Source: Acidobacteriota bacterium
GTDB lineage: Bacteria; Acidobacteriota; UBA6911; RPQK01; JAJDTT01
DNA length: 64,000 nucleotides
Direction of reading: 5' to 3'
NCBI GenBank assembly: GCA_965263035.1
Contig: OZ253580.1
Location: forward strand, 2,464,001-2,528,000
Shown here: piece after piece, positions 1 to 64,000 of the stretch
Layout of the letters: each line of letters starts with the position of its first letter
Position numbering within the stretch: position 1 is the first letter of the stretch
Position numbers and translations under genes: made by a program
The notes under the pieces: generated by a model
Database searches by the model: none
Told to the model about the DNA's origin: nothing
What the model saw: only the letters and a program-made list of their open reading frames with translations

Positions 1-3000
1 TCTCCTCGGGCGTGAGCTGGGTCTCTCCCTTGGGAGTCACCTTCCCGACCATGATGTCGCCGGGCCGGATCTTGGCTCCGATACGGACGATCCCGCTCTC
101 GTCCAAGTCCGCCAGGATCGACTCGCTCACGTTGGGAATGTCCCGAGTGATGTCCTCAGGACCCAATTTGGTGTCCCGGGACTCGATATCCAGCTCTTCG
201 ATGTGGACGGAGGTGTAGATGTCCTCCTTGACCAGCCTCTCGCTGACCAGAATGGCGTCTTCGAAGTTGTAGCCCCGCCAGGGCATGAACGCCGCCAGGA
301 CGTTTCGTCCCAGCGCCAGCTCCCCCTGGTCGGTGCAGGGTCCGTCCACCAGGATCTGACCCTTCCGGACCCGCTGTCCGATACGAACCAACGGCTTCTG
401 GTTGATGCAGGTGTTCTGGTTGGACCGGGCGAACTTGACCAGCTTGTAGATGTCGACACCAGCTCCCCGGCTCTCATCCACGTCCTGGCTGGTGACCCGC
501 ACGATGATTCGCTCGGCATCGACGCCGTCCACGATTCCGTCGCGCCGGCACAGGATGACGGCCCCCGAATCGCGGGCGGCGATGCGCTCCATACCGGTGC
601 CCACGAGCGGCGCCTCGGCCCGAACCAAGGGGACCGCCTGCCGCTGCATGTTGGCGCCCATCAGGGCCCGGTTGGCATCGTCGTGCTCCAGAAAGGGGAC
701 CAGGCTGGCCGCCACGCTGACCAACTGCTTGGGGCTGACGTCCACGTACTGGACCTCTTCCTTGGGAACGAAAACGAAGTTCCCCTCGTGGCGGGCGCTC
801 ACCCGGTCCCGGATCAGCCGGCCCTGATCGTCCACCTCCACGTTGGCCTGCGCCGTGACGTGCTTGTCGCCTTGCCAGGCGGTGAGGTAGAAGGCGTACG
901 GCTCGTACCGGACCGGCCGTTTCGCGCGGCCGCTCAACACCTTGTTGGTCTGCAGCACGTCCTCGTCCGGGTAGGCTTCGCCGATCTTGAACTCGCTGTC
1001 CCCCGAATCGCTGATCCGGACGTAGTCCACGATCCGGCTGTCCACGACCTTCCGGTAGGGGGACTCGATGAAGCCGAACTGGTCGATACGGGCGTAGCAG
1101 CTCAAGGAGGAGATCAGCCCGATGTTGGGCCCCTCCGGTGTTTCCACCGGACAGATCCGGCCGTAGTGGGACGGGTGGACGTCGCGCACCTCGAACCCCG
1201 CCCGCTCACGGCTGAGGCCGCCGGGGCCGAGGGCGGAGAGCCGCCGCTTGTGCGTGATCTCCGAAAGGGGGTTGGTCTGATCCATGAACTGGGAGAGCTG
1301 GCTGCTGCCGAAAAACTCCCGGATGGAGGCCGTCACCGGCTTGGCATTGATCAGGTCATGGGGCATGGCCGTGGTCATCTCCTGATGCACGGACATCTTT
1401 TCCTTGATGGCCCGCTCCATGCGCACCAGACCGATGCGGAACTGATTCTCCAGGAGCTCGCCCACGGCTCTGACCCGGCGGTTGCCCAGATGATCGATGT
1501 CGTCGGCAACTCCCAGGTTGTTCAGCAGCCTCATCAGGTAGTCGATGATCTGGCAGAAGTCGCTGGTGGAGAGGGTCCGCTCCTCGAGGGATATGTCCTG
1601 ACCCAGCTTGATGTTCAGCTTGAGGCGTCCCACACGCGAGAAGTCGTACCTTCTGCGATCCTGGAACATCCCCTTGAAGAGGGCCGTCGCCGTGTCCAGA
1701 GTGGGAGGGTCGCCGGGCCGCTGTTTCCGGTAGATCTCGATGAGGGCGTCGTCCCGGGTCTTGACCGCATCCTTCATGAGGGTCCCGGTCAATACCATCC
1801 CCACGTCGTCCGACTCCGGGTAGAAGACCACCAACTCCTCGATGCCCGCCTCGATGGCCCCGTTCACCGTACTCTCGGCGACGAAATTGTTGGATTCCAG
1901 CAGGATCTCACCCGTGCTGAGATCGACGACCTCCGCCGCCGCCTGGGCTCCCTTCAGATCGTCGATGCCGATCTCCACCTCATCCACGCCGGCCCGGAGC
2001 ATTCGCGTATAACTGGTCTGGCTGATCTTGCGTCCTGCCCTGACCAGATTGCGGTCCGAATTGGACGGGTCCGGGACGCCGTGGTTGGACCGGGTCCCGA
2101 TCAGCTTCTCATCCAGCTTCCGGAACAACCTGCCGTCCGATCCGACCCGGATCGTGGAGACGTGGTAGAAGGTTCGCAGGATGTCCTCGTCGGTCTCCAC
2201 GCCCAGGGCCCGCAAAAAAACGGTAGCCGGAAACTTCCGCTTCCGGTCGATCCTGACGTGGAGCTGGTTCTTGCCGTCGATCTCGAACTCCACCCAGGAG
2301 CCGCGGTAGGGGATGATCTTGGCCAGACAATTTTTCTTGGCGGGATTGTTTTCGAAGAAGACCCCGGGAGAGCGGTGCAGCTGGCTGACGATGACCCGCT
2401 CGGTCCCGTTGATGATGAAGAGCCCGTTCTCGGTCATCAGGGGGATGTCCCCGAAAAAGACCTCCTGCTCCTTGATGTCCCGAATCGTCCGGTCGTCGGT
2501 ATTCGGGTCCTTGTCCCAGACCACCAGCCGGATGGTGACGCGGAGCGGAACTGAATAGGTCATCCCCCGCTCCTTGCACTCGTCCAGGTTGTACTTGATG
2601 TTGAGCTGAACCGGATCGCCGCAGTCCTCGCAACGCTCCACCTCGTTGGGATTTCTGACGCCGCAACTGCGGCAGGTGATGTCGTCGACGCTGTACGGGT
2701 TCACCACCAGGGTCTCGCCGCAGCCGACGCAGGAACTCCGCAGATGCTTGATCCCGCTGAGCCGCCCACACTTGCACTCCCAGTTCCCGATGGAGTAGTC
2801 CACGAAGTCAAGCGAGGAAATGCCTCTGAAGTCGGCGATGGGAAATACCGAGCTGAAAACCGCCTGAAGGCCTATGTCCTCCCGCTCCGAGGGAAGCAGA
2901 TCCATCTGGAGAAATCGCTGATACGACTGCTTCTGGACCTCGAGCAGGTTGGGAATCGGGAAAACGGTCCTGATCTTGGAAAAATCGACACGATCTCCAT

Positions 3001-3025
3001 TGACACTCTCAACGAGTTCAGACAT
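1..3025 (-). CDS. rpoB: RNA polymerase beta subunit, 5' part (runs off the window start)
   Basis: Manual translation from ATG 3025 (GGGAG RBS) gives [35 protein letters not shown], then [30 protein letters not shown] and [11 protein letters not shown]; follows rplL. Absent from the ORF track because its stop lies outside the window. Confidence 0.98.
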
Positions 3026-3227
3026 GCGCATAAACTCCCAGGTTGGTCCGACCGCGCCCAGTCAACGGGAAACTTCTCCCAATACCCAGTAGGCGCTACG
3101 AAAAATTCCGGGCAATGGAACATGCTCGCCCTGCCGGCGAGAGAGACGAGGGAATCGGGGCGCTTTTCCGGTCTCGGGGGAGACCCTTGACACGAGCCGT
3201 CGGTCCGCCCCCCCGACAGGCCCGCTT

Positions 3228-3605
3228 CTACTTGAGCTCGACGGTCGCGCCGGCGTCCTCGAAGAGCTTCTTGATCTTCTCGGCTTCTTCCTTCTCCACG
3301 GCTTCGCGAACCGCCTTGGGGGCACTCTCCACCAGGTCCTTGGCTTCCTTCAGTCCCAAAGTTGTGACCTGGCGGACCACCTTGATGACATTGATCTTCT
3401 TGGCTCCGTAGGAGGTGAGGACCACGTCGAATTCGGTCTGCTCCTCGACGGCCTCGGCTGCGGCCCCCGGGCCGGCCGCGGCGACGGGAGCCGCCATGGC
3501 GGCGCTGATCCCGAATTTCTCCTCCATGTCCTTGACGAGCTGATTGATCTCGAGGATTGACGCGTTGCCAATCCACTCCAGAATTTGTTCACTGGTAATG
3601 GACAT
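3228..3605 (-). CDS. rplL: 50S ribosomal protein L7/L12
   Basis: [31 protein letters not shown] motifs; synteny. Confidence 0.98.
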
Positions 3606-3646
3606 TTCTCTTTACCTCCGATGAGGGACCTGACGGTCCTTTCCAA

Positions 3647-4168
3647 TTACGCTTCCTCTTTCTGCCCGACCACCTGTTTCAGCAGAAATCCCAACTCGGC
3701 AAGTGGGGACTGCAGGGTGCTGGCGAGGCGAGTCAGCGGAGCATTGAACAAAAAGGCAACCTTGGCCAGGAGCTCTTCCCGCGAGGGCATGTCGGCCAGT
3801 TCCGCCACCTGGTCGGCCAGCACGGTCTGCCCTGCAACCACTCCCGACTTGAATTTCATGCCCGGATGGGTATTGCCGAATTCCTTGAGGATCTTGGCCA
3901 GGGCGGTGGGATCCGAATCCGAAAAGGCCACCGCCGTGGGTCCTTGGAAGTCGTCGTTCAACTGGCTGACGGGGGTTTCTTCGGCGGCCCGGATGGCCAG
4001 GGTGTTCTTGACCACCGTGTAACCGTTGCCCGCTTCCCTGATCTGCCTCCGCAACACGGTCAGATCCGGAACGTTGACTTCCGAGAACGTCAACAGCAGA
4101 ACGGTCTGGTTCTGCCGGAAGGTTTGCCTGAGTGCCTCGATGATCTGTCTTTTTTCGTCCCGTGTCAC
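3647..4168 (-). CDS. rplJ: 50S ribosomal protein L10
   Basis: VVKNTLA, GPTAVAF, MPSREELLAK; between rplA and rplL. Confidence 0.97.
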   Translation of the reverse strand: MTRDEKRQIIEALRQTFRQNQTVLLLTFSEVNVPDLTVLRRQIREAGNGYTVVKNTLAIRAAEETPVSQLNDDFQGPTAVAFSDSDPTALAKILKEFGNTHPGMKFKSGVVAGQTVLADQVAELADMPSREELLAKVAFLFNAPLTRLASTLQSPLAELGFLLKQVVGQKEEA

Positions 4169-4271
4169 TACGATCTGCCTCTTCTCTTCAGGCGGGGTCC
4201 CGCGGGGTCCGATCCGGGCCGCCGGTGCCGCCGGACAACCCGGTCCGGCGCCCGCAGCCTGGGGTTCGCCC

Positions 4272-4961
4272 CTACGTCACCTCCACACGGTTGGCGTCCA
4301 CCTTCACCCCGGGACTCATGGTGGACGATAGGTAGATGGTCCTGAGGTACCGTCCCTTGGCCGACGCCGGCCTGGCCCGAACCACCGCCGTGATCAGACT
4401 GTCGGCGTTGTTGACCAAGTGGTCGGCGGAGAATGAAATCTGCCCCAGGGGGGCATGGATGACGCCGTTCCGGTCCACCCGGAACTCCACCTTTCCGGCC
4501 TTGATCTCCCGCACGGCATGGCCCACGTCGAAAGTGACGGTGCCCGCCTTGGGATTGGGCATCATCCCGCGGGGACCCAGGATCCTTCCCAGTCTCCCCA
4601 CCAGCTTCATCATGTCGGGGGTCGCCACCATGGCATCGAAGCCGAGCCAACCCTTCTGGATGCGCTCCACGATCTCGTCGCCGCCCACATGATCGGCGCC
4701 CGCTTCCTCCGCCTCCCTCACCCTCTCTCCCGAGGCGACCACGCAGACGGTGAGGGCTTTGCCCAGACCGTGAGGCAACACGACCGTGCCCCGGACCATC
4801 TGGTCCGCGTGCCGGGGATCGACGCCGAGACGGAGTGCGATCTCCAAGGTCTCGTCGAAACTGGTGAACTTGATCCGCTGCAGGAGTTGAATCGCATCCT
4901 CCAGCGAGTATTCCCGGGGTTCGACCTTCTTCTTCGCTTCCAGGTATTTCTTTCCAGCCAT
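4272..4961 (-). CDS. rplA: 50S ribosomal protein L1
   Basis: [39 protein letters not shown]. Confidence 0.98.
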
Positions 4962-4977
4962 CCGGCAATGCTCCTGA

Positions 4978-5415
4978 CTACTGACTGACCTCTACTCCCA
5001 TGCTCCGGGCCGTTCCCAGGATGATCCGCTTGGCCGCCTCCATGTCGCCGGCGTTCAGATCGGGCATCTTGAGCTGGGCAATCTCTTCCACCTGCCCCAT
5101 GGTCACCTCGGCGACCTTGCTCTTGTTGGGCTCGGGCGAACCCTTGGCGATTCCGGCGGCGCGTTTCAACAGGACCGCGGCCGGCGGCGTCTTGGTGATG
5201 AAGCTGTAGCTCCGATCGTGGTACACCGTGATGACCACGGGAATGATCAACCCTTCGTCGGAGCTGGTCTTGGCGTTGAAGGCCTTGCAGAAATCCATGA
5301 TGTTGACGCCCTGCTGACCCAGGGCCGGCCCCACCGGGGGAGCCGGAGTCGCCTTGCCGGCCGGGATCTGGAGCTTGACCATTCCCATAACCCGCTTGCC
5401 TCTGACTTTGGCCAT
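4978..5415 (-). CDS. rplK: 50S ribosomal protein L11
   Basis: [29 protein letters not shown]. Confidence 0.98.
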
Positions 5416-5436
5416 TTTTTTCTCCTATTTTCTCAG

Positions 5437-5586
5437 GGAGCCCGGCGGTTGGAAACCGCCGCTCCCGGGCGGCGACAAGAAAGCCGCCGCTCCCATTCGG
5501 CGGCAAGAAAGCCGCCGCTCCCATGGAGCCCGGCGGCTGGAAACCGCCGCTCCCGGGGAGTCCGGCGGTTGGAAACCGCCGCTCCT
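5437..5586. repeat. REP cluster (five hairpins) between nusG and rplK
   Basis: GGCGG(T/C)TGGAAACCGCCGCTCC three times and GGCG(A/G)CAAGAAAGCCGCCGCTCCC twice. Confidence 0.9.
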
Positions 5587-5591
5587 GCTCC

Positions 5592-6146
5592 TCACAGCTT
5601 CTCCACCTGTATGAACTCCAACTCCACCGGCGTCGGCCGCCCGAAGATGGTCACCATGACCTTCAATGTGCTTCGATCCACATTCACGTCGTCGACCTCG
5701 CCCGTGAAATTGGAGAACGGGCCATCGATGATCTTGACCAGGTCGTCCTTTTCGAACATGAACTTGGGCTTGGGCTTCTCGGCGGCCGTCGACACCCTCT
5801 GAACCACCTGGTTGACCTCTTCCTCGGTCAGGGGTGTGGGCTTGTTTCCCTGGCTGACGAAGCCGCTCACCTTGGGCGTGTTGCGGACCAGGTGCCAAGT
5901 TTCGTCGGTCAGTTCCATCTCCACCAGGATGTATCCGGGAAAAAAGAGTTTGGAAGTGACGACCTTCTTGCCGCCGCGCATCTCCACCACGTCCTCGGTG
6001 GGAATCAGGATCTGACCGATCATTTCCTGCAGACCGTAGGCCTGCACCCGGTTCATGAGCCCTTCGGCCACCTTCCGCTCGAAGCCGGAATAGGTGTGGA
6101 TGATGTACCACTTCTTACTGAGTACGGATTCGCCCGAGTCACCCAT
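5592..6146 (-). CDS. nusG: Transcription termination/antitermination factor NusG
   Basis: WYIIHTYSGFE, FFPGYILVEM, IFGRPTPVEL; ATG 6146 with GGAGG RBS. Confidence 0.97.
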   Translation of the reverse strand: MGDSGESVLSKKWYIIHTYSGFERKVAEGLMNRVQAYGLQEMIGQILIPTEDVVEMRGGKKVVTSKLFFPGYILVEMELTDETWHLVRNTPKVSGFVSQGNKPTPLTEEEVNQVVQRVSTAAEKPKPKFMFEKDDLVKIIDGPFSNFTGEVDDVNVDRSTLKVMVTIFGRPTPVELEFIQVEKL

Positions 6147-6244
6147 GGCATCCTCCAACGGCGAACCCTCCTTCCCTCTGGTTGCGGAGACGGTCGTCCC
6201 GCTCCGCGGCATCCCCGACCTGACGCCGGGGAAAGCGATTCCAT

Positions 6245-6460
6245 TTACCGGAAAAACTCGAACACCCTGTCCACGAGATTGCTCAGAATCATGTCCACGA
6301 GGAAGAGATAGAACCCGAAGAAGAAGACACTGATCAACACCACGGTCGTGGTCCCGTAGACCTCGTTGCGGCCGGGCCAAGTGACCCTTCGCAACTCCTT
6401 CTTAACGTCATAGTAAAAGGTTTTCAACCTCGCCGGGGCAGTCGTGAGTTTTTCCAACAT
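6245..6460 (-). CDS. secE: Preprotein translocase subunit SecE
   Basis: ELRRVTWP motif plus one TM segment; between tRNA-Trp and nusG. Confidence 0.95.
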   Translation of the reverse strand: MLEKLTTAPARLKTFYYDVKKELRRVTWPGRNEVYGTTTVVLISVFFFGFYLFLVDMILSNLVDRVFEFFR

Positions 6461-6496
6461 GACGGTTCCGGACCACAGCCACGCAGGGTCCCAAAT

Positions 6497-6574
6497 TGGC
6501 AGGCCAGGAGGGAATCGAACCCCCAACATCCGGTTTTGGAGACCGGCGCTCTACCAACTTTGAGCTACTGGCCT
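6497..6574 (-). tRNA. tRNA-Trp(CCA)
   Basis: AGGCCAG/CTGGCCT acceptor stem, anticodon CCA, GTTCGA T-loop, encoded CCA end. Confidence 0.96.
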
Positions 6575-6586
6575 ATTGAATATCAT

Positions 6587-6736
6587 TTATCGCGCCTCGC
6601 GGTGTGCCACGTGGCGACGACACCAACTGCAATATTTTCTCAGCTCGAGCCGCACGCGCTGAGTCTTCCTGTTCTTGGTCGTACTATAGTTCTTCCTGTG
6701 GCAAGCGGTGCATCGGAGGGTGATGATATCGCGCAT
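6587..6736 (-). CDS. rpmG: 50S ribosomal protein L33 (Zn-binding C+ form)
   Basis: Manual translation MRDIITLRCTACHRKNYSTTKNRKTQRVRLELRKYCSWCRRHVAHREAR; 49 aa, below the ORF-track cutoff. Confidence 0.96.
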   Translation of the reverse strand: MRDIITLRCTACHRKNYSTTKNRKTQRVRLELRKYCSWCRRHVAHREAR

Positions 6737-6740
6737 CGGC

Positions 6741-7928
<1,188 letters not shown>

Positions 7929-7967
7929 GATGGAACTCCTGAATCAGCCTTGCCTGGTCAGTTGGAA

Positions 7968-8039
<72 letters not shown>

Positions 8040-8079
8040 ACATACCCGTCTCCCCGGTTTCTGTCCACGTGGCCACTGT

Positions 8080-8155
8080 TGGAGCGGGAGACGGGACTCG
8101 AACCCGCGACCGATAGCTTGGAAGGCTATTACTCTACCAACTGAGTTACTCCCGC
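8080..8155 (-). tRNA. tRNA-Gly(TCC)
   Basis: GCGGGAG acceptor stem, anticodon loop CTTCCAA, encoded CCA. Confidence 0.96.
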
Positions 8156-8218
8156 CCTCGACCGTATGCGAAAAATCGAGTCCGTTCTCTCTAGATCCCG
8201 GAAGGGCGGCTTCTGGTC

Positions 8219-8303
8219 TGGAGGGGGCAGGATTCGAACCTGCGTAGCCCCGAAGGGCGACGGGTTTACAGCCCGTTGCCTTTATCCACTCGACCACCCC
8301 TCC
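8219..8303 (-). tRNA. tRNA-Tyr(GTA)
   Basis: GGAGGGG/CCCCTCC acceptor stem, loop CTGTAAA, long variable arm. Confidence 0.95.
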
Positions 8304-8512
8304 TCATTGCATTCGGGGAATTCCTGATCCCCATCCGCCCCGTGGTGTCGCTCCTGCCAGTGCACCCCACCTTCCTGCAAAGCAGTCCCATTGCCAGGGA
8401 GGATACGGGAAGTGCCAAATTATACGCACTTCGGGGACCATATTCAAACTGAAAAATGGACGAACTGAGGCCGCCATTCCCGGCACCCGAGGGTAACCTT
8501 GCTGCGAGGGCG

Positions 8513-8584
8513 AGCTGGCGAAGGGAATCGAACCCCCAACCTACTGATTACAAATCAGTTGCTCTACCCTTGAGCTACGCCAGC
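8513..8584 (-). tRNA. tRNA-Thr(TGT)
   Basis: GCTGGCG/CGCCAGC acceptor stem, loop TTTGTAA. Confidence 0.95.
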
Positions 8585-8707
8585 TCACTGTAGAAGTGAC
8601 TAGCGGAGCACCCTATCAGCCCCTGGCATGCGGTGCAACCGAGTCGCTTTCGCTCGCCGAGGAAATGAGGAAAGAGGAAATAGGAAAGAGTGGAGAGCGT
8701 GCATTTG

Positions 8708-9820
8708 TCACTTGGGTGGAGATCTCCACACTTCTCTTTCCTCTTTTCTCCTTTCTCTTTTCTCTCTTTTCTCGTCTTCGACGTCGCCGAAGGCCAGGCG
8801 GAAGGCGGAGATGCGGAAGCGGAACAGGTGGCGGCAGAATTCCAGGTCCCCGATCTTGCGGGCGGACCGGATCCGGCGGCGTTTGCGCAACATCCGGCCC
8901 GCTCCGGCCAGGGCGTCCCGGTAGGCCCGAACCTGGACCCGGAGCAGGAGCCACAAGGAGCCTCCCCGGCGGAAGTTGCCGGCGGGCCCCCGGCGGAGCA
9001 GAGCGGCACAGAAATTCCAGGCCAGACGATAGATGGAGAAGAAGGGGTTCAGGAGCAGCAGGGGGAGGGGGAAGTTCTTGAGCACCAGCCAGAGCCGGTT
9101 CCGCTCCACCCAGTAGATCTTCCGGGGAGAGTAGGGGCCCAGGGTCGAGGAGTGATGGTGGTGCACCACCGCCCCGGGCACATAGAGGCAACGCCAACCC
9201 AGCCAGCGGGCCCGAAGCCCCAGGTCGGCGTCCTCCGCGTAGGCGAAGAAGCTCTCGTCGAAGCCGCCGACCTCTTCCAGAACCTGCTTGCGGTACAGAG
9301 CGGCGCACCCGTCGGCCGCGAGGACCTCTTGAGTCGCGTCGTACTGGCCCCGGTCGCGTTCGCCGGTTCCCCGGCCCCGGTTCTGGCCGTCCGGAAAAAT
9401 GAGGTGCCCCGCCTTGTCAATGACGTCGGACCCGTGAAAGAGGATCTTGGAGGCGCACATGCCGACCTCCGCTGAGGCGCCGATCCCGGACAGCAGTCGT
9501 TCGACCCATTTTGGAGACGCCACGGCGTCGTTATTAAGCAGAGCCACCAGTTCGCCCCGGGCCTGGCGGACTCCCAGGTTGACGGCGGCGGCGAAACCTC
9601 GATTCTCAGGGAGAGACAGAAGACGCACCCCGCGGCCGGCAAAGGAGGCGACGACGTCCGTGCTGTGGTCCTGGGACCCGTTGTCGACCACGAGGATCTC
9701 CAGACGAGGCCAGGTCTGGTCCAGGAGGGATTGCAGGCAGGCGCGGAGCAACTCGGCTCGGCCGTAATTCACCACGACGACGGAAACAAGTTTCCTATTG
9801 CGGTCCGGAGAATCGGCCAA
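8708..9820 (-). CDS. Glycosyltransferase family 2
   Basis: VSVVVVNY, VVDNGSQD, LLNNDA, GFDESFFAYAEDADL. Confidence 0.93.
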   Translation of the reverse strand: MADSPDRNRKLVSVVVVNYGRAELLRACLQSLLDQTWPRLEILVVDNGSQDHSTDVVASFAGRGVRLLSLPENRGFAAAVNLGVRQARGELVALLNNDAVASPKWVERLLSGIGASAEVGMCASKILFHGSDVIDKAGHLIFPDGQNRGRGTGERDRGQYDATQEVLAADGCAALYRKQVLEEVGGFDESFFAYAEDADLGLRARWLGWRCLYVPGAVVHHHHSSTLGPYSPRKIYWVERNRLWLVLKNFPLPLLLLNPFFSIYRLAWNFCAALLRRGPAGNFRRGGSLWLLLRVQVRAYRDALAGAGRMLRKRRRIRSARKIGDLEFCRHLFRFRISAFRLAFGDVEDEKREKRERRKEEREVWRSPPK

Positions 9821-9848
9821 CTGTCATCGACCCAGAATGCTAGCGGGC

Positions 9849-10292
9849 TCAGACAACCTTGCGTCCTTTTCCCACGAAGTGCTCGCGGAGCACGTCGACG
9901 TTGCCTTCGACCCGAGCGATGCGGTCGCCGAGCGATGCTTCGACCTTGGCGATGCGTTCCGTAAGGGATACTTCGACCTGAGCGATGCGTTCCCTAAGGG
10001 ACACCTCGACCTGAGCGATGCGTTCCGTAAGGGATACCTCGGCCTGAGCGATGCGCTCCCTAAGGGACACCTCGACCTGCCCAATTCGTTCCGTGAGCGA
10101 GACTTCGACCCGGACAATGCGGTCACGGTTTTTGCCGATTTCACGGGTGGCGTCACGCAGGTCCGAGCGAATGCCCGCCAATTGTACGTTGAGATCCCGG
10201 CGGCTGGCCCGGAATTGGGTGAGGATGAGGCCGGTGGCGGTCAGGATGAGGCCACCGAGCGAAACGATGATGATCGTGATTTCGAACGTCAT
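9849..10292 (-). CDS. Small single-TM coiled-coil protein with 11-aa tandem repeats
   Basis: Hydrophobic N-terminus, (VEVSLxERIAQ)n encoded by 33-bp repeats, RVEG C-terminal motif. Confidence 0.8.
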   Translation of the reverse strand: MTFEITIIIVSLGGLILTATGLILTQFRASRRDLNVQLAGIRSDLRDATREIGKNRDRIVRVEVSLTERIGQVEVSLRERIAQAEVSLTERIAQVEVSLRERIAQVEVSLTERIAKVEASLGDRIARVEGNVDVLREHFVGKGRKVV

Positions 10293-10398
10293 TGAAACAC
10301 TCCCTGCAAGTCTACTCTCCCGGAGCCGAATTGGACAATTCCCGTTTTCGGTCAGTGCAATCCGCGTGCCAGGGGAAATGGGAGGTGGTCCCGACGTC

Positions 10399-11373
10399 CT
10401 ATTCGGCAGTCGCGAAGATCGTCACCGTGGCGCCCCGTCCCAGGGCCGCCTCCATTGCGGCCAGCGGCTGGGCCAGGATCAGCAGTCCGAAATAGACGGC
10501 CTCCTTCACCGAGAACCCAAGGGTCCGCGCCTTCTTCTTCTCCCGCAACAGGCGCACCTTCTGGGACATGGGGTCGAGGGCCGGAAAGAGGCTGGAGACC
10601 AGGCCGGCGGCGTTGTCGCGCAGGGAGAAGTGGCGGACCCGGCGAACCCGAAAGCCGGCGCGGCCGAGCAGTTCCACCAGTGCCCGCGCCGTGAAGTTGT
10701 GAATATGGCGGGGACAGTCCAGCCCGTACCACCGGGAGCCCAGGAGCGCCGCCTGGATGCTGTGGCTGTTGGGAACCTGGACCACCAGCCCGCCACCTTC
10801 GGTCAGGAGCCCACGAATTCGCCGCAGGTAGTGCAAGGGCCGGGGCAGATGCTCCAGGACGTGAAATAGCGTCAGTACGTGGAAGGTGGCGCCGCTTCGG
10901 ATCAGATCCCGCTCGTCTCCCACCACCACCCGGCCCGGCAGGATCTTCTCGGCCGCCTTTCCCGCTTCCGGGGAAGCCTCCAGTCCCTTCACCTGATACC
11001 CGGCCTCCTGAGCCAGCTTCAGGAAGCTGCCGCTACCGCAGCCGATGTCCAGGAGGCGGCGTCCGTTCCCCGGCGGGGCCACCGAGAGGACGAAGCGCAA
11101 ATGGTCGTGCCGGAGGACCCACTCCCGGTAAAGACCCTCCACGCCCCGGGGATCCCCTTCCGGGTCCCACCAGTAGCCGGGCGGGTAGAAGCCGGGGATC
11201 CGGTCCTCAACCTCAGCCGCCCGCTGGAAGCGGAGGCCGCAGCCGGGACAGTGGTAGAGGGGAAACGCCTCGCGGGCGACCTGGAAGAACCGGTCCTCCA
11301 GGCGGCGCCAGAATCGGCAACGGGGATACCGGCAGACGGGACAGGGCAGAAAGGCGTCCGGATCCACGCTCAT
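10399..11373 (-). CDS. Class I SAM-dependent methyltransferase with N-terminal Cys motifs
   Basis: CPVC and CPGC, LLDIGCGSG, FHVLEHL, VQVPN; ATG 11373 overlaps the upstream stop. Confidence 0.9.
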   Translation of the reverse strand: MSVDPDAFLPCPVCRYPRCRFWRRLEDRFFQVAREAFPLYHCPGCGLRFQRAAEVEDRIPGFYPPGYWWDPEGDPRGVEGLYREWVLRHDHLRFVLSVAPPGNGRRLLDIGCGSGSFLKLAQEAGYQVKGLEASPEAGKAAEKILPGRVVVGDERDLIRSGATFHVLTLFHVLEHLPRPLHYLRRIRGLLTEGGGLVVQVPNSHSIQAALLGSRWYGLDCPRHIHNFTARALVELLGRAGFRVRRVRHFSLRDNAAGLVSSLFPALDPMSQKVRLLREKKKARTLGFSVKEAVYFGLLILAQPLAAMEAALGRGATVTIFATAE

Positions 11374-12044
11374 CCCCCGAGCCGTTTCCTGAAGAGGAAG
11401 ACCAGATTGCTCCAACCGTCTCTCCAGGGTCGGAGCTTCTTCTCTCCGGCACGGTTCGAGTAGTTGATGGGGATCTCCTTGAACCCGATCCGGGAGTGGC
11501 GCATGGCTTCGATCTTGATCTCCTCGGAGAAGGCCATCCCATCGCTGACGAGGTTCATGTTCTCCAACGCCTCCCGATAGAAGATCCACATCCCCGACTG
11601 GGAGTCCCGGACCCGGCGCAGGAACAGGACCGAGAGCGCCAGGCTCAGGCACTTGTTTCCGATGAAGCTCTTCCAGGACATGGCCTCGCGGTTCTGCATC
11701 GGAAACCGGGAGGCCGAGACGAAGCCCACGCCGGATCCGATGAGCGCTTCGATCAGATAGGAGAGGGAGTCGGCCGGGTAGGAGTGGTCCCCGTCCAGGG
11801 TCACGATGATGTCCCCCTGGGCGTGGAGCAGACCCGTCTTGTAGGCGCGGCCATACCCGCGCACGTCCTCCCGAATCACGCGGGCGCCCAAACGCGCGGC
11901 GATTTGCGCCGTGTCGTCGGTGGACCCGTTGTCCACCACGATGACCTCGTCCACGAACCGGGGGATCCGCTCCAGGACCATGCGGATCCCCTCCTCCTCA
12001 TTGAGGCAGGGGATGACGACGGTGATCTTGTGATCTCGATACAT
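11370..12044 (-). CDS. GT2 glycosyltransferase, DPM1-like
   Basis: VVIPCLNEE, VDNGSTD, GYGRA, LDGDHSY, DSQSG. Confidence 0.9.
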   Translation of the reverse strand: MYRDHKITVVIPCLNEEEGIRMVLERIPRFVDEVIVVDNGSTDDTAQIAARLGARVIREDVRGYGRAYKTGLLHAQGDIIVTLDGDHSYPADSLSYLIEALIGSGVGFVSASRFPMQNREAMSWKSFIGNKCLSLALSVLFLRRVRDSQSGMWIFYREALENMNLVSDGMAFSEEIKIEAMRHSRIGFKEIPINYSNRAGEKKLRPWRDGWSNLVFLFRKRLGG

Positions 12045-14256
12045 GGTCTTGAATGAGGTCCAGCAGGATCTTGATTCTGGGAACCAGGTTCGCCGGGGGT
12101 GACAACTCCAGGGCGCGCTTCAGGTGCTTCTCCGCTTCCGCCAGCTCTCCCCGGCGGCGGTGGAGAACTCCCAGATTGTAATGGGTCTCGGCGGCGGAAC
12201 GCAGGCCAATCGATTTCCGGTAGAGGCGGACGGCGCGGCCGCCGTCGCCCTGCTTGTCGTAACCTCGCGCCAACAGGTTCAGACTCTCCGGGTCGGCTTG
12301 GATCCGGACGGCCCGCTCCAGATACGGAATGGCCTCATCGTATTGCTCCAGATGGACGTAGCTGAGGCCCAGGTTGAGTAGTCCCGGCCGGCTGCCGGGA
12401 TAGGCCTCCACGAACTTCTCCAGCTGGACGACCGCCTGCCGGTAGAGGTCCTGGGCCCGCTCATCCAGCTCTCGCTTCCGCGCGAAACGGCCTTCCTTGA
12501 ACGCTTCGGCCCCTTGACCCTGGAGGTGGCGAGCCTGGTCCAGGAAGAGTCCACCGATCGACAGCCAGACCATGCGGACGGCCGGATTCTGGTTCCGGAG
12601 CTTGAGAGCCGCCCGAAACCAGCCCAACGCCTCTTGGCGCAGCGGCAGGACCTGCTCGAATTCACCCGTCTCGACGGCGACCTCGGCGGCCGTTTCATAG
12701 CAGTTCCCCAGGTTGGCCAGAGTCATGAAATTCGAGTCGTCTCTCTTCAGAGCCTCCTCCATCGCCTCGCGACACTTGTCCAGCAGCTTCGACGCCAGAT
12801 CGTATTGCTTCCGGGCTCGCGCCCGCTCGGCCAGCTGGACGTACAGGGCGCCCAGATTACTCCACTCCAGGGCCCGGCTGGAGTCGAGCTCCAAGGCTCT
12901 CCGAACGTGTTTCAGGGCCAAGTCCGGCTTCTTCCCCATGTAGGTGACCGCGAGATTGCTGTGGGCCCGGTAGGACCGGGGCGCCTGTTCCGCGGTCGCC
13001 CGCCACAGGGTCTCCACGTCGGCCCAGTCCCGATTGCGCCCCACGGTGCGCACCGAGAAGACGACCAGGACGATGGCCAGCACCCCGAGAGCCAGTTCCC
13101 GAAACCCTCTCTCCCGGGAGACGTGATCCACCGCCACCCCTCCCACAAGGCACGCCCCGATCAGAGGGACGTAGAGAAAGTGGTCGGCCGCCAACTCGTG
13201 AAAGGGCAGGATCTGGAGCACCGGCACCAATGCCGTCAGGAACCAGCCCATCCCCAGGGAGACCAGGGGCCGGGACGGGTAGATCCGGACGGCCACGGCG
13301 GCGAAGGCCGCCAGCAGAAGCACCGACAGCAGGGTCGACGCATCGGCGAACCCGGGAGAGAGGGCGAAGACGTCTCCCGTGTAGTCCGCAATCAACGGAT
13401 GGGGGAACAGCGCCAGGCGCAGGTAGTGTGAGAAGAGCTTGAAGCAGGTGCCGGCGTGGGCCGCGAGGCTCCCTCCCCAGAGCCCCTCCATGCGGCTGGC
13501 CGGACTCAGAAAGAGCGCATAGTAGAACGAGGCCGCAGCCAAGACGAAACCCAGGGCGTAGGCGAGCCGGGAGCGCAGGAGAGTCCGGAGGACGCGGACC
13601 GTCACCGGCTCCCGTCCCGGATCTCGGGAGCGGTCCGTCCGGCACAGGTCCAGAATCAGGAGCAGCACCGGAAGCACGATGACCAGTTCCTTGGCCAGGA
13701 CCCCCACCACCAGGCAGGCGAGGCAGAGCAGGAGATACCGGCGCCGGCCCGTGTCCCGATAGGAGAGGAACGACAGGCACCCCGCAAGAATGAAGAAGGC
13801 GGCCAGCAGGTCTTTCCGTCCCGAAACGTAGGCCACGGCGGCGGTCTGAACCGGGTGGGCGGCAAAAAGGAGGGCTCCCGCCATCGCCAGGGTCCGGCGG
13901 CCGGTGACGGCCCGGAAGAGCCAGTAGACCAGGAGCGAATTGAGGGCGTGCAAAAGCAGGTTGAAGAGGTGGTACCCCGTGGGGTCCAGACCGCCCACCC
14001 AGTAGTTCAGCGCGTAGGTGAGCGTGCGGACCGGCCGGTAGACCCGGTGGCTCAGGATCTCTCCCCAGCGCAGCTCCGTCACCGTCCGATTCTGCTGGAT
14101 CAGGGTGAGGTCGTCGTGGACGAACTCGTGGCCCAGCGTATTCCAGTAGAGCCCCAGGACGACGGCCACGAGGAGGCACGGGTAGAGCAGGTCCGGCCGC
14201 CAGAGACGGGATCCGAACCCCGGGGGCGATCTCCTGTCTTTCCTTCTCGCCGCCAC
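11998..14256 (-). CDS. TMTC-like membrane glycosyltransferase (GT-C) with C-terminal TPRs
   Basis: FVHDD, YRP, YHLFNLLLHALN, LFAAHPV, GRKDLL, LAKE, ADHFLYVP, then TPRs (HSNLA, LLNLGL, HYNLG); start uncertain. Confidence 0.85.
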   Translation of the reverse strand: MAARRKDRRSPPGFGSRLWRPDLLYPCLLVAVVLGLYWNTLGHEFVHDDLTLIQQNRTVTELRWGEILSHRVYRPVRTLTYALNYWVGGLDPTGYHLFNLLLHALNSLLVYWLFRAVTGRRTLAMAGALLFAAHPVQTAAVAYVSGRKDLLAAFFILAGCLSFLSYRDTGRRRYLLLCLACLVVGVLAKELVIVLPVLLLILDLCRTDRSRDPGREPVTVRVLRTLLRSRLAYALGFVLAAASFYYALFLSPASRMEGLWGGSLAAHAGTCFKLFSHYLRLALFPHPLIADYTGDVFALSPGFADASTLLSVLLLAAFAAVAVRIYPSRPLVSLGMGWFLTALVPVLQILPFHELAADHFLYVPLIGACLVGGVAVDHVSRERGFRELALGVLAIVLVVFSVRTVGRNRDWADVETLWRATAEQAPRSYRAHSNLAVTYMGKKPDLALKHVRRALELDSSRALEWSNLGALYVQLAERARARKQYDLASKLLDKCREAMEEALKRDDSNFMTLANLGNCYETAAEVAVETGEFEQVLPLRQEALGWFRAALKLRNQNPAVRMVWLSIGGLFLDQARHLQGQGAEAFKEGRFARKRELDERAQDLYRQAVVQLEKFVEAYPGSRPGLLNLGLSYVHLEQYDEAIPYLERAVRIQADPESLNLLARGYDKQGDGGRAVRLYRKSIGLRSAAETHYNLGVLHRRRGELAEAEKHLKRALELSPPANLVPRIKILLDLIQDHVSRSQDHRRHPLPQ

Positions 14257-14258
14257 GA

Positions 14259-15401
14259 TCAGACTTCCCCTGCTTCCTTCGCTCCCAGCGACCGGGCCAT
14301 CTCCAGAATCCGGCCGGCCACCCGATCCCAACCCAGCTTCCGGTTGAATTCCAGGATGTGAGGCTGGAACCGTGGTCGCAAATCCCGGCGAAAGTAATCG
14401 ATCAGGAGACTCGCCAGCCGTCGGGAATCTCCGGGTGGAAAGAGGAGCCCGGTCTTGCCGTCCAGCACCACCTCCGAGAGTCCACCCACGTCGCTGGCGA
14501 TGACCGGGACGCCGAACTGGTAGGCCAGGGGGACGATCCCGCTCTGGGTCGCGCTCCGGTAGGGAAGCGCCACCACGTGGGCGCGGCGGAAGAGGGCGGG
14601 CACCTCCCGGTTGGGCACATAGGCGCCGGTCCAGAAGACCTCGCCGTCGAGGCCGAGAGCCCGGACCCGTTCCTTCAGGGGACGGGGATCGGAATAGAAC
14701 TCCCCCGCCACCACCAGTTCCGCCTCCAGCTCCCGGCGAACCCGGGCGAAGGCTTCGATGAGGACGTCGAGCCCCTTGTAGGCCCGGATGTTTCCGAAAA
14801 AGAGGATGCAGGGCTTCTCACCCGGCCCGGGCGATTCGGAGTCCCAGCGCCGGTAGAAGGAGTAGGCCGGATGGCGGACCTTACGTACCGGAGCGTTCGG
14901 ACGGAGCTCCCGCACCTGCCGCGCCAGGTCCTCCGACTGGACCAGGAACCCGTCCACGCGGCGAAAGGCCATCCTCACCAGCATCGTCTCCAGAAGACGG
15001 CTCCCCATCCGCTCGTGGGGGAAGACGTTGTGGCACAGAAACAGGATCACCGGAGCCGCCCGCTTCCGGACGCGCCGGATCAGGTCGGCGTAGGCCGGAC
15101 TGAAGAAGGGGTGCCACCATTGGAAGACCAGCAGTTCGGGTCCCCAGGCGGCGACTCTCCGGGCCGTGGCGGCCCAGCTCCCGGGAGCGAGAGGGCGGAG
15201 GAGCCTCTCGGATGGCACCCGCCAGGCGCTGGTGCTCCGGTCCAATTCCGAGCTTCCGGGAAACAGCAGCCGGGGATAGAGCTTCCGGAAGGAATAGATG
15301 CGCACCTGGTGCCGCCGCTCCAGCTCGCCGTACAGGGATGCGTTGTACTGGGCGATTCCGCCGCGGAAGGGATGGGCGGGACCCAGGAGGGCGATCCTCA
15401 T
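14259..15401 (-). CDS. Glycosyltransferase family 4
   Basis: MRIALLGPAHPFRGGIAQY, FFGNIRAYKGL, LPYRSATQSG. Confidence 0.92.
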   Translation of the reverse strand: MRIALLGPAHPFRGGIAQYNASLYGELERRHQVRIYSFRKLYPRLLFPGSSELDRSTSAWRVPSERLLRPLAPGSWAATARRVAAWGPELLVFQWWHPFFSPAYADLIRRVRKRAAPVILFLCHNVFPHERMGSRLLETMLVRMAFRRVDGFLVQSEDLARQVRELRPNAPVRKVRHPAYSFYRRWDSESPGPGEKPCILFFGNIRAYKGLDVLIEAFARVRRELEAELVVAGEFYSDPRPLKERVRALGLDGEVFWTGAYVPNREVPALFRRAHVVALPYRSATQSGIVPLAYQFGVPVIASDVGGLSEVVLDGKTGLLFPPGDSRRLASLLIDYFRRDLRPRFQPHILEFNRKLGWDRVAGRILEMARSLGAKEAGEV

Positions 15402-16372
15402 CCGGGCAGAGAGACCAGGGACTTGGAGCTGGCCTCCTCCGGTTCCACCACCCGGACTTCGCGCACCGAGTAGTCCCCTTCTCTGCGGGAGGAGTAGGCG
15501 ATCATCTCGGCCAGGAGCCCGAAGAAGATGAACTGGACGCCCATGATTAGGAACAGGATTCCCAGCATGAACAGGGGCCGGTCCTCGATCCAGCGACCCA
15601 GAAACCAGCCCACGGTGAGATATGCCTGGATGGAAAAGCCGGCCAGGAGCAGGACGACTCCCAGAATCCCGAAGACGTGCAGCGGCTTGCTGTTGTAGCG
15701 GGTCAACATGATCACCGTCAGGAGATCGAAGAATCCGCCCAGGAAGCGGCCGGCGCCGTACTTGCTGCGCCCGTGCGCGCGGGGAGCATGGTCCACCGGA
15801 ACCTCCCCGATCCGATAGCCGCGGTAGCTGGCCAGGACCGGAATGAACCGGTGCATCTCGCCGTAGACCTTCACCTCCCGGATCACCTCCCGGCGGTAGG
15901 CTTTGAGCCCGCAGTTGAGGTCGTGGAGCGGAACTCCCGTCAGGAGGGCGGTGACGAAGTTGAAGATTCGCGACGCGACGCGCTTGCGCCACGGGTCTTG
16001 GCGCTCGACCTTCCAGCCGGAGACCAGGTCGAACCCCTGCTCCAGTTGGGCCAACAGCTTGCCCACCTCCTGGGGAAGATCCTGAAGGTCCGCATCCATG
16101 GTGACGATGACCTCTCCCCGGGCATGCCGAAAACCGGCCGAAAGCGCCGCCGACTTGCCGAAGTTGCGGCGAAACCGAATGATCCGGATCCGGGAGTCCT
16201 GTTTCTGAAGGCGCTTCAGCGTGGAAAAGGAGCCGTCGGTGCTGCCGTCGTCGACGAAGATGATCTCCAAGCCGCCGGAATGCGAACTCAACTCCCGGAC
16301 GATGCCTTGGTAGAGTTCAGGGAGAGATTCCTCCTCGTTGAGGAGGGGAATCACCATGGAGATCAGTCTCAT
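15398..16372 (-). CDS. GT2 polyprenyl-phosphate glycosyltransferase (ArnC/GtrB-like)
   Basis: VDDGSTD, RRNFGKSAAL, MDADLQD, GEMHRFIP, two C-terminal TM segments. Confidence 0.92.
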   Translation of the reverse strand: MRLISMVIPLLNEEESLPELYQGIVRELSSHSGGLEIIFVDDGSTDGSFSTLKRLQKQDSRIRIIRFRRNFGKSAALSAGFRHARGEVIVTMDADLQDLPQEVGKLLAQLEQGFDLVSGWKVERQDPWRKRVASRIFNFVTALLTGVPLHDLNCGLKAYRREVIREVKVYGEMHRFIPVLASYRGYRIGEVPVDHAPRAHGRSKYGAGRFLGGFFDLLTVIMLTRYNSKPLHVFGILGVVLLLAGFSIQAYLTVGWFLGRWIEDRPLFMLGILFLIMGVQFIFFGLLAEMIAYSSRREGDYSVREVRVVEPEEASSKSLVSLPG

Positions 16373-16408
16373 GGGCGGATATTCGGGGCCGATTCTAACA
16401 CACCGATT

Positions 16409-16519
16409 GGGAACGGCGGCTTTCTTGCCGCCGATTGGGGGGGGTTAGGGGGGACGGTTAGTCCCCCCTCCTCTTCGTCTTCTTCAATCCGGAGGGGGCG
16501 ACAAGAAAGTCGCCCCTCC
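16409..16519. repeat. Composite REP doublet (REPIN-like), copy 1
   Basis: REP, G-run/GGACGGTTAGTCCC hairpin, pyrimidine tract, inverted REP; recurs at about 18000, 21057, 30191 and 35755. Confidence 0.85.
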
Positions 16520-16575
16520 TAAAAGGGGACTTGATGCTTGTCATATGTAGTGTGTAGTATACAGTACACACTCGA

Positions 16576-16959
16576 ATGAAGGACGATTCAAGTCGTCCCA
16601 GGGTCGACATGGCGTTTGGAGATTACATTCGAGAAGTTCGGGAGCGGCGACGGCGTGAGGACCGGACTTTCTCGTTAAGGCAAGTCGCAGGCCGCGTCGG
16701 AATCGAGCCGGCCTACCTGAGCAAGATCGAGCGGGGACAGACGCCGCCTCCTTCGGAGCGGACCATCCGCCGGCTCGCGAAGGAGCTGGACGAAGATGCG
16801 GACGTCCTGTTGGCGATGGGGGGGAAGGTTTCCAAGGACCTTCAGGAGATCGTGATGCTCCGTCCCAAGCTCTTCGCCGATCTGCTGCGTCAACTCCGGG
16901 AGGCACCAGATCACGCGGTGCTGCGGGTCGCGCGGGAGATCCGGGACGGGGATTGGTGA
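16576..16959 (+). CDS. XRE-family HTH transcriptional regulator
   Basis: FGDYIR, SLRQVAGRVGIEPAYLSKIERG, PPSE. Confidence 0.88.
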   Translation: MKDDSSRPRVDMAFGDYIREVRERRRREDRTFSLRQVAGRVGIEPAYLSKIERGQTPPPSERTIRRLAKELDEDADVLLAMGGKVSKDLQEIVMLRPKLFADLLRQLREAPDHAVLRVAREIRDGDW

Positions 16960-17004
16960 AGGACAGTGTTGTGGGAACCTGAGGGAACAGGAGAGGAGGA
17001 AAAA

Positions 17005-18000
17005 ATGATTGAACTTCGGCACGATAGGTTGACTTTCAGCTTTCCGGAGGTCCATGAGGAGGCGGGGTGCTCGATTTCGTTTTCGAGGACCCTGCGCATT
17101 CCGGACGACGACCTTGAGTATCCCCTGCCCCCGGGCATGGGGGAGTTTCCGTTGCACCATGTGGATGACTATGGCGGCCGCCTGCCGAAGCTCTGGAGCG
17201 ATCACGGCGGCGTCTTCATGCCCATGTACCAGGCGGAGGCGCTCTGGATTTCCTTCGATGGCGCGTACCCCATGGCCGTCAAGGTGGCCGCCGGGAAGGT
17301 CGACGCCGTTACGGGACAACCTTTTGGGAATGGGCTGAACCGGCGGCCTCAGGACTACGTCGTGATCCCGGACCAGCCCTGGCTCGACGGCTTCTGCGTG
17401 CGGAAGGGCCTGATCCGTCAGTTCGTCGCCATGCCCCTCGGGCAGGGCTATACGGCCGAGGAGCAGTTGACCGGCGCCGCGGAGCACGGCGGCCTGCAGA
17501 TCGTCGTCTATCCGATGAAGGCGTCGCGGTACGAGAGACTGAGGGCCGCGCGGCGCGAACCCTACGAAGCTGGTGTCGTCTGTTGTCACATGGCGGATCC
17601 CTGCCAAATGAGTCTGGCGCCCGGCGGGATGATGCGCCAGGAGGTCTATTCCGACGACTACGGATTCTCCGCCTGGGAGCGGGACGTCCGCTCGCGATGC
17701 TTCGTCCACCTGCTCAACAGCGGGCAATACCGCACGGTGACCGGATTCGCGCCGCCGTATGAGCCGCCCACCGCCGCCGACTACACCGAGGCCGGGCTCC
17801 CCTGGTTCGAGTATTTCGACGCCGACCTCGAGGCGCTGGAGGGGGCGACTCGGCTTGACCGCCTCGACAGCGTGGGGGCCCGCAGAGTGAAGGAGAGGAC
17901 ACCGCCGCTGGACGGGGGCGAGAACGTGGAACCCACACCGGCACAGATCAAGCGGCTGCGCAAAAGCCAAGTGGTCCGGGACGGAAGCGCCGCCTGGTAG
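17005..18000 (+). CDS. Hypothetical protein
   Basis: Long ORF with strong GAGGAGG RBS; motifs RTLRIPDD, PLPPG, PMYQAEALW, QPWLDG, RQFVAMPLG; function not recognised. Confidence 0.8.
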   Translation: MIELRHDRLTFSFPEVHEEAGCSISFSRTLRIPDDDLEYPLPPGMGEFPLHHVDDYGGRLPKLWSDHGGVFMPMYQAEALWISFDGAYPMAVKVAAGKVDAVTGQPFGNGLNRRPQDYVVIPDQPWLDGFCVRKGLIRQFVAMPLGQGYTAEEQLTGAAEHGGLQIVVYPMKASRYERLRAARREPYEAGVVCCHMADPCQMSLAPGGMMRQEVYSDDYGFSAWERDVRSRCFVHLLNSGQYRTVTGFAPPYEPPTAADYTEAGLPWFEYFDADLEALEGATRLDRLDSVGARRVKERTPPLDGGENVEPTPAQIKRLRKSQVVRDGSAAW

Positions 18001-18158
18001 GAGCGGCGGTTTTCTTGCCGCCGATTGGGGGGGGTAGGGGGGACGATTAGTCCCCCCTCCTCTTCGTCTTCTTCCTTCTCAATCCGGAGTGGGCGACAAG
18101 AAAGTCGCCCCTCCCAGCGGGCGGCAAGAAAGCCGCCCGTCCTAGCGGGCGACAAGAA
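18000..18158. repeat. Composite REP doublet copy 2 plus extra REPs (last one split by the intron)
   Basis: Near-identical to 21057-21175. Confidence 0.85.
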
Positions 18159-18801
18159 GTCGCGGTAGGGACACCGGTTGCCCAGCGCCCCCCGCGCAGA
18201 TCCGTGCGTGCCCGTTAAGGCACACGGCTCCTACCTCAGGTAGTGACGGCAGGTCGCGACGCCCGCCGTATCCGACCCCCGCCTGTGTCACGGTCATCCG
18301 GCTCTGGGTCCGGTCCGTACTTTGGTGAGCCGAATTCCCCTTGGCTCCATCCCTTCGCTCCACGGACTCCGCAGAAAGTTCCCCCTCTTTGTTCGCCCGC
18401 TTCATCACTACTATGGATGTATCCGATTGCTTGCTCTTTCCCCTCATGGGTTACGGCTTTCTCCTTTCCCACGAGGCCCCGGCTCTCGCCGGGGAGAGAC
18501 CAAGCCCTCCCAGGTCCCGACACCAGATGTACGTACGTGCATGGGTTCTTTGACACCGCGGAGCCCGGCCGTCCCTCACCTTGGCGGTCCAGCCGGTGTT
18601 GCCTTCGACCGCGACTACAGCCTCGGCACTTCCGATCAAGGAGCTTTCGATGCTCAATAGCCTGCCCATACGCACCGCTACCGACGCTTCGCCGACGCCC
18701 TCACGGACGCCCACGCACGGCTCGCGGAGAAACGTGGATGGTTAGTCCTTTCGTTTCAGCGGACTTTCACCGCCTATCTTGTGCCAGTTAGCCTGGCGCA
18801 C
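18159..18801 (-). mobile_element. ORF-less group II intron (IIB-like), 643 nt
   Basis: 5' GTGCG at 18801; domain V GAGCCGTGTGCCTTAACGGGCACGCACGGATC; 3' end CCCTACCGCGAC; no RT ORF. Confidence 0.9.
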
Positions 18802-18812
18802 AGTTGCCCCTC

Positions 18813-19487
18813 CTATTCCTTCTCGAAAAGGAGAAACTCCCTTTCTCTCAATCCGGCTCTCCTTGGATTCTCGCGGATATATTCCAGGCACTTCAAAAAG
18901 TGCAGAGGGTGCCGGATCAACCGATCCCAATAGTCTTTCTGCCAGATCTTGGCGTATTTTCCGGTCTTCTGGTTGATCACATGAGCCGTAAATCCCTTCC
19001 AGGATCTGACGATGTCTCTGAGATGATGAGAGCCAAGAGGGCGAAACAGCACATGGACATGGTTGGGCATCACGACGAAGGCGGCCAGTTCGTAACGCCG
19101 GCCGTCGAAATGCCGCAGTGAGTCAGCCACGACTCGGGCCAAGGCCGGATCCTTCAGGAGGCAGAACCCGTTCCCTTGATCCAGCCAGTCCTCGATTCGT
19201 CGAGAGAATTGATTGACGTAGCGTTTCGCCGTCCGCGCATCCCAGGGTCTTGGATGGTGTTTCAACCAGAATCTTCGTTCTTCCCGCCACTGATCCAGTT
19301 TGGCGTGTGGAAGCGAATCTCCCAGCCGCCAAGTCACGAAGACGAAGTGTTCACGCTTGTGCCAATGGGGCAGGCGGTTGTACCAAACGTCAATGGTTCC
19401 AGACTGATCAAAAGAGGAGCCGAAGCTTTCCAGCCACCAATTCTTCGAATCGCATGCCACAAATTTCCTAACGATCCCCTCACCCAA
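18813..19487 (-). CDS. REP-associated tyrosine transposase (RAYT, HUH Y1 family)
   Basis: LPHW, FVTWRLGDSLP, VVMPNHVH (HUH), WQKDYWDRLIR, YIRENP; REPs on both sides; start uncertain. Confidence 0.88.
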   Translation of the reverse strand: MGEGIVRKFVACDSKNWWLESFGSSFDQSGTIDVWYNRLPHWHKREHFVFVTWRLGDSLPHAKLDQWREERRFWLKHHPRPWDARTAKRYVNQFSRRIEDWLDQGNGFCLLKDPALARVVADSLRHFDGRRYELAAFVVMPNHVHVLFRPLGSHHLRDIVRSWKGFTAHVINQKTGKYAKIWQKDYWDRLIRHPLHFLKCLEYIRENPRRAGLREREFLLFEKE

Positions 19488-19927
19488 TCGACGATAGATT
19501 GGGAGTATCCATGTTGCAAGTGGTGGGTGCTAATCGGTGTTTCCATCCCGTGTCGTTAGTACGTGATCTGTCCGGTCCAAAGGGCACAGGGTTAGGAGGA
19601 GCGTTCTTCCGCCGGAGGTGAGGCGGAGATCGAGCTGGATCCAGCGGGCGCCGTGCAGGGGGCGATGAGTGGACCGATAACTGGATCGAGGGACCTGAGA
19701 TCGTCGACGTCAGTCCTCCGGGAGGTCCGGATACGCCCTGGGGAGCGTCGGGTCAAGCCTCCGGCTCCTCCGCTTCGCTGCGGCCCTTCGGGTGACCCGG
19801 CGCTCCCCAGGGCGTGAAGAGCTTTCATGGCCGTAAGCAAGCTTCCGGCCAGACTTGACCGGAAGTTCGACAGACGGCCATCAGGGGGTCCACACGCTCC
19901 CTTTCCTCACGGGGTCTCTCCGTGGCC

Positions 19928-20875
19928 TCAGAAGGTCGCTCGGGGCGCTACGGGCAACCAGGTGCGGTCCTGCCGGACGAGGGTGTTGGCCAGGACGATA
20001 AGCTTGCGCATGACGGCGACGAGGGCCACCTTGCCGGGCTTGCCGCGCTCGCTCAGCCTCCGGTACACCTCGGCCAAGTCGGGGTTCCAGCGCAGGGCGG
20101 CCACCGCCGGCATGTACAGGAGCCGTCGCGCCCGCGCCCGTCCGCCCCGGATGAAGGCCCGGCCCTGCCAAGCCCCCGACTCGCGCGGAACGGCGGCCAG
20201 CCCGGCCAGACTGGCGGCGGCCTTGCCGCTGAGGGCGCCCAGCTCGGGCATCTCGGCCAGCAGACCGGCGGCGGTGGTGGCCGCGATCCCGGGAATGGAG
20301 GTGAGGATCTCCAACTTGCGGGCCCGCGCCTCGTCGGCCGCAATCAGCGTCTGCAATTTGCGGTCGATGGCGCGCAGGTGGCGCTCGAACATGTTGATCT
20401 GGATCTGGTTCTGCTGTTTGAGCAGGGGTTCGCGGAGCTGTCGGCGGCGGTTGAGCGCGGCCGTGCGCTGGCGCATCAGCGCGTCCCGGGACGTCTGCAG
20501 ATCCTGGAGCCGGCGTTGCGTTTTGGACGGCACCTGGGTCCGGCGCGGCTCCAGCGTGGCGGCCAGCTGGGCCAGTTTCCGAGCGTCTACGGCGTCGGTC
20601 TTGGCGCGGCTCCCGGTCGCCTCGGCGAAGCGCCGCGCCTGCCAGGGGTTCACCTTCGCCAGCGGCAGCTTCGCTTTGGACAGCGCTTCCTCGAGGTCCC
20701 GGTGGTAGGGACCGGTGGCCTCGTACGCGATGCACTCGACCGGAGTTCCGATCCAATCAATCAGCGCCCGGAAGCCGGCCGGGTCATTGTCGAACTGGGC
20801 GGAATGGCCGTCGGCCAGCCGGTGCGCGTCCAGGTGCGCTTTCGAGATGTCGATGCCTACGGTATGCTGTTTCAT
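19928..20875 (-). CDS. IS110 DEDD recombinase/transposase
   Basis: GIDISK, YEATG, AKTDAVDA, SIPGI, RESG, VAVMRKL. Confidence 0.95.
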   Translation of the reverse strand: MKQHTVGIDISKAHLDAHRLADGHSAQFDNDPAGFRALIDWIGTPVECIAYEATGPYHRDLEEALSKAKLPLAKVNPWQARRFAEATGSRAKTDAVDARKLAQLAATLEPRRTQVPSKTQRRLQDLQTSRDALMRQRTAALNRRRQLREPLLKQQNQIQINMFERHLRAIDRKLQTLIAADEARARKLEILTSIPGIAATTAAGLLAEMPELGALSGKAAASLAGLAAVPRESGAWQGRAFIRGGRARARRLLYMPAVAALRWNPDLAEVYRRLSERGKPGKVALVAVMRKLIVLANTLVRQDRTWLPVAPRATF

Positions 20876-21055
20876 CTTTCCTGTCTCCTGTGCTTGTCAT
20901 TCGGGCCTTGATGCCCTCGTATCCATTCAGGACATCGGGAAAGACGGTGGCCGACCTCACTCCCATACGGTTCGTAACAGTCCGCGGCGGTACGGTCCAG
21001 CCACCGCCGTCCGGGTCGCTCATGAGCGACCCGGACGGCCCCATTTAAACAGACA
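20876..21055 (-). ncRNA. Putative IS110 bridge RNA (copy 1)
   Basis: 5' hairpin, then a loop with ACCGCCGC/TGGGAG (matches target flanks) and a loop with ATGGATAC/GACAAG (matches element ends). Confidence 0.75.
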
Positions 21056-21056
21056 A

Positions 21057-21175
21057 GCGGCGGTTTTCTTGCCGCCGATTCGGGGGGTAGGGGGGACGAT
21101 TAGTCCCCCCCTCCTCTTCGTCTTCTTCCTTCTCGATCCGGAGTGGGCGACAAGAAAGTCGCCCCTCCCAGCGGG
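21057..21175. repeat. Composite REP doublet copy 3 (first REP cut by IS110)
   Basis: Matches 18001-18120. Confidence 0.85.
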
Positions 21176-21273
21176 CGGATTCTGTCCACCCCGTCCATTG
21201 GCCGGGTCGGGGTGAGTGGTGATCTGGCTCGGACATCTTGACATCACATAGGGGAGTCATCATGATGACTCCC

Positions 21274-21534
21274 ATGCGGACGACGTTAACTATCGAACCG
21301 GATGTCGCCCAGGTCCTACGGCGAGAGATTCGGCGTTCCGACCGGAGTATGAAAGCCGTGGTGAACGATGCCTTGCGAATCGGTCTCGGGGCGCAGGGCA
21401 AAGCCCCGCGGACGTCTCGATACGAGGTGAATCCCCATGCCTTCGGCTTCAAGCCGGGTATTGACATCTATCGGCTCAATCAACTGGTCGACGAGTTGGA
21501 AGCGGAGGAACTGGGTCGAAATAGTCAACTGTGA
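21274..21534 (+). CDS. VapB-type antitoxin
   Basis: MRTTLTIEPDV, VVNDALRIGL; overlaps the PIN gene. Confidence 0.85.
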   Translation: MRTTLTIEPDVAQVLRREIRRSDRSMKAVVNDALRIGLGAQGKAPRTSRYEVNPHAFGFKPGIDIYRLNQLVDELEAEELGRNSQL

Positions 21535-21959
21535 TCATTCCCGACGTCAACCTGCTGCTGCACGCCCACAATTCGGACTTTCCGCGACACCGGGAAGCGC
21601 GAGAATGGTGGGAATCCCTGATGAATGGGACCGTCAGCGTCGGACTCCCGTGGGCGTCTATCCTTGGTTTTATCCGCATCGCCACTCAACCGAGAATCCT
21701 CGAGAATCCCCTCGACGTGAGGGGCGCCCGCACTCGCGTCCGGTCTTGGCTCGATCGACCGCAGACAGTGATCATCCATCCGGGAAATCGCCATTCGGAT
21801 ATTCTATTCGATCTCCTCGAGGGGTCTGGTGGCGGCGGCAATTTGACGACCGATGCCCATCTCGCTGCCTTGGCAATCGAGCACCAAGCGGAACTCCACT
21901 CGAACGATGCCGACATGGCTCGATTTCCGGGTCTGCGATGGGTGAACCCACTCGCCTGA
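21531..21959 (+). CDS. vapC: VapC PIN-domain toxin
   Basis: IIPDVNLLLHA, GNLTTDAHLAALAIE, SNDADMARFPGL. Confidence 0.92.
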   Translation: MIIPDVNLLLHAHNSDFPRHREAREWWESLMNGTVSVGLPWASILGFIRIATQPRILENPLDVRGARTRVRSWLDRPQTVIIHPGNRHSDILFDLLEGSGGGGNLTTDAHLAALAIEHQAELHSNDADMARFPGLRWVNPLA

Positions 21960-22140
21960 CGTAACCGCCCGATCTGCCTGGCGCGGCGGTGTTCCAATCG
22001 CCGGACTCCCGTTGGCGTATTGGAAAGAAAGAATGGGGGACAGAAATGTCTGCACGCCCATGGGAGACAAGAATGTCCCCCCTCCCGGGGGTGAACTATA
22101 ATGGGCCGGGACCCTGCCGGGGGCAGGATCCGCCGGGATC

Positions 22141-22926
22141 ATGTTGAGTTCGCTTCTTCGCCACAGGCACCTGATTCGTGAACTGGTGTCCCGGGACATC
22201 CGGAGCCGCTACGTGGGCTCCGTCGCCGGCCTGTTCTGGTCCATTCTGAATCCGGCTCTGCAACTGGCGCTCTACACGCTGGTCTTCTCACTCTTCCTGG
22301 GGCATCGGTTCGGCAGCGAGGGCTCCACCGGAGTCTTCGCGCTGAATCTCTTCGCCGCCCTGCTCCCCTGGATGGCCATTCAGGAAGGCGTCGTCCGCTC
22401 GGCCCGGACCTTCATCGAGAACGCCAACATCATCAAGAAGCAGCGATTCCCGCTGGAGGCGCTTCCCTTCAGCGTCCTGATCTCGGCCGTCGTGCACCAG
22501 TTGCTGGGGACGGCCGTCTTCCTGGTGGTGCTGGCGGTCACCCAACTGACCGACTTCCGGTTCCTGGTCCTGATCTTCCCCCTCTTCGCGATCCAGATCC
22601 TCATGACCTACGGGCTGGCCGCCATGGCTGCCTCCCTGAATGTCTTCTTCCGCGACGTGGCCCAGCTCCTGGGCGTTCTCTTCATGCTCTTCTTCTGGGT
22701 CACCCCCATCGTCTACCCCCGGAGCCGAGCCCCGGAACCCTACCAGTTCCTCCTCTTCCTGAACCCTCTGACCCACCTGGTGGAGGCCTACCGGTTCGCC
22801 TTCCTGGGAGCGCCGGAACCCTCTCCATGGGGGCTGCTCTACTGGGCAGCCGTGTCCGTCGGATTCTATCGACTGGGGCGTTACGTCCTGGACCGGACCC
22901 GGAACCAGTTGGTGGACCTGTTGTGA
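22141..22926 (+). CDS. wzm: Polysaccharide ABC exporter permease (Wzm)
   Basis: RDIRSRYVGS, GLFWSILNP, FFRDV, TPIVYP, NPL. Confidence 0.92.
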   Translation: MLSSLLRHRHLIRELVSRDIRSRYVGSVAGLFWSILNPALQLALYTLVFSLFLGHRFGSEGSTGVFALNLFAALLPWMAIQEGVVRSARTFIENANIIKKQRFPLEALPFSVLISAVVHQLLGTAVFLVVLAVTQLTDFRFLVLIFPLFAIQILMTYGLAAMAASLNVFFRDVAQLLGVLFMLFFWVTPIVYPRSRAPEPYQFLLFLNPLTHLVEAYRFAFLGAPEPSPWGLLYWAAVSVGFYRLGRYVLDRTRNQLVDLL

Positions 22927-24110
22927 GACCCGCCGTCCGGGCCGTCTCCCTCTCCAAGTTCTACGGGATGCACTGGAGCCCCCGGGGCCTTCTCCGGCAG
23001 GTTATCACCGGAAAGGAGACGGCCCACCGGATCCGGGCCCTGGAGGGGGTCAGCTTCCGGGTCGAGGCGGGCCAGGCCCTGGGAGTGGTCGGCCGGAACG
23101 GTTCGGGAAAGACGACCCTGCTGAAGATGGTGTCGGGCGCCGCCCATCCCAGTTCGGGGCGAGTCGAGGTGGACGGACGGATCGGCGCCCTGCTGGACCT
23201 GGGAGCCGGTTTTCATCCCGAGTTCAGCGGCCGCGAGAACATCCGGTTCAGCGGAGCGCTCATGGGTCTGGAGCCGGACCGGGTCCGGAAAGCGGAGGAC
23301 CGGATCGTGGCCTTCAGCGAGCTGAGGGAATTCATCGACCAACCGATGAGGACCTATTCCGCCGGCATGTACGTCCGCTTGGGCTTCGCCGTCTCCACCG
23401 GATTCCATCCTTCCGTGCTGGTCATCGACGAGGCGCTGGCGGTGGGAGACCAGCCCTTCCAGAAAAAGTGCACGGACCGGATCCTGTCCATCAAGAAGAG
23501 GGGGGCCGCCATCGTGATCTGCTCCCACAACCTCTACCAGATCAAGACCCTTTGCGAGGAGGCGATCTGGCTCCGTGGGGGCCGGCCCCAATCCCAGGGA
23601 GATGCCGTCACGGTGGTGGAGGACTACGGCCGATATCTGGGGCAGGCGTCGTCTCCCCGCGACGGGGGCGCCGACGATGCCGGTTCCGATCCCTCTCTGA
23701 ACTGTAGAATCGAAAGCCTCCGGCTACAGAACGGTTCGGGGTCCGGATGCCAGAGCTTCAGGACCGGCGAGACCTTGCGACTGGAGATCGCCGCCGAGTT
23801 CGCGTCCGACTTCCGGGGACGGCCCAGCCTTCGGGTGGCGATCCGGAGAGACGACGGCCTCACCCTCCACGAAACCCGGACCCGCAGCATTGAAGAGCTG
23901 CAGTTTGTGGGCGGCGGCCGTTACCGGGGGCGGCTCACGTTGCGGGAGATTCCGCTCCTGGCGGGTGGGTATCGGGTTCTGGTTGCCGCGTGCTCTCATT
24001 CGGAGGAGCCGGAGCCGAGGAGCTGGAGGTCTGTTCCGTTCAGCGTGCGCTCCCGGGGACGGGAGTTGGGGGCGGTCCGGATGGAGCATCGTTGGAGCGG
24101 CGGTTTCTGA
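22923..24110 (+). CDS. wzt: Polysaccharide ABC exporter ATPase with Wzt C-terminal domain
   Basis: GRNGSGKTT, YSAGMYVRLGFA, IDEALAVGD; last codons lie in a REP. Confidence 0.92.
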   Translation: MRPAVRAVSLSKFYGMHWSPRGLLRQVITGKETAHRIRALEGVSFRVEAGQALGVVGRNGSGKTTLLKMVSGAAHPSSGRVEVDGRIGALLDLGAGFHPEFSGRENIRFSGALMGLEPDRVRKAEDRIVAFSELREFIDQPMRTYSAGMYVRLGFAVSTGFHPSVLVIDEALAVGDQPFQKKCTDRILSIKKRGAAIVICSHNLYQIKTLCEEAIWLRGGRPQSQGDAVTVVEDYGRYLGQASSPRDGGADDAGSDPSLNCRIESLRLQNGSGSGCQSFRTGETLRLEIAAEFASDFRGRPSLRVAIRRDDGLTLHETRTRSIEELQFVGGGRYRGRLTLREIPLLAGGYRVLVAACSHSEEPEPRSWRSVPFSVRSRGRELGAVRMEHRWSGGF

Positions 24111-24373
24111 CCGCCGGACTCCCCGGAGGGGCGGTTTCCAACCGCCCATTCTTCCGTTCCTCCGGGGAATGGGGGACAAGACTGTCCCCTCCTATGCCCC
24201 TTCCTGTGAAGATTTCCGATGACCGATCGCACTTTTTCCGCAGTCGTCATAGTAGGTAACGAGCGTTGACAATCGATGACGGGCAACGGAAGAATGCTTC
24301 CTATGGCACGAAACCCCTTGATGGCAAGATGTAGGCGAATCCCGTCTCTCGCCATTAGGTGGAGACCAAGACC

Positions 24374-24703
24374 GTGAATGTTGATCTGATCAGGGTCTTG
24401 GTGGCAGTGGCGGCAGTGGGCGTCGGTCTTGGCGGACTGACGTTGGCCGGCGTGCGAGGGCTGGGTCGCGAAATGCGGGGCCTGCGGCAGGAGACGCGGG
24501 ACGAAATCCAAGGCTTGCGGCAGGAGATGCGGAAGGAAATCCAAGGCCTGCGGCGGGAGACGCGGCACGATATACGGGACATGCGCGGCCACATGGGACG
24601 AATCGATTCCCATATCGGCGAACTCCGGGAACGCATGGGGCACGTGGAAGGACTGTTGAAGGGGTTGCGCGACGCTTTCGTCCAGGGGATCACCCCCAGC
24701 TAG
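24374..24703 (+). CDS. Small single-TM coiled-coil protein (33-bp repeats)
   Basis: MNVDLIRVLVAVAAVGVGLGGL, repeated IQGLRQE, HMGRIDSHIGELRERMGHVEGLLKGLR; paralog of 30323-30577. Confidence 0.8.
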   Translation: MNVDLIRVLVAVAAVGVGLGGLTLAGVRGLGREMRGLRQETRDEIQGLRQEMRKEIQGLRRETRHDIRDMRGHMGRIDSHIGELRERMGHVEGLLKGLRDAFVQGITPS

Positions 24704-24807
24704 GAGCCTGCGCCGCAGAAATTGATCTACTGCGAAAGCGGTAGAATCGGTCCATATTTCCTCGATTCCCCACTTTCTCGCTACGATCATTTCTACCGCG
24801 CAGACTC
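24704..24807. mobile_element. MITE copy 1 (55-bp internal deletion)
   Basis: Imperfect TIRs GAGCCTGCGCCGCAGAAATTGATC / GATCATTTCTACCGCGCAGACTC. Confidence 0.8.
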
Positions 24808-24949
24808 CCAGCTCGTAGTGGCGAGGAGGGGCGATTTCCAGTCGCCCATCCTTCCGCTCCCCCGTGGGCTCCTTCCCCCATGCTCTTCTGCTCTATTGAT
24901 ATTTGGGAGTGCGGCGACAAGAAAGCCGCCGTTCCCATCGGCGGCAAGA

Positions 24950-25581
24950 ATCGGGTCGAGTACAGGGGATTGCGCCCCCGCACCCTCCCACACCACCGGA
25001 CGTACCGTTTTCAGTATCCGGCGGTTGGAGTCACCCGAGGCTCTTTCGAGCCTCGTACAGGGCCTTTCTTTCCGGTTTCCGCCGCCGCTGAGACTTGATC
25101 TCCGCCCTTCCGGCTTGCCGGCCTCCACCCGTGGGCCTTCCATGCCGGGTCCGAGGAGGGTTCCCCTCGCCCCGCTGTCGGAGGTGGTTGCGATCCCGCT
25201 GACGAGTCCACCATAGGGCCAGTCCGACTCCTTCGGTCCTTCGCTCCACCGGCATTACCCGGCTTCTTCGCTACTACGACCTCTGCTGACTTCTCAAGGG
25301 CTCTCACCCTTGAGATCTCCCCGAGTAAGGTGCTGCATCTTTCCCCCCGGGCCGCCCGGCTCTACCTGATGCGTCTGGATGGGGTTCGGGTTTCGCTGTT
25401 GCTCGCCAGCTCACCGCCCGCACCCGGCCTCACTGCCGGTTCGTGTTCCTGCGATCGTGGGTTTGCCTTCCGCTTCCTTCAGCTTCGCCTCGCGGCTTCG
25501 CCTTGCGGTTCGGCTAGGGTTGATCCCATCACCTCCCTTGGGATCTTTCATCCCTTAGATACAGCCCATGTCCGGGCGTAC
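24950..25581 (-). mobile_element. ORF-less group IIC intron, 632 nt
   Basis: 5' GTACGCCCGGACATGGG; short domain V AACCGCCGGATACTGAAAACGGTACGTCCGGTGGT; 3' end CTCGACCCGAT; no RT ORF. Confidence 0.88.
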
Positions 25582-25783
25582 GAGCGGCGACTTTCTTATC
25601 GTCGATTAGGTGGAGGTGGAGGTGGAGTCCCACCTCTACACTTTCCGGCTAGAAGAGGAGGCGGCAAGAAAACCGCCTCTCCCAGCCGGCGACAAGAAAG
25701 TCGCCGCTCCCAGCCGGCGGCAAGAAAGCGGCTGCTCCTGTCGTGGAATCGGTCTTGGGGCCGTGATATCGTGCTGGCCAGTC

Positions 25784-27835
25784 ATGGGAGCCGGGAGGGG
25801 AAGTTCGGACGATTCTTCCGGCCTCCGGCGACACCGCGACCTCTACGATCACGACTATTTCCACGGCAAGACCAGCGGGTATCCTTCCGAGGGTTACGCT
25901 CGCGCGCATCCGGAATGGGGCCCCTGGTTGGAGCTGCTGGATGCGCTTCAGCCCAAGGGCCTGCTGCTGGAGTTGGGTTGCGCTTACGGGTATCTGACGG
26001 AGGCGGTCCGAGGCTCCGGCCGGCGGGCGGTGGGCCTGGACCTGAGCGACTACGCCCTCTCCCAGCACGTTCCGGCGCGCCCCTTCCTGGTGCAGGGTGA
26101 CGCCCAGGAACTGCCCTTCGCCAGCGGCTGCGCGCACGTCGTCACCCTGTTCGACCTGCTGGAGCACCTTCCGGACCCGCGCGCCTGCCTCCGGGAGGCG
26201 GTCCGGATCTTGCACCCGGACGGACTCATGGCAGGCGCCACTCCGGACCCTCTCCATTTCCGGCGGCCGGAGCCGACCCACTGCTTCGAGCGCCCCCCCT
26301 CCTTCTGGATCTCGGCCCTGGAGGAGCTGGACCTGGCCGTGACCTACCGCTTCTCCGTGACCCCCTACAACTTCCAGTTCCTGGCGGCGTTCAAGGGGTC
26401 CCCCACGGCGGCGCGGGCGGCGGCGTGGCGCCACGACTACTACGGCCCGGAACGGGATTTCGTCTCCGTCGACGGTCCCCTGGAGGCCCTGCCCCGCTGG
26501 GGCTGGTCGGCATTGGAGTCCGGCTCCCGGGGAATGCAGGGAAACTCCTCGGCCCTCTACCTCCTGAACCGGCTGGCCGGACCGGTCCGTTTCACGACCC
26601 GCTTCTCCGTCTCCTCCTCACCCGACTTCACCACCCTGCGGGTCCGGGCCGGCAGCTCCACGTTGGCCGAGATCCACCTCGACTCGGAGCGAAAGACCAC
26701 CCAGGTGGTGCTCCCCCCCGTCAGCGTGGCCAGCGGCGGGCACCATCTGATCTTCGAACCCTCCCCACTGGGTCCGCGGCTCCACATCCACGACGTGGAG
26801 ATCGACGCCGAGCCCTGTTCCCAGGAGGACCTGGTCCTGGGCCTTCCCTTCGACCTCTACCAGCGCTACCGCCTCGCGGCGCAGGTGGGTTCCGGACTGA
26901 CCCGGGGTCCCATCCTGGACGTGGGCGGCCTGCTGGGGGACCAGGACGGACACCTGGCCACCACGGCGGACTTTTTCTCCGAACTGGAAATGGACGCGCC
27001 CGTACAGGTCCGAACCACCGACCTGAGGCATTGCGACCATCCGGACCACGCTCCGGCCCCGGCCTGGGAGCAGCCCTTCGAAGACGCCTCCTTCGACCTG
27101 GTGCTGGCTCTGGACGTGCTGGAGCATCTGGAACCGGAGCGGCGGCCCGACCTGCTCTCGGAACTGGACCGAGTCGCCCGTTCCTTCATCCTGATCGGCG
27201 CCCCCTTCTCCACCCCGGCCGTGGAGCGGACCGAGGAGGAGCTGGCTCAGGGACTGCTGGACACCCGCCGTTTCCTGGAGGAGCACCGGACCCTGGGGCT
27301 GCCGTCTCTCGACCTGGTGGAGAGTCACTTCGGGGACCGGCCCGAGTATGAGGTCCACCGGTTCCCCAGCGGCTACCTGCCTCGCTGGCGGGCCATGCAG
27401 GTGCTGACGCAGCACTACTTCCAGTTGAACGACACCACCTCCATGACCGCCCTGAACCGTCTCTACAACCAGACCTGTTATGTTCCGGACTTGGCCGAAC
27501 CGTCCTACCGGACCCTTTTCCTGATCTCCAAGACACCCCTCTCTGAAGGCCAACGAAAGGCGTTGGCGGCGCTGCTCCCGGGGCCGGACTCGGATCCCGA
27601 GTCCCCCTGCGGCCTCTCGGAGATTGCCCGGCACTCCCAGTTCCCGAGTCTGCACCAGCGGCTCAGGGAGCTGCTGCAGGAACGGGACGAGGCTTGGCTG
27701 AACACGCGATTCCTCATCAACGAGCGGCAGAAGCTGATCCGGCTGCTGCGCCGCGAGATCCGGCGCCTGCGCACCGAGGTCCCCCTCTGGAAACTGGCGG
27801 TTCTCCGCCTCCGGGACAAACTGAGACGCCGCTGA
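25784..27835 (+). CDS. Two-domain SAM methyltransferase with C-terminal coiled coil
   Basis: LELGCAYG with FDLLEHL, and LDVGG with LDVLEHL; directly after wzt. Confidence 0.85.
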   Translation: MGAGRGSSDDSSGLRRHRDLYDHDYFHGKTSGYPSEGYARAHPEWGPWLELLDALQPKGLLLELGCAYGYLTEAVRGSGRRAVGLDLSDYALSQHVPARPFLVQGDAQELPFASGCAHVVTLFDLLEHLPDPRACLREAVRILHPDGLMAGATPDPLHFRRPEPTHCFERPPSFWISALEELDLAVTYRFSVTPYNFQFLAAFKGSPTAARAAAWRHDYYGPERDFVSVDGPLEALPRWGWSALESGSRGMQGNSSALYLLNRLAGPVRFTTRFSVSSSPDFTTLRVRAGSSTLAEIHLDSERKTTQVVLPPVSVASGGHHLIFEPSPLGPRLHIHDVEIDAEPCSQEDLVLGLPFDLYQRYRLAAQVGSGLTRGPILDVGGLLGDQDGHLATTADFFSELEMDAPVQVRTTDLRHCDHPDHAPAPAWEQPFEDASFDLVLALDVLEHLEPERRPDLLSELDRVARSFILIGAPFSTPAVERTEEELAQGLLDTRRFLEEHRTLGLPSLDLVESHFGDRPEYEVHRFPSGYLPRWRAMQVLTQHYFQLNDTTSMTALNRLYNQTCYVPDLAEPSYRTLFLISKTPLSEGQRKALAALLPGPDSDPESPCGLSEIARHSQFPSLHQRLRELLQERDEAWLNTRFLINERQKLIRLLRREIRRLRTEVPLWKLAVLRLRDKLRRR

Positions 27836-28851
27836 TGGGACCGCATCTACCGTCCGAATCGATACCGTCCCGGGGAGAGGCCGGGCCGGACGAAACCGGC
27901 TCACCCATCCCCGCTTCCGTCGTCATCATCAACTACAACGGCCGCCCCTACCTGGAGGAACTGCTCGGTTCCCTGGAACTTCAGACCCGCCGGCCCCTGG
28001 AGACCCTGCTGGTGGACAACGCCTCCCGGGATGACAGTGTCGCCTACGTGCGGAGGGAGTTCCCCTGGGTCCGGATGCTCCCGCAGGAGCGGAACCTGGG
28101 CTTCTCCCGGGCCGCCAACCTGGCTGCCGACGCGGCCCGCGGGACCTGGCTGGCCCTGCTCAACACGGACCTCCGTCTGGAGCCGGAATGGCTGGCGGAG
28201 CTGGTGGCCGCCGCCGGGACGGACCCCTCCATCGCCGCCGTCTCCTCCAAGCTGAGGCTTTACGATCAGCCTCACCGGCTCAACGGGGTGGGGGGCTGCA
28301 TGAACCGGCTGGGCTACACCTGGGACCGGGGGATGGGGGAGGAGGACCGGGGCCAATACGACCAGAGCCGGGAAGTGCTGTTCGCCTGCGCCGGCGCCGC
28401 CCTGTTCCACCGGTCCCGCTTCCGGGAGGCGGGCGGATTCGATTCGCGCTTTTTCATGTACCACGAGGACGTGGACCTCTGTTGGCGGCTCTGGCTGCGG
28501 GGATTCCGGGTGGTCACGGCGCCCAGGGCGGTCGCCTACCATCACCTGAGCGCCTCCACCCGGGAGGACCGGGGCCTGCTCTGGCGGGAGATCCTGGGCG
28601 AGCGCCACAACCTGCGCACCCTGCTCAAGAACTACGAGTGCGCCAACCTGGCGCGAGCCCTCTGGGGACTCCTGACGCTGCGGCAGCCGGCGCGCCGCAA
28701 ATGGGCGCAGTTGGGAAACCTGGCGTGGAACCTGCGGCGGCTTCCCGAGACGCTGCGGCTGAGGCGCCGCATTCAGCGGGAGCGGCGGGTGCCGGACGCA
28801 CAACTGAAACGCCTTGTCGTACAATCGCGCCATGTCCCCATCCCCCGGTGA
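27835..28851 (+). CDS. Glycosyltransferase family 2
   Basis: SVVIINYNG, VDNASRD, LLNTD, FFMYHEDVDL. Confidence 0.92.
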   Translation: MGPHLPSESIPSRGEAGPDETGSPIPASVVIINYNGRPYLEELLGSLELQTRRPLETLLVDNASRDDSVAYVRREFPWVRMLPQERNLGFSRAANLAADAARGTWLALLNTDLRLEPEWLAELVAAAGTDPSIAAVSSKLRLYDQPHRLNGVGGCMNRLGYTWDRGMGEEDRGQYDQSREVLFACAGAALFHRSRFREAGGFDSRFFMYHEDVDLCWRLWLRGFRVVTAPRAVAYHHLSASTREDRGLLWREILGERHNLRTLLKNYECANLARALWGLLTLRQPARRKWAQLGNLAWNLRRLPETLRLRRRIQRERRVPDAQLKRLVVQSRHVPIPR

Positions 28852-30154
28852 CGTCTCGGTCGTCACCGTCAACTGGAACGGGAAATCCCACCTGTCCACC
28901 CTGCTTCCGCCCCTGCTGGCGCTGGGTCCGGGAGAGGTCATCGTGGTGGACAACGGGAGCACCGACGGCTCCCAGGGGTTCCTCAGGAAGCGCTATCCCC
29001 AGGTCCGGCTCTTGGAGAACGGAGTCAACCGCGGCTTCGCTCAACCCTGCAACCTGGGCGTCGAAACGGCCCGGGGGGCGCATGTCGCCTTCATCAACAA
29101 CGACATGCGCCCCGAACCGGACTGGCTGACCGCCGCCCTGGGGAAGTTGGACGCCCAGACCCCCTGCGTCGCCTCCCGGATCCTGGACTGGGAGGGGCGG
29201 CGGATCGACTACAACGGATCGTCCCTCCACTACCTGGGCTACGGGTTGCAGGAGGATCTGGGCTTGCCCGTCGAGGAGGCGCCGCGCCGGGACCAGGTCC
29301 TGTTTCCGTGCGGCGGAGCCATGCTGGTGGACCGGACGGTCTTCCTGGAAGTGGGAGGGTTCGACGCCGATTTCTTCGCCCTTTTCGAGGACGTGGACCT
29401 GGGTTGGCGGCTCTGGCTGGCCGGTCATCGGGTGGTCATGGCCCCGGATTCGGTGGTGCGCCACCGGGGTCATGCCACCTTGGAGACCCAAGCGCCGGAG
29501 AAGACCCGGTATCTGATGCACCGGAACGCCCTGCTGACCATCTTCAAGAACTACGACGAGGAGAACTTCCGCAAGATCGTGCCCTTGGCCCTCGTCCTCT
29601 CGGTGAAGCGGGCGGTGCACTTCTCGGGAGTCCGCAAGGAGAGCTTCTACCTCTGGTCCGAGACCCGTCACAAGCTGGACGAAGGAGACGAGACCGCACG
29701 GTCGCAGTTGCTGGACTCGTTGAACCACCTGGTGGCCGTGGACGACGTGCTCCAGGCTCTGCCCCGGTTGGTGGAGAAACGCCGCCGGGTGCAGGCGCTT
29801 CGCCGGCGGAGCGACCGGGAGATCATGGAACTGTTCGGAGACCCCCTGCGCCGGATCGTGGAGGACCCGGTCTACGTCAAGGAGGAACTGGAGCTGCTGG
29901 AAGCGCTGGATCTGGGGTCGTTGCTGGATCCAGGCCCCAGCGCGACGTCCCTGGATTCCCTGCCGGGGGCCCTGCGGGAAAAGATCCGGTCATTGGAGAA
30001 GGAGTTGAATGCACTCCGGTGGTTGGGGTCTCAAGCCACTCTCCACCCGCCCGACCCGCCGGGGCTGGCCTCACGGTTCTTCCGCACTGCCCGCCGGGAG
30101 GGCCTGAAAGTCGCGTGTCTCCGGGCGTTCGACTACGTCAATCGAGCGGTGTGA
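28832..30154 (+). CDS. Glycosyltransferase family 2
   Basis: VTVNWNG, VDNGSTD, FINND, FFALFEDVDLGWR. Confidence 0.92.
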   Translation: MSPSPGDVSVVTVNWNGKSHLSTLLPPLLALGPGEVIVVDNGSTDGSQGFLRKRYPQVRLLENGVNRGFAQPCNLGVETARGAHVAFINNDMRPEPDWLTAALGKLDAQTPCVASRILDWEGRRIDYNGSSLHYLGYGLQEDLGLPVEEAPRRDQVLFPCGGAMLVDRTVFLEVGGFDADFFALFEDVDLGWRLWLAGHRVVMAPDSVVRHRGHATLETQAPEKTRYLMHRNALLTIFKNYDEENFRKIVPLALVLSVKRAVHFSGVRKESFYLWSETRHKLDEGDETARSQLLDSLNHLVAVDDVLQALPRLVEKRRRVQALRRRSDREIMELFGDPLRRIVEDPVYVKEELELLEALDLGSLLDPGPSATSLDSLPGALREKIRSLEKELNALRWLGSQATLHPPDPPGLASRFFRTARREGLKVACLRAFDYVNRAV

Positions 30155-30190
30155 AGGGTAGGAGAAGCGGCGGCATCGTTGCCGCCGGAT

Positions 30191-30324
30191 AGGAGCGGCG
30201 GCTTTCTTGCCGCCGATTAGGGGGGGTTAGGGGGGACGGTTAGTCCCCCCTCCTCTTCGTCTGTCCGGAGCAGGCGACAAGAAAGTCGCCTGTCCCAGTG
30301 GGCGACAAGAAAGTCGCCCCTCCT
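30191..30324. repeat. Composite REP doublet copy 4
   Basis: Same layout as 16409-16519. Confidence 0.8.
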
Positions 30325-30577
30325 AGTCGGACACGGTCGGCCGGACGAAGACTTCTCGCAATCCCTTCAGCAATCCTTCGACGTGCCCCATGCGTTCCCG
30401 GAGTTCGCCGATATGGGAGTCGATCCGCCCCATGTGGTTGCGCATGTCCCGTATTTCCTGGCGCATGTCCCGCATTTCGTGCCGAACCCCTCGCCAACTG
30501 GCTAACATCAGACCGGCCAAGCCGACTCCCACCGCCACCACGGCTATCAAGACGCTGATCAGGTCAACATTCATCAT
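30323..30577 (-). CDS. Small single-TM coiled-coil protein
   Basis: MMNVDLISVLIAVVAVGVGLAGL, HMGRIDSHIGELRERMGHVEGLLKGLR. Confidence 0.8.
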   Translation of the reverse strand: MMNVDLISVLIAVVAVGVGLAGLMLASWRGVRHEMRDMRQEIRDMRNHMGRIDSHIGELRERMGHVEGLLKGLREVFVRPTVSD

Positions 30578-31121
30578 CTGATCTCCGTTGAAGTCCCGAA
30601 TGGGGCGCCTCCGGATCCCGGCGAACAGGAACAGCCTACGTTTTGCGATGAATCCGGTCTATACGAAGCATTCTTCCGTTGGCCGGCGGCGATTGTCAAC
30701 GTTCAATACATATAACGACGGCCGCGAAGAATAGATGATCGATCCTTGAAAAACGTGTCCATCAAACTCGAGAGTATCCATGTTGCAAGTGGTGGGTGCT
30801 AATCGGTGTTTCCATCCCGTGTCGTTAGTACGTGATCTGGCCGGTCCAAAGGGCACAGGGTTAGGAGGAGCGTTCTTCCGCCGGAGGTGAGGCGGAGATC
30901 GAGCTGGATCCAGCGGGCGCCGTGCAGGGGGCGATGAGTGGACGGATCAACTGGATCGAGGGACCTGAGATCGTCGACGTCAGTCCTCCGGGAGGTCCGG
31001 ATACGCCCTGAAGAGCTTTCATGGCCGTAAGCAAGCTTCCGGCCAGACCTGACCGGAAGTTCGACAGACGGCCATCAGGGGGTCCACACGCTCCCTTTCC
31101 TCACGGGGTCTCTCCGTGGCC

Positions 31122-32069
31122 TCAGAAGGTCGCTCGGGGCGCTACGGGCAACCAGGTGCGGTCCTGCCGGACGAGGGTGTTGGCCAGGACGATGAGCTTG
31201 CGCATGACGGCGACGAGGGCCACCTTGCCGGGCTTGCCGCGCTCGCTCAGCCTCCGGTACACCTCGGCCAAGTCGGGGTTCCAGCGCAGGGCGGCCACCG
31301 CCGGCATGTACAGGAGCCGTCGCCCCCGCGCCCGTCCGCTCCGGATGAAGGCCCGGCCCTGCCAAGCCCCCGACTCGCGCGGAACGGCCGCCAGCCCGGC
31401 CAGACTGGCGGCGGCCTTGCCGCTGAGGGCGCCCAGCTCGGGCATCTCGGCCAGCAGACCGGCGGCGGTGGTGGCCGCGATCCCGGGAATGGAGGTGAGG
31501 ATCTCCAGCTTGCGGGCCCGCGCCTCGTCGGCCGCAATCAGCTGCTGCATTTTGCGGTCGATGGCGCGCAGGTGGCGCTCGAACACGTTGATCTGGGTCT
31601 GGTTCTGCTGTTTGAGCAAGGGTTCGCGGAGCTGTTGGCGGCGGTTGAGCAGGGCCGTGCGCTGGCGGATCAGCGCGTCCCGGGCCGTCTGCAGTTCCTG
31701 GAGCCGGCGTTGCGTTTTGGACGGGGCCGGGGTCCGGCGCGGATCCAGGCTGGCGGCCATCTGGGCCAGTTTCCGAGCGTCTACGGCGTCGATCTTGGCA
31801 CGGCTCCCGGTCGCCCGGGCGAAACACCGGGCCTGCCAGGGGTTCACCTTGGCCAACGGCAGCTTCGCTTTGGACAGCGCTTCCTCGAGGTCCCGGTGGT
31901 AGGGGCCGGTGGCCTCGTACGCGACGCACTCGTCCGGAGTTCCGATCCAATCGATCAGCGCCCGGAAGCCGGCCGGGTCATTGTCGAACTGGGCGGAATG
32001 GCCGTCGGCCAGCCGGTGCGCGTCCAGGTGCGCTTTCGAGATGTCGATGCCTACGGTATGCTGTTTCAT
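31122..32069 (-). CDS. IS110 DEDD recombinase/transposase
   Basis: 315-aa paralog of 19928-20875. Confidence 0.95.
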   Translation of the reverse strand: MKQHTVGIDISKAHLDAHRLADGHSAQFDNDPAGFRALIDWIGTPDECVAYEATGPYHRDLEEALSKAKLPLAKVNPWQARCFARATGSRAKIDAVDARKLAQMAASLDPRRTPAPSKTQRRLQELQTARDALIRQRTALLNRRQQLREPLLKQQNQTQINVFERHLRAIDRKMQQLIAADEARARKLEILTSIPGIAATTAAGLLAEMPELGALSGKAAASLAGLAAVPRESGAWQGRAFIRSGRARGRRLLYMPAVAALRWNPDLAEVYRRLSERGKPGKVALVAVMRKLIVLANTLVRQDRTWLPVAPRATF

Positions 32070-32249
32070 CTTTCCGGTCTCCTGTGCTTGTCATTCGGGC
32101 CTTGATGCCCTTGTATCCATTCAGGACATCGGGAAAGACGGTGGCCGACCTGACTGCTTTTCGGTTCGCAAAAGTCCGCGGCGGTACGGTCCAGCCACCG
32201 CCGTCCGGGTCGCTCATGAGCGACCCGGACGGGCCTATTTAAACAGACA
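32070..32249 (-). ncRNA. Putative IS110 bridge RNA (copy 2, altered right target guide)
   Basis: Same scaffold as copy 1; plus-strand CTGCTT replaces CTCCCA. Confidence 0.7.
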
Positions 32250-32469
32250 AGCGGCGGTTTTCTTGCCGCCGATCAGGGGGGAACGGCGGTTTCCAACCGC
32301 CGAACTCCTGAGTGACAGTTTGGCGTCTAAGAATGAGCGATTGGAAATCGCCTCTCCGTTCGTCTAAGAATGGGCGATTGGAAATCGCCCCTCCGTTCGT
32401 CTTTTTGCAGCCTCTGTTCATGGCTTGCGGAGCAGGTCCCGGCGCCATATGCCACAAGGAGAACCCGAA

Positions 32470-32661
32470 ATGAGCCCGGAACTTATTGGAATCATCGTTG
32501 CCTCTATCGCGTTGGGAGGGTTGATGATCTCCCTGTTTGCCCGGCTGCGATCCGACATCAGCCGGCTCCAGGATGGATTCGCTCAGATCCGGCAACCCGT
32601 GGCACACATTGAGGGCCTCCTGAAAGGCCTGCGTGACTCCATTGCCGCACGGACAGATTGA
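32470..32661 (+). CDS. Small single-TM coiled-coil protein
   Basis: MSPELIGIIVASIALGGL, VAHIEGLLKGLRD; AGGAG RBS. Confidence 0.75.
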   Translation: MSPELIGIIVASIALGGLMISLFARLRSDISRLQDGFAQIRQPVAHIEGLLKGLRDSIAARTD

Positions 32662-32838
32662 GCGATCACGAGTAAGAGGCCACGACTTACCAGACCTGAT
32701 CCTCAATAAGCGTGTCCATGGCACTCTGGAGCTGCCGGTTGTAGGTTCCGAACTCCTTATCCTCCGTCGGGGAGTTTAAGAATGGGCGATTGGAAATCGC
32801 CCCTCCTATTCCTTCCTCTCCGGTAGACTTGTCTATCC

Positions 32839-33789
32839 ATGCGCGTCAGTGTCGTGATTCCGACCTACAACCGGTCCCGGATCCTGGGGCGGACGTTGGA
32901 GGCGCTGGGCCGGCAGTCGCTGGCGAAGCGTTTCGTGGACGACTCGGGGGTCGGCGTTCCCTACGAGGTGATCGTGGTGGACGACGGGTCCTCGGACGAC
33001 ACGGCCGATCGGGTTCGGGGGATGGCGGGGGGGTATCCGGTCCCGTTGATCTACCTCCACCAGGAGAACCGCAGGCAGGGGGCGGCGCGGAACCTGGGCG
33101 TGCGGCGGGCCCGTGGGGACTGGTTGGTCTTTCTGGGGGACGACACGGTTCCCGAGGCCGATTTCCTGGTGGAGCATCTGCGGGCCCGCGGCGGCGGGGA
33201 AGAGGGAGCGGACCGGGTAGTGGCGATCGGGTACACGCCCTGGGCCCGAGAGTATTGCCCGACCCGGTTCATGAAGTACGTGGGGGAGGAGGGGTGGCAG
33301 TTCGGGTTCTCGCTGATCGAGGACAAATCGTCCGTCCCCTTCAATTTCTTCTACACCAGCAACCTCTCCATCTCCCGGGAGTTCTTCCGGGAGTCGGGTG
33401 GGTTCGACGAGGACTTCGGCGAGTACGGGTGGGAGGACATCGAACTGGGGTGGCGGCTCCACCGGATGGGGATGCGGCTGGTCTACCATCCCCGGGCGGT
33501 GGCCTACCATCACCACCCGACCTCGGTGCGGGCCTTCGTCCGCCGCCAGCGGCGGGTCGGCGCCTCGGCCTGGAACTTCTACCGGAAGCATCCCGAGATG
33601 GCGGACTTTCTCAACGTCGGCCGCCTGCCCCGTTACCGGCTCCGGGACCGGATCCGCATGGAGCTTCTGACCTGGATCTGCGCCTGGACCGAGAGGAGGC
33701 TTTGGCCAGACCTGAGTTCTTTCTATCCCGACCTCATGAGCTACCACTACAATTTGGGGTTGCTTCAAGGCCGGCGGGAGGAACGGTAG
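32839..33789 (+). CDS. Glycosyltransferase family 2
   Basis: VSVVIPTYNR, VDDGSSD, FLGDD, YGWEDIELG. Confidence 0.92.
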   Translation: MRVSVVIPTYNRSRILGRTLEALGRQSLAKRFVDDSGVGVPYEVIVVDDGSSDDTADRVRGMAGGYPVPLIYLHQENRRQGAARNLGVRRARGDWLVFLGDDTVPEADFLVEHLRARGGGEEGADRVVAIGYTPWAREYCPTRFMKYVGEEGWQFGFSLIEDKSSVPFNFFYTSNLSISREFFRESGGFDEDFGEYGWEDIELGWRLHRMGMRLVYHPRAVAYHHHPTSVRAFVRRQRRVGASAWNFYRKHPEMADFLNVGRLPRYRLRDRIRMELLTWICAWTERRLWPDLSSFYPDLMSYHYNLGLLQGRREER

Positions 33790-33791
33790 AC

Positions 33792-34862
33792 ATGCCCAGC
33801 ACCCACGATCCCAGGCTGACGGTGATCATCCCCACGTGGAACCGGGCGCGGCTGCTGGAGAGATGCCTCTCGTCGCTGGCCCGGCAACGGGTGAGATGCC
33901 CCGTCCTGGTGGTGGACAACGGCTCCACCGACTCGACCCGGGAGATGCTGGAGACCCGGTTTTCCGGGGTGGAGGTGCTGGCGCTGGAGGAGAACCAGGG
34001 GTTCGCCCGGGCGGTGAATCGGGGCATCCTCCATTGCAGCTCCGATTTCGTGGCGCTCCTGAACAACGACACGGAGGTGGACCCGGGCTGGGTGGAGGCG
34101 GGACTGGCGGCGTTCGACCGGAACCCCTCCTACTGGTTCCTGGCTTCCCGAATGATGGACTACCGGCAGAGGAACCGGATCGACAGCGCCGGAGACGGCT
34201 ACGACCGGACGGGGATGCCCTTCAAGCGGGGCCGGGGCGATCCGTGCGAGCTCCACAGCCGCAGCCGGCCGGTGCTGGGGGCCAGCGCGGGGGCCGCTTT
34301 CTACCGCCGCGACCTGTTCCGGCGCATCGGCCTTTTCGACGAGAAATACTACATGTACCTGGAGGACGTGGAGCTGAGCCTGAGGGCCCAGCTCACCGGA
34401 CATCCCTGCCTCTACGTCCCGGAGGCCGTCGTCTACCATATCGAGGCCGCGTCCGATCCCTCCAGGGAGGACCTGGTAGCAGACCTCCTAGCGCCGGAAG
34501 AGGAGGAACGCCGAATCGTCCGTCCGGTGAAGACGGACGCTGGACTCGGGCCGGTCCAACCCGAGCCGGACATACCTCCGCTACCCGTCTGCTATTCGCC
34601 ATCCCGGGTCTACTGGATCACCCGGAACCGGTGGCAGTTGATGGTGAGCTATCAACTGGGCCGGAACCTGTTCCAGTTGGCCTACGGCTGGGCCCGCAGC
34701 ACGGCGTTCCATGCCGTCAAGGCAGGCTATCTGGGATCGTTCCTGCGAGGCCTCGCGGCGGGGATGGCCCGGACTCCTCACGCTCTAGTCAAACGCTTTC
34801 GAGTGCGGCGGGACCGGGTTCTCAGCGGACGGGAAATATGCCGACTGATGAACGGGTGCTAG
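33792..34862 (+). CDS. Glycosyltransferase family 2
   Basis: VIIPTWN, VDNGSTD, LLNNDT, YMYLEDVEL. Confidence 0.9.
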   Translation: MPSTHDPRLTVIIPTWNRARLLERCLSSLARQRVRCPVLVVDNGSTDSTREMLETRFSGVEVLALEENQGFARAVNRGILHCSSDFVALLNNDTEVDPGWVEAGLAAFDRNPSYWFLASRMMDYRQRNRIDSAGDGYDRTGMPFKRGRGDPCELHSRSRPVLGASAGAAFYRRDLFRRIGLFDEKYYMYLEDVELSLRAQLTGHPCLYVPEAVVYHIEAASDPSREDLVADLLAPEEEERRIVRPVKTDAGLGPVQPEPDIPPLPVCYSPSRVYWITRNRWQLMVSYQLGRNLFQLAYGWARSTAFHAVKAGYLGSFLRGLAAGMARTPHALVKRFRVRRDRVLSGREICRLMNGC

Positions 34863-35749
34863 CGATCGTCGTCAACTGGAACGGCCGCGAGGTCCTCCCG
34901 GAGACGTTGGACGCGCTGCGCTCGATCCTGCACCAACCCCTCGAGATAGTCGTCGTGGACAACGGATCCACCGACGGTTCCGCCTCTTTGGTACAGGAAC
35001 CGGTGGGTCTGGTGACGCTGGACGATAACCGGGGATACGCCGGTGCCCTCAACGCGGTCCTCCGGCCGGTACTGGAAGGGGATAAAGGCGCCGGCGAGGG
35101 GCCGCCCGACTACTTCCTGCTGCTGAACAACGACATCCTGGCGGAGCCGGCGACGGTTTCCCGGTTGCTGGAACGGGCCCGGGAGAAGGGACCCGGGGTC
35201 TACGGCCCCAAGGTCCTGCTCCAGAACCGTCCCGACCGGCTGGACGCCGCTTGGGGACGAATCACCTGGAGTCACGTCCTTTCCTCCTTCCGGGGCAAGG
35301 GAGCCCGGAACCGGGCGCGGTTCGACCGGGTCCGGCGGGTGCAACTGCTGCTGGGATGCGCGCTGCTGGTCCACCGGCAAGTGTTCCAGGACGTGGGCCT
35401 CTTCGACGAGCGGTTCTTCATGTATCACGAGGAGGTGGACTTCCTCTTCCGGGTGGAACGGCGGGGGTACCCGTCCTATTACTGTCCTGCGGCGCGTGTC
35501 CATCACCGCCGCGCCCACTCCACGCGGGACAAGCCGTTGCAGCGGGTGTTCTGGGTTCGGCGGAACACGGTGCTGTTCTTGCGAAAACACAAAGTCGGCG
35601 CTTGGGGGTGGGGCATTTGGGGCAAGACGCTGGTGTTGAGTCTCGTCTGGAACGTCCTGTTGTTTCGGTGGCAGCGGGTGACGGCGATTTGGCGAGGCGT
35701 CATCGCGGGGATGCGGCAAGAAAGAGGAACCGGAGGGGGGACCTCCTAG
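34838..35749 (+). CDS. Glycosyltransferase family 2
   Basis: IVVNWNG, VDNGSTD, LLNND, FFMYHEEVD. Confidence 0.9.
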   Translation: MPTDERVLAIVVNWNGREVLPETLDALRSILHQPLEIVVVDNGSTDGSASLVQEPVGLVTLDDNRGYAGALNAVLRPVLEGDKGAGEGPPDYFLLLNNDILAEPATVSRLLERAREKGPGVYGPKVLLQNRPDRLDAAWGRITWSHVLSSFRGKGARNRARFDRVRRVQLLLGCALLVHRQVFQDVGLFDERFFMYHEEVDFLFRVERRGYPSYYCPAARVHHRRAHSTRDKPLQRVFWVRRNTVLFLRKHKVGAWGWGIWGKTLVLSLVWNVLLFRWQRVTAIWRGVIAGMRQERGTGGGTS

Positions 35750-35754
35750 TCGCC

Positions 35755-35867
35755 CAGGAGGGACAACTTTCTTGTCGCCTGGTCCGTGCTGCAGAAGAAG
35801 AAGAGGAGGGGGGACTAATCGTCCCCCCTAACCCCCCCTAATCGGCGGCAAGAAAGCCGCCGCTCCC
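35755..35867. repeat. Composite REP doublet copy 5 (inverted)
   Basis: Reverse complement of the 16409/18000 unit. Confidence 0.8.
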
Positions 35868-35909
35868 AAAAAAGAAAAAAGGGGCAACCGCGTGTGCGGT
35901 TGCCCCTTT
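35868..35909 (-). terminator. Intrinsic terminator of the large surface-protein gene
   Basis: GGGGCAACCGC/GCGGTTGCCCC hairpin followed by a T-run on the minus strand. Confidence 0.8.
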
Positions 35910-35933
35910 CGGGTTTGGCTCCGCTGAGGACCG

Positions 35934-38900
35934 TTACTGGACCGGGACCACCGGGAGGGTGGTGAAGATCCGGTTGTTGAAATCCATCTCCAGGGCTACG
36001 CCGGTGAACATGGACCCCGCCGGCGCGGTGCAGTGGACCGAGCCTTCGAAGTCGTCCGTGTTGGCACTCGGGAAGAGCTCGTTGATGAACTCGGAGTTCT
36101 GACCGTTGCCAGGCAGCTCGATCGGGTTCTCGCCCATCGGGTTGCCGCCCTTCATCAACCTGCAGGTCACCGTCGTCATTTCCGCCATAAGGTTGCGGAT
36201 CGCGGCGCCGGTGTTGATGCCGTCCGCCATGCGGCGGGCCGGGAAGATGGCGGCGTTGACGGCTTCGCTGGCTCCCACTCCGGCGACCCCGATGTTGGGG
36301 ATGTCGAAGCGGAGGACTCCGCCGATGGGTCCGTCGGAGACGACTCGCACCGAGCCGATCATGCCGTCGCCCATACCACTGGTGGAGATCGTCATTTCAC
36401 CCATGGGCGGGATCCCGTCCATGACCATCAAGGCCCCGTCGCTGTCGACCTCGACTCCGTCCATCATCGCGTCCACAACCATCGAGGCATCGATCATGTT
36501 GCCCATCTGGTCATAGAAGTAGATGGCCGGTGAGACAGCCGAGCTGGCCACGTTGACGAAGACCAGGTCGGAACTGGTTGCCGTTCCTCCGAAATCGCCG
36601 TTGGCGAAGTGCGCAAAGTTCAGCATCGACTCACCACTATCGGAGCCAGTGTTCAGCGGCACCACCGGGAGGGTCGTGAAGATCCCGTTGGGGGCATCCA
36701 ATTCCAGTGCAACTCCGGCGAACATCCCGCCGTCGGCGGCCGTGCAGCGCACTGATCCCACGAAGTCGGTGGTATTGGAACCCGGGAACATCTCGTGGAT
36801 GAACTCGGAGCTATGGCCGTCTCCAGCCAGCCTGACCATCTTGGTATCCATCACATCGCCGCCCTGCATCAGCATGCAGGTCACCGTCATAGGCTCGGAG
36901 CTGAGATTGCGGATCGCCGCGCCGGTGTTGACTCCACCCGCCATGCGGCGAGCCGGGAAGATGGCGTCGTTGACGGGCTCGCTGGCACCCACGCCGGCCA
37001 CACCGACGAAGGGGATGTCGAAGCGCAGCACGCCGCCCAAGCGGCCGCTGCCGAATACTCTCACCGAGCCGATCACCAGGGCACCTTCGCCGTTGGTCGA
37101 AATTGTCATTTCGCCTCTGCCTGCGATCCCCATGGGAACAGCCAACGAACCGTCGCCGGCCATCTCCAGGCCACCCATCAGATCCACCACCGAATCGGCG
37201 GGAATCATCTCGCCCATCTGGTTGTAGAAGTAGATGGCCGGGGTCACCGTGGAAGTCTCCACGTTCACCAACACGATGTCGGAGGTGATGGTCACCCCAG
37301 TCGATTGGCCGTTGGCAAAGTGGGCGAAGTCGATGCCCTCCATGGGCGTCGCCTCAACCGAGGCGGAGGCGCCAGTACCGATGGCGTTCACCGCTCTCAC
37401 CTCGATTTCATGGCCGATCCCGTTGGTCAGGCCCGTCATGGTGTAGCTGGTGGCACTCGCGCCGCCGGCCACGGCCATCCAGTTGCTCCACTGTCCACCG
37501 TTCATCCGATAGCGCACCTGGTAGCCGGTAATCGCGGACCCGCCATTATCGGCCGGCATCCCCCACATTACCGTGATGGTCTCGCTTTCGACTCTCGCCG
37601 TCAGGCCGGTCGGGGCGCTCGGATCTCGACCAGGCGTCGCGGTGGCTGCGGCCTCCAGACCTTCACTGATGCTGTTCACAGCTCGGACCTGGAATCCATA
37701 TTCCGTGCCGTTGGTAAGGCCGGTGACCGTGAGGCTCGTGGCATTGGGGCCGCCACTGACCGTCGCCCAGGCGCCGTAGGATTCACCGACCGCGCCGTAG
37801 CGGTATTCGTACCGGAGAATCTGCGAGCCGCCGTCATCCGGAGCACCCCAGCTCAGAGCGACTTGCTCATCACCGCCGGTGGCCGTCAGATTCGCCGGCG
37901 CACCCGGAGCGGATTCCGCCAACGTGGCGCTGGCCGTGGTCCCCTCGCCTCCGCCGACGGCGTTCACTGCCCGCACCTCGAAGGTGTAGGAGGTCCCGTT
38001 TTCCAGACCGGTCACCGTGTAACTGGTGGCGCTGGCCCCGCCGGGAATGGTCGTCCATGCAGTGAAACCGCTACCGCTCTCCTGAGAACGGTATTCGTAG
38101 CGGGCGATGGGCGATCCACCGTCGTTCGCCGGCGTGCTCCAACTCAAAGTCACTTGCTGGTTTCCGGCAGTAGCCGTCAGCCTACCAGGCGCATCCGGGG
38201 TGCCCTCCACAGGAATGGTCACGGTCACCGGCGCGGGCTCTACACCCGCGTAGTCCGCGCCGCTCACCGAATGCGTCAGTGTGACCGATTGTACTTCCTC
38301 GCTGCCGGCCTCTTTATCCACCTTCACCGTCACGGTCTGTTCCGAATTCCAGTTCGCCGTCGTGAAGGTCAACGGCGAACCGCTCACCGTCACATCGTCT
38401 CTCGGGCTATTGACCCTGATCGTTACGGCATCCGTTGGCTGGGTATTCAGCCGGAGGCGGTAGGTTCCCGTCCCGCCCGCCCCGATGGTGAGCGATGTCG
38501 GAGCGACTGTCACACCAATCGTGTCGTTATCGCTGAGCGTCACCAGCACGGGCGAAATCGTCAGGGACTGCACCCCGTCCGTATTCGAGTCTATATCTTC
38601 GTATTCGTCGGCGCCGCTCACCTTGTGGGTCAGCGTCACTGGCACGTCTTGGACCGCGTCATCGTCCTCCGACACACTCACCGTCACCGATTGCTCACGG
38701 TTCCAGTTGGTGGTCGAGAACGACACCCGCGACCTGCTCACACTCACGTCGCCGGATGCGCCGGAAATGTCCACATACACCGACGCTGTCGGCGCCTTGG
38801 TCAGCACCATCGAGTAGGAATCATTACCGCCTTCAGTGATCGACAAAGAGGTCGGGTTCACGGCAACATCTGGATTCTCGGCACTCAGGACCTCCACCAT

Positions 38901-41692
38901 GACGGTCTCGTTTTGGCCGGCACCGTAGTCCTGACCCGAGCTGGACACAGAGTTCGTCACATTTGCCGACCCCGATGCGCTGGAAGTCGCATTCACCCTG
39001 ACGGTCCGGGCCGTGAACCAATTGCTGGGGGTGAAGGTCAGCGAACTGGGGCTCACGGTGGTACCTGTGGGCCCGCCGCTAATCGTCACTGTCACATCGT
39101 CGTCCGGTTTCGTATTGAGCACCAAGGTATACGTCCGGCTCGTACCCTGTGGGATCTCCATTTTCGCCGGCTTCACCGTCAGACCCGCCGTGTCGTTATC
39201 GTCAATGGTTACCATCACCCCGCTTGCCGGTACATTGTCATAGCCGCCGCCATTCAGTGCGTGCATTAGGGTTACAGACCCGTCCGTTCCGTTCTCATCC
39301 TCTGCCGCGCGCACCGTCACGTCCTGCGGAATGTTCCAGTTGCGTTGAGTAAAGGTCAGCGTGGTCGGACTGACCACCAGAGACTCGTCTCTTGCGGCAG
39401 CCAAGCCACCCAAGCTCACCGTTACCGAACCCGTGGGCTCGGTCGTCAGCACGACGGTGTAGGACCTCGCTGCCGATCCCTCCATGACCGTCAGTCGGCT
39501 GGGAGTTACGATCACCCTCTTGGGGTCGTTGTCGGTGATTGTGACCGTCACCGTGCCCCCGGTCACGCCGTTGTAGCCACCGCCGCTTGCAGCGTGGTCC
39601 AGTATTACCGCCTCGTCCGGTTCTCCGTCGGCGTCTTGGCCAGCCTTTACCTCCACCGACTGCGGTTCATTCCAGTTGCTGGTGGTGAAAACCAGACGGG
39701 ATGGCTTCACGGTCACATCGCCGGTCGCGCCGCGCACCATGACCGTCACGGTCCCCGTCGGTTGTGCTTCGAGGCTGACCATGTATTCGCCAGTCTTACC
39801 CTCGGTAAGCGGTAAAGAATCGGGAGTTGCGAGGATACCTCGGTTTTCGTCCTCCCGGATCGTGACCGTGACGCTGTCCACTCTCTGGCGGTCGTAGTCG
39901 CCGCCGCGCACCGTGTGGCTCAACGTCACAGGGCTGTCCGGCTCCCCGTCCGGATCTGGGGCGGCACTGACCACCACTGGCTTTTCCTGGTTCCAATCGG
40001 TGGCAGTGAATCTCAACTGTGACGGGCTCACGGTGACGTCGCCCGACGCGCCACTGATCGTCACCGTCACATTGCCATCACGATCGCCAACAGGCTGGGA
40101 CTTCAGCGAGATAGTGTAGGTTGCGTCTGCGCCTTCCTCGACTTCAAGCGACGTCGAGGAAACATTGACGCCCCGCGGATCGTTATCGCTGACCGTCACC
40201 CGCAACATGCCGTTGGCCAGGATCAATCCGGTATCCGTGGTTTGCCTATGCGTCAACATCGCGGTTTCCGAGACGGCATCATTGTCCTCGTCCACGGACA
40301 CCGTCACTGGCTGCGCGTCGTTCCAGTCATCCGTCGTAAAGGCCAAAGTTTCTGGTTTGACTGTCACGTCCGCATTCGAGGAGGCCATCGCCACCGTCAG
40401 AGGATCCGTTGGATCACCAGCCAGTCTCACGGTGTACGTCCTGGTCGCGCCCTCGTTGATGCTCAACGAACTTGGACTGAGCCTGACACCAGTCGGGGCA
40501 CTTGAGACAGAAACGTTGACTGACTGAATAGTCACACCGTCGTAGGCCTGGTCCCTGCTGCTGGACGAATCGTCCACTGTATGGGTCACATCTACAGACC
40601 CCGACGCATCCGATTGCGTACGAACCGTCACCGTCCGCGGGTCGTCCCAGTTGCTCGTCGAGAAACTCAGGCGGGTCGGGCTCACCGTCACGCCTTCAAG
40701 ATCCGTATCTTCGGCCACTGTAATGGCCACCGTGCGGGTCGGCCGAGTATCGAGCATTACCGTGTATGTGGCGTTTGCGCCCGCCGCAATACTCAGCAAC
40801 CTGGTACTCACGGAAACTCCCCAGGTGTCGTTGTCGGTGACCGTCACCGACACTGTGCCAGGTGTGGGGCTCACAGCCACTCCGGTGTAGTCGCCACCTC
40901 GGACCGTGTGCGTCAGGATCGCTTCGTCGGTCTCCGCGTCGAAATCCTCGCCCGCAAACACGGTCACCGGCTGCTCCATCTCGTAGTTTTCCGCGGTGAA
41001 GAACAACCGGGACGGACTCACCGTGATCTCGCCTGAAGCGCCACCGATGTCCACGGTCACCGTTCCCGTTGGTTCCGTCCCCAGCACCACCATGTAGGAA
41101 CCAGTCTCCTCGGCTTCCCTGAAGGTCAAGGAAGTCTCACTCAAGGTTACGCTTCGGGTGTCATCATCCTTGACCGTCACCCTCACTGACACGTTGCTTA
41201 CGGCCACGGCATCATCATCGTCGCCATGGTCGCCGTGTGCGTGAGCGTCATTGTCTCCGAGACTGCGTCAGCATCCTCCTCCGTACTCACTGTCACCGTC
41301 CGCGAGTCGTCCCAGTTGCCATCGTCTTGATCTGGCGCCGAGTCTGCCGTGAAGGTGAATACGAGCGTCCCGTCCGTTGTATCAGCACCTGGGGAATCGG
41401 AGTCCACCGTAACGTCCGCGGCGGCGGTAGGCGCTCCCACCACCGTAATTTTCACATCCTCGGACGGTTCTGTGTTCAACTCAATCGTGTAGTTGCCATT
41501 TTCGCCTTCGTCGATTTCCAGCGTCCTGGGATCCACGGTCACGGCCAGGCTGCCCTGGGCGAAGGCCAGTTGCGGCGCCGCCAGAAACATCACGGCCAAG
41601 AGGGGGAGAAATCCCCTGCCCAGGTGGTAGAAGTAACGTTTCCTGGAACCGTCACAGAACGATATGGATTGACCAGCATCACGTCTCAGCAT
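35934..41692 (-). CDS. Large secreted adhesin-like protein: Thr/Val-rich beta-sandwich repeats, three Fn3 domains, duplicated C-terminal domain; split by a 1-nt frameshift near 41226
   Basis: Signal peptide ending LAFAQ; repeated EG..Y...L...P...V.V....L.FT..NW...Q.V.V motif; DGGSPI/LTNG Fn3 motifs; FAHFANG domain twice; ORFs 41198-41776 and 35934-41207 join if one base is added. Confidence 0.85.
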
Positions 41693-41887
41693 GGGTTTCC
41701 TCCCAATTCGGCGAACTGGCTGCGAATTCTGGAAATAGCACAGCAGATGCTCTTGGCACAATTCGGGCAGCTTCACTGATCAAAAATAGAACAACGCCTC
41801 TGACACGACACTCTCCAGTCGATAAGCTGCGTGTGCCTGAGAGTTTTCCGCACATTATAAATACAGTCTTGCAGACCTTACCTCCAA

Positions 41888-43342
41888 CTACGGGATTCCG
41901 ATTCGAGCGACCAGTACATCTCCCAAGATGACTCGCGGTTCCATGGGCGACCGGCGGATCTTGCGCCGGTTGTAGACCACGGCGACCTCGTTCTCGCCGG
42001 AGCGGACCAATCGGGGGTATAGATGCTCGAAACCCTTTTTTGGCGCACTAATTTTCATCAACTCCGAGAAGCCGGACTCCAACTCCCCGCTCCAGGCCAG
42101 ATAAATCTCGGGCGATGCTCCGATCGCTCCTTTGGAATAGGCGACCAGGCATCCCCCTCGCCAAGGTAGAAGGTCGAATCCGTAATAGAACCTGCCGGGT
42201 CCATGGTCCCCCGCCAGAGAGTCTCTCTCCCCTTCCGCGGACCTCCATCCCTTTGCGGCCGAAAAAAGACGATAGGAGAGTCGGCGATGGGTCTGGCCCC
42301 AATCTTCTCGTGACTCGAACCAGCCGGCGAGGAGCCCGTCGTTGACGGGTTGGAGGGAGGACCGGACCGACAACGCCCTCCGGTCGAAAATAACCTGATC
42401 CTCGTTCCAGGTGGCGCCGCCGTCCGGCGAATGGTCGAAGTAGAGTGTCGTCCGATCGCCCTTCACGACGTGCCAAGCGACGTAAATCGAATCTTCACTC
42501 ACCGCCAACCTGGGCCCCTGACAGCTCATGGAAGGATCGTCGTTGACACGGACGGGTACGGACCAGGAGAAATCTCCTTTGGATCTGCTGAAGACGACCG
42601 CTCGCCGTCCGGCCGTCCGGTCAATCCAAACCAGGCATGCCCCGCCGCCCGGTCCAACGGCCACCTGGGGTGATGCCGTTCCCCCTCGCTTCCGGGCCTC
42701 CGGGAAATTGACGTCCACCGGGCGCCATTCCTCTCCGCCGTCGTTGCTCTGAAACAGATGGATGCGTTCCCGTTCTTCGGGGTAGCCATTGGAAACGGCC
42801 AGATTCAAGTTGCCCCGTCCGTCGCCCATCAACTGGGGGCGCCGGGCCAGGACCGTCCCCACCGCGAATTGGCGCGGCGGCGTCCAGGAAGTTCCTCCAT
42901 CCTCCGATCGCCGATATCCGACCCGGAGCTCGCTTCTCTGCTTTCTCTGCTTCCTGCGTTCATTTCCGACCCAAGAGAAGTGAATCACGCCAGATCGGCC
43001 GTGGACCCACACCGCCGGGGATCGCTCGAGGGCGGGACTCTCCGCAATGGCAGCGGGTGAACCCCAGCGATCCTCCGAGCGAACGTAGCGGGAAACGTAG
43101 ACATCCGTATCCTTGTTTGGATTCGCATCGCGAACGGCGGTAAATCCGAGAAACAGGTCTCCGCCTGGAACAGCTTTCAACTGATTGTAGGAAAAGACGG
43201 TCTCGACGAATGCCTGGATTCCCGGCGGGTTGACCTGGAGCCGCGACAACTGCCGCCACTCGGCCGGGGCCGCACCCATACTCTGCACAGGCGCCGCAAC
43301 GACAGCCAAGAGAACAGCGGCACCGGAAAATATCCCTCCCAA
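41888..43342 (-). CDS. Secreted BNR/Asp-box (sialidase-like) beta-propeller protein
   Basis: SEDGGTSW, SNDGGEEW, SPDGGATW; start uncertain. Confidence 0.8.
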   Translation of the reverse strand: MGGIFSGAAVLLAVVAAPVQSMGAAPAEWRQLSRLQVNPPGIQAFVETVFSYNQLKAVPGGDLFLGFTAVRDANPNKDTDVYVSRYVRSEDRWGSPAAIAESPALERSPAVWVHGRSGVIHFSWVGNERRKQRKQRSELRVGYRRSEDGGTSWTPPRQFAVGTVLARRPQLMGDGRGNLNLAVSNGYPEERERIHLFQSNDGGEEWRPVDVNFPEARKRGGTASPQVAVGPGGGACLVWIDRTAGRRAVVFSRSKGDFSWSVPVRVNDDPSMSCQGPRLAVSEDSIYVAWHVVKGDRTTLYFDHSPDGGATWNEDQVIFDRRALSVRSSLQPVNDGLLAGWFESREDWGQTHRRLSYRLFSAAKGWRSAEGERDSLAGDHGPGRFYYGFDLLPWRGGCLVAYSKGAIGASPEIYLAWSGELESGFSELMKISAPKKGFEHLYPRLVRSGENEVAVVYNRRKIRRSPMEPRVILGDVLVARIGIP

Positions 43343-43501
43343 CTGTCCGTTCAGCGTAAACAATTCACAGAACTCCTGATTGAAGGTTGAAAACGACCGC
43401 CCTGCCGGCGACGACGTTTCCCATGCTCCGCTCGGAGTTCGGCGGTTGGAAACCGCCGCTCCCAGCCGATGATCTGTCTCCGGGCTGCGGCCATTCAGGA
43501 T

Positions 43502-43527
43502 AGATGCCACACTTTGGGAAGGGTTGC
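43502..43527 (-). promoter_or_regulatory. Putative ECF sigma promoter
   Basis: GCAAC-N15-GCATCT upstream of the BNR gene. Confidence 0.55.
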
Positions 43528-43561
43528 AATTCGACAGGAGTGGGGGACGCTGGATTGGACC

Positions 43562-43598
43562 AAAAGAGAAAGGGGGGAGCCCGGCATGGGCTCCCCCC
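43562..43598 (-). terminator. Intrinsic terminator of 43667-45349
   Basis: GGGGGGAGCCC/GGGCTCCCCCC hairpin plus T-rich tail on the minus strand. Confidence 0.7.
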
Positions 43599-43666
43599 TG
43601 GTTTGTCTCGAACCGCCGGTCTCACCTCGTTCAGGGAGAGACGATCCTTGCTAGATGCAACTCAAC

Positions 43667-45349
43667 CTAGTTGTCGGTGTCATCCGGAGACGGAGGCGAC
43701 TTCAGCGTCCAGGAGGCCGCGAAACTCGACGTCGGGTTGACGAACTTCAAAATGGCCCGTCCCGTGGTGACGAATGTCCGGCTTGAGTCTGCCTCCTCCA
43801 CGATCAGCGTGCCGCCCGTGTAGGTCCGATCGTCCACAGAGGGAATGCCATCCGGTTGCTCGAAGGCTTCAAGATTCCCGGGATCTCCGTCTCCATAACT
43901 CTCTTCGCACTCCAAGCTGCCGCGCGCGAATTTTATCCACCCCGGCGAGCCGTTCATCATGGGTTCCATGCCGCCGTCATCCAGACCCGTAAAGTCGCCA
44001 TAGCCTGCGGTCGCCTCGGGAACGAGGCTCGTCAGATTGCTCAGCTTCCAAGGCCCTTCCATCGGGGTTCCATCACAATCGCTGGCATTGGTCATGACAT
44101 TGATGCCGTTGACGATGATCTTGGTGCTCACCATATCCTCGTCGGGATCTTCAGTGCCACCGCCGACAATACCGGAATCGGCTTCGCTAGACATCATCTC
44201 CAATTGGTTACCCATGGCGTCCATGAGCGTGACATCGATCGCCGTCATGGCGGGAATCAAACTGTACTCGCCTGGTCCCCCCATCTCATCCGCCACGGAC
44301 AGAAACTGCACGATCTGTGTGGATTCACCACTTACACCGCTAAGAGATGGCAACACCATGGCCCCGCTGGCCGCCATGATGGTTCTGTAGGTGCGATCGC
44401 CAGTTTCGATCAGGCCATCGCCAGCCTCATTGTCGGTGCCTACTTGATAGCCAGTTGGAGCAGCGACCGCCTCTCCCGTTAGATTCACCCCCATACCAGC
44501 GGCGTCCTTTTCGGCCAAGTAGGCCGCCATCGGGTCACCGTCCAGAACCTGGTAGTCCACGTTGACCATCTCAACGTTGTCCCTGTTGTTGACCACAGGC
44601 CGGACTACCGGCGTGCCGCCCCAGGACAAGGTCTGGTCGGGTCCGCCCACGTCGGTGCCAGACAGAGCCTCGGTGAAATGACCGGTCAGGTGGTTGAATG
44701 AGATGACCTCAGCTTCGCTGACGCCCCAATCCGCGACGTTGGCGGAAGTTACGTCTTCATCGCTACACGCCTCGATTTCACCGTCTTCGTCGGGATTGAT
44801 GAGCATGAGGTTGTTGTCGGCGTTGTCGCCGTCTTCCGTAGCGGAGCCCGCAGAAGTCTTAAGGACACCGCAAGCGTCGATGTTGCTCATCCCATGCATA
44901 TCCTCAGCCAGGGACTCCGGGAAAAGGGCGTTCGCCGTCTCGCCGGTGTTGGGGTTGTCGTCAACCATCACCTGTGCAGCGACCGCGGTGACGGCAATCA
45001 CAAAATGGCCGTTACCCATTTTCCCGCTTCCCATGATTTCGTCACCTGTGTTCATCATGGTTCCCGGAATCATGTGGTCAAACGGGTCGACCAGAACGCT
45101 GGATGCGCCGGGGACCACTCTCAGGTAATAGAGAGCCAACTCCATATCGTTGTTGTAGTACTGAATCAACAACGTGACCGCGTTACCATCAGGTTGCGCG
45201 TTCACAACAGAGATGTAGTTCGTATGGGCCATGCTGCTCTGAAAGATCAACTGCGAGCCCTTGTCGGCGGCGAAGGCCGGATCCGCGACCATAGTGACCG
45301 CGAGAATCGGGATCGCGCCCAGAACCAATAGTTTCAACCATCCCTTCAT
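43667..45349 (-). CDS. Secreted acidic Asp/Met-rich protein (S-layer-like candidate)
   Basis: Signal peptide ending PAFA, strong AAGGAGGA RBS, own terminator, no recognised enzyme motif. Confidence 0.8.
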   Translation of the reverse strand: MKGWLKLLVLGAIPILAVTMVADPAFAADKGSQLIFQSSMAHTNYISVVNAQPDGNAVTLLIQYYNNDMELALYYLRVVPGASSVLVDPFDHMIPGTMMNTGDEIMGSGKMGNGHFVIAVTAVAAQVMVDDNPNTGETANALFPESLAEDMHGMSNIDACGVLKTSAGSATEDGDNADNNLMLINPDEDGEIEACSDEDVTSANVADWGVSEAEVISFNHLTGHFTEALSGTDVGGPDQTLSWGGTPVVRPVVNNRDNVEMVNVDYQVLDGDPMAAYLAEKDAAGMGVNLTGEAVAAPTGYQVGTDNEAGDGLIETGDRTYRTIMAASGAMVLPSLSGVSGESTQIVQFLSVADEMGGPGEYSLIPAMTAIDVTLMDAMGNQLEMMSSEADSGIVGGGTEDPDEDMVSTKIIVNGINVMTNASDCDGTPMEGPWKLSNLTSLVPEATAGYGDFTGLDDGGMEPMMNGSPGWIKFARGSLECEESYGDGDPGNLEAFEQPDGIPSVDDRTYTGGTLIVEEADSSRTFVTTGRAILKFVNPTSSFAASWTLKSPPSPDDTDN

Positions 45350-45501
45350 TGGAAAGTCCTCCTTCGAATAAGTTTACAAATCCCCTGAAAACAGAAAATA
45401 CCCGGAGCGGAGAATGTCCCGAGACTCCAACTCCGGGAAGGACGGAACCAAACTGCTGGTTCCCTCTTGACACACAAAACAAATTACGCTCACCAAACCC
45501 T

Positions 45502-45692
45502 CTCTCCGACAGTGCCGATTAGGAAAGATGCCGACCTCTTCGAAAAGTTGCGCTTTACTCCCGAGCGGCATGGTGATGGTTTGAAACGTTTCCTCAACTT
45601 CTCCACGAGTACAATCCCAACGAAAGGCGCCGGACAGGCACCTTTCCGACAGTGACGATTTGAAAAGATGCTGTCCCCTTCGAAAAGTTGCG
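45502..45692 (-). promoter_or_regulatory. Tandem putative ECF promoters (about 50-bp direct repeat, 140 bp apart)
   Basis: GCAAC-N15-GCATCT at 45526-45551 and 45666-45691. Confidence 0.6.
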
Positions 45693-45802
45693 TCCCGGGC
45701 GTGTGAAGAAAGGCCTTGGGGGCCCTCCGCCACACCGTCACGTATTAGTGACGGCGGAATTTGAGGCAATCCCGGGGCAATGTCAAGAGGAGGAATGAAA
45801 GT

Positions 45803-46210
45803 TGTTTCGTTAGTACGTGATCTGTCCAGTCCCTTCAAGGCGAGGCCAGGATGAGCCTTTTCCCCACCGAGAGGAGGCGGGTATGGAGCCGTATCCGCCG
45901 CGCGCCGCGGAGCGGGCGATGAAGGTGCAGGAAGTCGTCCTTCGAGCGATGAGTGGACAGTTCAACGGGATCCAGGCGGCCGAGATCATTGGCATGAGTC
46001 CCCCGCAGCATGCGGCGGCGGCGCTATGAGGAGTACGGCTACGACGGACTATACGATCGACGGCGGAAGCGCCCCTCGCCGAAGCGAGTCCCCGTGGCCA
46101 CGGTCGAGAAGTTGCTGCGGCTGAACCGGGAGAAGCATCGGGACTTCAAAGTGACGCATTTGGCGGAGAAGCTGCATTCGGAGGAAGGGATCGAACTGAG
46201 TCGCAATTGG
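45803..46210 (+). pseudogene. Truncated, frameshifted ISNCY (IS1202-like)/IS481-type transposase with terminal repeat
   Basis: MKVQEVVLRAM..QAAEIIGMS, frameshift in a C-run near 46000, RYEEYGYDGLYDRRR..PSPKRVP; end motif TTAGTACGTGATCTGTCC. Confidence 0.75.
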
Positions 46211-46284
46211 ACGATCTCCCACTTTCTAGCGGGTGGTGTCTATTATTAGTGACCGCCCGAATGCGGGGTGAAGGGGCAAGACGA

Positions 46285-46506
46285 ATGGAGACAGTCACGG
46301 AAGAAACCAAAGAGGCGATCCCCAGCGTCGACTTCGAGCAGATGGCGAGCACCCCCCAACCCAGCCTGGTCCGGGAGCTGTGGGACTTCCTGCGCTACAA
46401 CAAGAAGTGGTGGCTCACGCCCATTATTCTGGTCCTGCTGCTGGCGGGCTTGCTGGTTCTGCTGAGTCAATCGGCCGCGGCGCCCTTTGTCTACACGCTC
46501 TTTTAG
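46285..46506 (+). CDS. DUF5989 (SxtK-like) small membrane protein
   Basis: LWDFLRYNKKWWLTPII and AAPFVYTLF signature. Confidence 0.85.
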   Translation: METVTEETKEAIPSVDFEQMASTPQPSLVRELWDFLRYNKKWWLTPIILVLLLAGLLVLLSQSAAAPFVYTLF

Positions 46507-46673
46507 GCCGGACCGTTGCGGATTCTGCCGGGAATTCCCCCACCGGCTTCGGTCCCGCATAGTCCCGGCAGAAAAGGGGGGCGTGTGGGAGCGAGGGGTT
46601 GCAACTCTCGATGTCGGGGACGGGGATGTCGGGGACGGGGATGAAGAGGGGGGGGACAAGAAAGTCCCCCCTC

Positions 46674-47798
46674 CTATCCGGACTCGAGGATTCGCCGAAC
46701 CGTCTCGGCCAGGCGGCGGGCTATCAGTTCATTGCCCCGATCCCCCGGGTGAACATTGTCCAGGAAGACATCCTCCTTCACCTCATCGAAAACCGGGGTC
46801 AGGTCGAGGAACGAAAAACCCTCCTCGCGCAGGCTCCCCATCCGGTCTCGAATCTCTTGCGACGCGTGTTGGAAGTAGGCTTGACTCTGCCGGTTCAGAC
46901 GAGCCGATTCGCGGGGACTCAACTCTTTTCCGGTGGTGTAGAGCGAGGGTTGAAGGACAAAGAGATAGCGAGAGTCCCTCATGCGCAGGGCCACCGTGGC
47001 CAGTTGAACATTCTTCGCCAGGCGTGCAGCCACCACGGGAGGGTCCACGGGTCGATCTCCGGTCTTCTGCACGTCGACGAGGCCCCCGCGGCCCAAGAGA
47101 CGAAGTGCGGAATCGTTCAGCGACCAGAAAAAATGATCGTGGTAGGTCCTGAACCACATCACATCTCGTCCCATCTGTCCCCAGTGCACGTCGTTGAGAC
47201 CGGAGAAAGAGATCACCAGGTCCGGCTGCCATTCGGAGAGACGGTTTTCGATGAGGATTCTCTCGTGGGTGGAAGCCCAGGCGGGATTGGCCAGGGTATG
47301 GACCCGAAACCGTGGCTCCACCACACCGCGGTTGAGTTCCGCCTCGAGATACCCCCCGATGGTCCGATCTTGGGAAGGGGCTCCCGACCCGAAGGCCACA
47401 GAGCCTCCCGTGATGAAGATGCGCGCTACACCGGCTTGCTTCCGGGCAGGCAGCTCCCGGGTGGACCGAAACTGGCGGCGATTGATGGTGGCGTTGCCAC
47501 TGGTTCCCGGCCGGGGACCGGTCCCCACGAAGGGAGTGGGGACGTTCGGGACGGCCCAGGTGAAGCCCTCCATTGCCTCCAGGGCAGCCTCCGGTTCGTG
47601 GTAGGCCCGGGCCAGGTCCGGCCATTCTCCCGGGGGTATGAAACCACCCATGAGCTCCCTCCGCCAAGCCTCGCTCGCGGATCCCCGCAGGGATCGGAGT
47701 TCCAGGTAGGATCCGATCAGGATTCCTGTTCCCAGCAGGACTGCCGTCAAGAGGGTCGCAGCCAGCGCCAGCACCAATTTTATTCGGGAATCGTTCAC
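46674..47798 (-). CDS. SGNH/GDSL hydrolase-family protein
   Basis: RIFITGGSVAFG, PDLVISFSGLND, FLDNVHP..GN; N-terminal TM segment. Confidence 0.85.
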   Translation of the reverse strand: MNDSRIKLVLALAATLLTAVLLGTGILIGSYLELRSLRGSASEAWRRELMGGFIPPGEWPDLARAYHEPEAALEAMEGFTWAVPNVPTPFVGTGPRPGTSGNATINRRQFRSTRELPARKQAGVARIFITGGSVAFGSGAPSQDRTIGGYLEAELNRGVVEPRFRVHTLANPAWASTHERILIENRLSEWQPDLVISFSGLNDVHWGQMGRDVMWFRTYHDHFFWSLNDSALRLLGRGGLVDVQKTGDRPVDPPVVAARLAKNVQLATVALRMRDSRYLFVLQPSLYTTGKELSPRESARLNRQSQAYFQHASQEIRDRMGSLREEGFSFLDLTPVFDEVKEDVFLDNVHPGDRGNELIARRLAETVRRILESG

Positions 47799-48364
47799 AG
47801 AGCGGAATTATGCAGCGAACCTGAGGCCGGTCACAAGGAGGGCGGGTTCGGTCGTGGACCAGTGCCAGGACCTGCGGGAGTCTACCAATGGCAAGCTTTT
47901 CAGTCCGGGGAGATCCTCACACTTCTCAGGAAGGACTTGTCCCCGCTGGTCAGCTCCAGCTGCATCTCGTTGCGCCTCTTGATCGAGGCCTTGGAGATTC
48001 TGCTCCGGTCCGGAAAAGCATGGGCCGTGTCCGCCAGCACGCCGAATTCCCATCCGCCGAACTCCGGTGGAGCCGGAGGAGGAGCAGGAAGGGAGGGACA
48101 AGACTGTCCCCCCTCCCAGCGTGAACGCGCCACGCTTCGCTATGGCAGGAAAGGTTCCCTGATATCCGGTCGCGCGGACGGCGTATATCTGCCGTCTTGC
48201 AGCTCCACAGCAAATCGTACCGATTAAGTCGGCCGAGACTTTCGGGTGAGGTCTGTGTCGACGACGCGTACAACCCCGCAAATTGCATGATCCACTGGGA
48301 ATAAATATTCGACCTTCCGTTTGAGGGTGGATTGCTCTGAAAAAGTTTAGGTGCACACGCCTCC

Positions 48365-48984
48365 ATGAAGAAATTATGGGTTCCATTGTTCGTTGTGCTG
48401 CTGTTGCCTGCCTCGTATTCGGTGCAGAGATCTGCCGAGCGGCTGGAGAACGCTCAACGCCCGCACGAGGATTCGATCCAGAGCCAGACTGAGGAGCCGG
48501 CAGAGACGATCCTCTACTTCCCCGACGACGTGGACGGGGGCGGATGGTCCGTGCAGTTGGCGCTCAGCAACGTCGAGGCAGACACGGGCGCCGAGGTCGT
48601 GGTTGAAGTCTACGACGCGGACAGCGGGCCGATCCTGGATCTGTTCGATTCCGAATCGGCGTTCGAGACCCCGTCGCTGGGCAGCCGGGTCCTGAGGAAC
48701 GCGGGCGCGGGGGGCAATCCGGCGCGGCTGGATCAAGTTCGAGTCCGATCCGGCGCCGGTCAGTGGGCTGTTGACCTGCCGGCAGGCTGAGACGGGAGTC
48801 GAGGTCAGCGTGAAACCGGTGGAGTTGGGAAGCCAGTTCGCCCTGTTCGTGGAGTAATCTTCGGTGGTCGGCGCCGGAGTGGCCATCTTCAAGCCGGACT
48901 CTTCCCCGAACTTCGAGCTCCGTATCCGCGACGAGGACGGGAACGACCCGTTGAACGGGGTGTTCATCCCCCGGGGAGAATTCC
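48365..48984 (+). pseudogene. Degraded secreted-protein gene (TILYFPD..DGGGWSVQL domain)
   Basis: Signal peptide, frameshift near 48715, stop near 48855, truncated by an intron fragment; N-terminus paralogous to 50769. Confidence 0.65.
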
Positions 48985-49305
48985 ACTGTCTCTCTCTTGT
49001 CCACATGCCACCGCCACTAACCCGGCGGAACCGGCCGGTGCTCACGTTGCTCGCGTCCCGACCGCTGGCAGCCATCGTGCGTTTCTCAGGCGGGTCGGCT
49101 TCCGCATTACCCGTTTCGAGGCCTGATCAGCATTCACATGTTGCAGCATGCGGACTCGCTGAGTCGCCCAAGGCGACCCTTTGACATCGGAGTGCTTCAG
49201 TCCATATCGTTGCCTCCATGAACCGCTCCGACTGCTACCGGCTGGAGCGACAGTTGCCGGGTGGGATTCGCACCCACTGAGAAACAGCGCCTTTGCACGG
49301 CGCAC
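48985..49305 (-). mobile_element. 5' fragment (domain I) of a third group II intron
   Basis: GTGCGCCGTGCAAAGGCGC..GGGTGCGAATCCC start; TGAGA loop (49084-49088) complementary to the 5' exon TCTCA; no domain V or VI. Confidence 0.7.
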
Positions 49306-49337
49306 TGAGATATCCCGGCTAGATAGGCCGTAGTAGG

Positions 49338-49754
49338 ATGACACCCGTAGCAGTGAAGGGCCTGAAGCGAGTCCTGGTCGGCATCGCTAGCGCCGGAACC
49401 ATTTTCTGGGCCGCGATTCCCAGCCCCGATTCGACGGAGGACCGGCAGAAAGAATGTTTTCGACAGCGGATTGCTCGCCTTTCGTATACCTCTGTTGAGC
49501 CGGACATGACGACGATTGAAGTCAGGCCGCCGGAATGGGTCGATATCACATTCAAGGGCGAGACGGCCCGCATTCTCTACCTCAACAAAGAGAGCGCCCA
49601 CCGCGCCGCCTCCGTCGGGCTTCGCATGTGGCGCGACTGTGCCTATCTGACGCGCTATAAGCCGATCATTCGTGGCATGAAGCTCTACAACGATCGCGGT
49701 GACATACTCACCAGCTTTTACACTGGCTCGCAGGGCCAGCTCAACAGCCGGTGA
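49338..49754 (+). CDS. Hypothetical exported protein
   Basis: 138-aa ORF with N-terminal hydrophobic stretch. Confidence 0.5.
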   Translation: MTPVAVKGLKRVLVGIASAGTIFWAAIPSPDSTEDRQKECFRQRIARLSYTSVEPDMTTIEVRPPEWVDITFKGETARILYLNKESAHRAASVGLRMWRDCAYLTRYKPIIRGMKLYNDRGDILTSFYTGSQGQLNSR

Positions 49755-50094
49755 CCCTCCTACGGAAGAAAGACCCCTCACACAGCTGAACGGCGTCCGG
49801 TGGGGTGTGGAATGTGAGTTCCCGGAACGGCTGCAAGAAAGCCGTCGCCGCCTTTACCGTCGACGACAATGCGGCCGAGGTTCTCATTCATGCCGTCACA
49901 TATGCCGGGGCCGATTGGGTGGCACGGATGCCTGGAAGGCAAGATGACGAGTGAGAGAAGGGGGGCGGGGCGTCTTTTGGGGATTAAGAGTCCGGCGGTT
50001 GGAAACCGCCGCTCCACTCCGGAGTCGGCGGTTGGAAACCGCCGCTCCGCTACGGTCGCCAATTTGTGTGATTTGAGGTGTAGAGAACAACACA

Positions 50095-50295
50095 ATGGCA
50101 ACGAACTTTGGAATAGATCCTGATCTGCTCGACCAGGCCTTGGCGATCAGCGGAGAGAAGACCAAGAAGGCCACCGTCAACCGCGCGTTGCGGGAGTTCA
50201 TCGCGCGGCGGGGCCGGAAACGGTTGGTCGATCTGTTCGGAAGACTGGATTGGGATGGCGATTACGACTACAAGATCGAGCGCTCCCGCCGGTGA
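50095..50295 (+). CDS. VapB-family antitoxin
   Basis: MATNFGIDPDLLDQAL..KTKKATVNRALREFI. Confidence 0.85.
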   Translation: MATNFGIDPDLLDQALAISGEKTKKATVNRALREFIARRGRKRLVDLFGRLDWDGDYDYKIERSRR

Positions 50296-50372
50296 ACCGG
50301 TTCGTGGATACCGGTGTCTGGTCTCTGGCACTCAGACGGGATTCGCCGCCGGAGCGTTCCGAGGGGCGGCGT
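50292..50372 (+). pseudogene. 5' stub of a VapC/PIN toxin truncated at a REP
   Basis: GTG overlapping the antitoxin stop; MNRFVDTGVWSLALRRD, then REP sequence. Confidence 0.65.
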
Positions 50373-50768
50373 GGGAGCGGGGGTTTGCAACCCCCGATTT
50401 CGGGTCGGTGTTGAAGAGGGGGACAAGGATGTCCCCCCTCCTGGTGTTGAAGAGATGGTTTTGCTATGGATAGAAAAAATGGCGCCATTTTTTCTATCCA
50501 TAGCAAATAATTCCCATTTCCGCATCGATCGAGCCAAGATCATTCGCCGATTCGCGCAGGAACGGGAGCGTAAGGAACAAGGGGTCGGCTGATCGGAAAA
50601 TCCCCGCTGCTGCTTTCTTGCGATCTTGGATCTCTCCTTTTGTTCCTTGTGTGTTTTGTCTGGACGATGGGTGAACTCCCGTAAATCGAATGATCGGCCA
50701 ACCCAAAGTTCTCCTCATGGCTTCGGGGGCGTTGGTTCCCGCGTGAACGATTGGATGCCTTGATTGCC

Positions 50769-52719
50769 ATGAAGAGAATATGGGTACCGTTTCTCGTTCT
50801 ATTGCTCTTGCCCGCCTCGTATTCGGTGCAGAGACTCGCCGGGCGGCCGGAGACTACTCACCCCACACACGAGGACTCGATCCGGAGTCAGACTCAGGAG
50901 CCGGGGGAGACAATTCTGTACTTCCCCGACTATGTGGACGGGGGCGATCCCGGCGGAATTGGGGTCGCTCGCCGCCCTGACTCTCCTGAATCTTGGCAAC
51001 AATGGTCTGAACGGCTCGATTCCGCCCGCATTGGGCGGACTCGCCAACCTGGAGAGCTTGTGGCTCGAAGGCAACGCCCTGGCGGGCTCCGTCCCACCGG
51101 AACTGGGCGGACTGACCAACCTCAAGGACCTGCGGCTCCAGGACAATGAGCTGAAGGGCACGCTCCCACCGGAATTCGGCGGGTTGGAGAATCTGACCAG
51201 CGTGGTGTTGGCGAGGAACGGCGGGATGGCCGGGGCATTGCCCGCCCGCCTGACGGATCTTGGCCGCTTGGAGCAATTTCTGGCCGCCGACACCAACCTG
51301 TGCGCGCCTTCGGACGCCGGTTTCTGGACTGGCTTTCCGGCGTCCCGAAACGCCGGGTCGGCAGCTGCGGCGCCGAATCGCCTCCGGCGGCGTACCTGAC
51401 TCAGGCCGTGCAGTCGCGAGACCATCCGGTCCCGCTGGTGGCGGGCGACGAAGCCCTGCTCCGAGTGTTCGTGGAGTCCAGCCGAGAGAGCGGGGCGAAT
51501 TTCCCTCCGGTGCGCGCCACCTTCTATCGGAATGGGGCGAGGACGCACGTGGTGGACATTCCAGGGAAGCCGGTCCCGATACCACGGGAGATCAGGGAGG
51601 GTGATCTGAACGCCTCGGCAAACACGCAGATTCCCGGCCGGGTGGTGCAACCGGGGCTGGAGATGGTGATCGACGTCGACCCGGAGGGAACGCTGGGTCC
51701 CGATCCGGGCGTGATGAAGCGAATCCCGGAGAGCGGACGATTGGCGGTGGACGTCCGGACGATGCCTGTGTTCGAACTGACCATGATTCCGTTTCTTTGG
51801 ACTCCGAGTCCGGATTCGTCGATCGTGGAAGTGATCACGAGCATGGCCCAGGATCCCGGGGGCCACCCTCTGCTCAGCGAGACACGCGATCTGCTGCCCA
51901 TCAACGAGCTCGACGTCAAGGCCCATGCACCCGTGAGGAGCTCGACCAATAATGCCTTCGCGCTGCTCGGTCAGACCGAAATGATCCGTGTCATGGAAGG
52001 CGCCGGTGGCCACTTCATGGGCATGATGGAAGGGCAGGTCGCCGGTGGTGTCAACGGAGTGGCCAGGCTCCCCGGCTGGGCCACTTTCTCGAGGGTCAGA
52101 CCGTTAACCATGGCGCACGAGCTTGGCCACAATTTGAACCTGTACCATGCGCCGTGCGGCAATCCTGGATTCGTGGAGCCGTCATTTCCCGGGAACCACG
52201 GTCGAATCGGCGCCTGGGGATACGACTTCAGAGAGCCGGGCCGGCTGTTGCCGCCGGTTTGGCCCGATCTGATGTCCTACTGCCGCAGCCGGCCCCGATG
52301 GATGGGCGAGTATAACTTCACCAACGCGCTCCGTTACCGATTGCACACTGCCGGGGGCGGTGAGGTGTCTTCCCTGGTTGCGGTCCCGGCGAAGAGTCTG
52401 CTGCTGTGGGGCGGAGTCGGGTCCGATGGGACTCCGTTTCTGGAACCGGCGTTTGTCGTGGATGCGCCGGCGACGCTGCCGCGTTCCGGCGGTGAGTTCG
52501 AGATCACTGGGCGGGATGTTGATGGGGAGGAGTTGTTCTGGTTTAGCTTTGCGATGCCGGAGGTGGGCGACGGGGACGGGGGAGATCCGGGGGATTTTGC
52601 GGGGTCGGGGGGCCGGGACCGGGAGCGGGGATGACGCGGTGTCGGCGTTGGCGTTGGAGCCGGAGTTGGAGGTGTTGACGAGCCGTGGGATTCCGGGTCC
52701 GGAGGAGTGGAGTCGATAG
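50769..52719 (+). pseudogene. Secreted LRR plus zinc metallopeptidase gene with internal deletions and frameshifts
   Basis: Signal peptide frame joins LRRs (IPAELGSL..L.L..N.L.G) near 50945, shifts to the HELGHNLNLYHAPCG / DLMSYC frame near 51330, and shifts again near 52580. Confidence 0.75.
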
Positions 52720-52732
52720 GGAGGGCACATTT

Positions 52733-53056
52733 GGGAGGGGCGATTTTCTTGTCGCCCATTCCTGACTGGCGATTTGTGTATCCCGGAGGTCGGAGCTCGG
52801 AGGTCGGCGGCACGAAAGCTGCGGCTCCCGCTCGGGCGGCAAGAAAACCGCCCGTCCCATTCGGCGACAAGAAAGTCGCCGCTCCCAATCGGCGGCAAGG
52901 AAGACGTTGCTCCCATCCGGCGATAAGAAAGTCGTTGCTCCCATTCGGCGGCACGAAAGCTGCGGCTCCTGCTCGGGCGGCAAGAAAGCCGCCGCTCCCA
53001 TTCGACGATAAGGAAGTCGTCGCTCCCATTCGGCGGCAGGAAAGTCGCCGCTCCCG
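52733..53056. repeat. Large REP mosaic (about 10 hairpin units)
   Basis: Tandem CGGCGRCAAGAAAGYCGCCGCTCCCA and CGGCACGAAAGCTGCGGCTCC units. Confidence 0.9.
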
Positions 53057-53080
53057 GGTCGCTATTTGGGGGGGGCGAGA

Positions 53081-53467
53081 TCAGGCGGCGGTGCCGCGTC
53101 CGTTGCGGACGAAGAATTCCCGGAGCACGTCGAGCGTACCCTCGAGGCGAGCCATGCGTTCTTCGAGCCGGCCCATGCGGTTGCGGAGATCCCCGAGCCC
53201 GGTATCCATGTGGTTGCGGAGATCCCCGAGCCCGGTATCCATGTGGCTGCGGAGATTCCCGAACCCGGTATCCATGCGGTCGCGCAGATTCCCGTTCTCG
53301 GTATCCATGTGGGCGCGCAAATTCCCGTTCTCGGTATCCACGTGGACTCGGAGATCCGAGATGTCGCCGCGCAGCTCCTTGATGTCCTGGCGCGTGACGC
53401 GGTGCAGGTAGAGCATGAGGCCAACGATGACGGCAGGGGAAATCCACTGGAAGAGTTCAGGTGACAT
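53081..53467 (-). CDS. Small single-TM coiled-coil protein with 11-aa tandem repeats
   Basis: MSPELFQWISPAVIVGLML, (HMDTGxGxLRx)n from 33-bp repeats, MARLEGTLDVLREFFV. Confidence 0.82.
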   Translation of the reverse strand: MSPELFQWISPAVIVGLMLYLHRVTRQDIKELRGDISDLRVHVDTENGNLRAHMDTENGNLRDRMDTGFGNLRSHMDTGLGDLRNHMDTGLGDLRNRMGRLEERMARLEGTLDVLREFFVRNGRGTAA

Positions 53468-53499
53468 TCGTTTCTCCTGGAGAGAGCATTCGATTTACT

Positions 53500-53749
53500 C
53501 CGACTCCCGGCGGGGAACCTCGTCTGAACGGTAGAGACCGGACACTCTTGTTTACGAAGAAGTTCGCTGGCGGGAACGTTCGAGCTTGTCGTCGTAGTCG
53601 TCCCAATCCAGTCTTCCGAACAGATCGACCAACCGTTTCCGGCCCCGCCGCGCGATGAATTCGCGCAACGCGCGGTTGACGGTGGCCATGGCCTTATCGA
53701 GAAGGTCCGAAATTGCCCCCACGTCTGCTGCCATTGTGTTGAACTCCAC
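53500..53749 (-). pseudogene. Degraded second copy of the 50095 vapB/vapC-stub pair
   Basis: Shares ATVNRALREFIARRGRKRLVDLFGRLDWD, with an internal deletion. Confidence 0.65.
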
Positions 53750-53901
53750 TCATTCTATAACGAAGGAGTGGAGTTAGGAATGAAGGGAAAAGAAGGCGGA
53801 GGATGGGGAGTTGGGGGGCTGGAATTGACCGTAGGCGCCCCGGTTGATGGTTAATTGGGAGTTCGGCGGTTGGAATCCGCCGCTCCTGCTAGGATTTCCC
53901 A

Positions 53902-54849
53902 ATGCCGAGGTCCCCTTCCGTCAGCGTCATCATTCCCTGCTATCGGCACGCTGCGGTTCTGCCTCGACTGTTGGAGGCTTTGGAGGTTCAGGAGACTCCT
54001 CTGGATTTCGAGGTCCTGGTGGTGGAGTCGGGGGGAGATGAGGCGGCCAGGTTGGTCGGCGAGCGGTTTCCCGAGGTCGGGGTACTTTCTCATGGCCACC
54101 GATTGTTTCCCGGGGCGGCCCGGAACCGGGGGGCGGAGGCGGCGCGGGGCAATTACTTGGCCTTCGTCGATGCGGATGCAGTCCCTGAGCGGCGGTGGCT
54201 GGAGACGCTCCACGGCCGGCTGGCTTCTTCAGATCGGATCATCATGGTTTCGGGGACGGTGGCGCTGCCGGCGGGGGCGGGCGCGGCGGCTCAGGTGCTC
54301 CACTGGATCGAGTTCTCCTCGTTCCTGCCCGGGCTGGCGTCCGGATATCGGGACGCCCTCTCCAGTTGCAATCTCCTGGTCCGGAAGGAGGAGTTCATGG
54401 AGTGCGGGGGTTTCGACGAGAGCCTGGAGATGGCCGAGGACCTGATGCTCTGCCGGAGGATCACCCGGCGGGTGGGAACACTACTATATATAGGGGCGTC
54501 TACCGGAGTCTGTCACTCAAACGATGTGACCTGGGAAAAGGCTTGGGGCCATCTGCGCCGTCTGGGCTACTGGAGCGGCCGGTTCCGAACTCTGGAGGAG
54601 GTCCCCGGGTCGTGGTTGCGCCATCTCCCGCTTCTCAGCCTGGCGCTTCCCCTGTGGCGGCTCCCCCGGATCATTGGGCGTGTATTTCGCAGTAGTACCA
54701 AGGAGGGGCTGAGGTGCCTGATCCGGCTCCCGTGGCTGGTTTGGGGCCTGTCGACCTGGGCGCTGGGTTTCCGTCACGGGCTGAAGGCGGGGAAAGAGGA
54801 TAGGAGCGGCGACTTTCCCAGTGGGCGGCAAGAAAGCCGCCCCTCCTAG
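53902..54849 (+). CDS. Glycosyltransferase family 2
   Basis: VSVIIPCY, PGAARNRG, FVDAD, GFDE..AED; C-terminus encoded by a REP. Confidence 0.88.
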   Translation: MPRSPSVSVIIPCYRHAAVLPRLLEALEVQETPLDFEVLVVESGGDEAARLVGERFPEVGVLSHGHRLFPGAARNRGAEAARGNYLAFVDADAVPERRWLETLHGRLASSDRIIMVSGTVALPAGAGAAAQVLHWIEFSSFLPGLASGYRDALSSCNLLVRKEEFMECGGFDESLEMAEDLMLCRRITRRVGTLLYIGASTGVCHSNDVTWEKAWGHLRRLGYWSGRFRTLEEVPGSWLRHLPLLSLALPLWRLPRIIGRVFRSSTKEGLRCLIRLPWLVWGLSTWALGFRHGLKAGKEDRSGDFPSGRQESRPS

Positions 54850-55700
54850 CGGCAGGCTTCCGGCTCTGACTTGACGTAGTAGCTCTTGTAGTTCGACGCC
54901 TTGGGATCCATACACCCGGCCAGTTTCAGCAGCTCGACCTTGCGGAACTCCACGGGGTGGCTCTCGCTCTGGAGCGAAATGTAACCGCTCTCAAGCAGCT
55001 CGCCGTCCCGCTTGAACGCCGGATCATGCCCCTCCACGGCGGCGCCGCCGACCTGCGGCATTTCGTATTCCAGCACGACCTCTCCTTCGGCGATGTGCCG
55101 GACCACGGAACTGCCCAGCACCATCACCTCCGCCCGGACCCACTGGTCCCCATGATAGGTCTTCGACTTGGAGTCCGTGCAGTGGTCTGTCACGAGCCTT
55201 CCGTTGAACACCACATGGGTCCCGGGTGTGCACAGGTTCATGGTGGTGCGCTCCCGTTCGCCGTCGCCGCCGAGGAGTTGGACTTCGATGCAGATGGGAA
55301 AGGTCTGATCGCGGCGCATGCTTTCGGGGGGCTGTGAATGCAGCATGATGCCGCTGTTGCGGAAGGCCCAGCTCGGACCGCCCTGGATCTGATCTCCAAT
55401 GAATCGATATTCCACCACGAGTCTGTAATGCGAGAAGGGACGCTCGTAGAAGATGTGGCCGAACCGCGCGTCGAACGGGCCTTCATACGCCTCGTAGCCG
55501 ACTTGCATGACTCCGTTCCGGACACGGAACGTATTCCCGAAGTTCTCTCCCGTCTCGTGGCCGCGAATCTTGGGAATCCAGCCGTCGAGGTTCTTGCCGT
55601 TGAACAGTTGGATCCAGTCCTCCTCGGCGTGCGGTTGTCCGTTGGCGCTCAGGGACGCCAGGAGGAGGAAGAGGAAAGAGATGTAGAGTCGCCGGGGCAT
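54846..55700 (-). CDS. DUF1080 (3-keto-disaccharide hydrolase-like) secreted protein
   Basis: WIQLFNGKNLDGW, RNSG, IEVQLLGG, SGYISLQSESHPVEFRKV. Confidence 0.9.
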   Translation of the reverse strand: MPRRLYISFLFLLLASLSANGQPHAEEDWIQLFNGKNLDGWIPKIRGHETGENFGNTFRVRNGVMQVGYEAYEGPFDARFGHIFYERPFSHYRLVVEYRFIGDQIQGGPSWAFRNSGIMLHSQPPESMRRDQTFPICIEVQLLGGDGERERTTMNLCTPGTHVVFNGRLVTDHCTDSKSKTYHGDQWVRAEVMVLGSSVVRHIAEGEVVLEYEMPQVGGAAVEGHDPAFKRDGELLESGYISLQSESHPVEFRKVELLKLAGCMDPKASNYKSYYVKSEPEACR

Positions 55701-55994
55701 TGGAGTGGAAAGTATAGCTGGCGGGCGATCCCTTCGTGGGGAGGTCGATGTGGGGAACGCGGGAGTCGGGGCAAGAGGGGGAGCGAGGAGGTTCCCCACG
55801 CGCCGCTGGGTGAGTTTACAATGCGAGCGACGTCCAGTTGTCCATTCTTCCGATCCTCCCATGCTGCCCCGGAGTTCGGCGGCTGGAAACCGCCGCTCCT
55901 GCACCGACGGTTGTTGCGTACAGGTGAAGTCGATCCGAGACGTGAGCGGTGACCTGTTCTTGCGCTACTCGGCGATTGTAGTCACATTGACTAC

Positions 55995-56252
55995 ATGGGT
56001 GAACCACTCGTCGTTGGGGCCCGGGAGTTCAAGACGCGGTTGGGGACTTATCTCCGGCGCGTTCGCGAAGGGCGCATTCTGACCATCACCGACCGCGGCC
56101 GGCCGGTGGCGGAGGTGATGCCGATCGAGTCCGCCGGCCGCTCTGTGGACGCACATCTGGCTCGTTTACGGAGGCAGGGCGTGGTGAGCGGCCAAGCGAA
56201 TCCGTTGGCGCCGATCGCCAAGCCGAGCATGGGAAGAGGCCGGGAGCGATAG
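55995..56252 (+). CDS. Phd/YefM-family antitoxin (no toxin downstream)
   Basis: VGAREFKTRLGTYLRRVREG..ITDRGRPVAE. Confidence 0.85.
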   Translation: MGEPLVVGAREFKTRLGTYLRRVREGRILTITDRGRPVAEVMPIESAGRSVDAHLARLRRQGVVSGQANPLAPIAKPSMGRGRER

Positions 56253-56348
56253 AAATGGAGCGGCGGTTTCCGGCCGCCGAACTCCGGACGGGGCATGGGG
56301 GAATGGGCGGAAGAGAAGAATGGGCGACTGGAGAGTCTCCCCTCCTGG

Positions 56349-56507
56349 GAGCCTGCGCGGCAGAAATTGATCTACTGCGAAAGCGGTAGAATCGGTCCGT
56401 ATTTCCCCGATTTCTCGGCGAATAGAACAACTATGCACCTCCAAATCGAGAAAATCTGGCCTCGATTCCCCGATTTCTCGCAACGATCATTTCTACCGCG
56501 CAGACTC
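56349..56507. mobile_element. MITE copy 2 (159 bp, CTGG target duplication)
   Basis: Same TIRs as copy 1; CTGG on both sides. Confidence 0.85.
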
Positions 56508-56553
56508 CTGGCCCCCGGGAGAAGGCGCTACACGATATCTCGAAGGTCAGATT

Positions 56554-56820
56554 TCATTCCGGTCGCCGCCGGTATTCATCCCGGCGGTGGGCGACGCGGA
56601 CGACCAGCACGACGAGTACATCTTCGCGCACTTCGTAAACCACGCGGTAATCGCCCACGCGAAGCCGACGGAGGCCCCGCATATCGCCCTTGAGCGCATA
56701 ACAGAGGAATGGATTCTCTGCCAGGCGGTCGATAGCTGCGACAATCCGCGTTCGGTCCGGCTTGACGACTCGCTTCAGTTCCTTGGCCGCGGCGGCCTTA
56801 ATCCGTATCGAGAAGATCAC
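56554..56820 (-). CDS. RelE/ParE-family toxin
   Basis: AAKELK..IDRLAENP..RRLRVGDYRVVYEV..VAHR. Confidence 0.9.
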   Translation of the reverse strand: MIFSIRIKAAAAKELKRVVKPDRTRIVAAIDRLAENPFLCYALKGDMRGLRRLRVGDYRVVYEVREDVLVVLVVRVAHRRDEYRRRPE

Positions 56821-57052
56821 GCCTGACCTGGTCCCAATCCAGCACCGGATCGCTCGGGTCCCGGAGCCGGTCGACGGCTACGGAGAGATCGTCGAAGTCT
56901 TCAAGGTAACGCTCGACCGCCCGGCGGACGATCTCCGCCCGGCTGCACCTGAGACGGCGTGCAGTTGCATCCAGTGCGCTGACGACCGCATTCGGCAGGC
57001 GCGCGGTAATTTGGGTCTTGGCCTCTGCGATGTCAATTGATTGCATTTGCAT
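56798..57052 (-). CDS. CopG/RHH antitoxin
   Basis: QITARLP..LDA..SRAEIVRRAVERYLEDFDDL; overlaps the toxin; start uncertain. Confidence 0.82.
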   Translation of the reverse strand: MQMQSIDIAEAKTQITARLPNAVVSALDATARRLRCSRAEIVRRAVERYLEDFDDLSVAVDRLRDPSDPVLDWDQVRRDLLDTD

Positions 57053-57227
57053 CACATTACTTGTGAACGATGCCGAGTCCAATTCCATTATCGACGCAGG
57101 AACCGGTGCAGGAATTGTCATCGATAACGGATTTGTCCTGAAGTAACACTATTGATAACGGTATGGCGTAGGGGGAAAACGAGGGAGGGAGAGAAGAATG
57201 GGCGATTGGGAATCGCCTCTCCTGGCG

Positions 57228-58112
57228 TCACTCCTCTTCCGGCTTGAATTCTGGCTCTACGGCAGGGGGGAGGCTGGGGAGGGGAGGCGGTGAAGCCGGG
57301 CTGGGAAGGACGGGCTTTACGGTTTCGCCGCGCCTGAGTTGGTCGAGCTTTTTCTGGTTGAGGCCCAGCAGGGCCCTGGCGCCGGGACTCACGTAGTTGT
57401 AGAGGACGGGGACGGTGAAGAGTTCCTCCTTGGATTCATCTCCGCCTCCCCGCTTCAGGATGACGCGGAACTCGCTCGTCAAGGATTTCTTGGATTCGTT
57501 CCCGATGTAACGGAAGACCAAGCGGAGGTCCTGGCCCGCGGCGACGGAGTCGCCGCTCTCCAGCAGCTCGAAACGGGTCTTGTCGTAGTCGAAACGGGAA
57601 ACGTGGACGGTTTCGGAGAGGCCGTTCCGGATCCGGACCGCACCTCGCTGGCTTCGGTCCAGAAAGTGGATCTTGACTTGCTTGGGAAGCACGTGCAGGG
57701 CACCGGGTTTCGGCCCGCGCGGTCTCGGCGCGGTGCCGCCGGCAAGGGCCCTTTTGAGCTGCTCCGGATTCGGGGCGCGAATCCGAACCCGCCATCCGTC
57801 CTGTTGGCGGACCCAGACCTCGCGTAAGGGCACGGGATAGTAGACCCCCGCCGGAAACAGCATCTGCTCCGCCTTCACCGTTACCAGCGCTTCGTCCCGG
57901 GATCGGGGCTCGATCTTGTCCAACTCCCAGGAGCGAAAGGGATTGGTGCGGCGGTTGAGGAACAGATTCTGACCCTCCCGAATCACGTATCGGAGGGCTC
58001 CCGCCTTGTCCCCCTTCTGAAGCAGGTCCCAATAGGTTTGGACCGCTTTCTCCAACTCCGGGTCCACGGCGGGGCCCGAGAAGAGGCTCAGATAGAGGGG
58101 AAGCCAAATCAT
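57228..58112 (-). CDS. Hypothetical exported protein with Pro-rich tail
   Basis: ATG 58112 with AGGAG RBS; GC-biased coding frame. Confidence 0.7.
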   Translation of the reverse strand: MIWLPLYLSLFSGPAVDPELEKAVQTYWDLLQKGDKAGALRYVIREGQNLFLNRRTNPFRSWELDKIEPRSRDEALVTVKAEQMLFPAGVYYPVPLREVWVRQQDGWRVRIRAPNPEQLKRALAGGTAPRPRGPKPGALHVLPKQVKIHFLDRSQRGAVRIRNGLSETVHVSRFDYDKTRFELLESGDSVAAGQDLRLVFRYIGNESKKSLTSEFRVILKRGGGDESKEELFTVPVLYNYVSPGARALLGLNQKKLDQLRRGETVKPVLPSPASPPPLPSLPPAVEPEFKPEEE

Positions 58113-58390
58113 GTCAAGGGTCTCCTGAGAAGATCCGAACCCAAAATGGCCGCTCTGGAGAGCGGCCAAGGTGAGAAAAAATCGTATCGAACGATCAGAA
58201 GAATAGAAAAGGTCGGGGGCTGCACCGTGACTCCGGCGCAACCCCCGACTTCAGCTTCCGTTGCTCCCGTCCCGGAATTGCCCGATTCGGATGATCCGGT
58301 CCGGGAGCGGGAGTCCCTGCCGAAAATTTCTCATGCAGGGAACGTCACCGTCACCATTCGACGATGGCGGTGTTCAGGTCTGAAGTATCC

Positions 58391-58972
58391 CTATTCCATC
58401 ATCATGTCCATCATCATGGGCTTGATCCCTGCGCCCTGATGAGAGACGGGCGGCGTCATGTCGCCGTGCTGATTCAAAAACGCACCGATGATGGTCCGGG
58501 TTCCAGCAACGCCGTCGAAGTTGGCCACGACCCAGCCGTACCCCACAAACGGGGTTTCACCAACAATCTCGCTCAACAGCACAGTATAGGTCATTCCCGG
58601 ACCGAGCGTGCCATCCTCCATCAGACCGCGTTCGGCCGGCGACTCCATCGAGGTCGTATGCATCATCATGGTGCCGTCCCGGTTGTAGAGGTAGATCTCC
58701 AGGGTGCCCATCATGTCGGAGCCCTCATAGGCCCCTCCCCCGACATTGATGCCGGCGGGAGCCATGAGGACGTTGCTCACCGAAATGGCGGTGTCGAAGG
58801 CATACATCGGATCTTCATTGGGGATGCTGACCAGGTAGCTGGCGAAGACGGCAGATTGCTCTGACGTGTGCCCCGCCGCCATGAAGGAAACTGAGGTGCC
58901 GGCCATTGCCGTTCCACCAAAGGCAACGGTCACCAGGACTGCCGAAAAAAGCATCGTTCTCGATTTGTTCAT
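58391..58972 (-). CDS. Secreted Met-rich protein
   Basis: Signal peptide ending TAMA; FDTAISVSN, FVGYGWVVANF; many Met including a MMMDMMME tail. Confidence 0.8.
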   Translation of the reverse strand: MNKSRTMLFSAVLVTVAFGGTAMAGTSVSFMAAGHTSEQSAVFASYLVSIPNEDPMYAFDTAISVSNVLMAPAGINVGGGAYEGSDMMGTLEIYLYNRDGTMMMHTTSMESPAERGLMEDGTLGPGMTYTVLLSEIVGETPFVGYGWVVANFDGVAGTRTIIGAFLNQHGDMTPPVSHQGAGIKPMMMDMMME

Positions 58973-59084
58973 GCCCTTATACTCCTCTACGAAATGACGT
59001 TGGAAACAAATACCCAGACCGCAACGAAATGCAGCCGTTCGAACACAAAAACTCCGTTACTCTATTCACGGAACTGACTCTCCA

Positions 59085-59110
59085 AGATGCCGGAGCCTTT
59101 CAAAAGTCGC
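59085..59110 (-). promoter_or_regulatory. Putative ECF sigma promoter
   Basis: GCGAC-N15-GCATCT. Confidence 0.6.
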
Positions 59111-59126
59111 AATTTTCGTAACCGGA

Positions 59127-60728
59127 TCACCACCAAATCACCATCTGGCGAGAGTTAAGCCTAAAGTAGTCTCCCACGATAATCAAGCCGGCATATTCCG
59201 GCGCCGGAAATGAAGCGTAGAGGACGTGGCCTTGCTCCGTCGTCTCGAATACTCCAAAGCTGACGATGTCCTCGTAGACCAACACTTCCCGGCCGTCCTC
59301 TCCGTCCGAGTTCTCCATTTCCAGAGTGTGGAGGGAGTGTCCGGGAAAATATAACCGTCGTGGCCGGCCGTCGTGAAAGAGGGTGGAATAATATATGGCC
59401 TGGGTCATGTCCCGATCCAGGATGTAGAGGCGCTTGTCGTGAGGCCTGATGTTGGAGGTCATGACGATCCCGGGCGTGAAGGTCATGGCCAGTTCCTTGA
59501 AGGGGACCAGTTGGCCGCCGTCTCGAGTGTAGATGGTCAGGCCGGGTCCCACGTCGGTCACCATGACGATCTCCACCTCTCCGTCGTCGCTGAAATCGAA
59601 GAGGGCCAGATTCAGGACCTGCCGCCGCAGAAGGTAGCCTTGGGCCTGGAGCTCGAACTGGCCGGAGCCGTCCCCTATCTCGGTCTCCAGCAGGGCCCCC
59701 AGGGGACCGTTCATGGCTTGGACCAGGTCCAGGTGGCCGTCTTGGTTGAGATCGACCACCACGACCATCTCGTCCTCATCGAAGACCCGGTACCCTTCCG
59801 GATTGGGTCCGATGGTGAAGGTGCGATCGTTTTCCAGGAAAAACTGATTCCGGGCGTCTCGGCGGCCCCGATAGACGCGCCGGGCACTCCCTCCCGCGCC
59901 GTAGTCGCCGACCACGACGAAGTCGAACCTGGGATCCGGGGCGATGAGGCCGCCTCCGGGACGGAACGGCGGCGGACGGGGAGCCGGGGGACCGGGGTCA
60001 GGCCCGCCGGGTGGAGCCGGCGGCGGCGTGGGAGGCGGATTCGGCATCTCCGGCGGGGGGGTTGTGCCGGTGGACGGATCGCCGGTGTCGCCGCCCCCGT
60101 CAGAGGGGTCGTCACCGACCACGTCATTGGGATCCGCCCGGTCCAGGAAGGCCCTCCGGAAGGGATTGCGCGCGTTCATATAGGGGTTGCCCCGGGAGAG
60201 GCCGGTGCCGAACTGGCTCCAGGCCGCCTGGTAGTCGCGCTCGAACTGCCGGAGTTCGGCCGCCCTGGCCATCATGTCGGCCGTGGAACGGGCACCTTCG
60301 GAGGTGACCAGTTCGCCCCCTGGACCCGGTTCCGCCGCGTCTCCCGGTCCGGTGCCGGAGATAGCGTCTCTCGCGGGGTTGCCGCCCGGAGTCCTTCTCG
60401 ACTGGCTGGTCCGGCGGCTCGCGGGCGGCGAGCGCCGGCTGGACGAGGAGGAACGGGAGGTTTGAAACGTCCCCGCACCGCGGCTTCGAGAGGAGGTCCC
60501 GTAAGAGCGGGGAAAAGGAAACGAATTCGGCGTCACCCCATCCGATCGGGCCCATCCGGCGGTTCCCCGAGAGGAACCCGGATCCGGCCGGTAGTGGGAT
60601 TCATCGCCCGACCCCGGGATGAACTGCCAGATCAGCGCCGAGAGCAACGACGCGGCCACCAGGGAGGCAAAGAAGCCGAAGCTCCCCAACTTTCTGCCGT
60701 ACCCGCCTTTCCGGCCATTTCGACTCAC
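59127..60728 (-). CDS. Membrane-anchored FG-GAP/VCBS-repeat protein with Ser/Pro-rich linker
   Basis: N-terminal TM segment, DLNQDGHLDLV, GDGSGQF, DFSDDGEVEIV. Confidence 0.75.
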   Translation of the reverse strand: MSRNGRKGGYGRKLGSFGFFASLVAASLLSALIWQFIPGSGDESHYRPDPGSSRGTAGWARSDGVTPNSFPFPRSYGTSSRSRGAGTFQTSRSSSSSRRSPPASRRTSQSRRTPGGNPARDAISGTGPGDAAEPGPGGELVTSEGARSTADMMARAAELRQFERDYQAAWSQFGTGLSRGNPYMNARNPFRRAFLDRADPNDVVGDDPSDGGGDTGDPSTGTTPPPEMPNPPPTPPPAPPGGPDPGPPAPRPPPFRPGGGLIAPDPRFDFVVVGDYGAGGSARRVYRGRRDARNQFFLENDRTFTIGPNPEGYRVFDEDEMVVVVDLNQDGHLDLVQAMNGPLGALLETEIGDGSGQFELQAQGYLLRRQVLNLALFDFSDDGEVEIVMVTDVGPGLTIYTRDGGQLVPFKELAMTFTPGIVMTSNIRPHDKRLYILDRDMTQAIYYSTLFHDGRPRRLYFPGHSLHTLEMENSDGEDGREVLVYEDIVSFGVFETTEQGHVLYASFPAPEYAGLIIVGDYFRLNSRQMVIWW

Positions 60729-60929
60729 TGCAGGATTAAACTCCGATTCGATTCACCGGGCCACCGACGGGCGTTCGAGCCGAGTCGCGAGACGGCTGCT
60801 GGGAACGAAGCCGCTCGCACTCGCGCCTGATCGTAACTGCTCATGTTACCAGGAAGATACGGAACGAGGAAACGGCGGCTGGAACCCGCCGCTCCGGTTC
60901 GGCGACCGGAAATCGCTGCTCCTTCGGTT

Positions 60930-60955
60930 GCGACTTTTTCCTTCCAGGATCATCT
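60930..60955 (+). promoter_or_regulatory. Putative autoregulatory ECF promoter
   Basis: GCGAC-N15-TCATCT about 90 bp upstream of the sigma ATG. Confidence 0.55.
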
Positions 60956-61047
60956 CCTAAATTGATTGGGAGAGAGGAGGGCTGGTAGCTTTGGCATGGT
61001 CGGAGAGGCGGTTTGGGGCGGCCTGAATTCCGTTTTAGTCCGTACGT

Positions 61048-61638
61048 ATGCCAGGTGAAATCAGTCCGGATGAGTTGGCGGCGATCGTCAAGCGAGCCCA
61101 AGAGGGTTCCGCCGCTGACTTTTATGCGCTCTACGAGTTGTTCGTCAAGCGCATATACAATTTTATCTTAAGGCTGATCGGCTCCAAGGAAGATGCCGAA
61201 GACCTCACACAGGAAACCTTCCTCAAGGTTCACCGGGAACTCAAGAGGCTCCGCAACCGGAAACAGTTTCGCTACTGGCTCTATCGTATCGCCAGGAACG
61301 AGGTCTACCAGAAGCTTCGCCGCACTAAGAAGGTCAGCGAGATCTCTCTGGAGGGAGAGGACGGTCCGCTGGACTGGCTTCTGGCCGATGAAGGCATGGA
61401 GTTGCATCCGGAGCGGGCGTTTCTTTCTCATGAGCTCAATCAGGTCATTCTCAGTGCCTTGCAGTCGCTCACGCCCAAATATCGCGACGTGTTCGTGCTG
61501 GCCGTCTTCCAGAAGATGAAGTACGAAGAAATTTCCAGGATCGTGGGCCGGTCGCTCCTCTCGGTGAAGACCGACATCTACCGAGCCAGGTTGGTGGTGA
61601 AGGACCACGTGAAGACCTACATGGGGAGGAAGCAATGA
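61048..61638 (+). CDS. ECF-family sigma-70 factor
   Basis: DAEDLTQETFLKV, FRYWLYRIARN, YEEIS..SVKTDIYRAR. Confidence 0.93.
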   Translation: MPGEISPDELAAIVKRAQEGSAADFYALYELFVKRIYNFILRLIGSKEDAEDLTQETFLKVHRELKRLRNRKQFRYWLYRIARNEVYQKLRRTKKVSEISLEGEDGPLDWLLADEGMELHPERAFLSHELNQVILSALQSLTPKYRDVFVLAVFQKMKYEEISRIVGRSLLSVKTDIYRARLVVKDHVKTYMGRKQ

Positions 61639-62135
61639 GCCGCTCCTGCCGAGGTTTTCTGCTTTCGATTTCGGCGCTGGCCGACGACAACCTGGATGCG
61701 GCATCGGCGCCGGCGGTGAGAGCACACTTGGCCGAATGCCCCGACTGCGCTCGCGTCTACCAAGAGCAGCGAGAGTTGTCGGACTGGCTCAGGGCGGGGT
61801 CGCCGGATCTGGAGCCGGCTCCCGAGATCTGGACTCGGATCGAGTCGAGGTTGGAGCTTCCCCGGCGTTCGCTTTGGCAGCAGTTGGGATCGGGATTGGC
61901 GGCGGTGCTCCGTTTTCCCGAGCTTCGGTACGTGGCGGCCAGCCTGCTCCTGCTGGCAATTCTCTCCGGCGGGTTCATGGGACGGGTCCAGGAGGCGCAG
62001 CCGGTGCCTCGAGTCTACGCCAAGGCGGAGAACCCCTTCCTGGTGGCATTGAAACAGGAGACCTTCCCTTCTTCCCTCGCCCGGCGGGCTGCGGAGGGGG
62101 AGAATCCTTTTGAAATGATCAGAGGTGAGCGATGA
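61635..62135 (+). CDS. Zinc-finger (HxxxCxxC) anti-sigma factor
   Basis: C..HLAECPDC plus a TM segment; overlaps the sigma stop. Confidence 0.88.
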   Translation: MSRSCRGFLLSISALADDNLDAASAPAVRAHLAECPDCARVYQEQRELSDWLRAGSPDLEPAPEIWTRIESRLELPRRSLWQQLGSGLAAVLRFPELRYVAASLLLLAILSGGFMGRVQEAQPVPRVYAKAENPFLVALKQETFPSSLARRAAEGENPFEMIRGER

Positions 62136-62578
62136 GGACTCCGGTCCGGTTTGCCGTATTTCTGGTGGTCGTTTGGTGGGCGCTGGTTTGGGGAGCGTTC
62201 GCGGCGGAGACGGACGCGGCGGAAAACGCCAAACTGGCGGCGGCCGCGACTCATTACGAGGTCGTCCAGCTCAAGATCGAGTCGGGCGAGTTCGACGCGG
62301 TCCTGCCCGAGATCCAGAAGATCCTGGACTTGGACTTCGGTGCGGCGAATGAAGGGGTCCTGACGCTTTCCGTGCTGAACCTGGGCGAGCAGTTGCTGAA
62401 TGCGGATCAGCATGAGCTGGCCCGGCAGGCGGTGGACGCGAGCTTGAAGGCCGTCGACCAGCCGCACAACCAGTTCATGCTGCTCATGTTCAAGGCCCGG
62501 GTCTTCAGAGACGAGGGTGAGACCGACGCCGCCCTCGAAACCTACCGCTCCGCCCAGCAACTGGTCCAGCAGTTCTAG
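62132..62578 (+). CDS. Secreted TPR-like helical protein
   Basis: Signal peptide ending GAFA, helical repeats; third gene of the sigma operon. Confidence 0.7.
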   Translation: MRTPVRFAVFLVVVWWALVWGAFAAETDAAENAKLAAAATHYEVVQLKIESGEFDAVLPEIQKILDLDFGAANEGVLTLSVLNLGEQLLNADQHELARQAVDASLKAVDQPHNQFMLLMFKARVFRDEGETDAALETYRSAQQLVQQF

Positions 62579-62737
62579 GAGCCTGCGCCGCAGAAATTGA
62601 GCTACTGCGAAAGCGGTAGAATCGGTCCATATTTCCCCGATTTCTCGGCGAATAGAACAACTATGCACCTCCAAATCGAGAAAATCCGGCCTCGATTCCC
62701 CACTTTCTCGCTACGATCATTTCTACCGCGCAGACTC
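62579..62737. mobile_element. MITE copy 3 (159 bp)
   Basis: Near-identical to 56349-56507. Confidence 0.85.
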
Positions 62738-62739
62738 CT

Positions 62740-62931
62740 ATGACCGCTGAACTGATCGTAACCATCGCTGTTGCGACAATTCTGTTCATCGTACAAATCG
62801 GACTGTGGCGCACGTTTCGATCCGAGATGGGTGAGTTGAGAGGAGAGGTCAAAGATCTGCGGTACCACGTTGCCCGCATTGAGAACGTATTGTTCGATGA
62901 CGCCGGTCCCGGCCCCAATCCTCGTGATTGA
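62740..62931 (+). CDS. Small single-TM coiled-coil protein
   Basis: MTAELIVTIAVATILFIVQIGLW..LRGEVKDLRYHVARIE. Confidence 0.7.
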   Translation: MTAELIVTIAVATILFIVQIGLWRTFRSEMGELRGEVKDLRYHVARIENVLFDDAGPGPNPRD

Positions 62932-63223
62932 GAGGGGACACGAATAAGACGGAACCAAGATTCACCGATTCCTGATGGCTAAGTCTTTGCCGCGACAGTC
63001 ATCAAATCGGACTTTCACCAAGACCCTGTGCGAGCCCGTGAGAAGCCCCGGGATCGATAGTCAGTAGGACTCACTTTTCAGGAGTACAAGCAGCCTTGGT
63101 TCGGAAGCGGCGAGCATTCCCTCCCGCGTACCCAGTTGCTTGGGAAATCTTGACCACCCGGTTGAAAAAGACTCAAGGTCAGCGGCCACCGAGTCCCAAC
63201 GAAGTGACCCCCTACATTCATAG

Positions 63224-63261
63224 GAGCCTGCGCCGCAGAAATTGATCCACCGCGCAGACTC
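63224..63261. mobile_element. MITE copy 4 (38 bp, ends only)
   Basis: GAGCCTGCGCCGCAGAAATTGATCCACCGCGCAGACTC. Confidence 0.75.
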
Positions 63262-63554
63262 CTAGATACGACTTCCCCGTCTAAATTGATCCAAGACACT
63301 ATACGACAGGCAGATACGCTGAGTCGCCAATGGCGTCGGAGTGCTTCAATCCAATCCGTTGCCTCCTTGAACCGCTCAGACTGCTTCCGACTGGAGCGGC
63401 AGTTGGCGGGTAAGTTTCGCAACCGCTGGGTGACAGTGCCTTTCCTCAGTTCGTGAGAAATTCCAGCCCAGCTTGGCCTGCTGACGCGTTCCCGGTCTCG
63501 GTAGCCCGCGGGACTTCCATCACGACCTGCAGCAATTCCTCCACTCAACTTCTA

Positions 63555-64000
63555 CTATTCCCCATGGGGCCTTGGCCAGATCTGAAAATGCCAATTCGCC
63601 GGGTCGCCGGGCTTGGGATAGTTGGACTCGGACACCCTTCCGTCCTGGGAGAGGATGAAGACCCGGATCTGCGAGTCTCCGGGCTCGGCGAAATCGCTCA
63701 GGGAGAATTCGAACAGGTAGCCGCTGTTGTCGATCTCCGAGCTGCCGTACGTCTTGACGACGTCGCTCCGGTATCGTCCGGTGCGCCCCGCGTACAGGAA
63801 TTCTCCGTCCCGAAACAACACGATGGCTCGAGGCAGGACGAGGTTCTCCACGTCGGCGCCCCAGCCGCCGATGAAGATCCGGCTCCGGTCCGGACTCAGA
63901 CGAGAGACGACCCATCCGGCGACCCCGCGGTCGCCGATGGGGACCTTCCTTCCCTCCGGCGTTACCAGAAGGGATTCCCCTCCGGCCGCATCCAGCCGGT
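63555..64000 (-). CDS. 3' end of a gene entering from outside the window; apparent frameshift near 63890
   Basis: Protein-like in one frame to GWVVSR, continuing in another as RIFIGGWGADVEN..RSDVVKTYG..NSGYLFEF. Confidence 0.5.
   Translation of the reverse strand, partial: RLDAAGGESLLVTPEGRKVPIGDRGVAGWVVSRLSPDRSRIFIGGWGADVENLVLPRAIVLFRDGEFLYAGRTGRYRSDVVKTYGSSEIDNSGYLFEFSLSDFAEPGDSQIRVFILSQDGRVSESNYPKPGDPANWHFQIWPRPHGE

Follow-up and report, generated by a model that had tools for sequence, protein, structure and literature searches.

REP repeats as preferred targets of an IS110 element and two group II introns in an Acidobacteriota genome

A RAYT (REP-associated tyrosine transposase) gene in the 64-kb stretch of Acidobacteriota DNA analysed here (the window) lies between REPs, and the REP on each side is split by a different element, an IS110-family element upstream and an ORF-less group II intron (intron A) downstream. 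The original prediction had described this arrangement, which we found in place, and had read the locus as a shared landing site for RNA-programmed parasites. Does the RAYT locus attract these elements, or do they use REPs wherever these lie? The features around the gene are listed by window position.

16403..16524, no strand assigned: REPIN copy 1 (antisense REP, central GGGGGGAC..GTCCCCCC hairpin, sense REP; repeat families D11, D12 and D19)
16576..16959, + strand: XRE-type HTH protein, 127 aa
16966..18000, + strand: conserved hypothetical protein, 344 aa
18002-18119, no strand assigned: REPIN copy 2, with one more tandem REP at 18116-18147
18147..18158, - strand: REP split by intron A, 3' exon half (TTCTTGTCGCCC)
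18159-18801, - strand: intron A, 643 nt, domains V/VI at 18159-18232
18802..18813, - strand: REP split by intron A, 5' exon half (GGAGGGGCAACT), which takes in the final base of the RAYT stop
18813-19487, - strand: RAYT, ORF of 224 aa
19497..19505, - strand: tail of the IS110-split REP (CT-CCCAATC), 10-18 nt upstream of the RAYT start
19506-21055, - strand: IS110-family element, 1550 nt, CT core at each flank
19928-20875, - strand: IS110 transposase
20873..21040, - strand: predicted bridge RNA at the IS110 left end (5' hairpin, target loop, donor loop)
21056..21173, no strand assigned: REPIN copy 3, whose first arm is the REP split by the IS110

The RAYT ORF carries a Y1/HUH domain (PF01797, Y1_Tnp, 35.1 bits, cut-off 23), and its top NCBIfam model, NF047646 (REP-associated tyrosine transposase), scored 73.9 bits, just below the cut-off of 80. 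Its best solved relative was E. coli TnpA-REP (4er8, E 0.0011); HVHVL aligns with HMHCI and YIRENP with YIYINP of that protein, giving the HUH motif and the catalytic Tyr. The flanking REPs are inverted: the upstream one is in sense orientation, those downstream are antisense. On both sides the unit is 28 nt, GGCGRC-AAGAAA-GYCGCC-SCTCC(CA), a short imperfect palindrome with more than 100 copies in this genome. At up to 4 mismatches, the consensus sequences of three subfamilies matched the 6.2-Mb genome 367 (F1), 251 (F2) and 131 (F3) times, against 1, 3 and 0 times in the reversed-genome control. The genome holds two RAYT copies, one of them with an in-frame TAG; the second is flanked by REPs of another subfamily. 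Known RAYT/REPIN systems, as described in the available parts of Nunvar 2010 (PMC2817692) and Bertels and Rainey 2011 (PMC3116915), likewise have a low-copy HUH/Y1 transposase between inverted REPs; in them, as here, REPs number in the hundreds and form doublets (REPINs), and each RAYT copy has a REP subfamily of its own. What sets the present lineage apart is the tandem arraying of its 28-nt REPs and a central hairpin rich in G. The RAYT may keep up the REP pool, and the REPs may be harmless sites.

The upstream element belongs to the IS110 family: its transposase has both the DEDD_Tnp_IS110 and the Transposase_20 domain (PF01548, 81.2 bits; PF02371, 68 bits; NF033542, 207.1 bits, cut-off 140). 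On the - strand its junctions read ...AAAACCGCCG-CT-[IS]-CT-CCCAATC, which places it in the target CCGCCG-CT-CCCAAT, as had been predicted. An Rfam search of the bridge RNA region gave no family match; the predicted RNA folds into a 5' hairpin and two stem-loops (MFE -89.8 kcal/mol, z -7.17), with ACCGCCGC ... AUGGGAG in the target loop and AUGGAUAC ... GACAAG in the donor loop. In the available part of Durrant et al. 2024 (PMC11208160), the 5' side of such guides pairs with the bottom strand and the 3' side with the top strand, core included. The predicted RNA follows the same logic. Its 5' guide ACCGCCGC equals the REP 3' stem sequence of the top strand, its 3' guide AUGGGAG is complementary to CT-CCCAT, and the donor guides fit the donor ends CATGGATA-CT-TGTC. 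The matches to stem and tail suggest that the bridge RNA would direct recombination to the CT that joins them.

This pairing is supported by natural covariation among copies in this genome (G000) and in Acidobacteriota MAGs of the same genus (G002-G008), where three left-guide variants go with three left targets. ACCGCCGC occurs with ..CCGCCGCT; ACCGACGC occurs with CACCGACGCT in three non-REP copies of G000; and GUCGCCGCU occurs with GTCGCCGCT in three of the four G007 and G004 copies. The fit is poorer for right-guide variants than for left ones, and AAGCAG, found in three IS110 copies, does not match its right flanks well. REP targeting by IS110 elements is already known: IS621, ISPpu9, ISPpu10 and ISPa11 have long been described as REP-targeting (PMC1525189, PMC11208160, as far as the available text of these sources goes). 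With them the present element shares the DEDD and Transposase_20 transposase, the CT core at its ends, a left-end RNA with a 5' hairpin and two guide loops of the same strand logic, REPs as the natural target, and a promoter-forming junction (TTGCAA-17 nt-TTAAAT arises only across the joined RE-CT-LE junction). It differs in host phylum and REP sequence, and in that single-base guide variants within one genus track REP subfamilies and one non-REP repeat.

Intron A lies in the loop of an antisense REP, 11 nt after the RAYT TAG stop, with junctions GGAGGGGCAACT/GTGCG...CGAC/TTCTTGTCGCCC. It has the structure of group II domains I-IV (RF02005, 166.5 bits, gathering score 49), and its putative domains V/VI scored 36.9 bits against RF00029 (E 1.5e-5), below the gathering score of 40. 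The EBS2 (GCUCCU, at about nt 158-163) and EBS1 (AGUCGC, at about nt 186-191) read AGGAGC and GCGACT, the tail and stem of an antisense REP, which suggests that intron A would reverse-splice into the REP hairpin loop under the guidance of EBS1 and EBS2. The exon of the window copy, GCAACT, has one mismatch to EBS1. Again covariation supports the pairing, with EBS1/EBS2 variants matching five exon types in the genus: AGUCGC with GCGACT, AGUCCC with GGGACT (G002), AAUCGC with GCGATT (G005), GGGUGC plus CCUAC with GCACCC or GTGCCC plus GTAGG, and GGAUGC plus CAUGCA with GCATCT plus TGCATG (G004). REP-loop sites of this intron recur in G003, G005, G006, G007 and G008. Full-length relatives (1912 nt, G002 and G004) encode RVT_1, with no HNH match in their ORFs, and of that ORF the G000 copies retain just 39-55 codons at the start and ~30 at the end. 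Intron A is thus probably an internally deleted copy of an RT-encoding group II intron that lacks a detected endonuclease domain.

Three further elements in the window bear on the question.

24950-25581, - strand: intron C, ORF-less IIC-like group II intron, 632 nt, 5' exon ...AAGAAAGTCGCCGCTC
30775-32249, - strand: second IS110, 1475 nt (30773-32251 including its two CT)
48986..49322, - strand: third group II intron family (RF02003), 5' fragment, used as a non-REP-targeting internal control

The first two had also been said to hit REPs, and a REP does adjoin each. The second IS110 has one at its left end (32250-32289), and its right flank is not a REP tail; this copy is 75 nt shorter than the one beside the RAYT, and its right guide and flank are mismatched. 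Intron C gave generic group II matches (RF02001, 80.6 bits; RF01998, 45.3 bits), with domains V/VI at 38.9 bits, below the Rfam gathering score of 40. It lies directly downstream of a REP hairpin. Its 5' exon was a hairpin followed by GCTC in 24 of 25 5' junctions, the remaining one (56971) having CCTC after a weaker hairpin; the window copy is followed by TCTTGCC, where the usual 3' flank is CCA. Intron C would insert right after a REP hairpin and GCTC. Group IIC introns, too, go in immediately behind a DNA hairpin and use a short IBS1. We call it IIC-like on this target pattern and its Rfam D1-D4 hits, not on phylogeny.

Two copies of intron C are full-length and about 20 are ORF-less. The two full-length masters encode RVT_1 and GIIM in open RT frames, with no HNH match in their ORFs. 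The candidate EBS1, GAGCG, is a 5-nt complement of the exon, and both are invariant, so that the relation is one of complementarity only. The prediction that each element's RNA matches the REP therefore stands for the IS110 and intron A, with covariation behind it, and shrinks to this 5-nt complement for intron C. The three unrelated mechanisms it had proposed become two mechanisms in three lineages, as two of the elements are group II introns (EBS-IBS pairing, reverse splicing). IIC introns are known to insert after terminator hairpins or attC sites (PMC4424553; PMC1702495, in the parts available), and with members such as B.h.I1 intron C shares insertion directly 3' of a DNA hairpin, a short exon match, a variable stem with fixed GCTC, and an IEP with RT and maturase and no detected endonuclease domain. 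It differs in that its hairpin is a REP without a T-run and in that about 20 of its ~25 copies are 630-nt ORF-less derivatives.

How general is the preference? We removed each full copy in silico and called a REP in the empty site at up to 4 mismatches. A REP was rebuilt for 9 of 12 IS110 copies, 6 of 7 intron A copies and 22 of 23 intron C copies (the single failure, at 436835, has a non-REP hairpin and GCTC), compared with 78 of 20000 random 60-mers and none of five junctions of the third intron family. The enrichment that the original prediction had asked for was thus found, and REPs are supported as the preferred target of the IS110, intron A and intron C genome-wide. Very probably, then, this is an ordinary RAYT bracketed by its own REPs and REPINs, and REPs throughout the genome serve as the homing site of three resident RNA-guided elements.

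It is unlikely, although worth weighing, that the insertions are old fossils, left by elements that formerly targeted REPs and have since lost their activity in this genome. G000 has no cognate IEP for intron A, its only RTs being 33-38% identical, and the intron A copies there may be immobile relics. The shortened second IS110 with its mismatched right side also fits such decay, as does the breakage of one copy of intron 3 and two of intron C by other insertions. Against this, the left-end segments of six IS110 copies are 100% identical, copies of intron A agree at 95-98% and those of intron C at 93-97%, and the RT frames of both intron C masters are open.

In bacteria, group II introns without an ORF can be served in trans by a related IEP, and the available part of PMC4424553 calls them rare. 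The introns described here share with them the internal ORF deletions and, for intron C, IEP-bearing relatives in the same genome; here, however, there are two such families, of 7 and ~20 copies, and intron A is without a cognate IEP in the genome. The ORF-less copies were probably moved in trans.

A special pull of the RAYT locus, with insertion favoured by RAYT nicking or by REP DNA made single-stranded beside the gene, is very improbable. Both REPs flanking the gene are indeed occupied, and the 64-kb window holds two IS110 copies, intron A, intron C and the intron-3 fragment. However, the RAYT ortholog in G003 (90% identity) is free of insertions, and the REPs beside the second RAYT copy of this genome are empty. 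With one exception each for the IS110 (11 of 12) and intron A (6 of 7), and none for intron C, the copies also lie away from a RAYT, and REP clusters at 3.067 Mb and 6.115 Mb are co-occupied with no RAYT present. The claim of a shared landing site is thus not borne out: the RAYT gene was hit twice because it is surrounded by REPs, and its locus illustrates what these elements do all through the genome, with no special standing as a landing pad. The G003 ortholog gave half of the uninterrupted arrangement that had been sought in a relative. Downstream it has an intact REP pair; upstream it has neither REPIN nor IS110 (131 nt compared with 1740 nt), and the empty IS110 site at the RAYT is a reconstruction only.

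That the hairpins were carried or made by the elements themselves, as co-mobilised flanks or insertion footprints, has next to nothing to recommend it: flank sequence common to every copy is expected of any site-specific element, whereas ~700 REPs carry no element, the flanks come from different subfamilies (F1, F2 and F3) and diverge further out, unoccupied REPs of the same form lie at the orthologous G003 locus, and a RAYT with inverted REPs is an independent REP source.

The insertions of both introns also follow the direction of replication. The dnaA gene lies at 2.873 Mb, where the cumulative GC skew has its minimum as well, and relative to this point the sense strand lies on leading-strand sequence for 8 of 8 copies of intron A and 20-21 of 25 copies of intron C, while only 30-42% of REPs are in sense orientation there. 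This points to insertion into the single-stranded lagging-strand template at replication forks. Group II introns can home into other repeats by EBS-IBS pairing, as RmInt1 does in an IS element. Shared with RmInt1-type introns are a ~13 nt homing site read by EBS2 and EBS1, an IEP without a detected endonuclease domain and a strand bias that fits fork priming; here, in contrast, the intron targets a REP hairpin, at its loop and stem, of which the genome has hundreds of copies.

IIC insertion after hairpins is, like REP targeting by IS110, already known, and in the literature searched, a non-IIC intron that homes systematically into REP loops seems not to have been described. A further reading, to which we give rather less than even credence, is that REPs and REPINs are the main habitat of several RNA-guided elements in the genus, with guides (bridge-RNA loops and EBS1/EBS2) retuned by single-base changes to REP subfamilies. 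If true, it would give bacterial group II introns one more target specificity beside homing sites, terminators and attC sites, with a non-IIC lineage, whose relatives have no detected endonuclease domain, homing into the loop of a repeated DNA hairpin that is probably single-stranded at the fork. REPINs and their RAYT would then form the base of a layered system of host, repeat and hyperparasite.

Two other genes share the locus. The 344-aa hypothetical protein had no family match in profile searches, and its nearest Atlas clusters are hypothetical proteins. The XRE-type HTH gene (PF13560, 49.7 bits; PADLOC capH model, 36.8 bits) sits between two REPINs and lies outside the mobile-element story.

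The RAYT (REP-associated tyrosine transposase) locus spans 16403-21173 and contains, in order, a REPIN (a doublet of the short palindromic repeat REP), an HTH gene, a gene for a 344-aa protein, REPIN 2, the RAYT gene, an IS110 element and REPIN 3. The features of this locus, and two further introns in the window, are as follows.

REPIN 2, followed by a further pair of tandem REPs; intron A splits the last one
18159-18801, minus strand, intron A, an ORF-less group II intron of 643 nt
18813-19487, minus strand, RAYT gene (PF01797, 35.1 bits)
19506-21055, minus strand, IS110 element
REPIN 3, next after the IS110 element, its first arm being the REP split by that element
24950-25581, minus strand, intron C, a second group II intron
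48986-49322, minus strand, 5' fragment of intron 3, a third group II intron family (337 nt, RF02003)

The junctions of both elements at the RAYT gene read in the sequence exactly as originally noted: CCGCCG-CT-[IS]-CT-CCCAATC for IS110, and intron A between GGAGGGGCAACT and TTCTTGTCGCCC, 11 nt past the TAG stop of RAYT. Public-run contigs X4 and X9 spanned 18775-19529 with zero differences, entering the intron by just 27 letters and the IS by 24, short of the 31-letter threshold applied, and contigs X10 and X12 ended at 19505; the joints listed from such contigs have sides of <30 letters and are located in REPs. The best NCBIfam match of RAYT was the REP-associated tyrosine transposase model (73.9 bits, slightly below the cut-off of 80), and the alignment of the protein to E. 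coli TnpA-REP (4er8) covers the HUH motif and the Tyr motif.

The XRE/capH-like HTH gene and the 344-aa gene (16576-18000) are bracketed exactly by a near-identical pair of REPINs, at 16403-16524 and 18002-18119. The 344-aa ORF (16966-18000) had no match in Pfam, NCBIfam or PADLOC, and the Atlas clusters found for it were all unnamed.

The REP unit is a 28-nt hairpin, GGCGRC-AAGAAA-GYCGCC-SCTCC(CA), which frequently forms tandem arrays and has two sister forms, GGCGGYTGGAAACCGCCGCTCC and GGGGGACAAGRATGTCCCCCCTCC. A vectorised mismatch scan of the genome gave 367, 251 and 131 copies at ≤4 mismatches, against 1, 3 and 0 in the reversed genome. An nhmmer profile (333 hits at E ≤ 10) fused tandem units and was thus excluded from the counts. 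A second RAYT copy, 68% identical, carries an in-frame TAG and has the G-rich REP subfamily on its flanks; that it has its own subfamily fits one RAYT per REP type.

We located the copies of each element across the complete genome (6,198,070 bases, with the window at bases 2464001-2528000) by BLAST and end anchors, deleted the element in silico, and matched the joined flanks to the REP consensus, which random 60-mers contained in 78 of 20,000 cases. A REP was rebuilt at 9/12 full IS110 copies, always ending at the insertion point, and the remaining three were in a single other repeat, CACCGACG-CT-CCCTA; one of three solitary left ends adjoined a REP. For intron A, a REP was rebuilt in 6/7 full copies, always antisense and in constant register. 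The seventh copy lay between GGTAGGGGTGCCC and CTTGT, and one 5' fragment was unscorable, its flank being a half-REP. For intron C the figure was 22/23 full copies, the sole exception following a non-REP hairpin and GCTC; two 5'-only junctions also followed hairpins, one of them ending CCTC instead of GCTC. Most copies of the three elements therefore lie inside rather than outside REPs, and the core of the original interpretation was right.

As a fourth REP-targeting element, intron 3 was rejected: none of its five junctions was in a REP, the site being CTAGCCNNNATWTCTCA. This internal control comprised three intact and one broken copies bearing an intron-encoded protein (IEP; RT/maturase), plus the window fragment. 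Full copies elsewhere were ~2.4 kb, with RT frames of 438-471 aa, and one (5.053-5.057 Mb) was interrupted by a ~2.2-kb insert.

What in each element matches the REP? Intron A (RF02005, 166.5 bits; domains V/VI 36.9 bits, E 1.5e-5, below the gathering score) has a single 6-mer complementary to GCGACT, namely AGUCGC, which sits in a hairpin loop directly before GAAGGCAAC; upstream of it, GCUCCU pairs with AGGAGC. Genus-wide, both segments change along with the exon. In relative G002 the intron has AGUCCC and the exon GGGACT, a REP of the G-rich subfamily; in G005, AAUCGC accompanies GCGATT; another variant has GGGUGC and CCUAC with exons GCACCC or GTGCCC and GTAGG; and in G004, GGAUGC and CAUGCA accompany GCATCT and TGCATG. 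The exon of the window's own intron A is GCAACT, which leaves one mismatch.

In four relatives (G002, G004, G005 and G007) intron A also exists as ~1.9-kb versions, whose domain IV holds an additional 1.27 kb. This insert codes for RVT_1; the maturase match was weak, and no HNH was found in its protein. Of this ORF, the copies in the genome under study retain nothing beyond the initial 39-55 and final ~30 codons. That genome has just two types of RT, the intron C type (2 copies) and the intron-3 type (3 intact, 1 broken), and a search of it for an IEP able to serve intron A returned only RTs 33-38% identical to the intron A protein. Given that no close RT is present, intron A there would either be moved by a foreign IEP or have lost its mobility.

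Intron C matched RF02001 (80.6 bits), RF01998 (45.3 bits) and RF00029 (38.9 bits, below the gathering score). Its 5' exon ended in stem-loop-stem-GCTC at 24/25 5' junctions, and its 3' exon began with CCA, the REP tail, in most cases. The stems varied (GGCGAC, GGCGGC, GGGGGT, GGGGAC, GGCCATC) and GCTC was constant; a variable stem is described as established behaviour of IIC introns at hairpins (PMC4424553). From the hairpin target pattern and the Rfam matches, rather than from phylogeny, we class intron C as IIC-like. GAGCG (nt 336-340) is its only 5-mer complementary to CGCTC. This pairing is a candidate, unproven because GAGCG is invariant across copies. Eighteen full copies were 630 nt and the window copy 632 nt; two copies of 1848 nt encode RVT_1 and GIIM, with no HNH match in their proteins, and a further two are interrupted by an IS carrying an rve integrase.

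The predicted fold of the IS110 left end has one 5' hairpin with two stem-loops (-89.8 kcal/mol, z -7.17), the architecture reported for IS110 bridge RNAs; Rfam scans at gathering and E-value thresholds matched no family to this RNA. In the bridge RNA described by Durrant et al. (PMC11208160), the guide pairs by its 5' side to the bottom strand and by its 3' side to the top strand, with the core included. The first loop of the RNA found here contains ACCGCCGC, which is the top-strand left target plus C, together with AUGGGAG, the complement of CT-CCCAT. In the second loop, AUGGAUAC and GACAAG correspond to the joined ends CATGGATA-CT-TGTC just as the first loop corresponds to the target. A promoter-like site (TTGCAA, 17 nt, TTAAAT) arises only across the joined right end-CT-left end junction.

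Natural variants of the left guide covary with their targets. The three copies in the non-REP repeat have the guide ACCGACGC, with one base changed so as to fit that repeat, and the target CACCGACGCT, and the copies in relatives G007 and G004 have GUCGCCGCU, with the target GTCGCCGCT in 3/4 and GCCGCCGCT in one. On the right, the copy at 78134 has AAGGAG with the flank CTCCTC, and AAGCAG, a variant present in three copies (the window's second IS110 among them), is a poor fit to its flanks. The non-REP copies are at 1125872, 3696976 and 654683 of the genome (G000:C1), with a solitary right end at 4205115, in the repeat …GTCCGAGAA…CACCGACG-CT-CCCTAAAATAAGGGGAACAGATCATCAGG. The left guide is GACGCCGC or CACGCCGC in IS110 relatives in G003 and G001 (loci L116, L117 and L122). 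These guides are preceded by TTGCAA...CT...-like sequence resembling a joined right-left end, which could reflect tandem copies or a different left end.

Insertion of introns A and C was also oriented with respect to replication. The minimum of the cumulative GC skew (2,873,574) falls at dnaA (2.8728 Mb), and the curve peaks in a plateau at 5.54-5.85 Mb, either end of which was taken as the terminus. The sense strand was on the leading-strand sequence for 8/8 intron A copies and for 20 or 21 of 25 intron C copies (28-29/33 combined, binomial p ~1e-5 to 7e-5). IS110 orientation was unbiased (4/12). Sense-oriented REPs on the leading-strand sequence are a minority (30-42%), so the intron C bias opposes the supply of REPs. 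The orientation bias fits a model in which introns A and C would insert into the lagging-strand template, a route described for introns with an IEP devoid of an endonuclease domain (PMC4424553).

Is the RAYT locus special? In relative G003 the orthologous RAYT is 90% identical, and its upstream neighbours are those of the genome under study. Uninterrupted REPs were found downstream, where an antisense REP pair is intact (GGAGCGGCGACTTTCTTGTCGCC...). Upstream they were not: the interval is 131 nt vs 1740 nt, with neither REPIN nor IS110. The HTH and 344-aa gene pair is absent within 1.5 kb downstream of the G003 RAYT. Other loci in the genome under study are doubly occupied. At 3.067 Mb (L143, G000:C1:3066875-3070027) one REPIN has intron A in its antisense arm and intron C after its sense arm, both on the plus strand; an IS with an rve integrase of 342 aa interrupts this intron C, and a second intron C copy (3923178-3925592) has a similar insert of ~1.8 kb. 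At 6.115 Mb (G000:C1:6114886-6117114), intron A (minus) and IS110 (plus) are in neighbouring tandem REPs 37 nt apart. With the G003 locus free of elements and REPs elsewhere co-occupied, the double hit at RAYT is what would be expected of any REP-rich spot, and the special role proposed for this locus was overstated. So was the proposal of three unrelated mechanisms, as there are two RNA-guided insertion systems and three element lineages. REP-rich loci, including RAYT genes, would often mimic 'hot spots' simply by holding many targets.

IS110 targeting of REPs and IIC introns at hairpins are established: Tobes and Pareja (2006, PMC1525189) found REPs in association with IS110 more often than with any other family, and IS621 inserts in E. 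coli REPs (PMC11208160). Group II intron target specificities have been listed as homing sites, terminators and attC sites, and ORF-less bacterial introns called rare (both PMC4424553). In the non-subscription literature searched, we found no description of group II introns homing systematically into REPs; the closest precedent, a table entry for P. putida in PMC1525189, reads "Group II intron 2/9", and the additional files of that paper may bear on the point. Each component here belongs to a known kind; what appears to be new is an intron homing to the REP loop, and three guide-matched lineages living side by side on a single repeat family. This is a natural case of two RNA-guided systems sharing one abundant repeat, with guide/target covariation inside a single genus, and suggests that REP hairpins are an intron target class so far overlooked. 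It also shows one way for ORF-less group II introns to build up to tens of copies in a bacterium, and offers natural guide variants for testing the retargeting rules of bridge RNAs and introns.

Other repeats were also seen in the window. A 74-nt repeat in three copies (24694-24767, 56339-56412 and 62569-62642) adjoins REP tails. In 4/4 public runs compared, the bin 24464-24777 had a contig depth greatly exceeding that of neighbouring bins, and from this depth the repeat may be part of a high-copy element. Tandem 33-nt repeats of two families at 53140-53388 and 9905-10102 are probably coding repeats.

Follow-up and report, generated by a model that had tools for sequence, protein, structure and literature searches.

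The 64,000-nt stretch of DNA analyzed here (the window) carries, behind a RAYT-like transposase gene, an element that we regard, with a probability of about 0.85, as a non-autonomous group II intron that has lost the RT of domain IV (DIV) and belongs to a lineage that retrohomes into REPs by EBS/IBS pairing. In the mechanism we propose, EBS2 would pair with the GGAG tag that immediately precedes the REP on its 5′ side, EBS1 with the 3′ part of the REP 5′ arm, and EBS3 with the first base of the REP loop, so that the intron would be inserted where the 5′ arm meets the loop. Insertion would use single-stranded DNA at the replication fork, presumably as in other endonuclease-less introns, and the window copy would have entered the first REP behind the RAYT-like gene, 11 nt past the stop codon and in the sense direction.

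The intron (copy c1 of what we call family A) runs on the minus strand from 18801 to 18159 and is complete, a 643-nt ribozyme with all six domains and one of seven full-length copies, 89 to 100% identical, in a genome available as a 6.2-Mb single contig that contains no N. The limits given by the first-pass annotation, 18159 and 18801, were exact; the strand, which it had left out, is minus. The element starts with GUGCG at 18801 and finishes with ...CUACCGCGAC at 18159 (...CGCGAC), and such GUGYG/AY ends are common to copies with differing flanks, six of the seven beginning with GUGCG and one with GUGUG, and all seven ending in CGCGAC. The domain I core, at 18544 to 18767 (minus strand), matched Rfam model RF02005 (group-II-D1D4-6) over positions 1 to 225 of 225 with 166.5 bits (E = 2.9e-48), well above the gathering score of 49. 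RF00029, the model for domains V and VI (DV and DVI), matched the last 74 nt (18159 to 18232, minus strand) up to the exact 3′ end with 36.9 bits (E = 2.4e-5 in a 1.2-kb search), slightly below its gathering score of 40. Alignment to RF00029 together with folding placed DV and its AGC triad at 18199 to 18230 (minus strand), and the same alignment placed the 3′ strand of DVI, CCCUACCGC, at 18162 to 18170 (minus strand) with a bulged branch-point A at 18166. Folding of the last 77 nt gave a DV-like helix and a DVI helix whose bulge is 2 nt. When relatives were compared, compensatory changes were present in the DV, DVI and Id helices, two such base-pair changes in DV separating the ORF-less from the RT-bearing lineages. 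The fact that DV and DVI of these lineages differ by compensated pairs argues that the ribozyme has been kept functional. Matches to RF02005 were tallied in 28 of 61 related genomes (G016 included).

We found no RT ORF in the intron: the four overlapping ORFs of 87 to 182 aa had no Pfam match at an E value of ≤0.01. The idea of a complete ribozyme outline without an RT ORF was thus borne out, both by the Rfam models for domain I and DV/DVI and by the Pfam scan. We set the internal ORFs aside as coding candidates, given the lack of Pfam matches and the composition of the 101-aa open frame (18142 to 18447, minus strand), which fuses, in frame, what is left of the two ends (N- and C-terminal) of the lost RT. 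In the window intron, CGA stands in place of the parental TGA, and the frame therefore crosses the 3′ splice site; it is open in all seven copies of the genome (101 to 116 aa) and is probably a relic constrained by DV and DVI.

The likely form of the parent is preserved in congeners, which have a 1917-nt intron with a 519-aa RT ORF in DIV whose end is no more than 4 nt from the 3′ splice site. Window intron and parent are collinear save for the DIV ORF, with 88% identity over positions 1 to 548 of the window intron and 79% over positions 552 to 643. A tblastn search with the congener RT found an N-terminal coding remnant in DIV at 18331 to 18447 (minus strand; aa 5 to 39, 77% identity, with an ATG at intron position 355) and a C-terminal remnant that overlaps DV and DVI at 18163 to 18252 (minus strand; aa 490 to 519, 63% identity), such that ~39 to 50 N-terminal and about 30 C-terminal codons (490 to 519) are left. 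At the level of sequence, these comparisons show the window element to be a derivative of the 1917-nt RT-bearing intron by internal deletion in DIV. The parental RT scored 356.9 bits on TIGR04416 and had only the Pfam domain RVT_1, with no endonuclease domain. This IEP is 53 to 59% identical to the products of ltrA genes on proteobacterial plasmids, and we found no label in the Zimmerly ORF classes (A to F, CL, and ML) for its lineage in the main texts of papers on intron classification.

ORF-less and RT-bearing copies of family A are unevenly spread over the genus. The window genome (G000) has seven ORF-less copies and no RT-bearing copy, G005 has nine full ORF-less copies and one RT-bearing copy, G007 has three and 10 or more, and the draft assembly G006 has one and none; G002 and G004 have no ORF-less copies, with about 10 and three RT-bearing copies, respectively. 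The 20 ORF-less copies, from four genomes, all have the same deletion junction. A FastTree tree, rooted at its midpoint and with the RT-bearing rows trimmed to their ribozyme parts, groups them in a single clade, separate from 10 RT-bearing copies. Junction and tree show a single origin for the ORF-less clade. Five of the seven EBS1 variants described below occur within this clade, implying that retargeting continued after the RT was lost. Among more distant relatives, introns of the same family lie head to tail or right after another's 3′ end (L033 in G055 and L069 in G012), a tandem or twintron-like arrangement.

The gene upstream of the window intron lies on the same strand (18813 to 19487, minus), with its stop codon 11 nt from the intron, and encodes a 224-aa RAYT-like Y1 transposase (Pfam Y1_Tnp, E = 1.7e-8). 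It scored 73.9 bits on the NCBIfam model for REP-associated tyrosine transposases (cut-off 80) versus 28.9 bits for IS200, and the genome has two Y1_Tnp genes. The intron splits the first REP hairpin behind this gene, and the joined exons read GGAGGGGCAACT^TTCTTGTCGCC (the caret marks the insertion point), a REP with one G-to-A change in its 5′ arm. The proposal that removal of the intron restores a REP therefore held to within one base, the element near 35757 that had been cited for comparison reading AGGAGGGACAACTTTCTTGTCGCC. Two intact REPs found by pattern scan just downstream (18092 to 18137, minus strand), GGCGACTTTCTTGTCGCC at 18092 and GGCGGCTTTCTTGCCGCC at 18120, are the commonest palindromes of the genome, occurring 87 and 69 times, and the joined exons are one base away from them. 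The general hairpin pattern occurs 723 times in the genome, and free strict target motifs number about 172. On the strength of high-copy short palindromes and an adjacent RAYT-type Y1 transposase, the target can be assigned to a REP/RAYT system. In two congeners, the orthologous RAYT genes (93% and 81% identical) are directly followed, in the same place, by an uninterrupted REP; with these sites empty, the insertion must have taken place in the lineage of the window genome.

Other repeats and RNA genes lie nearby. A repeat of ~200 nt directly upstream of the RAYT gene (19500 to 19700) has at least 13 more copies that are 97 to 100% identical and is also present in congeners. Contigs of two sequencing runs join 18024/18025 to 19500/19501, so at other loci, or in other strains, this repeat lies right next to a REP and the RAYT-intron block is missing. 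At 6500 to 8584 (minus strand), Rfam called five clustered tRNA genes at the gathering threshold.

Exon recognition is of the IIB type, as had been proposed: a hairpin loop carries EBS1, the internal loop before it carries EBS2, and EBS3 is a nucleotide of its own on the 3′ side of the basal helix. EBS1, AGUCGC, is at intron positions 186 to 191 (18611 to 18616, minus strand), and EBS2, GCUCCU, is at positions 158 to 163 (18639 to 18644, minus strand), 5′ of the EBS1 hairpin. EBS3 is the A at position 251 (18551, minus strand), directly 3′ of GGUGUC. The first-pass annotation had positioned AGUCGC (18611 to 18616) and the CUCCU within EBS2 (18639 to 18643) exactly. Its claim that AGUCGC occupies a domain I loop, on which it had staked the REP-homing reading, agrees with the terminal hairpin loop of the Rfam consensus and with an RNAalifold consensus of 10 relatives, in which the stem below the loop carries compensatory G-C/C-G swaps, EBS2 falls in an unpaired stretch before it, and EBS3 sits just 3′ of the basal helix. 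Folded alone, as a single sequence, the Id3 region had a thermodynamic z score of −0.55, which did not help to place the loop, and the consensus fold was used in its stead. On the exon side, the REP tag and 5′ arm at 18802 to 18814 (minus strand) comprise IBS1 (GCAACU, 18802 to 18807), a spacer G (18808), and IBS2 (AGGAGG, 18809 to 18814), the last of which overlaps the RAYT stop codon. The 3′ exon (18148 to 18158, minus strand) has IBS3, a U, as its first base at 18158 and then the REP loop and 3′ arm, UUCUUGUCGCC; at the orthologous empty sites, the REP is intact.

A complement to any one 6-mer is expected about 0.15 times by chance in 643 nt, so a single match of this kind is unremarkable, and the weight of the EBS1 assignment lies in covariation. 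The comparison within the genus covered six genomes with 30 copies, of which 20 were ORF-less and 10 RT-bearing. Watson-Crick or G·U pairs join EBS1 and IBS1 at six of six positions in 28 copies and at five of six in the other two, including the window copy, whose single A·C mismatch had been noted before. Seven distinct EBS1 sequences were present, each matching its own 5′ exon (AGUCGC, AAUCGC, AGUCCC, AACCCC, GGUCGC, GGGUGC, and GGAUGC), and relatives at the level of the order added four further matched EBS1/IBS1 types. Mean pairing was 5.9 of six positions for cognate EBS1/IBS1 combinations versus 2.9 of six for 72 non-cognate ones. EBS2 likewise covaries with IBS2 across the copies of the genus (GCUCC/GGAG(C), CCUAC/GUAGG, and CAUGC/GCAUG), with four or five positions of its 5-nt core paired in 29 of the 30 copies, and this upholds the suggestion that CUCCU pairs with the exon tag. 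EBS3 pairs with the first base of the 3′ exon in all 30 copies (A-U in 24, G-C in five, and U-A in one). In addition to the A·C mismatch in IBS1/EBS1, the window copy has a G·G mismatch at the edge of IBS2/EBS2, and these mismatches may weaken its splicing.

The sister copies in the window genome are consistent with the same rules of recognition. Six of the seven lie at one REP register, GGAG[C/G]GGCG[A/G]CT^T[T/C]C (target form GGAGCGGCGACU^U, GGAGCGGCGACU^UUCUUGUCGCC), and a further 67-nt 5′ fragment in the genome has the same 5′ exon as these six. The seventh, c7 (89% identical; L007, 680748 to 681390 of G000), lies in a second palindrome family, at GUAGGGGUGCCC^CUUGUGGGUGCCC (in longer context GGTAGGGGTGCCC^CTTGTGGGTGCCC), with a target of the form GUAGGGGCACCC^C. 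Its EBS1, EBS2, and EBS3 are GGGUGC, CCUAC, and G, versus AGUCGC, GCUCC, and A elsewhere, and the combination of a different palindrome with matching changes in all three implies that c7 was retargeted. The second repeat, intact, reads GTAGGGGCACCC CTTGT GGGTGCCC (GGGCACCC-CTTGT-GGGTGCCC) and recurs in the genome, and the retargeted subfamily occupies it in two congeners too. At the site occupied by c7, the 5′ arm is GUGCCC, not GCACCC, and so pairs with EBS1 via two G·U pairs.

Copies with and without an RT share the REP register, as the REP-homing proposal had predicted: besides the six copies just described, 19 of the 23 RT-bearing copies in congeners with both ends placed are in palindromic repeats at this register. 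Insertion at unrelated sequences, which the first-pass annotation had named as the finding that would speak against REP homing, is not the pattern among the sister copies; four of the 23 RT-bearing copies (one outside palindromes, and three with identical flanks at a site matching their own EBS1 and EBS2) and one of the 20 ORF-less copies are not in palindromes. Some copies at different REPs are identical, c2 to c3 over 643 nt and c5 to c6 over 642 nt, with c4 differing by 1 nt. The flanks of c2 to c6 differ right at the junctions, which together with the identity of the copies favors recent reverse splicing over recombination.

Five of the seven copies follow a gene of the same strand at a distance of 11 to 57 nt, and all five gene products have Pfam matches (the RAYT, a BNR-repeat protein, a GFO/IDH/MocA oxidoreductase, an M1 peptidase, and an AcrB-type transporter), and this proximity makes read-through a likely source of intron RNA. 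The geometry of the window copy, on the same strand and 11 nt past the stop codon, likewise fits likely cotranscription with the RAYT gene by read-through, and splicing would then restore the REP in the RAYT mRNA. Contigs from four sequencing runs cover the intron (X15, X16, and X17, labeled metatranscriptomic, and X1), with a summed depth far above that of the flanks; this coverage is no proof of transcription, because the intron is multicopy and RNA libraries may contain DNA. No contig among the four runs joined the exons across 18158/18802, a search made on contigs only and for a multicopy intron. Two contigs (X1 record 7 and X17 record 31) have 15 or 16 unplaced letters on the 18802 side, which could represent an empty or a spliced site. 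GC skew puts the origin near 2.5 to 2.9 Mb and the terminus near 5.8 Mb; in all seven copies, the sense strand is then the leading-strand sequence, as it should be if the introns insert into the lagging-strand template. We rejected this strand bias as independent evidence, as 120 of 172 free targets (70%) are oriented in the same way (P = 0.11).

Family A shares the genome with two other group II intron families. Family B is represented in the window by a second ORF-less intron at 24950 to 25581 (minus strand), with matches to RF02001, RF01998, and RF00029 (38.9 bits), and in the genome by 19 ORF-less copies and two RT-bearing parents. Each of the 19 ORF-less copies directly follows a REP-type hairpin (...GTCGCCGCTC^GTGCG), whereas their 3′ exons are unrelated, in class C-like fashion, and 18 of the 21 copies are leading-sense, versus 40% of the free motif (P about 2e-5). 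Family C appears in the window as a ~320-nt 5′ fragment at 48986 to 49305 (minus strand; RF02003, 83.8 bits). Elsewhere in the genome it has four RT-bearing copies at a non-REP site (...CTAGCC..ATTTCTCA^), one of them with its RT gene split by about 2.2 kb. ORF-less introns in the genome, from two families, number at least 26, versus roughly six RT genes.

How family A chooses its targets, and which protein has moved it, can each be read in more than one way. Target choice could be structural, as in class C, with the REP recognized as a DNA stem-loop and the EBS/IBS matches secondary. In keeping with this, at least four different palindromes have been entered at the same 5′ arm/loop junction, and family B inserts directly after REP hairpins in all 19 of its ORF-less copies. 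Yet family A introns lie within the hairpin instead of behind it, the seven EBS1 variants track the target sequence, and EBS2 is present and covarying, whereas a 2015 review describes class C introns as having none (PMC4424553). The constant register is also accounted for by base pairing, for a G[G/U]AG tag and the arm layout are common to the REP families, such that small EBS changes retarget the intron and leave the register unchanged. We consider structural choice very unlikely for family A, and its covarying EBS2 and position inside the hairpin likewise led us to reject membership of class C (IIC).

The first-pass annotation had also proposed that the RT is supplied in trans. Its premise, the missing ORF, stands, and the need for a helper follows logically from it; the part that did not find a counterpart in the data is the helper itself, for a tblastn search of the 6.2-Mb contig with the congener RT found no cognate RT, the best matches, 36% and 33% identical, being the RTs of the two other intron families. 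A trans-acting helper has therefore been deduced, not found. Mobility would require an RT/maturase in trans, and we infer that this role was filled by the cognate 519-aa IEP, which congeners have kept. No cognate IEP in the same cell was found on the chromosome; extra replicons would lie outside the assembly and, since it is a single contig, would go unseen. The copies may therefore be relics that spread only while a cognate RT-bearing parent was present, the parent having been lost since then, perhaps very recently, or residing on an unassembled plasmid; the elements would by now be no more than passengers of REPs, either still splicing or in decay. We put this account as a whole a little short of even odds. 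It fits a chromosome without a cognate RT, the company of RT-bearing copies (one, and 10 or more) in the congeners that have both ORF-less copies and complete chromosomes, and the target mismatches and 10 private substitutions of the window copy. It fits less well with the two identical copy pairs at different REPs (643/643 and 642/642) and the third copy 1 nt off, which imply very recent movement, with the failure of tblastn to find any RT remnant in the genome outside the ORF-less copies, or with the compensated helices kept in DV and DVI. Recent movement without a cognate RT would instead be expected if a non-cognate IEP, of family B (two RT genes) or family C (three or four), mobilized family A in the window genome, where intact RT frames of 438 to 515 aa are available and where domain I of family C weakly matches the same Rfam model (22 to 25 bits). 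Maturases are usually specific for their own intron, however, and the family B and C RTs are only 33 to 36% identical to the cognate one, family A has no nucleotide similarity to the RT-bearing introns of the genome at an E value of ≤0.001, and family C homes into an unrelated non-REP site, all of which make this route improbable. Equally doubtful, in our estimation, is a bolder version, in which family A is a SINE-like, REP-specialized group II lineage, retargeted through EBS1, EBS2, and EBS3, that is still moving without its cognate RT, mobilized by the 33 to 36% identical IEPs or by the REP/RAYT system. Single-stranded REP hairpins or RAYT nicks could, in such a case, give an endonuclease-less intron both access and a primer.

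If homing by EBS/IBS pairing is correct, a whole intron lineage homes into REPs, a host-wide repeat of hundreds of copies, by ordinary base pairing, and one selfish element lives on another (REP/RAYT). A non-autonomous sublineage would have persisted across four species and, with no RT of its own, switched between target families on at least four occasions, leaving a natural retargeting series of seven EBS1 variants with known targets. Family A would also be a direct test case for the mobilization of intron RNA by a foreign IEP.

RmInt1 of Sinorhizobium meliloti is an intron of class IIB, and IIB-type recognition is a feature that it shares with family A. As described (PMC1802570), it also resembles the lineage in having an RT without an endonuclease domain and in homing into a repeated element, but it has its own RT and targets the insertion sequence ISRm2011-2, whereas family A is ORF-less and targets a REP. 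The target specificities of bacterial group II introns that are set out in the 2015 review are unique homing sites, terminator stem-loops, and attC sites (PMC4424553). In the open-access literature, we found no base-pairing-directed homing of group II introns into REPs beyond the association reported in a 2006 paper on Pseudomonas putida, where the copies concerned are two of nine (PMC1525189). That paper also treats REPs as specific insertion targets of other mobile elements, ISPpu9, ISPpu10, and IS1397, which are DNA transposons, unlike the family A intron. The IIC introns share with family A the absence of an endonuclease and the use of abundant intergenic hairpin motifs as safe sites, but they are characterized as lacking EBS2 and inserting downstream of the hairpin (PMC4424553), where family A has covarying EBS1 to EBS3 and inserts inside it; the IIC-like family B (24950 to 25581), in the same genome, behaves classically. 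The 2015 review regards ORF-less bacterial introns as a rarity, with a related IEP alongside them in nearly all cases (PMC4424553), and a 2022 survey has since described ORF-less expansions in some genomes. Those of Thermosynechococcus, in the account given in PMC2882425, share with family A an RT-bearing ancestry, many copies, and the presumed use of an IEP in trans, but related IEPs are present in the same genome, whereas the cognate IEP of family A is absent from the chromosome; family A further differs in targeting a REP palindrome and in having an ORF-less clade that spans four species. C.te.I1 of Clostridium tetani, as the 2015 review presents it, is likewise a bacterial group II intron that lacks an ORF and whose host genome has no related IEP gene (PMC4424553). 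It is single, gene-internal, and alternatively splicing, however, whereas family A is multicopy and intergenic, and the family A genome, unlike that of C.te.I1, has other, unrelated intron RTs.

Follow-up and report, generated by a model that had tools for sequence, protein, structure and literature searches.

An IS110-group element of an Acidobacteriota bacterium with a predicted IS621-type bridge RNA matched to its REP target

The window analysed here, a stretch of 64,000 nucleotides from an Acidobacteriota bacterium (assembly GCA_965263035.1, contig OZ253580.1, positions 2,464,001 to 2,528,000 of the forward strand), carries an IS110-group insertion sequence that is very probably intact and recently mobile and would work like IS621. 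It is an IS621-type bridge recombinase and represents no new mechanism. The evidence comes from the element's copies, from its left end and from natural variants in which the guides change together with the targets and with the element ends; this covariation is stronger evidence than the first reading of the sequence had. The features of the element are listed in Table 1.

An earlier note, made from the sequence alone, had placed the element at these coordinates on the minus strand, and the genome agrees, with 13 copies that have exactly these ends. The ends are independently fixed because the copies share their termini: 13/13 begin CTTGTCTG and 12/13 end ATGGATACT, the remaining copy being truncated. 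Read on the minus strand, the element starts with CT-TGTC at 21057 and ends with ATGGATA-CT at 19504, between a left flank ending in ACCGCCG and a right flank beginning with CCCA. The core CT is present at both junctions in all 12 complete copies. The left flanks across the 13 copies are ACCGCCG (n=9), GCCGCCG (n=1) and ACCGACG (n=3). Copies of the main lineage are 99.2-100% identical to one another; three are 100% identical, and another copy matches the window copy at 99.9% identity. Damage is seen in copy 5835261, which is truncated with internal deletions, and in copy 653129, whose protein match stops 42 codons short of the end. The 76-nt palindrome nested in the right end also occurs on its own at three other places in the genome, and a contig of an RNA run skips 19737-19812, the region of this insert.

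At the window locus, a run X2 contig joins 19503 to 21056, skipping 19504-21055 and keeping one CT, i.e. a precise empty site, while a run X1 contig continues from the flank into the element, so that the locus is occupied. The orthologous locus in G045, a genome of the same genus, has no IS; it was rejected as an exact empty site, the REP there being too diverged.

The recombinase matches PF01548 (8.9e-23) and PF02371 (9.4e-19), and is a distant relative of the IS621 transposase (phmmer E = 2.5e-32). Its top match among solved structures is the ISCro4 transposase (PDB 9T56; E = 1.4e-35, residues 3-299). These domains and homologies confirm the proposed IS110 identity. The acidic residues D9, E52, D94 and D97 align with D11, E60, D102 and D105 of IS621, and the catalytic S233-G234 aligns with S241-G242, namely: five of five catalytic residues are matched in the alignment. 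The window copy has an intact ORF with the complete set of these residues, and the bridge recombinase is probably active.

The interrupted sequence had been taken for a REP, and it does belong to a true REP family, with 174 strict copies in the genome and 240 loose matches compared to 16-35 in shuffles. The usual insertion site, ACCGCCG-CT-CC, lies within the 3′ arm of the REP hairpin. There are 91 perfect 11-nt target sites left unoccupied in the genome; thus, the targets are not exhausted.

Table 1. Features of the element and its flanks, in window positions.
Feature	Position	Strand	Remark
Whole IS110-family element	19504..21057	minus	1554 bp, CT at both junctions counted, one CT target-owned
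Right target flank, CCCAAT	19498..19503	minus	directly 3′ of core
Right end, 424 nt, non-coding	19504..19927	minus	unusually long for IS110 group
Candidate -35 hexamer, TTGCAA, in right end	19514..19519	minus	would be 17 nt from TTAAAT in circular form only
76-nt palindromic insert nested in right end	19741..19816	minus	missing from 3 copies
Recombinase gene, 315 aa, DEDD RuvC-like and Tnp domains	19928..20875	minus	Pfam matches
Left end, 182 nt, predicted bridge RNA gene	20876..21057	minus	fold vs shuffles z = -6.1
Donor-binding stem-loop	20876..20943	minus	two basal stems, then internal loop and 4-bp inner hairpin
Right donor guide (RDG), GACAAG	20893..20898	minus	reverse complement of CT-TGTC
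Left donor guide (LDG), ATGGATAC	20919..20926	minus	right-end terminus ATGGATA plus first core base
Target-binding stem-loop	20945..21006	minus	outer stem of 6+4 bp, then internal loop and short inner hairpin
Right target guide (RTG), TGGGAG	20960..20965	minus	reverse complement of CT-CCCA
Left target guide (LTG), ACCGCCGC	20984..20991	minus	left flank ACCGCCG plus first core base
5′ stem-loop, 14 bp	21007..21038	minus	helices 1-2: 9/14 pairs changed on both sides
Candidate -10 hexamer of junction promoter, TTAAAT	21043..21048	minus	+9 from core
Left half of interrupted REP, hairpin CGGCGG-8 nt-CCGCCG	21058..21077	minus	ends at insertion point

The left end was said to hold four guide motifs in bridge-RNA order behind a 5′ hairpin, with both left guides stopping at the first core base and both right guides ending in AG. 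Direct reading of the minus strand finds the hairpin and all four motifs in their places, and both right guides do end in AG. The left guides stop at the first core base because the next base is G, not T. Both strands of the target find their complement in loop 1, and those of the joined ends in loop 2, with the core in each. The bases that follow the right guides also fit the positions of handshake pairing as PMC11208158 defines it: U at 20959, after the RTG, pairs with donor position 7 (A), and C at 20892, after the RDG, pairs with target position 7 (G). When the 182-nt left end was shuffled 200000 times and scored for the presence of the four motifs, the LTG was found in 1017 shuffles, the RTG in 17887, the LDG in 349 and the RDG in 10255; the four were never found jointly.

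A comparative structure was scored over seven helices and 43 pairs on a 20-sequence alignment, with partners slid by 1-3 columns as a control. Paired cells amount to 87.7%, versus 31.2-49.2% in the slid controls, and 19 pairs are changed on both sides, versus 6-9; on 4/5 measures the observed value is reached by 0/500 shuffles. Two things favour the model: 10 of the aligned sequences are nearly identical to one another, and the reference served as the template for drawing the structure. In the target loop, helix 3 (11 pairs) is paired in 88.6% of cells and helix 4 (3 pairs) in 78.3%, while helices 5, 6 and 7 of the donor loop are paired in 88.6, 95 and 100%, respectively, helix 7 with 7 GC-to-AU swaps. 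In this comparative structure the guides fall between the helices, in internal loops, and the question, raised in the earlier note, of whether they lie in stems is answered in favour of the bridge-RNA reading.

Transcription is predicted to begin at the 5′ hairpin, near 21036. The donor-loop shape arises unaided in the minimum free energy (MFE) fold of this predicted transcript, and RNAalifold yields it independently. In the single-sequence MFE fold, part of the LTG pairs with part of the RTG, and the loop-open model costs 17 kcal/mol relative to the MFE (-73.4 vs. -90.7). The inner hairpin of the target loop has only 3 bp and weak support: 8 of the 20 sequences keep its middle pair. A permissive search of 19300-21300 against Rfam 15 gives no bridge RNA family, only sub-threshold miRNA-like matches on the hairpins; such a family may simply be uncurated.

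Guide covariation is seen across five element lineages. Same-genus elements with the LTG GTCGCCGCT stand after GTCGCCG in 4/5 cases and after GCCGCCG in 1/5, and their extended RTG (GTGGAG) matches the flank at just 4 of 6 positions. Elements of Ca. Foliamicus (64-69% amino acid identity; 1281 bp, compared to 1554 bp for the window element) carry the LTG GCCCTCGCT and stand after GCCCTCG. Among the 27 copies whose guides were read by script, all 7 left-target positions can pair with the LTG in 23 by Watson-Crick pairs and in 26 if G-U is allowed; position 1 is mismatched in one copy. As a control, 80 of 522 combinations of an LTG with the flank of a copy having a different LTG reach all 7. The 4-nt RTG fits the flank in 21/23 scored copies. 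The RTG reads GCAG in copy 4765112 and in the second window copy, 2494773, a mismatch to CTCC or CTCT flanks; the third copy with GCAG is truncated and has no right flank to score. Seven alphaproteobacterial loci (43% amino acid identity) missed the regular-expression anchors, and their guides were read by eye: the LTG TTCGTGTCT matches the flank TTCGTGT-CT in 5/7 loci, the RTG CGTGAG matches CT-CACG in 7/7, and the base after the RDG goes from C to A where target position 7 goes from G to T. On the donor side, the LDG is conserved along with the right-end terminus in the relatives, and the RDG tracks the left terminus (GACAAG with CTTGTC; in Ca. Foliamicus, TACAAG with CTTGTA and GATAAG with CTTATC). 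Elements in G047, G049, G045 and G048 (84% and 57-58% amino acid identity) have left regions of ~615-640 nt without the CTTGTC start; these were excluded from the LTG/flank counts and included in the structure alignment.

A plausible junction promoter had also been proposed. Its geometry stands, in that TTGCAA and TTAAAT span the predicted junction with 17 nt between them, but the candidate is weak, with 8/12 matches to the E. coli consensus. Our promoter scan requires an A as the second base of the -10 hexamer, which TTAAAT does not have, and the scan finds no promoter in the integrated copy. The position of the pair across the predicted junction of right end and left end (RE-LE) is conserved in relatives: a perfect TTGACA stands at nearly the same -35 offset in the Ca. 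Foliamicus and G018 relatives, and TTGAAT or TGTAAT stands at the offset of TTAAAT. The junction pairs are TTGACA-18-TTGAAT or TTGACA-18-TGTAAT in Ca. Foliamicus and TTGACA-17-CATTCT in G018.

Searching the assembly for the joined-end string ATGGATACTTGTC gives 0 matches, which is uninformative on circles since contigs drop rare forms; for contigs of four runs, which likewise drop rare forms, no joint from left end to right end was found. A joint of 21078 to 19500 was rejected as a circle, as it is a right end followed by another REP. In RNA run X15, summed contig depth peaks over bins 20908-21041 (1280-2218 vs. 65-293 over the gene), and run X1 has sums of 600-981 vs. ~265 over the gene; contig depth is a measure that cannot rank the parts of a gene, so these sums do not count as evidence.

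In the mechanism that we propose, the left end would give rise to a bridge RNA of ~160 nt, in which a 5′ hairpin is followed by the target-binding and then the donor-binding loop. The RTG of the target loop, (T)GGGAG, would pair with the top strand CT-CC(CA), and in the donor loop the LDG and RDG would pair likewise with the element's own joined ends. The DEDD/Ser recombinase, together with this RNA, would recombine the excised circular element into ACCGCCG-CT-CC sites. By analogy with IS621, we infer that the window element forms a circle, is transcribed from a promoter rebuilt at the RE-LE junction and undergoes RNA-guided strand exchange, including handshake pairing; the recombinase would, in that sense, be programmable.

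An immobile IS110 relic, in which the guide-like motifs are left over from a bridge RNA that once worked, would agree with the damage to copies 5835261 and 653129, with the GCAG guides of three copies, which misfit the flank in both scorable cases, and with the absence of the circle junction string from the assembly. Such a relic is unlikely given that the window copy retains its ORF and all catalytic residues, that the main-lineage copies are nearly or fully identical, that the locus is occupied in one run and empty in another, and that perfect sites are still unoccupied. Agreement of the left end with the flanks could instead reflect chance or be a by-product of a palindromic, GC-rich target, as the REP is indeed GC-rich and self-complementary and the right guides, at 4-6 nt, occur singly in 5-9% of shuffles. 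However, each 8-mer is rare by itself (0.5% and 0.2% of shuffles), the joint count of the four motifs is zero, and four other element lineages show such matches again in sequences of their own. Chance is highly improbable and already refuted by the comparative data.

The target might also be chosen mainly by the protein or by the shape of the REP hairpin, with the left-end RNA serving as a leader that controls translation of the recombinase. The GGAG Shine-Dalgarno of the recombinase gene does sit inside the basal stems of the donor loop, where it would be sequestered, in both target types CTCC could face an upstream GGAG across a hairpin, and a logic of sequence plus structure is reported for ISPpu10 in a 2026 preprint (10.64898/2026.03.19.712850). 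Against this, a one-base LTG change tracks a one-base target change, relatives have four unrelated targets, each with guides of its own that fit it, and from an RNA that is only a leader one would expect neither complementarity to both ends nor an RDG that follows the terminus. We consider this explanation very improbable; a structural layer could act on top of guide pairing.

The bridge-RNA reading is also supported by the likeness to IS621 of E. coli (PDB 8WT6), as described in PMC11208160 and PMC11208158, and the claimed IS621 architecture, i.e. a CT core and a left-end RNA in IS621 order, holds. The two elements share the domain pair, the five catalytic residues, the CT core, a 7-nt left target followed by the core and a 2-4-nt right target, the left-end order of 5′ hairpin, target loop and donor loop with fitting handshake bases, an LDG reaching no further than the first core base, a 4-nt core RTG, a REP as natural target, and a -35, here a candidate, in the right end with a -10, likewise a candidate here, in the left end. 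They differ in that the window host is an Acidobacteriota bacterium, the protein is distant and the window system is known from sequence alone. The left end has 182 nt in the window element and 191 nt in IS621, the window RNA being somewhat shorter, and the window LTG is without the second core base, which close relatives have. The right end of the window element is longer than its left end, the opposite of the IS110 group as PMC11208160 describes it.

The ISCro4 transposase was compared by sequence match alone. ISPpu9 and ISPpu10 of Pseudomonas putida, also of the IS110 family, are likewise reported, in PMC12288879 and 10.64898/2026.03.19.712850, as multi-copy elements at one position of a REP family, whereas their host, target and protein lineage are different. 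In the IS1111 group, according to PMC11208160, the guide RNA (seekRNA or bridge RNA) lies in the right end, which is the longer of the two ends, and subterminal inverted repeats are long. Membership of this group was rejected as all four guides lie upstream of the gene, and the only likeness seen is the long right end, which is partly made of the nested 76-nt palindrome. PMC11208160 (2024) already describes REP targeting and the junction promoter, along with the CT core and bridge RNAs from a wide range of IS110 elements, so the novelty claimed in the first reading was overstated. A literature search for bridge RNA with Acidobacteri* found nothing related, the supplementary tables of PMC11208160 lying outside its scope.

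The most interesting part is an apparent one-base retargeting within one genome. The LTG ACCGCCGC is carried by all 10 copies that stand after ACCGCCG (9) or GCCGCCG (1), and the LTG ACCGACGC by the 3 copies that stand after ACCGACG, inside the end of another IS, at a fixed point ~36 nt in. The ACCGACGC copies are 98.6-99.1% mutually identical, but their IS1182/IS5-like hosts are only ~90% identical for one of the three; therefore, at least two ACCGACGC insertions were independent. Empty copies of the host element read ACCGAAG-CT-CCTT (n=4) and ACCGACG-CT-CCC (n=2). We lean towards the view that bridge-RNA reprogramming is caught in the act here: a single C-to-A change in the LTG would have moved a sub-lineage from the REP to a fixed site in an IS1182/IS5-like element, upstream of its transposase gene, so that one RNA-guided IS would now be a specific parasite of another and possibly silence it, with further target-loop variants in other copies. 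IS4321 and IS5075 are likewise reported to insert at a fixed point inside the end of another transposable element, but in their group the guide RNA is in the right end and subterminal inverted repeats are long, whereas the RNA is in the left end of the window element.

As the main features were published in 2024, the element does not change what is known of the mechanism; it adds a cleanly annotated bridge recombinase from Acidobacteriota and accounts for 13 repeats plus several broken REP and IS loci in the genome annotation. If the retargeting is real, natural populations would hold ready-made series of guide variants with known targets, and they could reveal directly how specific left-target position 5 is for a single base. 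With close relatives in Gammaproteobacteria (Ca. Foliamicus) and in an alphaproteobacterial MAG, there are five natural guide/target sets on one conserved scaffold, a useful start for testing orthogonal bridge systems and mismatch rules.

The 315-aa product of the recombinase ORF carries both IS110 transposase Pfam domains (PF01548, 8.9e-23; PF02371, 9.4e-19), and among solved structures it matches only the transposases of ISCro4 (E = 1.4e-35) and IS621 (E = 2.5e-32). Its residues D9, E52, D94, D97 and S233-G234 align with, and are the putative counterparts of, D11, E60, D102, D105 and S241-G242, the composite active site of IS621 (PMC11208158). Since the element fits the IS110 group in every sequence-level respect, we assign it to that group. 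The four motifs that an earlier note had read as guides in the left end, in the order known from IS621, are present exactly where it had placed them, and when the 182-nt left end is shuffled 200000 times, all four never occur together.

Features of the IS110-family element and its surroundings (window coordinates)
Feature	Position	Strand	Size	Remarks
IS110-family unit	19504-21057	minus	1554 bp	opens CT-TGTCTGTTTAAAT, closes CATGGATA-CT
Recombinase ORF	19928-20875	minus	315 aa	sole long ORF in the unit
Palindromic element	19741-19816	minus	76 nt	nested in the right end of the IS
RAYT-like ORF	18813-19487	minus	224 aa	IS200-like Y1 transposase domain; starts 17 nt beyond the IS
Second IS copy	30773-32251	minus	1479 bp	without the 76-nt palindrome; one of the three shortened copies
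REP hairpin	21058-21077	minus
T-rich first IS bases	21048-21057	minus
Repeat	~56345-56509, ~62575-62740, partial ~24700-24808		~165 bp	MITE-like in appearance

A nucleotide-level search of the 6.2-Mb genome to which the window belongs returned 9 full-length copies, 3 shortened by 76 nt in the right end and one truncated copy. All 13 start with CTTGTCTG, and the 12 that possess a right end finish with ATGGATACT. Immediately before the left CT, 9 copies have the 7-mer ACCGCCG, 3 have ACCGACG and 1 has GCCGCCG; the right flank opens with CC in 11/12. The IS is usually inserted in a palindromic repeat (REP), CGGCG(G/A)-loop-(C/T)CGCCG-CTCC, of which it occupies the 3′ arm. A strict pattern finds this repeat 174 times and a loose one 240 times, as against 16-35 in five block-shuffled genomes; 91 ACCGCCGCTCC sites are still unoccupied. 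Three IS copies lack the 76-nt palindrome, which also stands solo at three other places in the genome; in DNA-like runs the contig depth on it is about ten-fold above that of its neighbours.

The interrupted REP of the window sits 17 nt upstream of the 224-aa Y1 transposase ORF. REP-associated tyrosine transposases have Y1 domains of this IS200-like type. As the IS adjoins the start of this ORF, it parts the Y1 gene from its former upstream sequence; a second copy of the gene, 68% identical and with an in-frame TAG, lies elsewhere in the genome, at G000:C1:3477778-3478419. The REP hairpin and the T-rich first bases of the IS together score as intrinsic-terminator-like, and each insertion would therefore put a possible terminator right before the bridge RNA gene. 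In the second copy of the window, the left flank is a REP ending in ACCGCCG, the right flank CT-CGAG is not REP-like and the right target guide reads GCAG; this looks like either a half-matched insertion or a later rearrangement beside the element. The ~165-bp repeat, detected via BLAST matches to the left flank of the IS copy at 1125870, has well over 150 genome copies of 92-98% identity.

The main evidence that the motifs would act as guides is covariation between guide and target sequences. The left target guide is ACCGACGC in all three copies that follow ACCGACG and ACCGCCGC in all copies that follow (A/G)CCGCCG. The ACCGACG sites lie 36 nt within the left end of another element of roughly 10 copies, which encodes a 501-aa DDE transposase (PF13751, PF05598, PF01609) and whose uninterrupted copies read ACCGAAG-CT-CCTT (4) or ACCGACG-CT-CCC (2). 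The IS110 copies at these three sites share 98.6-99.1% identity, whereas one of the host elements shares only ~90% with the other two; at least two of the insertions were therefore independent. This IS1182/IS5-like host element, targeted at its left end by the ACCGACGC sub-lineage, is found at G000:C1:144000-146100 (locus L121) and about 9 other places; its copy near 4172064-4173875 bears a different insertion of ~1.7 kb close to the same point.

The same correspondence extends to relatives. In same-genus genomes, elements with 86-94% amino acid identity carry GTCGCCGCT after GTCGCCG (4/5) or GCCGCCG (1/5, where a G-U pair is possible), and two further elements carry ACCGCCGC after ACCGCCG. 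Three Ca. Foliamicus MAGs (Gammaproteobacteria) have elements of 64-69% amino acid identity and equal left-end length, with GCCCTCGCT after GCCCTCG in 5/7; the other 2 differ only where G-U pairing is possible. Over the 27 scripted copies, the left target guide pairs at all 7 positions in 23 by Watson-Crick pairs and in 26 with wobble, the single exception being a position-1 mismatch, whereas 80 of 522 control combinations, each of a guide with the flank of a copy bearing a different guide, pair at all 7. The right target guide fits in 21/23 copies in its 4-nt form and completely in 9/23 in its 6-nt form. Seven loci of an alphaproteobacterial MAG (43% amino acid identity), read by eye and outside the 27, have the left guide TTCGTGTCT, which matches TTCGTGT-CT in 5/7, and the right guide CGTGAG, which matches CT-CACG in 7/7.

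The left donor guide ATGGATAC and the terminus ATGGATA are unchanged across nearly all relatives, and the right donor guide tracks the left terminus: in the window element CT-TGTC goes with GACAAG, and in Ca. Foliamicus CT-TGTA goes with TACAAG and CT-TATC with GATAAG. The bases that immediately follow the two right guides on their 3′ side are consistent with the handshake positions defined for IS621 (PMC11208158): U after the right target guide would pair with donor position 7 (A), and C after the right donor guide with target position 7 (G). The alphaproteobacterial elements have T at target position 7 and A as the base following the right donor guide.

The left end folds far more stably than its shuffles (z = -6.1). 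A structure drawn by us, in which a 14-bp hairpin at the 5′ end is followed by the target and donor stem-loops, was counted on 20 left ends of at least 7 lineages, aligned with MAFFT (A1). With half of these sequences close to the reference used for the drawing, 87.7% of cells over its 43 pairs are paired, vs. 31.2-49.2% with the partners displaced by 1-3 columns, and two-sided changes occur in 19/43 pairs vs. 6-9 in the displaced controls. The observed value is attained by 0/500 shuffles on four of five measures and by 11/500 on the fifth. RNAalifold, run without the drawn structure as input, recovers the donor loop with its two stems, and the same donor loop appears when the transcript is folded by MFE from its predicted start. 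In the target loop the inner helix comprises just 3 pairs, one of them poorly kept, and in the single-sequence MFE fold part of the left target guide pairs with part of the right one. The earlier note had stated that motifs lying in stems would refute its reading; in the comparative structure all four guides instead fall between the helices.

IS110 elements are described as excising as circles that rebuild a sigma-70 promoter across the core (PMC11208160). For the junction promoter that the earlier note called plausible, joining the ends in silico places TTGCAA of the right end 17 nt from TTAAAT of the left end; the pair is weak in the Acidobacteriota element. At the same offsets, Ca. Foliamicus elements have TTGACA-18-TTGAAT or TTGACA-18-TGTAAT, and a further relative (genome G018) has TTGACA-17-CATTCT. 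No promoter-like site passes in a scan of the integrated copy. From a junction promoter, transcription of the RNA would begin at the 5′ hairpin. One contig of public run X2 joins the unique right flank directly to 21056, so that 1552 nt are absent and a single CT remains, and is an empty site supported on one side by only 23 nt; in one contig of run X1 the same flank continues into the element. Since it is empty in one and occupied in the other, the locus is polymorphic. Three copies are mutually 100% identical. A circle junction was not found in the assembled contigs of the public runs, which cannot exclude one.

The Ca. Foliamicus elements (L070-L076), with their 182-nt left end, are the nearest relatives outside the genus, closer than those found in other Acidobacteriota of the same order (57-58% amino acid identity), which points to a probable transfer between phyla. 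In the region 300-640 nt upstream of the recombinase gene, related elements at L034, L044 and L035 (G047 and G049) have no CTTGTC start and bear, further upstream, a second, degenerate donor-loop-like segment (ATGGAGAC ... GACCAG or GACAAG), which suggests remnants in a nested or tandem arrangement, or a composite element of enlarged size.

Much of this is in keeping with what is described for the group in PMC11208160: an RNA expressed from the left end, with two internal loops besides its 5′ stem-loop, target- and donor-guide pairings that each take in the CT core, a target of 7 + CT + 2 nt in IS621 with a right target guide of 4 nt that is longer in orthologues, insertion into REP elements, and bridge RNAs predicted for 85.7% of the IS110-group elements in ISfinder. 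The present element differs in its host phylum; in a right end of 424 nt against a left end of 182 nt, the reverse of the trend given there, the right end consisting in part of the nested palindrome; in a left target guide without the second core base; and in having the recombinase gene's Shine-Dalgarno sequence inside a basal stem of the donor loop. No new principle is involved in any of these differences. Taken together, the observation made in the earlier note is confirmed, and its interpretation as an IS621-type bridge RNA programmed for the REP is supported at the level of sequence. The element is of value for its natural set of well-documented guide variants, among which the apparent one-base retargeting from REP to IS stands out.

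Follow-up and report, generated by a model that had tools for sequence, protein, structure and literature searches.

A decayed ORF-less group IIC intron and its family behind REP-type hairpins in an Acidobacteriota genome

Reviews of bacterial group II introns recognize three target specificities, namely homing sites, terminators and attC (PMC4424553). According to PMC1702495, class C (IIC) introns are marked by a domain V of 32 nt instead of 34, by a CGC triad in place of AGC, and by an IIC-specific AGGAA motif, and they use a hairpin plus 3–4 nt as their target. PMC8919778 places such introns behind both L-shaped and U-less I-shaped predicted terminators, and the attC introns insert in the bottom strand of attC at TTGT/T (PMC7923331). 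Two further reports bear on the present case: ORF-less group II introns of Thermosynechococcus elongatus are mobilised in trans (PMC2882425), and a group II intron of Pseudomonas putida KT2440 is associated with REPs in 2 of its 9 copies (PMC1525189). In the literature that we searched, which includes portions of PMC12584367 and PMC8919778, the only targets given for IIC introns are terminators, attC and "other inverted repeats", and no IIC lineage that homes to REPs is described, while surveys of attC targets and supplementary tables may list such sites.

The intron family studied here resembles the terminator-homing IIC introns B.h.I1 of Bacillus halodurans and GsI-IIC of Geobacillus stearothermophilus in its 32-nt domain V, its CGC triad and AGGAA motif, its 3–4-bp EBS1/IBS1 pairing without an IBS2, the hairpin just 5' of its site, and its En-less RT/maturase. 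It differs from them in that its IBS1 is GCTC (CCTC, CTA or CCA in relatives) and not a run of U, in that its hairpins are REP repeats and not gene-specific terminators, and in that its IEPs form a clade of their own; moreover only 11 of its 24 copies follow a co-oriented gene by our crude calls. With IIC-attC introns, such as S.ma.I2 of Serratia marcescens pSCH909, the family shares the character of a class C sub-lineage on a non-terminator hairpin belonging to another mobile system, the missing U tail, and a frequently antisense position relative to neighbouring genes; but its site is REP+GCTC/C, the integron context is absent, and the S.ma.I2 IEP is only 40% identical to its own. As in T. 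elongatus, forms without a protein outnumber their ORF-bearing kin and presumably borrow their RT, although those introns are IIB/CL with sequence-defined sites whereas the present ones are IIC with structure-defined REP sites. Like the REP-targeting IS elements of Tobes and Pareja (2006; PMC1525189), the introns would find safe landing sites in REPs. Compared with the elements of that paper, the association here extends to 24/24 copies, with a junction at a fixed nucleotide and a pairing to the REP tail that is backed by covariation.

The window, that is, the whole 64,000-nt stretch of DNA that was analysed, carries on its minus strand an ORF-less group IIC intron of 632 nt (24950–25581), assigned by Rfam matches, with ends set by aligning the 23 other copies in the genome. 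It runs from G25581 (5'-GUACG) to U24950 (..CCCGAU-3') and contains no ORF. All of the following features lie on the same strand. The core of domain I (25332–25499) matches RF02001 (group-II-D1D4-3) with 80.6 bits (E 1.7e-14, gathering score 32), domains II–III (25236–25329) match RF01998 (group-II-D1D4-1) with 45.3 bits (gathering score 35), and the match of domains V/VI to RF00029 at 25026–24950 scores 38.9 bits, slightly below the gathering score of 40. Domain V (24993–25024; from the sequence, the MFE fold and RF00029) reads CCGCCGGAUACUG-AAAA-CGGUACGUCCGGUGG, which is 9 bp, an AC bulge, 4 bp and a 4-nt loop, or 32 nt in all, and CGC replaces the AGC triad, as is typical of IIC. Domain VI (24953–24989; sequence and MFE fold) has its bulged A at 24956, seven nt before the 3' end. 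The AGGAA motif of the IIC epsilon-prime region (25474–25478) aligns with the conserved CUGAAGGAAGC of RF02001. What remains of domain IV (25030–25235) holds no ORF: about 1.2 kb that the 1848-nt copies with an ORF possess, from the region of the IEP start to the IEP stop codon, is gone, and the deletion scar is closed by a GAAA-capped hairpin, GAGGCTCGAAAGAGCCTC (25054–25037).

An earlier note on this DNA had proposed an ORF-less IIC intron with a short domain V at 24950–25610, and these matches and motifs bear out both the class and the domain; the interval did contain the intron, but it has to be narrowed to 25581–24950 and assigned to the minus strand, which had been left unstated. The same note had pointed to an IIC-type 5' end. 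In the family, 23 of 24 copies begin with GUGCG; the window copy, whose 3' end is AU, has a 5' GUACG that departs from the GUGYG consensus and occurs in no other copy. GUACG is the natural 5' end of attC-lineage introns and of some Alicyclobacillus introns.

The stem-loop GCTG-GCGAGCAA-CAGC (25395–25410, minus strand) is placed by its position in the RF02001 alignment and by covariation, and it presents GAGC at 25404–25401 as EBS1. As had been noted before, the complement of this tetranucleotide to the exon end can be read directly: the last four bases of the 5' exon, IBS1 (25582–25585, minus strand), are GCTC, as in 24/24 copies, and they pair with EBS1 over 4 bp, within the IIC range of 3–4 bp. 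EBS3 was not located in the intron sequence.

On the same strand, the 5' exon of the window copy consists of CGACGATAAGAAAGTCGCCG (25604–25585) followed by CTC (25584–25582). That is, the insertion lies behind a REP hairpin, as the earlier note had claimed, albeit a degenerate one (CGACGAT AAGAAA GTCGCCG, 25585–25604), which takes the place that IBS2 has in IIA/IIB introns. Its DNA fold reaches only −2.3 kcal/mol, while the hairpins of the other 23 copies range from −6.3 to −9.9. The 3' exon (24939–24949, minus strand) begins with T, where the other 23 copies have C at the IBS3 position, and continues as half a REP (TCTTGCCGCCG); beyond it stands a full REP in the reverse orientation (24912–24935, plus strand; CGGCGACAAGAAAGCCGCCG + TTCC). 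Thus the 3' side is indeed REP sequence as well, and the two sides do not rebuild a single REP. A plus-strand array of three REPs (25660–25739) lies nearby, and its middle REP (25687–25710; ...GTCGCCGCTC|C) was identified by the motif census as an unoccupied site of the target type.

By crude gene calls, the window copy lies between two plus-strand genes and is antisense to both. No other of the 19 ORF-less copies in the genome has diverged as far; it is 32 positions off their consensus, and for this reason adaptation to REPs is a property of the family and not demonstrably of the window copy. Starting with GUACG behind an eroded hairpin and followed by T at IBS3, the window copy is probably no longer mobile. 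We also compared positions 24700–25850 with Logan contigs of four runs, two recorded as RNA and two of unknown kind. The contigs break at repeat borders, and their few joints are REP-to-REP with extra letters; among these few joints of border-broken contigs there was no spliced-exon joint, no empty-site joint and no usable sign of expression.

Our census of copies covers one Acidobacteriota genome of 6.2 Mb, in which the family comprises 24 members: 19 ORF-less copies of 630–632 nt, two copies of 1848 nt that encode an identical 409-aa IEP, an RT/maturase, and three IS-interrupted copies. The IEP contains RVT_1 and GIIM domains (TIGR04416, 362 bits) and no En domain. The interrupted copies were considered as twintrons, and this reading was rejected, since their inserts are a 1783-bp IS present in about 11 copies and, in the third, 4.7 kb of DNA that includes a multi-copy repeat of ~2.6 kb. 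Ten of the 19 ORF-less copies lie 0–1 nt from the consensus, among them identical sets of five and two. There has thus been a recent burst of ORF-less copies, and this burst exemplifies a non-autonomous IIC 'mini-intron' cleanly. Identity between the ORF-less RNA and the ORF-bearing copies is no more than 89–90%, and therefore its service in trans by that IEP is an assumption. Across the genus, four species have ORF-less forms, and their deletion junctions differ.

The earlier note had suggested collecting all copies with their 5' exons, and had named ordinary U-tailed terminators in front of the other copies as the outcome that would speak against a REP-adapted variant. The opposite was found: a REP-type hairpin with GCTC stands immediately 5' of the intron in 24/24 copies, with 3 nt between hairpin end and junction (2 nt in one copy), and a U tail or T run before the junction occurs in 0/24. 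The occupied hairpins differ in their stems, where changes on one side are compensated on the other, and at one site the hairpin is not a REP. Hairpin and tetranucleotide rarely coincide by themselves, as a perfect 7-bp hairpin precedes only 262 of the 69,646 genomic GCTC words, against 24/24 intron copies behind a hairpin (Fisher p 1.6e-45). Among 621 sites with a perfect 7-bp hairpin followed by CTC, 20 of the 262 with G at position −4 are occupied, compared with none of the 359 that have another base there (Fisher p 2e-8). G at −4 is required for occupation. The remaining 242 perfect hairpin+GCTC sites are empty, and in 190 of these the next base is C. Intron copies lie on the lagging-strand template in 20/24 cases, versus 119/242 for the empty GCTC sites (p 0.0012), a comparison that leans on an origin placed by GC skew, uncertain between about 2.5 and 3.0 Mb. 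By crude GC3-based ORF calls, 11 copies have a co-oriented gene upstream and 10 stand antisense to the genes on either side.

The target hairpins are a REP-like superfamily by their high copy number, arrays and inverted pairs. The REP core motif has 98 exact copies in the genome; perfect hairpins followed by CTC number 634, with sub-families of up to 44 identical copies; and 29 composite units consist of oppositely oriented REPs around a conserved spacer. Of the 621 hairpin sites, 413 fall outside crude ORFs, which by these rough calls cover 75% of the genome. REPs and REPINs carry at one end a conserved tag, GTAG (or CGTC) (PMC3733652); here the tag is GGAG (...CTC|C on the strand that reads hairpin first) and not the canonical GTAG. 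The target hairpins of two relatives are multi-copy REPs as well: in Methylobacter marinus A45 there are 159 matches versus 0 for a control, with a REP that does read GTAG (...CCTA|C), and in a Bryobacterales MAG there are 32 matches versus 1.

Relatives of the intron also show how the pairing with the exon changes. Within the genus, a loop GCGAGCAA with GAGC goes with a GCTC exon (G000, G004, G031), and a loop GCGAGGAA with GAGG goes with a CCTC exon (G001, G003, G008); the sister species with GAGG sit behind REPs whose tail is CCTC. In the wider clade the pairs are UGGC–GCCA, UAGC–GCTA and UAGG–CCTA, and at least three contiguous EBS1/IBS1 pairs form in 15 of 17 rows, the exceptions being L037 and L050. 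Because EBS1 covaries with IBS1 in these relatives, in the genus and beyond it, the proposed assignment of EBS1 to GAGC is confirmed.

Placing the RT-bearing relatives in a phylogeny, as had also been suggested, puts them in class C, in a clade apart from both the terminator type and the attC type. The best solved relative of the IEP is the GsI-IIC RT (E 1.6e-133; LtrA, 8.5e-35). In a 55-row tree (LG+G4, quick search, rows dropped), the REP clade of 15 rows (SH-aLRT 100) and the attC lineage of 15 rows (SH-aLRT 93) form two distinct clades; the REP clade has a long stem branch and stands beside the U-tail group (94), with 24 U-tail rows. In the REP clade, 11 rows have a known exon as label, and every one of these exons finishes with C[TC][AC]. 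At least four T in the last 8 exon nt are found in 24 of 45 labelled rows, which comprise the exons of 44 relatives and our own family. In the attC lineage, TTGT ends the exon of L216 and of 12 among 14 readable relatives, CTTG that of the other two, and all 14 introns start with GUACG. S.ma.I2 alone forms a long branch in a 78-row tree, and an AU test with it as the sole attC representative was compatible with a clade that joins it to the REP clade (p 0.51); the clades came apart only after 14 more attC-lineage rows. H29 was rejected as an attC reference, being an intron of the IncC backbone that follows a classic U-tailed terminator and not an integron intron; it is included in the 78-row tree only, without a target label.

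We propose that the window holds an old, decaying, non-autonomous class C copy from a family that has switched from U-tailed terminators to REP hairpins, and we put the probability of this reading at roughly 0.82. The earlier suggestion of a REP-adapted IIC variant thus gains support from the site census, the EBS1 covariation and the separate IEP clade; the proposal builds also on the anatomy of the intron, the invariance of its site, the specificity at −4 and the strand bias. Mechanistically, intron RNA and the RT/maturase supplied by the two full-length copies would meet a REP folded as a hairpin, which may form on single-stranded DNA at the replication fork, on the lagging-strand template. 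The hairpin would stand in for IBS2, the four bases behind it (GCTC) would pair with EBS1 (GAGC, in the loop at 25404–25401), and the next base, C, would serve as IBS3. The RNA would then reverse-splice between GCTC and C and be copied into DNA. Mobilisation in trans, the single-strand route at the replication fork and activity in vivo are inferred.

It could be argued that the family homes to terminators in the ordinary manner, that the U-less I-shaped terminators of a high-GC genome simply are REP-like hairpins, and that only IBS1 has changed while the identity of the hairpin as a REP is incidental. The use of a hairpin plus 3–4 nt is known from IIC introns (PMC1702495), class C introns have been found behind L- and I-shaped predicted terminators (PMC8919778), and TTT after perfect GC hairpins is scarce, with 119 such sites versus 634 with CTC. 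By the crude gene calls, the downstream gene converges on 18 of 24 copies, and therefore many sites are at gene 3' ends. Yet only 11/24 copies follow a co-oriented gene and 10/24, the window copy included, are antisense to both neighbours. Near-identical hairpin families, each with tens of members that stand in arrays or in inverted doublets around a conserved spacer (the 29 composite units), look like REPs or REPINs rather than like gene-specific terminators; the genome carries a RAYT-like gene; a long stem branch sets the clade of the IEPs apart; and a member of that clade in a gammaproteobacterium uses a GTAG-tagged REP. We therefore regard terminator homing as unlikely, noting that REPs might double as U-less terminators and that 'REP-adapted' and 'terminator-adapted' are not cleanly separable, because class C introns behind I-shaped terminators are already reported (PMC8919778).

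Two further alternatives can be put forward. If the REP were cargo, that is, if hairpin and intron, or composite repeat and intron, moved as one unit, then co-mobilisation would conserve the 5' flank, and a longer upstream unit (…GTGTAGAGTGGGGACTCCGTCCCC…) is indeed common to 12/24 copies. We find this idea hardly credible, and reject it, in view of the 242 perfect hairpin+GCTC sites that are empty, the 21 of 29 composite units that have no intron within 75 nt (census at ≤4 mismatches), the stems and loops that vary among occupied hairpins, one of them a non-REP hairpin, the consensus IIC 5' end GUGCG that starts directly after GCTC, and an EBS1 that covaries with the exon as expected of a target. 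If, on the other hand, introns inserted widely at GCTC|C and were retained only in harmless REP arrays, then survivorship would produce the association; such arrays are plausibly neutral, and 413/621 hairpin sites lie outside the crude ORFs that cover 75% of the genome. This is highly improbable, considering the fixed distance between hairpin and junction in 24/24 copies (3 nt; one 2 nt) and the 69,646 GCTC words of which only 262 stand behind perfect hairpins. In addition, one hairpin in use is not a REP and lies in an apparently coding stretch, and the replication strand bias (20/24) is left unexplained by selection on location.

Returning to a switch to REP hairpins, the relatives allow a broader formulation, towards which we lean. 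REPs and REPINs would be a third dedicated target class of class C introns besides terminators and attC, used by a monophyletic lineage that occurs at least in Acidobacteriota and Gammaproteobacteria and has relatives in Verrucomicrobiota. With EBS1 and EBS3, the intron would read the hairpin and the complement of the conserved four-base REP tag, CTA|C where the tag is GTAG and CTC|C where it is GGAG, and would therefore split the tag. Single substitutions in EBS1 (GAGC to GAGG in sister species) would shift the intron to another REP sub-family, and ORF-less mini-introns would arise repeatedly. If this is true, the introns are hyperparasites of selfish DNA, with a carrying capacity set by the abundance of REPs.

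As a property of the lineage, REP homing would constitute a fourth target specificity, and it would help to explain the proliferation of IIC introns in high-GC genomes with few U-tailed terminators. The one-base switches between sister species are a natural series of EBS1/IBS1 retargeting that could guide the engineering of IIC introns, which have never been used as targetrons (PMC7923331).

REP homing also connects one selfish system with another: since insertion interrupts the REP tag, the intron load may affect the mobility of REPs and REPINs. A candidate mobiliser of the REPs lies in the window itself, at 18813–19487 on the minus strand, where a 224-aa ORF encodes a RAYT-like Y1 transposase. 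It matches PF01797 with 36 bits, above the cut-off, and NF047646 (REP-associated tyrosine transposase) with 73.9 bits, where the cut-off is 80; REPs are present on one side only of this ORF. The genome has a second Y1_Tnp locus (L031).

Read directly on the minus strand, the group IIC intron of the window extends from G25581 (GUACG) to U24950 (…CCCGAU), measures 632 nt and contains no ORF. Rfam recovers three group II pieces on that strand in the correct order: group-II-D1D4-3 (25499-25332, 80.6 bits), D1D4-1 (25329-25236, 45.3 bits) and the RF00029 domain V/VI (25026-24950), whose 38.9 bits fall slightly below the gathering score of 40. The 32-nt domain V (25024-24993) with its CGC triad and AC bulge, the sequence AGGAA at 25478-25474, and the bulged A of domain VI at 24956, seven nt before the intron end, all on the minus strand, correspond to the IIC hallmarks of Toor et al. 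2006 (PMC1702495). An earlier note had described an ORF-less IIC intron behind a REP (short palindromic repeat) hairpin, and this is confirmed: in minus-strand reading, the hairpin at 25604-25585, the CTC at 25584-25582 and the GAGC at 25404-25401, within the loop GCGAGCAA, lie where that note had placed them. The intron is antisense to both neighbours: on one side a methyltransferase gene (Pfam Methyltransf_11), on the other a short plus-strand ORF at 24359-24703 with a GC3 of 0.77.

The window forms part of a single 6.198-Mb contig of 62.1% G+C, and RpoB assigns the host to an uncultured Acidobacteriota lineage, at 87-93% identity to several MAG chromosomes. A search with the intron sequence finds 24 copies in this genome. 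Nineteen are ORF-less, 630-632 nt long and 95-100% identical to the window copy; two, of 1848 nt, encode the same 409-aa reverse transcriptase/maturase (IEP), with RVT_1 and GIIM domains (TIGR04416, 362 bits) and no endonuclease domain found by domain search; and three are broken by insertion sequences rather than by nested introns. Two of these three contain, at 3923464-3925242 and 3067891-3069672 of the source genome, an insertion sequence of 1783 bp that has terminal inverted repeats and about 11 copies in all; the third holds a 4.7-kb insert including a ~2.6-kb repeat with several genomic copies.

In the ORF-less RNAs a stretch of about 1.2 kb, from the IEP start region to the stop codon, is missing, and a GAAA-capped hairpin closes the scar. 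Since the deletion junctions differ among the ORF-less forms of three sister species, the mini-introns have more than one origin. Ten of the 19 ORF-less copies lie within 0-1 nt of the consensus, which, judged from sequence, points to a recent burst of such copies. The two full-length copies, with ribozymes only 89-90% identical to the ORF-less ones, would serve these in trans through their IEP, and the family may be active in vivo. Of the 19, the window copy has diverged furthest, with 32 positions differing from the consensus, among them a private G3A (GUGCG to GUACG), an extra base at position 6 and C9G. The REP-adapted IIC variant that the earlier note proposed is supported for the family and its IEP clade; the window copy itself is probably a relic.

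When the 5' exons of all copies are compared, as the same note had suggested, each of the 24 shows a GC-rich hairpin and then CTC, the hairpin ending three nt from the junction (two nt in a single copy); all 24 exons end in GCTC, and none has a T run before the junction. The 3' exon begins with C in 23 copies, the exception being the window copy, where it begins with T. The commonest hairpins are CGGCGAC-AAGAAA-GTCGCCG and CGGCGGC-AAGAAA-GCCGCCG; others are GGGGGAC…GTCCCCG and GGGGGTTG(C/A)AAACCCCCG, and one, GGCCATC…GATGGCC, is unrelated to the rest. Because the occupied hairpins vary in sequence, what they have in common is structure and GCTC.

Genome-wide, 634 perfect 7-bp GC hairpins are followed directly by CTC, versus 119 by TTT, and the 634 sites group into families, the largest with 44 identical copies. 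Thirteen of them are the intron's own domain VI, leaving 621 non-intron sites; domain VI (e.g. window 24953-24989, minus) is a GC hairpin followed by ACTC, a mimic of the target motif except at -4, the fourth base before the junction. Of the 621 sites, 413 lie outside crude ORFs, versus about 25% expected. Composite units, in 29 copies, consist of oppositely oriented REPs with about 60-70 nt of conserved spacer between them. At window 25605-25650 (minus) and 29 genome places the composite repeat reads REP (TTTCTT loop), TGTTGCTATGCGATTCGGTGGCCGGAAAGTGTAGAGTGGGGACTCCGTCCCCCCTGCCCCCC, REP (AAGAAA loop), an arrangement that is REPIN/BIME-like; a census allowing ≤4 mismatches finds a IIC intron at the downstream REP of 8 of 29 units. 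The window also contains a 224-aa ORF (18813-19487, minus) resembling RAYTs, the REP-associated tyrosine transposases of the Y1 (HUH) type (PF01797, 36 bits; NF047646, 73.9 bits, with a cut-off of 80). REP arrays near it occur on its 3' side only, past a second intron. Given the repeat families, the composite units, the enrichment outside ORFs and the RAYT-like ORF, we term the target hairpins REP-like, subject to two reservations: their tag is GGAG instead of GTAG, and the assignment of the ORF as a RAYT is borderline.

Introns occupy 20 of the 621 non-intron sites, and all 20 have G at -4: occupancy is 20/262 for G versus 0/359 for any other base (Fisher p 2e-8). This preference fits a 4-bp GCTC/GAGC pairing. 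In the sister-species genomes G001, G003 and G008 the introns stand behind REPs ending in CCTC (1/1, 6/6 and 5/5 exons read) and the loop is GCGAGGAA (one copy read in each), while in G004 and G031 the exons end in GCTC (2/2 and 1/1) and the loop is that of the source genome. Among 17 rows of a wider set, ten have four Watson-Crick pairs (GAGC/GCTC, UGGC/GCCA, UAGC/GCTA, UAGG/CCTA) and five have three, with loci L037 and L050 as partial exceptions. Since loop and exon covary, GAGC is upheld as EBS1; no EBS3 was located.

Reverse splicing into single-stranded fork DNA, with a strand bias, is established for RmInt1 and IIC introns. From cumulative GC skew, the replication origin maps to about 2.86 Mb, within a shallow minimum (2.5-3.0 Mb), and the terminus to about 5.84 Mb. 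On this map the sense strand lies on the lagging-strand template for 20 of 24 introns, versus 119 of the 242 GCTC sites that are empty (p 0.0012). This is the pattern expected of endonuclease-less introns entering DNA by that route, an expectation that PMC4424553 likewise sets out. Gene calling from GC3, a crude method, gives a co-oriented upstream gene for only 11 of the 24 copies and places 10 antisense to both neighbours. The REPs may also terminate transcription.

The best solved relative of the IEP is the GsI-IIC RT (E 1.6e-133), followed by other IIC maturases, with LtrA and the T. elongatus RT far lower. We collected 80 related loci from other genomes, and the intron 5' end could be placed in 51 rows. 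The 16 with the most similar ribozymes (IEP 50-72% identical) all follow C[TC][AC]-ended exons directly behind a GC hairpin, with C beginning the 3' exon in 13 of 15 readable cases; more distant relatives stand behind classic hairpin plus T-run terminators. An IEP tree of 76 rows (IQ-TREE quick search, rooted on another-class IEP of the source genome; six of the 80 loci, including L036-L038, L041 and L047, left out for short or interrupted matches) supplies the phylogenetic placement that the earlier note had called for: the near relatives form a separate 15-row REP clade (SH-aLRT 100, stem length 0.75), and its 11 rows with a known-exon label are all of the non-U kind.

Since the IIC-attC lineage is the obvious alternative placement, we added 14 relatives together with S.ma.I2, the founding member of that lineage, which lies on pSCH909 between aadB and the cassette after it. 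Their exons end in TTGT in locus L216 and 12 of the 14 relatives and in CTTG in the remaining two, and all introns start with GUACG, in agreement with PMC7923331. With S.ma.I2 only, an AU test does not reject its union with the REP group in one clade (p 0.51). With all 15 attC-lineage rows, the tree (LG+G4, quick search) separates three target groups, attC (93), REP (100) and U-tail (89), and sets the REP group beside the U-tail group (94); it omits undetermined-exon rows and the non-U loci L060, L072, L077, L079 and L082 outside the clade, the unlabelled plasmid row L215, and the att rows L259, L292 and L293.

The hairpin before the Methylobacter marinus A45 intron (…GGTACGCNNNGCGTACCCTA, then C after the junction) has 159 matches at ≤2 mismatches, while the reversed control has 0; inverted pairs spaced 40-55 nt apart account for many of them, and the opposite strand reads GTAG plus palindrome. 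In a Bryobacterales MAG the hairpin before one intron has 32 matches versus 1. The clade's sites are thus multi-copy REPs in the three genomes examined, from two phyla, and there the junction cuts the four-base tag in two, between CTA and C or CTC and C.

Three specificities are recognised in reviews (PMC4424553): homing sites, terminators and attC. Leon 2010 places IIC introns 'usually after palindromic sequences' (PMC3001079). Toor 2006 writes of 'terminator motifs … or other inverted repeats' (PMC1702495), Miura 2022 has both U-tailed and U-less predicted terminators preceding class C introns (PMC8919778), Tobes & Pareja 2006 report a REP-associated group II intron in P. putida, 2/9 copies (PMC1525189), and a November 2025 paper still gives IIC insertion as downstream of rho-independent terminators (PMC12584367). 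In the literature searched, which excluded several key papers and all supplements, no account of an IIC lineage that homes to REPs turned up.

Another ORF-less group II intron, of an unrelated family, lies at 18160-18799 (minus; RF02005 D1D4-6, 166.5 bits; AGC-type domain V by eye), beginning 22 nt past the stop codon of the RAYT-like ORF. Its family has six further full copies and one fragment, and all seven full copies sit inside REPs. In six, the 5' exon is GGAG, the REP 5' arm and T, and the 3' exon is the remaining loop and 3' arm; since the exons are two halves of one REP, removing the intron rebuilds it. The seventh is inside a REP of different type. A third group II piece occupies 49136-49279 (minus; RF02003 D1D4-4, 83.8 bits), and an IEP of another class, which shares 34% identity with the class C one, occurs three times in the genome. 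The window further holds rpoB (2-3031, minus), running off its start, and a five-tRNA gene cluster (6500-8584, minus). A repeat of about 112 nt at 24700-24816 (plus), with imperfect terminal inverted repeats (GGAGCCTGCGC…/…GCGCAGACTCC), looks MITE-like; it has 339 genome BLAST hits, mainly of a 69-nt form and eight full-length, and its summed contig depth is far above the surroundings in four public runs (hundreds in one, >10,000 in three).
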